Under the pieces are notes generated by a model. That model did not search any database and was not told the DNA's origin. It was given only the letters and a program-made list of their open reading frames with translations. A stretch of 19,207 bases of DNA from a bacterium (lineage in GTDB: Bacteria > Zhuqueibacterota > Zhuqueibacteria > Oceanimicrobiales > Oceanimicrobiaceae). This document shows positions 1 through 19,207 of this stretch, piece after piece. The position numbers and the translations under genes were made by a program. Positions within the stretch are counted from its first letter, which is position 1; the number at the start of each line of letters is the position of its first letter. The stretch lies in contig JBHHXT010000086.1 in NCBI GenBank assembly GCA_046757165.1, forward strand, positions 1-19,207, written 5' to 3'.

Positions 1-11
1 CTGCTGAGACT

Positions 12-80
12 CGAAACGGAGTTTCGCAGGACATTGGGTTGCCAAACTTGGAGTTTGAGAACCAGCCGAAACCAGCCGAA
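12..80. repeat. REP-like palindromic element (probably the right half of an element that extends left of the window) plus a 10-bp tandem duplication
   Basis: Hairpin CGAAAC-GGA-GTTTCG (12-26); imperfect hairpin GGTT.gc.CAAACT-TGG-AGTTTG.ag.AACC (37-63); ACCAGCCGAA x2 (61-80). Confidence 0.6.
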
Positions 81-186
81 TGCGCGATCCCGCCGTCCAG
101 AGCTGTTGTCTTCCCACAACCAGTGTCGCTTGCCAGAGGTGAAAGTCTTTCGAGATTGGAGGGTGCTGTAGGAGATTACTGACCGG

Positions 187-215
187 AAAGTAACGATTGC
201 GCGCCACAAAGTCAA
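187..215 (-). promoter_or_regulatory. Putative sigma70 promoter for a divergent gene left of the window
   Basis: Minus strand TTGACT (215-210)-N17-TACTTT (192-187). Confidence 0.5.
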
Positions 216-239
216 GGAAATAAGCGCGGGGTGTCGGGA

Positions 240-257
240 TGTGACATTTGTATCACA
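240..257. promoter_or_regulatory. Palindromic operator candidate TGTGA-N8-TCACA
   Basis: TGTGA (240-244) and TCACA (253-257) in the divergent intergenic region. The spacer is 8, not the 6 of CRP/Rex. Confidence 0.3.
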
Positions 258-444
258 GGGAAAGGCGGGAGGCAAAGGCGACTGGAGCGCACAGTTTGCC
301 GGGGTGTGTTGGAGGCGTCAGCGGCTTTGATGTCGCGCCGATGCGAGCGGCAACGGTTTTTTCTCATGTTTAACGGAATGCATGGGCTCCTGCGAGGTAC
401 TATTACTGAGCATTTTTACATGGTTAGTATAAAGGAAGGTAGAA

Positions 445-3276
445 ATGGAATTCACCAACCGCCGCCGCGTCGGCAGCCTCTCGGTGTTGCCAATCTTGTG
501 TTTCCTGCTGAGCTTGTTGCCAAAGCCTGTTTTCACCCAATCACTTGTCATCAACGAGTTTTTGGCTTCCAATCGCCGGGGCACGCTGGATGAGGATGGT
601 GATTCCTCCGATTGGATTGAGCTTTACAATGCCGGCGACGAACCTGTGGAGCTGGCGGGTCTCGCGCTAACAGACGATGAGCAGCAGCCCGGGCGCTGGC
701 GATTTCCGCCTCGCACCCTTGCGCCGGGTGGCTATCTTCTGGTCTGGGCCTCGGGCAAAGATCGAAGTGGAGATGAGCTGCACAGCAATTTCAAGCTCAG
801 CGCCAGCGGTGAATTTGTCGGCCTTTACGCAGGGTCTGGTCAGCAAATTGACGGGGTCGGGTTTGACGTGCAGAAAGAGGATATCTCGATGGCTCGAATT
901 CCGGATGGCAGCGGCGGTTTCGAGCCGACAGCCGAGCCCACACCCGCCGCCCGCAATGTGCACAAGGTGCCCCCCGGCGATGCTCTGGTGTTCTCGCCGA
1001 CAAGCGGGTTCTTTGAGCACGCCGTGGACGTGACGCTCGCCAGCCCTCTCGAAGGGGTCACCATCCGCTTCACGACGAACGGCTCGAAAGTCCGGACTTC
1101 CAGCAGACAATATGACGCGCCCCTCACCCTTTCCGAAACGACCGTTATTCGAGCGCGAGCTTATTCGGGCACGACCCCTGTGAGTGAGGACATCAGCCAA
1201 ATCTATCTGATCGACTATCAGGGGACGCTGCCCGTGCTCTCTTATGCCACCGACGAAAGCAACCTCTTTGGCAAACGCGGCATTTTCGAGAACCCGAACA
1301 AGAGCGGCCGTGAATGGGAGCGGCCGGTGTCTGTGAATTTTGTCGAATTGGATGGCTCGGGTTTTCAGATCAATGCCGGCGTGCGGACACACGGCGGCCG
1401 TTCGCGCCGGCAGGGCTTTCCGAAGCTGTCGACCCGGCTGTATTTTCGCAGAGACTACGGTGAATCCAGGCTGCGCTATCGCCTCTTTGATTCTAAGAAA
1501 ATCGACCGGTTCGACCGCCTGGTCATCCATTCCGGCGGCTCCAGTGACCAGTTTCACAGGAAAGAAGGGGTCATCAACAAGCAGTGGTCGCTGATTCGGG
1601 ATCCGCTCAATCACACCCTGTGGCATGAGCATAACGGCGCTGTCTCTGCCTCGCGGCCCGTGGTCCTGTTTGTCAACGGCGACCCGTGGGGCATCTACCA
1701 TCTTCGGGAACGGGTGGAAGAGTTCTACCTGGAGAGCAACTACGGAATCACCGACGCAGATCTCTTGCGGCCAAACGATGAGAAGGTCAGGGTACAAGCC
1801 GGCGACAGGCGGGCCTGGAACAGAATGTTTTCCTTCTTTGAAAACCATGATTTGGACAGTGGGTCCAATTATGAAAGAGCGCGAGAACTGATCGATCTCG
1901 ACAACCTCATCGACTTCTTCGTATTCAACATTTATGCGGGTAATTGGGACATGCCGCACACGAACATCTATTTTTTCCGCGAGAGAGCAGCGAAGGCAAA
2001 ATGGCACTGGGTCATGTGGGACACTGATGTCAGCTATGGTTCGCAGGGCAGCGGATTGCCACCGTCCACCCGAACGCTGCGCTGGGCCACACGAGATGTC
2101 GTCGTGCAGGGCATCGCGGGCACGACGGATGAACCAGACCTGCTCTGGTCGACTTTGATTTTACGGCGGCTGCTCGATAATGATGATTTCAAGACCAGAT
2201 TCGTCAACCGCTTTGCCGATCTGATGAACACCACGCTCCATCCCGACCACATCGCCGGGGTCGTCGAGCAGATGGCGGACCGCCTGCGACCCAATATCCG
2301 GTTTGAAACGGACAAATGGCCGGGCGCGAAAGCTTCCGACTGGGAAAATGGCATCAAAACGATCAGGGAGTGGGCGGCGGACCGGCCACAGCACCAGCGC
2401 GACCATTTGCGTTCAGTCCTGAGAGTTGGTGCCGACCGAGAGGTGAATCTGGACCTTGCCTCAGGGCAGGGAAGAATCCGGATCAATTCGATCATGCCGG
2501 AGGCGTTCCCGTGGCAGGGGACTTACTTCACGAACGTTGCGATAGAATTGGAGGCGCTGCCGGCGGCTGGTTTCGAGTTTTCGCACTGGAGCGGCGCGAC
2601 CCCATCCGATGACCGCGTGGTTGAGCTCGAGCTGGACGACAACAAATCCATAACCGCTCACTTTGATCGAGCAGATGTTCCGCTGTCCCCCATCATTCAT
2701 TCATTCAACCCGGAAAGCGGCTCTTCAGGGTCAACAGTCACCATTGTGGGCGAGCATTTCGTGAACGTGACCTTCGTTGCCTTCAACGCCCGGGCCGCTG
2801 AGTTCAGCGTGCAATCTGAAACAGAGATTCAGGCTACGGTTCCGGACAGCGCCAGCACCGGCCCTGTGGCGGTGAAAACCGTCACAGATTCTGTGGTGAG
2901 CGAAACGTACTATGTTGTTCTGCAAGATTCGAGCGCAGAGGATTCGGTCGCCACCGGGATTTTGGATCCACGTTCGAGCGGCCGGGATAGGGTACCGGCG
3001 GCCTTCTCGGTCACCCTCGCGTATCCCAATCCCTTTAATGCTCGAACCACCATCGAATATGGGCTACCGCAGGAAGGGCACGTTAAGCTCGTGATTTACA
3101 ACCTGCTCGGTCAAGCGGTGCGCACGCTTGTCGATGAATTCCAGCTCGCCGGGTTTCAGGCAGTACGATGGGATGGTCAAGACCAGCGGGCAAGAACAAT
3201 CGGCTCGGGTGTCTATTTCGTCAGGCTGATTGCGGGCGGGCGGACAGTCACGCAGAAGATCTTGCTGCAGAAGTGA
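445..3276 (+). CDS. Secreted CotH kinase family protein (signal peptide, lamin-tail domain, Fn3-associated/chitobiase-C-like domain, CotH kinase, bacterial repeat, IPT/TIG, T9SS type A / FlgD-Ig C-terminal domain)
   Basis: 943 aa; AAGGAAGG RBS. Lamin tail: LVINEFLASN...SDWIELYN...HSNFKLS. Fn3-associated: IRFTTNGS...TTVIRARAY. CotH motifs: PKLSTRLYF, VNGDPWGIYHLRE, NWDMPHTN, WDTDVSYG. Bacterial repeat: PAAGFEFSHWSG. IPT: SFNPESGSSGSTVTIVGEHF. C-terminal domain: YPNPFN...IYNLLGQ...WDG...SGVYFVRL. Confidence 0.92.
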   Translation: MEFTNRRRVGSLSVLPILCFLLSLLPKPVFTQSLVINEFLASNRRGTLDEDGDSSDWIELYNAGDEPVELAGLALTDDEQQPGRWRFPPRTLAPGGYLLVWASGKDRSGDELHSNFKLSASGEFVGLYAGSGQQIDGVGFDVQKEDISMARIPDGSGGFEPTAEPTPAARNVHKVPPGDALVFSPTSGFFEHAVDVTLASPLEGVTIRFTTNGSKVRTSSRQYDAPLTLSETTVIRARAYSGTTPVSEDISQIYLIDYQGTLPVLSYATDESNLFGKRGIFENPNKSGREWERPVSVNFVELDGSGFQINAGVRTHGGRSRRQGFPKLSTRLYFRRDYGESRLRYRLFDSKKIDRFDRLVIHSGGSSDQFHRKEGVINKQWSLIRDPLNHTLWHEHNGAVSASRPVVLFVNGDPWGIYHLRERVEEFYLESNYGITDADLLRPNDEKVRVQAGDRRAWNRMFSFFENHDLDSGSNYERARELIDLDNLIDFFVFNIYAGNWDMPHTNIYFFRERAAKAKWHWVMWDTDVSYGSQGSGLPPSTRTLRWATRDVVVQGIAGTTDEPDLLWSTLILRRLLDNDDFKTRFVNRFADLMNTTLHPDHIAGVVEQMADRLRPNIRFETDKWPGAKASDWENGIKTIREWAADRPQHQRDHLRSVLRVGADREVNLDLASGQGRIRINSIMPEAFPWQGTYFTNVAIELEALPAAGFEFSHWSGATPSDDRVVELELDDNKSITAHFDRADVPLSPIIHSFNPESGSSGSTVTIVGEHFVNVTFVAFNARAAEFSVQSETEIQATVPDSASTGPVAVKTVTDSVVSETYYVVLQDSSAEDSVATGILDPRSSGRDRVPAAFSVTLAYPNPFNARTTIEYGLPQEGHVKLVIYNLLGQAVRTLVDEFQLAGFQAVRWDGQDQRARTIGSGVYFVRLIAGGRTVTQKILLQK

Positions 3277-3285
3277 GGGAGCAGG

Positions 3286-3424
3286 ATTCGCCGCGTGGGG
3301 GGCAAGACAGAAGAGAGGCTACAGGATGGTAAGCGAAAACGACGGCGCCGCTTGGCAGGAACGACAGCGTGGTTCTGTCTCGAACTTGGAATCTCTTCGC
3401 GTTCTTCGCGCCTTTGCGGTGAAT
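3286..3424. repeat. Degenerate inverted-repeat element with a 9-mer-period right arm between convergent genes; may act as a bidirectional terminator
   Basis: ATTCGCCGC (3286-3294)/GCGGTGAAT (3416-3424); AGACAGAA (3305-3312)/TTCTGTCT (3373-3380); CTTCGCGTT-CTTCGCGCC-TTTGCGGTG (3395-3421). Confidence 0.55.
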
Positions 3425-3436
3425 GAATTATTCAGG

Positions 3437-3865
3437 CTAAGCCAGCTCACTGCCGCTGGAAATGCTCCCTAACAGGCCCATCACACCGCGACCGTTTGCA
3501 TTTTCGACCACAATGAATTCCACCGAGTGATTCGTGGCACAATAGATGTGCTGAATCTGCGAGACCTGTTTCAAGGCTTTCATGACGCGAATCGGTTGTG
3601 CATTCTCCAGAAGCAGCACAAACGTTTGGCCGGCTCCGATACATTCCGCGTTTTTCCTCGCCAGACCAATCAAGGTATCATCGGTGCCGGTGGCTTTGAC
3701 GGAGTTCGGAACAGAGAGCACATTGAACGCCAGGCCAAACTTGATGCCTGGCACGGTGCCGACCAACGCCGCATGAATTTGGTCTATGGTCTCCGTCAAA
3801 TTCGACTGTCCAACAACCAGGTTGTGAGCACGGGGGTTCTCAACTCTAATCGTATGTAATGGCAT
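3437..3865 (-). CDS. Adenosine-specific kinase family (DUF355 / Adenosine_kin) protein; divergent, with conserved His residues substituted
   Basis: 142 aa with family-like segments NLVVGQS, VPGIKFGLAF, ARKNAECIGAGQTF, IYCAT and GRGVMGL; GGAGG RBS (3879-3875) 9 nt before the ATG. Confidence 0.85.
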   Translation of the reverse strand: MPLHTIRVENPRAHNLVVGQSNLTETIDQIHAALVGTVPGIKFGLAFNVLSVPNSVKATGTDDTLIGLARKNAECIGAGQTFVLLLENAQPIRVMKALKQVSQIQHIYCATNHSVEFIVVENANGRGVMGLLGSISSGSELA

Positions 3866-3934
3866 GATGCAGGGCCTCCATGCTAGAAATTGAAATGAAT
3901 CTACATTCAGGAAAGGAAGAAAAACGGTAAGAAT

Positions 3935-3963
3935 ATATTACAAAAAGTTAACTGCAAAGTCAA
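3935..3963 (-). promoter_or_regulatory. Putative sigma70 promoter of the DUF355-like gene
   Basis: Minus strand TTGACT (3963-3958)-N17-TAATAT (3940-3935). Confidence 0.6.
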
Positions 3964-4010
3964 CAACTAAATTGAGGATTTCAGCATCGCAGGAGTGTTG
4001 GAAGGAGTTT

Positions 4011-4070
4011 GGACGCCATTGGCGCCGCACAGCAAACACTTGTCTGTGGAATCAGCACCAGATGGCGTCC
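4011..4070 (-). terminator. 60-nt stem-loop 3' of rplS (terminator or 3' stabiliser; no U-tract)
   Basis: GGACGCCAT (4011-4019)/ATGGCGTCC (4062-4070), then a TGGTGC/GCGCCA helix whose G.U pair works only on the minus strand, and an inner CACAG/CTGTG helix. Confidence 0.45.
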
Positions 4071-4095
4071 GCAACCAGAGACGCTCGTCGGGGCG

Positions 4096-4437
4096 TTATC
4101 TCTTCTCAGCGATGCGGGCAGCCTTGCCTCTCAACCCGCGCAGGTAGTAGAGCTTGGCGCGCCGCACTTTGCCAGAGCGCAGTTTCACGATTTTGTCGAT
4201 ATTGGGGGAGTGCAGGGGAAAGATCCGTTCGACGCCAATGCCGTTTGAGATCTTGCGTACGGTAAAGGTCGCGTTGATGCCGCTCCCTTTCTTTTTGATG
4301 ACAACACCTTCAAACACCTGGATTCGTTCTTTGTCCCCCTCCCTCACTTTCGTATGGACCGCCAGCGTATCTCCGGCGATAAAATCGGGAAGATCTGTTT
4401 TCAGATCCCCGGCAACAAGTGCTTCTACTTTGTTCAT
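4096..4437 (-). CDS. rplS: 50S ribosomal protein L19
   Basis: [65 protein letters not shown]; canonical position after trmD. Confidence 0.99.
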
Positions 4438-4544
4438 CTATGGTACCTCCATGCCGAATGGTTTTGTTCGTCGATTACCTTCTATTTGCTATGGTTCCAC
4501 ATCATCATGCATAATCGAGACGATTGCGACGGACCGTCACGCCT

Positions 4545-5225
4545 TCACACTTGCAGGTCTTTCCGGCGGCACTTTGTCCGTTCGATCGCCTGGTTTTTTC
4601 GCCACTTCTCTATTTCGGCATGATGCCCGGAGAGCAGGACTTCCGGCACTTTCATGCCCCGAAAATTTTCAGGTCTGGTGTAGTGTGGGCAATCCAACAG
4701 CCCATTTTCAAACGAATCTGATTTCGCTGAATCAAGATCGCCAATCGCGCCGGGCAAGAGACGGACAACGGAGTCTATCACCACGGCTGCCGGCAGCTCG
4801 CCCCCGGTCAGGATATAGTCACCGATCGAGATCTCCTCGGTGGCGAGGGACTCTCTTACGCGCTCATCGATTCCCTTGTAATGCCCACACAAGAAGATCA
4901 AATCGGTTTGTTTGGTCAATTCTTTTGCCTTTTGCTGCGTCAATTGTTTTCCCTGCGGCGTCATGAGCAAGATACTCGGATCATTTAGATTTTCCTCCTG
5001 CTTGATATGTTCCACCGCCCTGAAAAACGGCTCAGGCTTGAGAATCATCCCTGGTCCGCCGCCGTACGGGGTATCATCTATCTGGCGATGTCTGTCCTGC
5101 GCAAAATCCCGCAAGTCAACAATCTTAATTTCAACAAGCCTCTTTTCCTGCGCGCGTTTGATAATGCTTTCGCTCAGGGGGCCGTCAAACAGTCTTACAA
5201 AGGCAGTGACAACAAAGATTTTCAC
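4545..5225 (-). CDS. trmD: tRNA (guanine37-N1)-methyltransferase TrmD
   Basis: DDTPYGGGPGM, LCGHYKGIDERV, SIGDYILTGGELPA, LLDCPHYTRP, VPEVLLSGHH; GTG start. Confidence 0.99.
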   Translation of the reverse strand: MKIFVVTAFVRLFDGPLSESIIKRAQEKRLVEIKIVDLRDFAQDRHRQIDDTPYGGGPGMILKPEPFFRAVEHIKQEENLNDPSILLMTPQGKQLTQQKAKELTKQTDLIFLCGHYKGIDERVRESLATEEISIGDYILTGGELPAAVVIDSVVRLLPGAIGDLDSAKSDSFENGLLDCPHYTRPENFRGMKVPEVLLSGHHAEIEKWRKNQAIERTKCRRKDLQV

Positions 5226-5230
5226 GCCGG

Positions 5231-5752
5231 TTAATCCAACAACCCTGCAACGGGCGTTATGATGATCTCTTCGTTTTCCAGGTCCAGTTTTGTGACCACC
5301 ATCCTGGTCATGGGAATGAGGTATTCACGCTCCTCAGACCGGACCACCAACACATCGTTAGCTGTCACATCCATCACCTCTTCTACCCGTCCCAACACCT
5401 GACCGGAGACAGTCTTGACCTGGAGTCCGATGAGTTCAAAATGATAATATTCGCTTTCTCCCAGAGGGAGCAGGTCCTCCCGACTTATGTTCAGAAAGGC
5501 CCCCCGCAATGCCAGCGCCTCTTCTCGGGAGCCAATCCCTTCAAACGTAAGATAGACAAACTGGCCTCTGATCGCGACGTTGGTGATATTTAGCTCAAAA
5601 ACCTCCTGCGACGGAAGGTCAATTTGAATCTTCGAGAGTTCCTTGAATCTTGGGGGATAATGTGTTAAAGGCTGTACTTTGACTTCGCCTTCAATCCCAT
5701 GCGCTTTGACGATCTTGCCGACGGCGATATAATCGGGGTACCGCTTGCTCAC
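5231..5752 (-). CDS. rimM: Ribosome maturation factor RimM
   Basis: VGKIVKAHGIEGEVKV, EYYHFELIGLQV, ANDVLVV, LIP, C-terminal GLLD; GTG start; synteny. Confidence 0.97.
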   Translation of the reverse strand: MSKRYPDYIAVGKIVKAHGIEGEVKVQPLTHYPPRFKELSKIQIDLPSQEVFELNITNVAIRGQFVYLTFEGIGSREEALALRGAFLNISREDLLPLGESEYYHFELIGLQVKTVSGQVLGRVEEVMDVTANDVLVVRSEEREYLIPMTRMVVTKLDLENEEIIITPVAGLLD

Positions 5753-5767
5753 GGAATCGCAGACCGG

Positions 5768-5998
5768 CTACTCTAGAATTTCAAGCACGGCTCTCTTGCC
5801 GTTTTTCGCTGAGGCTGCAGCCAGGAGCGTTCTGAGTGATTTGGCGGTCTGTCCGTGTCGCCCGATTACCTTGCCCATATCACCTTCTCCAACACGCAGT
5901 TCAAACACGACGGTGCGCTCGCCATCGATTTCGTTGACCTTGACTTCGTTAGGGTGGTCGACCAGGTGTTGTACGATAAACTCAATGAACTCCTTCAT
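5768..5998 (-). CDS. khpA: KH-domain RNA-binding protein KhpA (UPF0109)
   Basis: 76 aa; LVDHP...ELRVGEGDMGKVIGRHGQTAKSLRTLL (GxxG KH loop); between rpsP and rimM; GGAGGT RBS. Confidence 0.96.
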   Translation of the reverse strand: MKEFIEFIVQHLVDHPNEVKVNEIDGERTVVFELRVGEGDMGKVIGRHGQTAKSLRTLLAAASAKNGKRAVLEILE

Positions 5999-6012
5999 GG
6001 GTCACCTCCATT

Positions 6013-6114
6013 TGAATGCGATCCTCATTCATTCCTCAGGGAATTGGAAGATGGGAAGTAACTTGAGATTTGACTTGCCTACCTTGTCAAAGGTTGCAAC
6101 AGTACTTTATTCCC
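6013..6114 (-). promoter_or_regulatory. Candidate structured RNA in the rpsP-khpA spacer
   Basis: Outer GGGAA/TTCCC helix (6053-6057/6110-6114); ACCTT/AAGGT hairpin (6081-6094); TTTGAC/GTCAAA complement (6069-6074/6086-6091); TGAATG/CATTCA hairpin (6013-6031) beside the SD. Confidence 0.3.
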
Positions 6115-6147
6115 AGGCCCTAACTGTGACTGTTCTGCGCGCTTACA

Positions 6148-6744
6148 TTATTCGGACGTCTCTTTCTTGTCTTCATCCTCCGCTTTGGTGTCCCCATTGT
6201 CAGGAGTCTGGTCTCGAGCTTTTTCCGCCTCGACATTATCATCCGGCGAGCTCTCCGGCGTTTCTGCAGAGGCCTCCGTTTCCGGCGCGATCTCTTGCGG
6301 TTGAGCCTGCGCCTGGGGTCCTTTCGCCTGCCCTTCTTTGCTTTCTTGTTTGGATTCCGCGGCTTCAGTTGTCTGTCCGCGCTTCTTTTGCTCGGCTAAC
6401 GCTTCGGAGCGCTTGCCGCGCTCCAACTGCACCATTTGCCACTTGCTCAATTCCTCCGCAACCACGGCATCATCTGCACCTTGCTTCATCAAATGCCACT
6501 TAAGGAGAACGCCTTTCCTCTTTAGAAAGCTCTTCACGGTATGGGAAGGAATCGCTCCGTGACCGAGCCAGTACAGGGCTCTCTCTTCGTTCACGGTTAC
6601 CGTAGCCGGGTCCGTGATGGGATCATACGTGCCCAGGTTTTCGAGGTACCGCCCGTCGCGAGCCGTTCTGGAATCGATGGCAACAATTCGATAGAATGGT
6701 CTTTTCTTCTTCCCCATTCTTCTCAAACGCAATTTTACCGACAA
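6148..6744 (-). CDS. rpsP: 30S ribosomal protein S16 with a long C-terminal extension
   Basis: VKLRLRRMGKKKRPFYRIVAIDSRTARDGRYLENLGTYDP, ALYWLGHGAIPSHTV; TTG start with AAGGAGGT RBS; about 115 extra residues. Confidence 0.98.
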   Translation of the reverse strand: MSVKLRLRRMGKKKRPFYRIVAIDSRTARDGRYLENLGTYDPITDPATVTVNEERALYWLGHGAIPSHTVKSFLKRKGVLLKWHLMKQGADDAVVAEELSKWQMVQLERGKRSEALAEQKKRGQTTEAAESKQESKEGQAKGPQAQAQPQEIAPETEASAETPESSPDDNVEAEKARDQTPDNGDTKAEDEDKKETSE

Positions 6745-6830
6745 TCTGAAACCTCCTTCAATTTGTTCCTAATACGTTGTGTCTTAATACCTGACGATTT
6801 TTTTTCTGTCGCTTTTTAGCAACACTTTTT

Positions 6831-6933
6831 TTTCGAGTTTCGTGTTTATGATTTCGAATTTCCGGCTTGTCCATCCCGCGCATTCTGCGGGGCTTGTCCG
6901 GGTTGGGTGTTATCAGTGCAAATCCGTGGCTAA
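6831..6933. repeat. Composite repeat remnant: 7-mer-period arm, 9-bp direct repeat around a mini-hairpin, and a 10-mer-family arm
   Basis: TTTCGAG-TTTCGTG-TTTATGA-TTTCGAA-TTTCCGG (6831-6865); GGCTTGTCC at 6864-6872 and 6891-6899 flanking CCCGC-GCATTCT-GCGGG; TTATCAGTGCAAATCCGTGGCTAA (6910-6933). Confidence 0.55.
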
Positions 6934-6953
6934 TATGTGGCGAGGGCAGAGGG

Positions 6954-8273
6954 TCAGAAGTTCAACCTCGGCATTCCTCGAAGCCCAAACTTGCTCATGC
7001 GCTTAACCATCTTCTGCATCATCCTGAACTGGTTGAGCAGCTTGTTAACCTCCTGCACGCTGGTGCCGCTGCCTTTCGCAATCCGTTTTCTGCGGCTGCC
7101 GTTGATGATATTGGGACGGCGCCGTTCTTCCGGTGTCATGGAGTTGATGATCGCTTCGACATAAATCAAAGCCTTCTCGTCCACCTGCAGACCATTGATG
7201 GCTTTGCCGCCCAACCCCGGGATCATCTTGATCAGCTCATCCAGGGGGCCCATATTCTTGATTTGCTGCAACTGGTCGTAAAAGTCCTCCAGAGTGAACT
7301 CTTGTCGCCGCAGTTTCTTTTCTAATTTTCTTGCTTTGTCCTCATCAACGGCTTGTTGCGCTTTTTCCACCAGCGTCACGACATCCCCCATGCCCAGAAT
7401 TCTCGAGGCCATGCGGTCCGGGTGAAATTTTTCAAGCGCGTCAAGCTTCTCGCCCACGCTGATGAACTTGATCGGTCTACCGGTCATTGCGCGAATGGAC
7501 AACGCCGCGCCCCCGCGAGCGTCCCCGTCCAGTTTGGTCAAAACAACTCCGGTAAAGTCTAACCGCTGCAGAAATTCCTGCGCGGTGTTGACTGCATCCT
7601 GGCCGGTCATCCCGTCGGCGACAAAGAAGATTTCGTGTGGTTGGGTCTCATCCTTGATCTGCGAAAGCTCACTCATGAGCGTCTCGTCGATGTGTAAGCG
7701 GCCTGCTGTGTCCAGAATCACGACATCGTTGACCGACTTGCGGGCATGATGCACGGCCTGCGCGCAAATCTTCACTGGCGTACTTTCCAGATCAGCGAGA
7801 ACGCTGACTCCGACCTGATTCGCCACAACCCTTAATTGCTCGACCGCAGCAGGACGCTGCAAGTCGGCCGCAACCAGCAGTGGGCTGCGACCGCGACTCT
7901 TGAAGTATTTCGCCAGCTTGCCGGCCAGGGTTGTCTTGCCACACCCCTGCAAACCCACCAGCATAATGACCGTTGGCGGCATGCTCGCTTCTTTGATGCC
8001 GGAATCGGTGTCCCCCATCAAATGCGCCAGCTCATCATGCAAGATTTTGATCACTTGCTGCGCCGGTGTGACGCTCTTGAGCACCTGCTCGCCGAGTGCT
8101 CTGGACTGCACACCCGCGACAAACGCCTTGGCAACTTTGAAGTTGACATCGGCCTCCAACAACACGCGCCGGATTTCACGCATGGTGTCCGCGATGTTCT
8201 TATCGCTCAGCTTGCCGTGACCGCGCAGCTTCTTGAAGACGCCCTCGAATTTGTCAGTCAGGTCTTGAAACAT
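6954..8273 (-). CDS. ffh: Signal recognition particle protein Ffh
   Basis: LLEADVNFKV, GLQGCGKTT P-loop, DTAGR, DGMTGQDAV, TKLDGDARGGAALS, FHPDRMASRILGMGD; M-domain AIINSMTPEERRRP...SRRKRIAKGSG. Confidence 0.99.
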   Translation of the reverse strand: MFQDLTDKFEGVFKKLRGHGKLSDKNIADTMREIRRVLLEADVNFKVAKAFVAGVQSRALGEQVLKSVTPAQQVIKILHDELAHLMGDTDSGIKEASMPPTVIMLVGLQGCGKTTLAGKLAKYFKSRGRSPLLVAADLQRPAAVEQLRVVANQVGVSVLADLESTPVKICAQAVHHARKSVNDVVILDTAGRLHIDETLMSELSQIKDETQPHEIFFVADGMTGQDAVNTAQEFLQRLDFTGVVLTKLDGDARGGAALSIRAMTGRPIKFISVGEKLDALEKFHPDRMASRILGMGDVVTLVEKAQQAVDEDKARKLEKKLRRQEFTLEDFYDQLQQIKNMGPLDELIKMIPGLGGKAINGLQVDEKALIYVEAIINSMTPEERRRPNIINGSRRKRIAKGSGTSVQEVNKLLNQFRMMQKMVKRMSKFGLRGMPRLNF

Positions 8274-8301
8274 GCCCGCGTTTTCTGGTCAAAAGCAGAA
8301 T

Positions 8302-8310
8302 TGTGGATAA
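8302..8310 (-). promoter_or_regulatory. Perfect DnaA box (TTATCCACA) upstream of ffh
   Basis: TGTGGATAA on the + strand, 28 nt upstream of the ffh start. It is a single copy. Confidence 0.35.
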
Positions 8311-8363
8311 GTCTATGAATTTCAAGTAAATACCGATGCTTGCTCCCAAGGGTTGAGCATGGC

Positions 8364-8392
8364 AATATAACCAAATGTGGCGCAAAATGCAA
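8364..8392 (-). promoter_or_regulatory. Putative sigma70 promoter of the ffh operon
   Basis: Minus strand TTGCAT (8392-8387)-N17-TATATT (8369-8364). Confidence 0.5.
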
Positions 8393-8436
8393 CATAATTT
8401 TTGAAAATAGTCGGGATGAAGAAAGAATTGATCTCC

Positions 8437-8465
8437 TTGCTTTTCTGCTCTGCGGGTCATAAATT
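8437..8465 (+). promoter_or_regulatory. Putative sigma70 promoter of the ECF sigma gene (leaderless geometry)
   Basis: TTGCTT (8437-8442)-N17-TAAATT (8460-8465); only 8 nt separate it from the ATG; no SD. Confidence 0.45.
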
Positions 8466-8473
8466 TATTCGGT

Positions 8474-9043
8474 ATGAGTTCATCTAAACCTCCCTCGACA
8501 AACGACCAGTCCCTCGAAGCGCTGAGGCGAGGGGAGCGTGAGGTTCTGCACCAGCTCTTTCGGGATTTGCAGCCGCGGCTGTACCGATTTGTCTGGCTCA
8601 AGACAAAGTCTGTTGAAGTGGCCGAAGACATCGTGCAGGAAACCTTTCTCAGAGTGTGGCGTGCTCGCAAGAAGCTGAAAACCGGAACCCGGCTTGCAAC
8701 GTTCGTTTTTCGCATCGGCAACAATCTCGCCACAGACCATGTGCGCAGAGATGAGCGCCACAAAGATCTGGACCAGCAGAATCCGGAGGCGGCTGGCGTT
8801 CCCTCTGCAGCTGAGGAACAAGCCGAGTACAACCAGCTCACCCAAATCATCGACCGCATCGTCTCCTCTTTGCCAGATGCTCAGCGCACTGCTTTCCTGC
8901 TCAGTCGCTATGAGAACCTGCAGCACAAAGAGATTGCGGAGGTGATGGACATCTCTGTCAGGACGGTTGAGAAGCATGTCGGCAAGGCGTTACAGACTTT
9001 GAAAGAAAAGCTCAGCGCGTTTGATATTGTTTTGCCTTCCTGA
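8474..9043 (+). CDS. ECF RNA polymerase sigma-70 factor (FecI-like)
   Basis: Region 2: AEDIVQETFLRVW...FVFRIGNNLATDHVR. Region 4: LPDAQRTAFLLSRYENLQHKEIAEVMDISVRTVEKHVGKAL. Followed by fecR. Confidence 0.97.
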   Translation: MSSSKPPSTNDQSLEALRRGEREVLHQLFRDLQPRLYRFVWLKTKSVEVAEDIVQETFLRVWRARKKLKTGTRLATFVFRIGNNLATDHVRRDERHKDLDQQNPEAAGVPSAAEEQAEYNQLTQIIDRIVSSLPDAQRTAFLLSRYENLQHKEIAEVMDISVRTVEKHVGKALQTLKEKLSAFDIVLPS

Positions 9044-9057
9044 AGAGGGGCACTTTG

Positions 9058-9336
9058 GGACGCAGAGCAACACTGATAAACGCAGATAAATCCTGGCGCG
9101 ATAAGTCGCAAATCCCAAATGGCCAACTCCCAAATAAATTCCAAATCTCGAGCTCCAAACTTCTTCGGTGGATTGCGTGAGCGTTCCTCATGTTCCGGCC
9201 CCAGGACTCCGAGTTTGGAGTTCAAATTAGTTTATTCCTGAACCCGTCAGGAACAGGTTTGAAAGTTGGGATTTGGTTATTGCGATCTTTTTTTGCAAAA
9301 AAGTGCAAAGGTTCATCTGTAATACTGGCAGCGTCC
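9058..9336. repeat. Nested palindromic repeat elements between the sigma and anti-sigma genes
   Basis: Outer GGACGC (9058-9063)/GCGTCC (9331-9336) with three decamers at 9060-9089; CAAATCCCAA (9109-9118)/TTGGGATTTG (9266-9275); GAGCTCCAAACT (9150-9161)/AGTTTGGAGTTC (9212-9223); TTCCTGA/TCAGGAA (9235-9253). Confidence 0.65.
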
Positions 9337-9437
9337 TGGAAAATGCGTAGTTAAGTTAACTCAAAGAAAAACAGATTTTTCCATGCCGTTTATTCGTGCA
9401 CCATGCAAAAAAAATAAAATATTTTCATCTTTCATAT

Positions 9438-9485
9438 GGGGGTTGAGGCCTTCTTATTCGTTTATATATATAGGGACACGAATAA
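9438..9485 (+). promoter_or_regulatory. Candidate ECF-dependent promoter upstream of fecR
   Basis: GGGGGTT (9438-9444)...CGTTT (9459-9463) followed by an AT-rich tract; overlapping 8-bp inverted repeat TTATTCGT (9454-9461)/ACGAATAA (9478-9485). Confidence 0.35.
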
Positions 9486-9498
9486 AAACTTAATAATC

Positions 9499-10512
9499 AT
9501 GACCAATCACCAATCCTTTGACATCAACCATTATTTCTTGCGCTGGCAAGATGGACGGCTCAGCTCCGCAGAGAAGAAAGAGTTGCAGGAGTGGTTGACC
9601 GAGCCGGAAAACGGGAAAGCCTGGGACAGGCTGCAAGCTGTCTGGCATGCCGCGGGCGTGCTGCCGGTTCCGCAAGGCACGTCACAGGATGCCCAGTGGA
9701 AGATGCTCGTGAACCGGTTGGACGCCCAGGAGAGCGCAGCACAGGCCGTAGCGACAAAAGATTCTGCTGTGGCCAGATGGCTGGGGGCCATTCCCGTGCC
9801 GCTGGCAAGGTTCGCAGCCGCAGCCGGCGTTGCCGTTTTGGTGCTGATTCTGGCCTACCAGTCCGACTTTCCGGGAGCCGGTTTGCAGGCCGTAACGGTC
9901 CCTTTAGGGCAACAGATCGAGCTGACCTTGCAGGACGGCTCTCAGGTCCATCTCAACGCCGGCTCCACGCTTGAATATCCGAAAAAATTCAACTCCGAGG
10001 TGAGACAAGTATGGCTAAAAGGGGAGGGGTACTTTGCAGTACACCCCGACCACGACCCTTTTGTAGTAGAGACCGCCCAGGCCCGTACACGGGTTCTAGG
10101 CACGGAATTCAATGTCCGGACCTGGGACTCTGCTACAGAGGTGTTTGTGACCTCGGGAAGAGTGGCAGTTCATTCACACAACGCTGTGCAAGCGTCGGAA
10201 GCAGAAGTGCTTCCGGGACAATTGGCTATCTGCAATGATGGGCCAATTACAGTACAACCCACTGAGCCAGGCGCCCTGCTATCATGGCGGCAGGGCCGCC
10301 TGGTTTTTGTCAACCGGCCGCTTGCTTCAGCCCTGGGGGATATCGAACGGATGTATGAAGCGAAAATCTCTGCCGCACCATCGTTGCGAAATCTTTCCAT
10401 ATCGGCGACCTTTGCCAAAGAGCCTGTTGAGACCATCGTTGAAACCCTGGCGGCGACCCTGAACGCCAGAGTCGAACGCACCGGTGAGGGCTACCGGTTG
10501 ACCCCCAAATAA
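9499..10512 (+). CDS. FecR family anti-sigma factor
   Basis: N-terminal LSSAEKKELQEWL..PEN; TM helix FAAAAGVAVLVLILAY; LTLQDGSQVHLNAGSTLEYP, VWLKGEGYFAV, TRVLGTEFNV, SWRQGRLVFVNRPL. ATG 9499 is preferred over 9436, whose extension covers the putative promoter. Confidence 0.95.
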   Translation: MTNHQSFDINHYFLRWQDGRLSSAEKKELQEWLTEPENGKAWDRLQAVWHAAGVLPVPQGTSQDAQWKMLVNRLDAQESAAQAVATKDSAVARWLGAIPVPLARFAAAAGVAVLVLILAYQSDFPGAGLQAVTVPLGQQIELTLQDGSQVHLNAGSTLEYPKKFNSEVRQVWLKGEGYFAVHPDHDPFVVETAQARTRVLGTEFNVRTWDSATEVFVTSGRVAVHSHNAVQASEAEVLPGQLAICNDGPITVQPTEPGALLSWRQGRLVFVNRPLASALGDIERMYEAKISAAPSLRNLSISATFAKEPVETIVETLAATLNARVERTGEGYRLTPK

Positions 10513-10573
10513 ATACGCTGACCCGGCCATCGACGCACCTGCGAACTCACAAGATGGTCGACCTGCAAGCCTA

Positions 10574-10683
10574 TTCAGGTAGATAGGCTGTAGACTTTTA
10601 GGCTGAAGGAAGAATCCATGAGAGATCATGCGAAACTTCGAACTTTTGAGCTAGCCTGACATCCTACAGTCTAAACACCTGAA
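10574..10683. mobile_element. Inverted-repeat-bounded cassette remnant (internally deleted four-helix-bundle element)
   Basis: Left arm TTCAGGTAGATAGGCTGTAG (10574-10593) matches the reverse complement of the right arm (10664-10683), TTCAGGTGTTTAGACTGTAG, at 16/20; the arms enclose an RBS and a 13-codon ORF. Confidence 0.6.
10618..10659 (+). pseudogene. N-terminal fragment of a four helix bundle protein (23S rRNA intervening-sequence protein family)
   Basis: Translates to MRDHAKLRTFELA*, resembling the recalled family start MRDHxKLRAFELAD; AAGGA RBS at 10606-10610. Confidence 0.65.
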
Positions 10684-10699
10684 AGTTACAAAAAAACAG

Positions 10700-10738
10700 T
10701 TGAATGTTACGCGAAAATAATTGTATCTTACAATACAA
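10700..10738 (+). promoter_or_regulatory. Putative promoter with an overlapping palindrome upstream of the TonB-dependent receptor
   Basis: TTGAAT (10700-10705)-N18-TATCTT (10724-10729); TTGTAT-N6-ATACAA (10721-10738). Confidence 0.35.
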
Positions 10739-10791
10739 GTAATAGCTTCCAATCTGAGCCATGGTCTAAACAGAAGTGCACTGACAGCCTT

Positions 10792-13245
10792 ATGTGGAGA
10801 AAGATAAGGTATGTTGCAAAGAGTCAGTTGATCACGCTCTTTGTATTTGCCCTGCTATTCTGGGCTAGCCAGCCCGCTTTTAGCAAGCACAAAGTCGTGA
10901 GATTTACCGCCCGCCATCAGCCATTAGGGCAGGTACTGGCGACGATCCAGGCACAGAGCGGCATTCGTCTGGTCTACGTCAACTCCGTCGTCGACTCATT
11001 CAAAGTCTTGCGAAGATTTGATGACATGCCGTATGACGCGGTGAGAAAGTCCCTGCTTGGCACCCCTCTGGACTTCATTCAAAAGTCGCGAGATCTCTGG
11101 GTCATTGTCCCGCGTTCCGAAACGCTCGACTTGCCAGCCGTCCTCGCCGGCAAAATTACAGATATCTATTCTCAACAGCCCGTCGCAGGCGTCAATGTTT
11201 TCATCGAGAATTCGAATCTGGGGGCGACCTCAAACTCGAATGGTGTCTTTGAGCTGCGAGACATTCCCCCCGGACGCAGCAGCATCCACGTGAGGCGAAT
11301 CGGCTACCATGATGTGGAGCTGGAGCTGGCCATCCGCGGCAATGCCAGAAATAGAGTCGAGATCGCGCTCGAACCCAAACCGGTGCCAACGCAGGAAGTG
11401 GTGGTCGAGGAAGCCTCTATTCCGACGGAAAACATAGCCGTCCTGACCAGACAAACCTTGACCCGGGCGCAACTGCAAACTCCTCCACTGGCCAACGATG
11501 GCGAGGTTTTCGAGATTCTGCACCAGCAGCCGGGCGTCTCCAGGCGCGACATGGACGATGTGTTTCCGCACATCGAGGGCGGCAGCGCGACCGAAGTCGG
11601 CGTCGAGCTCGACGGCATGCCGATTTATGTCCCAACTTTCGGCCAGAATCGGCGCAGTGTGTTTGCGGCCTCTATCATCGATAACTTGACCTTGTACCGC
11701 TCAGGTTTCGGGGTCGAGCATGGCGATGCCATGTCCGGGGTGGTTGCGCTCAGAACAACGGAAATAGAGCAGATCCCGTACTCGATTTACACCAGCGCAA
11801 GTTTGACCGGCCTGGCCCTTAACTACAAAAAGAACACCCGGAAGATTGGAGTCACCGGCGTCTGGAGAAACGGCAAGTTCGACAACGGCCTCAGGTTTGA
11901 CCGCTGGCAAGGGTTCGATTGGTTCAACAAACTCGAGTATAGACCGGCGCAAAGTCACAAGGTGACGTTCCTCGCTCTCATCAGTCGCGGGTCGCTTACC
12001 CAGAGCAACAGTCTGAGCAGTGAGCAGTTGTTCAGCCAGAATCTTGGCCTTCGCTATGAGTTTGGCCCGCGCAAATCAAGCCACTTTTCTGCGCTCGGTT
12101 ACACCTCCAGGCTCAATGAGCAGCAGAAAGAAATAGGCTTCAGGCTAAAATACAAGAGCCGAGTCAACCGCTTCTTACGCGCGACGGTTGGGGTGGACTA
12201 TACCGACCTCGAAAGCCACGGGACGGTGGTGCTGGACAGCCTGGAGCACTACAAAGTGGCGCGGGACATTGCGCTGCCCGGTGATTCTACCGGCAGCTTT
12301 TACCTGCCGATTGCAACCAACCCCTCAGACTTGTTTTCTCAGCGGGCCACGATCTTGTCTCCCTACATCGGGATTGACCTCGAGCAACCGTTGTGGTGTT
12401 TGACTGCCGGCGTGCGCATGCCGGCCGACTTGACTTCTGGCCGGCTCTACCCCGAGCCCAGGACGACCTTGACCATCACGCTGGGCCAGCAATTGAACGT
12501 GGCCTTTTCCAAGGGTCGCTACTACCAGTTCACCGATCGGAGTTATGCTTCGGAGGCCAAATCCGGCGACCATCTCGGGCGTGGTGAGTTCTTGATCAAA
12601 ACCGCAGCCGAGCAGCCGTCCCGCGCAGACCATTTTCGCGCTGAGGCGACGTTGCGCCTGACACCTGGCGTCACCGCTTCTGTGGCCTATTTTGACAAGA
12701 AGTACGATTTTCGCGATCGTGCTTATTTGTCCCGCATCAATCGCTGGTTCTGGATCCTTCCGCTCAAAAGCGGCAGAAGCCGGGGGTATGAATACTGGCT
12801 TGCGAAGACGGCAGGACCGCTCCAGGGGTGGGTGAGTTACACGCTGAACAATCAGGTGTACCGAAGCGAGGACGGTACCTTTTTCCGACCTTATTTCAAC
12901 CGCGACAAGATTCTCAATTTCTCCATGACTTACTATCTCCCGGGTGGCTTGCAGCTCAAAGGACAGTACCTGCGCGCCACCGGCTATCCAGCGCGCGATT
13001 GGAGTCCGGAACGGGTCATCATCTCACGCGAAAATACGCCGGAGGTGTTTGCGCGTAAATTCATGACCCGGGACGTACGGTTTGGCTCGAGAAGGCAGTA
13101 CGCCCTCGGCTTGACCTGGAACTTCTCTGCTGCCTTCGCGCGGGAAAGCCGATTGAATCTGGTGGCCGTTCAATCATTCGATGAAGGCGGCACCGGACTG
13201 CACCACACGCTCCGCTTCTGGGCCTCCATCATATTTACAAATTGA
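10792..13245 (+). CDS. TonB-dependent receptor/transducer (signal peptide, STN-like domain, CarboxypepD_reg-like domain, plug, beta-barrel)
   Basis: STN-like QPLGQVLATIQAQSGIRLVY; GKITDIYSQQPVAGVNVFI...GATSNSNGVFELRDIPPG...RIGY; plug LHQQPGVS...IEGGS...LDGMPIY...GFGVEHGDAMSGVV; barrel segments PEPR, GRSRGYE, GWVSYT. Confidence 0.92.
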   Translation: MWRKIRYVAKSQLITLFVFALLFWASQPAFSKHKVVRFTARHQPLGQVLATIQAQSGIRLVYVNSVVDSFKVLRRFDDMPYDAVRKSLLGTPLDFIQKSRDLWVIVPRSETLDLPAVLAGKITDIYSQQPVAGVNVFIENSNLGATSNSNGVFELRDIPPGRSSIHVRRIGYHDVELELAIRGNARNRVEIALEPKPVPTQEVVVEEASIPTENIAVLTRQTLTRAQLQTPPLANDGEVFEILHQQPGVSRRDMDDVFPHIEGGSATEVGVELDGMPIYVPTFGQNRRSVFAASIIDNLTLYRSGFGVEHGDAMSGVVALRTTEIEQIPYSIYTSASLTGLALNYKKNTRKIGVTGVWRNGKFDNGLRFDRWQGFDWFNKLEYRPAQSHKVTFLALISRGSLTQSNSLSSEQLFSQNLGLRYEFGPRKSSHFSALGYTSRLNEQQKEIGFRLKYKSRVNRFLRATVGVDYTDLESHGTVVLDSLEHYKVARDIALPGDSTGSFYLPIATNPSDLFSQRATILSPYIGIDLEQPLWCLTAGVRMPADLTSGRLYPEPRTTLTITLGQQLNVAFSKGRYYQFTDRSYASEAKSGDHLGRGEFLIKTAAEQPSRADHFRAEATLRLTPGVTASVAYFDKKYDFRDRAYLSRINRWFWILPLKSGRSRGYEYWLAKTAGPLQGWVSYTLNNQVYRSEDGTFFRPYFNRDKILNFSMTYYLPGGLQLKGQYLRATGYPARDWSPERVIISRENTPEVFARKFMTRDVRFGSRRQYALGLTWNFSAAFARESRLNLVAVQSFDEGGTGLHHTLRFWASIIFTN

Positions 13246-13324
13246 GGCCAGGATTCCGGCCCGGGTCTCTCTCACAAGTTTTCTATTTTGTCCCCATAAA
13301 CGCTCTATCGCGACTGTCGCTCCG

Positions 13325-13405
13325 ATTTGCCCTGCGGGCATCATTGAGCAAGAAAGGACCCAATGACGCCCGCAGGGCAAATGACGACGCGAAGCGCTAA
13401 ATGAC
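13325..13405. repeat. 22-bp inverted repeat with AATGAC-spaced mini-hairpins
   Basis: ATTTGCCCTGCGGGCATCATTG (13325-13346)/CAATGACGCCCGCAGGGCAAAT (13361-13382), 21/22 match; AATGAC occurs three times (13362, 13380, 13400). Confidence 0.75.
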
Positions 13406-13534
13406 TTTTTCGGCAGCGAAGTCTGCGAAAAAATCTAGCCTTTACACACCTGGAGTGTATCAAATTGGGCCATTCTTTTGCAAGAGGGCAAAACCCTGGC
13501 GGGTCGCAAGCTCAGGCCAGGGCGATTTTGCTGC

Positions 13535-13547
13535 TAAGTGCTTGATT
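13535..13547 (-). promoter_or_regulatory. IHF-binding consensus site
   Basis: Minus strand AATCAAGCACTTA fits WATCAA-N4-TTR exactly. Confidence 0.55.
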
Positions 13548-13587
13548 TTTTGGAGATGAAGAGTCTGGCTCAGAAAGGCCAACGGGT

Positions 13588-13604
13588 TTGGCATGCAAGT
13601 TGAA
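13588..13604 (+). promoter_or_regulatory. Putative sigma54 (-24/-12) promoter
   Basis: TTGGCATGCAAGTTGAA: GG-N10-GA against the consensus TGGCAC-N5-TTGC; IHF site about 40 bp upstream. Confidence 0.45.
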
Positions 13605-13701
13605 GCTTGTTTTGAGGCTTGGCGGCATGACTTTTCCCCCTGGCGAGAGTATCGGTCGGGTCGGGCACTGCCGCTGTTGATCGAGATGCACAAATAAAGT
13701 C

Positions 13702-13730
13702 TTGCAATTCTCATCAGTAAAGCTTAATTT
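13702..13730 (+). promoter_or_regulatory. Putative sigma70 promoter
   Basis: TTGCAA (13702-13707)-N17-TAATTT (13725-13730). Confidence 0.45.
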
Positions 13731-13812
13731 TAAAATTTGAGAGAGTGAGATCAGCAATTTTTGTGACAATTTCATGATAATTTGCTGGTTGCGAGTTGTC
13801 TAGTATTTTGAG

Positions 13813-14817
13813 ATGGTTGAACGAGCTTTTTTAATCCTTTGTTTGTTGGGGGCCATTCCAGGGTCGGCTTCGAGTCAAACGACTCTGGCAGGGGGGCGTG
13901 GCATGTTTCGGGTGCACTCCGCTGAAACCGTGCAGGCCGGCTCCTTTATTTTGAATTCCTTTTTTTTGAGCTTCATAAATGATGACAAGAACAGCCGCTT
14001 CGGCAATGACCACACCTGGAACCTGGGTTTGACCTACGGCCTGAATGACCGCCTGGAGCTGACTGCACAGATTGTGCCGTACCAGGATGACCAGCGTCAC
14101 AGTTGGGCGCCGCCCGGAGAAACGAAAGTGGGCGTCAAATGGGCCACGCCGCTTTCCGGTCAGCGTGTTCAAACCGGGCTGCGGGGGTTTGTTCGCCTGC
14201 CCACCGCCAAGACTGCCAACCGGCCATTCGAGCCGTACTCCTCGGGCAAAGTAGCGCTCGGTGCCGTGGCCCTCCTGAGCCTTGATATTCCCGGGCGGTT
14301 ACCGCTCAGACTCAATTTCAATTTTGGCTATTTGGACAACGATATTTCAACTTTTCTATCCCGGGAACGAACCGATCAACTGCTTCTGGGGGTCGGGGTG
14401 AAACTCCCCATCCGCGCTATCATCTTTTACACCGAGTACACAGGGGAAATCTTTTTCAACCATGATAAGATCAGCTTCAGGGACAACTCGATGCGGCTGA
14501 CGCACGGGTTCAAATTCCGCGTGCCGTTCAACCTGGTTCTGGATCTGGGAGCGGACATTGGCTTCAGCAACAAACGACAGCGCTACCCGGCGCCGCTGCA
14601 CGAGTACGCTGACTGGAAGATCTTCATGGGACTGTCCTACCATTTTTTGACCAGCCGGGTGTGGCGCGGTGTCCCCCAAACCCCACGAATTGACCGCAAA
14701 AAGCAACAACGCAAGTTGCAAGAATTGCGCAGCCGGCGTGAACGTGTCGACCAGGAGCTGAATGAGATGTTGAACGAGCTCGAGAAAGAAGTAGAAAAGG
14801 AAAAGAATGAACCCTGA
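13813..14817 (+). CDS. Exported, probable outer-membrane beta-barrel protein with a C-terminal charged coiled coil
   Basis: Signal peptide to about ASS/Q; GGRGMFRVHSAETVQAG; amphipathic strands NLGLTYGL, LNFNFGY, LLGVGVKL, LDLGADIG and WKIFMGLSYHF; tail KKQQRKLQELRSRRERVDQELNEMLNELEKE. Confidence 0.75.
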   Translation: MVERAFLILCLLGAIPGSASSQTTLAGGRGMFRVHSAETVQAGSFILNSFFLSFINDDKNSRFGNDHTWNLGLTYGLNDRLELTAQIVPYQDDQRHSWAPPGETKVGVKWATPLSGQRVQTGLRGFVRLPTAKTANRPFEPYSSGKVALGAVALLSLDIPGRLPLRLNFNFGYLDNDISTFLSRERTDQLLLGVGVKLPIRAIIFYTEYTGEIFFNHDKISFRDNSMRLTHGFKFRVPFNLVLDLGADIGFSNKRQRYPAPLHEYADWKIFMGLSYHFLTSRVWRGVPQTPRIDRKKQQRKLQELRSRRERVDQELNEMLNELEKEVEKEKNEP

Positions 14818-16219
14818 GCGCTTCAGGAAAATCGCTCGGCTTGCCTTCTTGCTTTGCGGCCTCGCCATCGTGCTGCAGACCGGCGTTGTGGGCGCGGCCC
14901 TGCATGAGAGTCACAATATGACCACAATCAAAACCACCGGTCGGGCCGGTAATGATGATGATAAAGAGCAGAAAGAGCTCGAAAAGGCAGCCCGGAAAAT
15001 CTACAAACGAGCACTCAAGAGCTATGAGAACAGCAGCTATTGGCGGGCTGCGGTGGACCTCGTCATTATTCTGGATTTCTATTCCAGCTACTCCGGGCTG
15101 GATGACGTGATCTGTCTCCTGGCCAATTGTTTGTACGAAATGGAAATGTACGACGGCGCCGACCGGCTCTATCGCCACCTGTTGAAGTCGGGGCGCAAGA
15201 CCGAGTGGATCGCCGATGCCTTGTTGGGCCTGCAAAAGTCTGCCTATCAAAAGGGCGAGTTTCAGCAAAGCTTGAAGTTCTACAAAGCGCTGGAATCCCA
15301 CTACACGCAGGACGACAACATTCATGAGTCGCGCTACTACGCAGGGCAAACCTACTTCAACCTGGAAAATTACAACCTGGTGCTCAATATTGTGCCGCAC
15401 ATCAAAAAGAAAAGCGACTTTTATCCGTTTGCGCTCTACACCCTGGGGCTTGCAAATCTAAAAAAAAAAAATGTGCGGGAGTCGATCAGGAATTTTCTCG
15501 ACGTCATCCGGTTTTCGGCCAACAGCCCGGAACGGCGCCACATTATTGCTTCGGCTCGGTTGACGCTTGGGTACGTTTATTTTGAGCTGTCCAGCTATGA
15601 TGAGGCGGCGGAGCATTTGTCAAAGATTTTGCCGGACTATTCCGACTACCCGGAGGTTTTGCTCGCGAGAGGATGGGCCTCATTCAAGTCTGGAGATTTT
15701 CAGGCCGTGCTCGAGACGTTGAACGGATTGATCGAGGGCTACCCCGATTACTCGAACCTGGAAGAAGCGTATTTCTTGCGAGGACAATGTTACCTGAAGC
15801 TGGGCTATCATGACTTTGCGATTCGCGAGTATGACAAGCTCATCGTGCCGGGGAATTCACCGGATTCCGCGGCAGCGCTGCAGGAGGTCGGGCAGGGGCT
15901 TAGTAGTCAGGAAAAACGCATTGAGGAATTAGCGGCTAACCTGCAGCAACTCGAGTCGGCCCTGGTCAGGTCGATCCCGCTGGATGGCAGCAACGGGCGC
16001 CTCGAGTCCTGGGCTGACAGCCAGGTCTCGATCAAGTTGGCCCGCGAGAATCTGATCAAAAAAATCATGCGGGAGCGAGATGAGTTTTACGAGGTTCTGG
16101 ATAATATCGCCCGGCTCAAAAGACGTTTCAAAAGGAATGATCTGCGTGAGCGGTGGCGGACTTACGCTGAGTATGGCAAGGCCAGAGCGCTGTTTTTGAG
16201 GGGAATTGATCCGCAATAG
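14807..16219 (+). CDS. Exported tetratricopeptide repeat protein with a C-terminal coiled coil (GltC-like)
   Basis: Hydrophobic N-terminus; multiple TPRs (YYAGQTYF, ALYTLGLA, ARLTLGYVYF, VLLARGWASF, AYFLRGQCYL); overlaps the upstream gene by 11 bp. Confidence 0.85.
   Translation: MNPERFRKIARLAFLLCGLAIVLQTGVVGAALHESHNMTTIKTTGRAGNDDDKEQKELEKAARKIYKRALKSYENSSYWRAAVDLVIILDFYSSYSGLDDVICLLANCLYEMEMYDGADRLYRHLLKSGRKTEWIADALLGLQKSAYQKGEFQQSLKFYKALESHYTQDDNIHESRYYAGQTYFNLENYNLVLNIVPHIKKKSDFYPFALYTLGLANLKKKNVRESIRNFLDVIRFSANSPERRHIIASARLTLGYVYFELSSYDEAAEHLSKILPDYSDYPEVLLARGWASFKSGDFQAVLETLNGLIEGYPDYSNLEEAYFLRGQCYLKLGYHDFAIREYDKLIVPGNSPDSAAALQEVGQGLSSQEKRIEELAANLQQLESALVRSIPLDGSNGRLESWADSQVSIKLARENLIKKIMRERDEFYEVLDNIARLKRRFKRNDLRERWRTYAEYGKARALFLRGIDPQ
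15460..15471 (+). repeat. A12 homopolymer inside the TPR CDS
   Basis: CTA AAA AAA AAA AAT (LKKKN); currently in frame. Confidence 0.9.
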
Positions 16220-16269
16220 AATGTAAAGGTTGGCTACGGATTGCACTTTTGATGGCGGTGTGTTTTTTT

Positions 16270-19146
16270 ATGATTATGATTAAGAGAAATCTGGTTTCAT
16301 TTGCTTTATGCTTGTGTCTCGCTCCGGCACTGTATCCGGTCCGGGCCGTGGCGCAGGATGCGGCCGGTCATGAGATTCAGACCCTGCGCAATCTCGAGGA
16401 GGCGATCAAGAACTCCGAGACCCTCCTTTCCAAGTACTCGGACAAAGATTTTACCGCGACGCTGATGTTCCAACTGTCCGAGCTCTACCTCAAACGCGCC
16501 ACGATGAAGTTTCAGCGTGAGATGCTCATCTACGAGCAGGCCGAGGAAAAATTCAACCAGGGGCTCAGCGACACCCCGCCAGAGGTGCCGCGGGTGGACT
16601 TCAGCCAAACCATCAACATCTCTCTGAAACTGCTGGCAAAATATCCGGCTATCCATTTTCGCGACAAACTTCTCTACCGCGTCGCTCTGTGCTATTCTCA
16701 AGAAGGCGAGCAAGACAAAGCAGCCGAGTATTTCAAATTGCTCTCCGAAGAAACGGAGGAAGAAGCGCTGCTGGAAGAAGCCCACTTCAGGCTCGGAGAA
16801 TATTATTTCGAGCACAAGGACTACACTGCGACCATCGATTATTACAGTCTCCTGCTCGAAAGCTGGGACAGCCCGTTTTTCGATATGGCGCTCTACAAAC
16901 TTGGCTGGGCCTACTACAACATCAATGATTTTACCCGGGCGATCAGCACGTTTATCTACTTGATCGAAGACATCGACATTTTGCAGGACGTCGAAGCGCA
17001 CAACCTTGGCAAGTCCAGGGCTGACTTGCGGCAGGAGGCCATCGAGTATGTCGCCATCTGTTTCGCCGAGTATGGCGGCCCGGAGAAAGCCCGTGACTTC
17101 TTGAAAGAAAAGAAGGGCAAAGATTACACAGAAGAGGTGCTCTCTCACCTGGCGACCATCTATCAGCAGCGAAATTTCTACGATGAGGCCATTACGACGC
17201 TCCAGACGCTCATCGACTTTTATCCCGATCAACCCACCGCCGTCCAATACCAGAGGCAGATTGTAGAGAACCATGAGCTGGCCGGCGACAAAGAGCAGGC
17301 GGACCTCGAACGCGCCGTCCTGGTCGAAGGATATGGCCCCGGTTCCGAGTGGTTCCAGCGCATTCCGGATGGGCCGGCCCGGCAGGAAATCCTGAACATC
17401 GCGGAGACCTTTCTGTACACCCTCGGCAGCGAAGCGCAAGAGTTGGCGCAGGCATCCGGGGCGCTCGCTGACTACGAGATCGCCATCGGCTGGTACAGCG
17501 ATTATATGAAGAAATTTCCCACGTTTGAACGAGCGCACAAAGTACAGTTTTACCTGGCTGAATGTACCTACGAAATCGGGAACTACCTGCAAGCCGCAAC
17601 CGCCTATTACGACCTGTTGCTGAATTATCCCGAGTCGGAATTTGGCGAAACCGCCGCCTACAATCGCATTCTCGCTTACAATCATCTCCTGCGATCGAAC
17701 AACACCCCGGATTCGACGGATTTCTTCTTGTTCAATTTCCTTGGCAAAGAGCAAGCCAGCGTTGAGATTATCAAGGCGCAAAACGGCCATCAGGCCCAGC
17801 TCATGCAAGCGTGCCATGACTTTTTTGTCTACCACCCGCGCAGCCCGAAAGTCAACGAGGTTCTGATGAATTTTGCACAGATTCTCTTCGAGCTCGAGCA
17901 GTATAAGCTGGCCAAGCAAGTCTATGCCGAGGTCATGCTAGAGCCTGCCGGAAATCCGTATCTCACGCAAGCCTACTCCTTGATGGCGCAGTGCGAATTC
18001 CAGCAAGAGAATTATGACGCGGCGGAAAGCTGGTTTATGCAGATCCGCGAGCTTTTCCCGGATTCGACCCGGTACGTGGCCCGGGCAAACAAGATGATTG
18101 CCTCGTCCAGATTCCGGCGCGCAGAGTTGTACCTGACCGGCGGCGACAGCGGGCGCGCCGCCGAAGCATTCGTAAAGGTGGCCGAGACAGCCCCGGACAG
18201 CGCCATCGCAGAACGGGCGCACTTCGAGGCCGCAAAGCAGTTTGAACAGCTCGGTAAGCCAGAGCGCGCCATTGCGCTGTATGAAGCCGTGCCGCTCAAG
18301 TTTCCAGGAGCCAGCCTGCAGGACGAAGCGCTTTTCAAGGCCGGCATCTTGTGTGAAGGTCTCGAGCAGTGGGAGCGGGCCGCAACCAACTACCTGAAGT
18401 TGTATGAGCACGACCGGTTTTCAGAATATGCCGCAGGCGGGTTGTTTTCCGCCGCCAGATGTTATGAGACGGCCCATCGCTACGGCGAGGCCAGAAAATA
18501 CTACCACGAGTACACCGAGTCGTATGTCCAGGACCCGGACCGCTTTCTGGAAGCAGCTTTTCGAAAAGCTGAGATCGCCTACGGTCTCGAAGATTTCGAA
18601 AATGCCCTGGATGACTTGAGATTTGTCCTTCGCTCTTATCAGGATCTTCGCAAAGAAAAGGTGCAAGTTGATAATTATTTTGCTGCCAATTCGCAATTCT
18701 TGATAGCAGAGATTTCCTATAAAGCGTTCAGAAAGATCAAACTGGAAGTGCCGCTCGAGCGCACGTTGAAACGAAAGCAGACCCTGTTTCGGCGTGTCCT
18801 GAAAGCTTATACCCACGCAGCGAAATTCAAGGTGGCCGAATGGACGACCGCCTCTTCCTACAAGATCGGACAAACCTTTGAGGAGTTTGCAGATGCCCTG
18901 CTGGCGGCGCCGCAGCCAAAGAATCTGTCGGCAAACGATCGGGATCAATATAACCGCACGCTTTGGGAGCGGGTTCTGCCTTTCAAGGAAAAGGCCAGGA
19001 AAGCGTACGAAACCAATGTGAAGAATGCCCGGGAGAATGGCATTCAAAATCGATGGATCATGGAAAGCGAAAAGCGGCTGAGTGAGCTCAGTCTTGAGTT
19101 AGGCCTCGGCGCCGCAGCCCCTCACCGTGATGACGCCGGGTCCTGA
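16270..19146 (+). CDS. Large exported tetratricopeptide repeat protein (GltD/AgmU-like)
   Basis: Signal peptide MIKRNLVSFALCLCLAPALYPVRAVA/Q (start could be 16249, 16252, 16270 or 16276); EEAHFRLGEYYF, ALYKLGWAYYN, DLRQEAI, YGPGSEW; C-terminus EWTTASSYKIGQTFEEFADALLAAPQPKNL...VLPFKEKARKAYETNV...NRWIMES. Confidence 0.88.
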   Translation: MIMIKRNLVSFALCLCLAPALYPVRAVAQDAAGHEIQTLRNLEEAIKNSETLLSKYSDKDFTATLMFQLSELYLKRATMKFQREMLIYEQAEEKFNQGLSDTPPEVPRVDFSQTINISLKLLAKYPAIHFRDKLLYRVALCYSQEGEQDKAAEYFKLLSEETEEEALLEEAHFRLGEYYFEHKDYTATIDYYSLLLESWDSPFFDMALYKLGWAYYNINDFTRAISTFIYLIEDIDILQDVEAHNLGKSRADLRQEAIEYVAICFAEYGGPEKARDFLKEKKGKDYTEEVLSHLATIYQQRNFYDEAITTLQTLIDFYPDQPTAVQYQRQIVENHELAGDKEQADLERAVLVEGYGPGSEWFQRIPDGPARQEILNIAETFLYTLGSEAQELAQASGALADYEIAIGWYSDYMKKFPTFERAHKVQFYLAECTYEIGNYLQAATAYYDLLLNYPESEFGETAAYNRILAYNHLLRSNNTPDSTDFFLFNFLGKEQASVEIIKAQNGHQAQLMQACHDFFVYHPRSPKVNEVLMNFAQILFELEQYKLAKQVYAEVMLEPAGNPYLTQAYSLMAQCEFQQENYDAAESWFMQIRELFPDSTRYVARANKMIASSRFRRAELYLTGGDSGRAAEAFVKVAETAPDSAIAERAHFEAAKQFEQLGKPERAIALYEAVPLKFPGASLQDEALFKAGILCEGLEQWERAATNYLKLYEHDRFSEYAAGGLFSAARCYETAHRYGEARKYYHEYTESYVQDPDRFLEAAFRKAEIAYGLEDFENALDDLRFVLRSYQDLRKEKVQVDNYFAANSQFLIAEISYKAFRKIKLEVPLERTLKRKQTLFRRVLKAYTHAAKFKVAEWTTASSYKIGQTFEEFADALLAAPQPKNLSANDRDQYNRTLWERVLPFKEKARKAYETNVKNARENGIQNRWIMESEKRLSELSLELGLGAAAPHRDDAGS

Positions 19147-19172
19147 AGGGAGAGCGGTAGCGTCAAAAGTCT

Positions 19173-19207
19173 ATGAAAAAGAATGAAAAAGGGATGTTTT
19201 GCCAACA
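19173..19207 (+). CDS. Probable start of the next gene of the operon (truncated by the window edge)
   Basis: ATG at 19173 (MKKNEKGMFCQ) or 19183 (MKKGCFAN); both are open to the end, and the MKK start suggests a signal peptide. Confidence 0.3.
   Translation, partial: MKKNEKGMFCQ

Follow-up and report, generated by a model that had tools for sequence, protein, structure and literature searches.

Mobile insertion cassettes, such as MIC231 of Bacillus cereus with its IS231 ends, and MITEs derived from insertion sequences are described together in part of PMC6199540. Inserts of another kind occur in 23S rRNA, for instance of Coxiella burnetii and Leptospira, where ORF-bearing intervening sequences (S23p) of 428-444 nt have a 28-bp stem and are associated with RNase III; the part of PMC4990558 that treats them calls their origin unclear and gives a transposition remnant as one hypothesis. 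Heptamer direct repeats (TAACTGA) between genes have been reported from Beggiatoaceae, Cyanobacteria and Bacteroidetes with a possible regulatory role (PMC4679880, in part), and the terms S23, intervening and four-helix are absent from the main text of that paper.

The window analysed here, a stretch of 19,207 nt at its full length, contains a hairpin element between an ECF sigma/fecR pair and a TonB-receptor-like gene, with both flanking genes co-directional. In our judgement this copy is a decayed, internally deleted form of a transposase-less cassette of about 450 bp which was likely moved in trans by an ISBst12-group transposase, and it has probably been immobile since its left tip was lost.

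The copy between fecR and the receptor gene

The first-pass annotation had described 20-bp imperfect inverted arms, paired at 16 of 20 positions (10574-10593/10664-10683), around an AAGGA motif and the mini-ORF MRDHAKLRTFELA*, and all of these are present as claimed (Table 1). The pairing extends to 23/31 (10574-10604/10653-10683), and the ATG at 10618, which opens the frame, lies 7 nt beyond the AAGGA. The first A of this motif (10606) is private to the window copy, most copies having T, and the TGA stop of the stub is right-arm sequence, not gene sequence. With reference to a 458-bp cassette the window copy retains positions 5-95 and 429-458, at an identity of 0.96 to the family consensus, in line with the earlier description of a non-autonomous derivative produced by internal deletion. 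The AGCC at the junction is by eye compatible with both gene and right arm; spliced alignment gives zero microhomology there.

The true element extends beyond the arms first described. On the right it closes with the repeat CTGAAAGTTAC (10679-10689), and on the left with an eroded repeat at about 10567-10578, where AAGCCTATTCAG matches the family repeat GTAACTATTCAG at 8 of 12 positions and the outer 4 nt are lost or replaced. A conserved block with an A-tract and TTGAAT, which is also found in the related genomes G004 and G005, begins in the window at 10690, right after GTTAC, and since conserved host sequence resumes there, the right end is placed 6 nt past the boundary drawn in the first reading. 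From its sequence this block appears promoter-like; a promoter and terminator scan around the window element gave 0 promoter-like sites and 0 terminators, and an Rfam search of 10300-11000 gave 0 matches at E<=1.

Table 1. Positions of the element and of the neighbouring host features in the window
Feature	Position	Strand	Basis or remark
Left terminal inverted repeat, eroded (AAGCCTATTCAG)	10567..10578	+	Sequence; comparison with IS ends; graded tip decay across copies
Left arm: CAGG and degenerate 7-8-nt units (TAGGCTG/TAGACTT)	10574..10609	+	Aligned to intact alleles
Ribosome-binding-site-like AAGGA	10606..10610	+	Predicted paired in hairpin, pairing probability 0.6-0.9
13-codon stub MRDHAKLRTFELA* of four-helix-bundle gene (TIGR02436/PF05635, S23p)	10618..10659	+	Stop from right arm
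Deletion junction, about 330 bp of the ~458-bp cassette gone	10653..10656	+	Found at window locus only
Right arm: inverted 7-8-nt units, CCTG at end	10653..10683	+	Pairing; alignment
Right terminal inverted repeat GTAACTTTCAG (one base short of GTAACTATTCAG), ISBst12/IS66 type	10679..10689	-	End comparison
Host block conserved in orthologues (A-tract, TTGAAT, 18 nt, TATCTT)	10690..10729	+	Orthologue comparison
fecR-type anti-sigma gene (host, upstream)	9436..10512	+	PF04773, PF16344
TonB-dependent-receptor-like gene (host, downstream)	10792..13245	+	PF13715, PF13620; weak PF07715 just below cut-off

Both flanks are covered by contigs from 4 runs of one study (three of these runs may be where this DNA came from), and the contigs overlap each other within the left arm, which shows that the element is not an assembly artefact, while no single piece spans the whole stretch. 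The summed read depth over the left arm is ~65-88x that of the flanks, and among the joints listed for the reads none skips the element.

The proposal that gene and arms form a discrete inserted unit is supported by the corresponding spacers of relatives. From a locus set of 12, with the distant, paralogue-level loci L016-L018 excluded, eight orthologous fecR loci were examined (35-62% protein identity), and all eight are without arms; the receptor gene lies directly downstream in six. These loci belong to other genera and hence do not represent exact empty sites. The earlier account also had the coding sequence lost after insertion at this site, and here only the insertion itself stands. Gene-less forms have moved independently in the same genome and the window junction is unique, so that loss in place is indistinguishable from arrival in an already deleted state followed by further decay.

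The predicted fold of the 110-nt RNA of the window copy (-40.8 kcal/mol, z -5.45) was not equalled in stability by any of 200 shuffles. Such a hairpin, well conserved with respect to the family and placed just upstream of the adjoining promoter-like block, could be taken as a remnant retained for a regulatory role, as terminator or processing site, or for its peptide. We consider this very improbable, given that the element is missing from every orthologous locus examined, that its junction occurs once and that no terminator, promoter or Rfam match was obtained; moreover, the start codon of the stub is predicted to be fully paired in the hairpin, and 13 copies elsewhere keep the start region with unrelated tails. 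The 13-aa peptide probably has no function. With its unique junction, its eroded left tip and no target duplication (1/8 positions), the window copy is a relic and probably dead.

The 54 bp from the fecR stop to the left tip (10513-10566) contain a small CCATC/GATGG stem; nothing in the orthologous spacers matches them, nor does any other part of the genome to a significant degree. As for the rest of the window, 445-3276 encodes a 943-aa secreted protein with lamin-tail, CotH kinase, TIG and C-terminal sorting-like domains; 4096-8273 (minus strand) is what we take to be an ffh-rpsP-KH-rimM-trmD-rplS housekeeping operon, the S16-like protein of which has a long acidic tail; and an operon downstream of the receptor gene (13813-19146) encodes a 334-aa protein, for which no Pfam match was found, and two TPR proteins (470 and 965 aa).

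A family of deleted cassettes in the same genome

The arms recur elsewhere in the genome of the window (G000): 117 arm sites were found at a PWM score of at least 20 bits against 0 in the reversed genome, which excludes chance. Arm sites and BLAST pieces cluster into 105 loci, of which 83 align to the cassette at a score of at least 60 and 96 at a score of at least 40, so that copies with various deletions number about 83-105 in this genome. The 30 inward-facing arm pairs span 66 to 904 bp, and inside the paired copies lie collinear segments of a single gene, in many cases together with other, nested repeat families. The divergence of the copies from their own consensus, about 8%, fits a past burst, though it does not prove one.

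The mini-ORF had been read as the start of a TIGR02436/PF05635 protein, and this reading holds. The longest allele in G000, C340, gave an E of 2e-30 with PF05635 and also passed the TIGR02436 cut-off; its gene is interrupted at the 3' end, and its DNA was matched in 12 of the 61 genomes searched. In three relatives (G004, G007 and G018) uninterrupted genes of 117-119 aa lie between the same arms, about 430-460 bp overall, so the full-length alleles sought as a check do exist, and they contain just this one gene and no transposase. The identity of the window peptide rests on DNA alignment with these family alleles, 13 aa being under the minimum length of the HMM tools. The four-helix-bundle protein matches the solved pentamer Xcc0516 (PDB 2GSC) at E 2e-25. 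All 80 related genes retrieved have open frames of 116-139 codons, in a set which is biased to intact genes since it was retrieved by protein similarity, and pN is 0.14 against a pS of 0.70 (12 genes; uncorrected and saturated values). Judging from these sequences, the intact gene seems to matter to something.

A relation to Avd, the accessory protein of diversity-generating retroelements, had also been put forward; it holds at the level of the fold and not beyond it, the Avd HMM giving 23-33 bits, far under the cut-off of 80. One may ask whether an Avd-like protein helped a reverse transcriptase to copy cassette RNA, the deletions being template jumps, and the weak Avd matches (E 5e-5 to 5e-8), the sense bias described below and the many collinear copies with multiple deletions point that way. 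However, the only reverse transcriptase detected in G000 belongs to a group II intron, terminal repeats flanked by 8-bp duplications are the hallmark of DDE enzymes, and an adenine bias is missing from the sense-strand substitution rates (A 0.090, T 0.108, C 0.069, G 0.059), the rates in the gene part being 0.089-0.109 for all four bases. Retro-mobility of this type is already largely refuted, and we give it hardly any weight. The intron reverse transcriptase gene (472 aa; L047, contig C362) is followed by a second RT-like fragment.

Several deleted forms lack the gene altogether. Within the gene-less subfamily the junction 42|164 (reference positions) is found at 9 loci and the junction 239|361 at 6; five loci have a common 22-nt insert and a sixth one of 23 nt, the flanks are unrelated at about 12 loci, and the copy C9 has a 7/8 target duplication. 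Shared junctions at unrelated sites indicate that deleted forms moved too, and these copies spread without the four-helix-bundle gene in cis. The window form, 95|429, occurs once in G000. Microhomology was considered as the driver of deletion; it averages 1.2 nt in 54 clean junctions and 0.69 in shifted controls (p 0.04) and reaches at least 3 nt in 5 of the 54, only slightly over control, and such a role is weak at best. It may be that the long hairpins, once in place, were prone to internal deletions and to erosion of their tips.

According to a home-made gene caller, none of the 78 oriented loci falls within an ORF of at least 150 aa, and between co-directional genes 35 loci are in sense and 8 in antisense orientation (p 4e-5). 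Selection against antisense hairpins could be sufficient for the sense bias, as could a target bias. Insertions inside genes may have been purged, and sense-orientation insertions in operon spacers kept.

Some copies show further rearrangement. Other short-period repeats (GTCATT, CCGGACAAGCCGG, GGAGTAATGGAGTGAT, CACGCTAAAGCGTG) are nested in family copies, often near the right arm (C340, C72, C10:32030, C292, C61:508, C124, C101 and others), as if the hairpins were insertion hot spots. At C2:7365-8268 two family copies bracket a gene of ~640 bp, which from a reading of its sequence we take to be aldolase-like, an arrangement that might function as a composite transposon. The copies at C84:19168-19349 and C274:3242-3716 have internal inversions or nested arms in both orientations.

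Terminal repeats, target duplications and the route of movement

The true ends of the cassette are 12-bp inverted repeats, GTAACTATTCAG, outside the reported arms, and conservation beyond CAGG declines gradually towards them. Measured from the reported arm ends, short target duplications gave no signal in 29 two-ended copies; the signal appeared only with the boundary shifted about 9-12 nt outward. The 11-nt tip has 151 sites in G000 against 62 for the reversed motif, and 8 of the 9 inward tip pairs are flanked by 8-bp repeats at 7-8/8, two of the eight belonging to the cassette family and six to a second, gene-less family. Both tips are retained in 2 of 38 two-ended family copies, each with a 7/8 duplication, while a single one of the other 36 reaches at least 6/8 and mismatched flank pairings reach at least 7/8 in 1 of 1406 cases. 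Similar findings were made in relatives. Among intact-gene loci with both tips 3 of 8 have 8/8 duplications (mismatched control 0/56 at >=7), and the 12-nt tip occurs 51, 32, 17, 3 and 2 times in five related genomes, against 0, 3, 6, 6 and 2 for the reversed motif. In 30 loci examined out of the 105 tip-pattern matches in these five genomes there are 14 two-ended elements, with duplications of at least 7/8 in 8, of 6/8 in 3 and of at most 4/8 in 3.

These data do not support the earlier suggestion of a poorly described class of mobile cassettes bounded by hairpins. The bounds are ISBst12/IS66-type terminal repeats with 8-bp target duplications, which places the family with known transposase-less cassettes (MIC/MITE), and with no transposase gene between its ends the cassette is a derivative of IS66-ISBst12 elements and not itself an IS. 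The same ends and the 8-bp duplications at copies with both tips speak against a REPIN-like element whose GTAG words would be recognised by a mobilising RAYT/Y1 HUH transposase, a reading suggested by the several GTAG words in the arms and by three PF01797 matches in G000. None of the three lies inside a family copy and, to our knowledge, HUH enzymes make no 8-bp duplications; the chance that this reading is right appears negligible.

The second gene-less palindromic family (C89:2783-2935 and 15 more loci in G000) has the core GGAGTGCAAAAATCAG and a length of about 95-155 bp; it carries the same terminal repeat, and 6 of its 7 two-ended copies have 7-8/8 duplications. In another genome (G083) the element L164:1501-2024, 524 bp long, has ISBst12-type ends and a perfect 8-bp duplication and carries an intact GxxExxY gene (131 aa; TIGR04256) flanked by short repeats of its own, so the same type of ends wraps another cargo.

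GTAA ends with 8-bp repeats are a mark of IS66. According to the part of PMC12898284 concerned with it, ISDge4 of the ISBst12 group has the ends GTGACTACTCAGCA/GTAACTGCTCAGCA and an 8-bp repeat, and the cassette tips match both ISDge4 and transposase-bearing ISBst12-group elements in related genomes. Among 30 IS66 loci from relatives, L140 (in G013, of the same family) has one end identical to GTAACTATTCAG over 12 nt. A complete IS66 element of 1523 bp with cassette-type ends is present in G069 (L141), and no target duplication was found there (1/8). L163 is a complete IS in G084, a genome that also holds an intact cassette. The transposases of all three are above the NF033517 cut-off, and IS66 loci of the three-gene type (e.g. 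L131, L136) have different GTAA ends. In the G000 assembly neither PF03050 nor tblastn gave an IS66 transposase match, and a search of 10 cassette-bearing genomes with one ISBst12-type query protein each was without match in 8, the two matches being in G084 and in G013, itself the source of one transposase query. These assemblies are fragmented, and multi-copy IS are often missing from such assemblies, which may account for the absence but does not prove that a transposase was present. IS4-type and other PF01609 transposases were considered as partners and rejected, none of the 3 matches in G000 being on a contig with the terminal repeat. On this comparison of ends and proteins the family was likely spread by a borrowed ISBst12-group transposase, which would have recognised the 12-bp ends during a past burst.

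Other data are less readily fitted to such ends. All 9 outer tip bases are kept at 27 of 110 ends, and one or both tips are missing in 36 of the 38 two-ended copies. Tip loss shows no correlation with the divergence of the interiors (rho -0.07, p 0.50), so that simple ageing does not explain it, and we have dropped it as a marker of age. Of the 80 related gene loci taken from GTDB, 76 were scored (4 were dropped for short flanks), and both tips are present in 5 at <=1 mismatch and in 8 at <=2, where the looser count includes chance hits according to the wrong-strand controls for single ends (1 and 1 at <=1 mismatch; 7 and 9 at <=2). Arms are still visible by eye in most of the tip-less loci, and the IS ends are therefore not enough to account for how the gene family as a whole has spread.

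The strongest rival explanation builds on this. It has two layers: the unit of arms and gene moves by a route of its own, for example with the protein attached to the arms in their RNA or single-stranded DNA form and host repair integrating them with ragged ends and no duplication, while the IS66 ends are a wrapper acquired by one lineage; many copies in G000, the window copy among them, would then have arisen by the ragged route. The roughly 9 in 10 related loci that lack the tips, most of them with arms visible by eye, the 36 of 38 two-ended copies without one or both tips, the tip loss that does not follow divergence, the strong sense bias and the apparent conservation of intact genes at the protein level are all in its favour, as are four other PF05635 genes in G000 which lie between different repeat arms. 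We nevertheless regard it as unlikely. Remains of the tip sequence are present at the ragged ends far more often than chance allows, which is what erosion of a complete tip would leave, the copies with both tips have clean 8-bp duplications, and the second gene-less family and the GxxExxY gene employ the same ends. Moreover, we know of no catalytic motif in the four-helix-bundle (PF05635) protein.

In total five more PF05635 genes were noted in G000 (L002-L006, on contigs C387, C300, C304, C224 and C56), four of them between inverted arrays of other units (GTCATTG, GCAGAGG, TTTGATA and GTGAGAC); the match on C304 has a stop at its start, and the gene on C56 is longer, with no arms seen.

Meaning and comparison with known systems

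No function has become known for the S23p/four-helix-bundle family since its discovery in 23S rRNA inserts. The cassette family provides evidence at the DNA level for one concrete way in which such a gene moves, namely IS66-type ends with 8-bp duplications and a matching transposase in relatives, although these ends account for only about a tenth of the related loci sampled. A single cassette has left behind, as debris, many of the odd hairpins, heptamer arrays and mini-ORFs that lie between genes in such genomes, and such debris at about 83-105 loci in G000 matters for annotation. It is the family and its testable link to the rRNA inserts, not the dead copy in the window, which carry the significance. 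No paper linking the S23p gene family to IS66 ends or MITEs was found in a literature search that covered the main texts of mainly open-access papers.

It is tempting to speculate, as a possibility that we hold to be rather doubtful, that the unit of gene and arms is a selfish module tolerated at the RNA level, lying in sense orientation in operons with a stem of the RNase III type and encoding an Avd-fold pentamer that binds the arms. The pentamer would take part in the spread or processing of the module, the ISBst12 ends, which also wrap the GxxExxY gene, would be one vehicle among several, and the ORF-bearing rRNA inserts would be such modules that had come to lie in rRNA.

The cassette shares with the ORF-bearing 23S rRNA intervening sequences the protein family, with the Xcc0516 match cited above, as well as a similar size and a gene enclosed by a terminal stem, which is about 28-30 bp in the rRNA inserts; in contrast to these, the window copy lies between fecR and a receptor gene and the family is multi-copy. 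Like the heptamers in the portions of PMC4679880 concerned, it has short 7-nt repeats in spacers, for the most part forward and directly upstream of start codons; the heptamers are described as direct repeats, whereas the cassette unit is TAGGCTG, inverted and within IS ends. The fold is related to that of Avd (PMC10053308, in part), with a weak HMM match; in distinction from the diversity-generating retroelements the score is under the cut-off, no reverse transcriptase of their type was found and there is no adenine-biased mutation. Unlike REP/REPIN elements with a RAYT, the family copies contain no Y1 transposase and have target duplications.

The resemblance is closer to elements with IS ends. 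The ISBst12 group of IS66, as exemplified by ISDge4 in the part of PMC12898284 that covers it, shares the repeat GTAACT(A/G)(C/T)TCAG and the 8-bp target duplication, the difference being that the cassette is without a DDE transposase gene, none having been found in this assembly. Like a mobile insertion cassette it has two IS-type inverted ends, a passenger gene and no transposase, movement in trans has been shown for MIC231 and is likely here, and gene-less derivatives multiply, as in MIC and MITE systems; as to the ends, the window copy has the right tip and an eroded left one. The cassette differs from MIC231 in having ends of the IS66/ISBst12 and not the IS4/IS231 type, and from mobile insertion cassettes generally in its size (430-470 bp against about 700 bp-3 kb), in the inner arms of 7-8-nt repeats that form a long stem, and in a passenger protein without assigned function. 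The traits of a MITE, that is, a short non-coding element with terminal repeats and a duplication, found in the same form at multiple sites, are those of the gene-less subfamily 42|164...239|361, the window form 95|429 having been seen once. Overall, the family is a mobile insertion cassette/MITE family with ISBst12 ends, and not a categorically new hairpin element.
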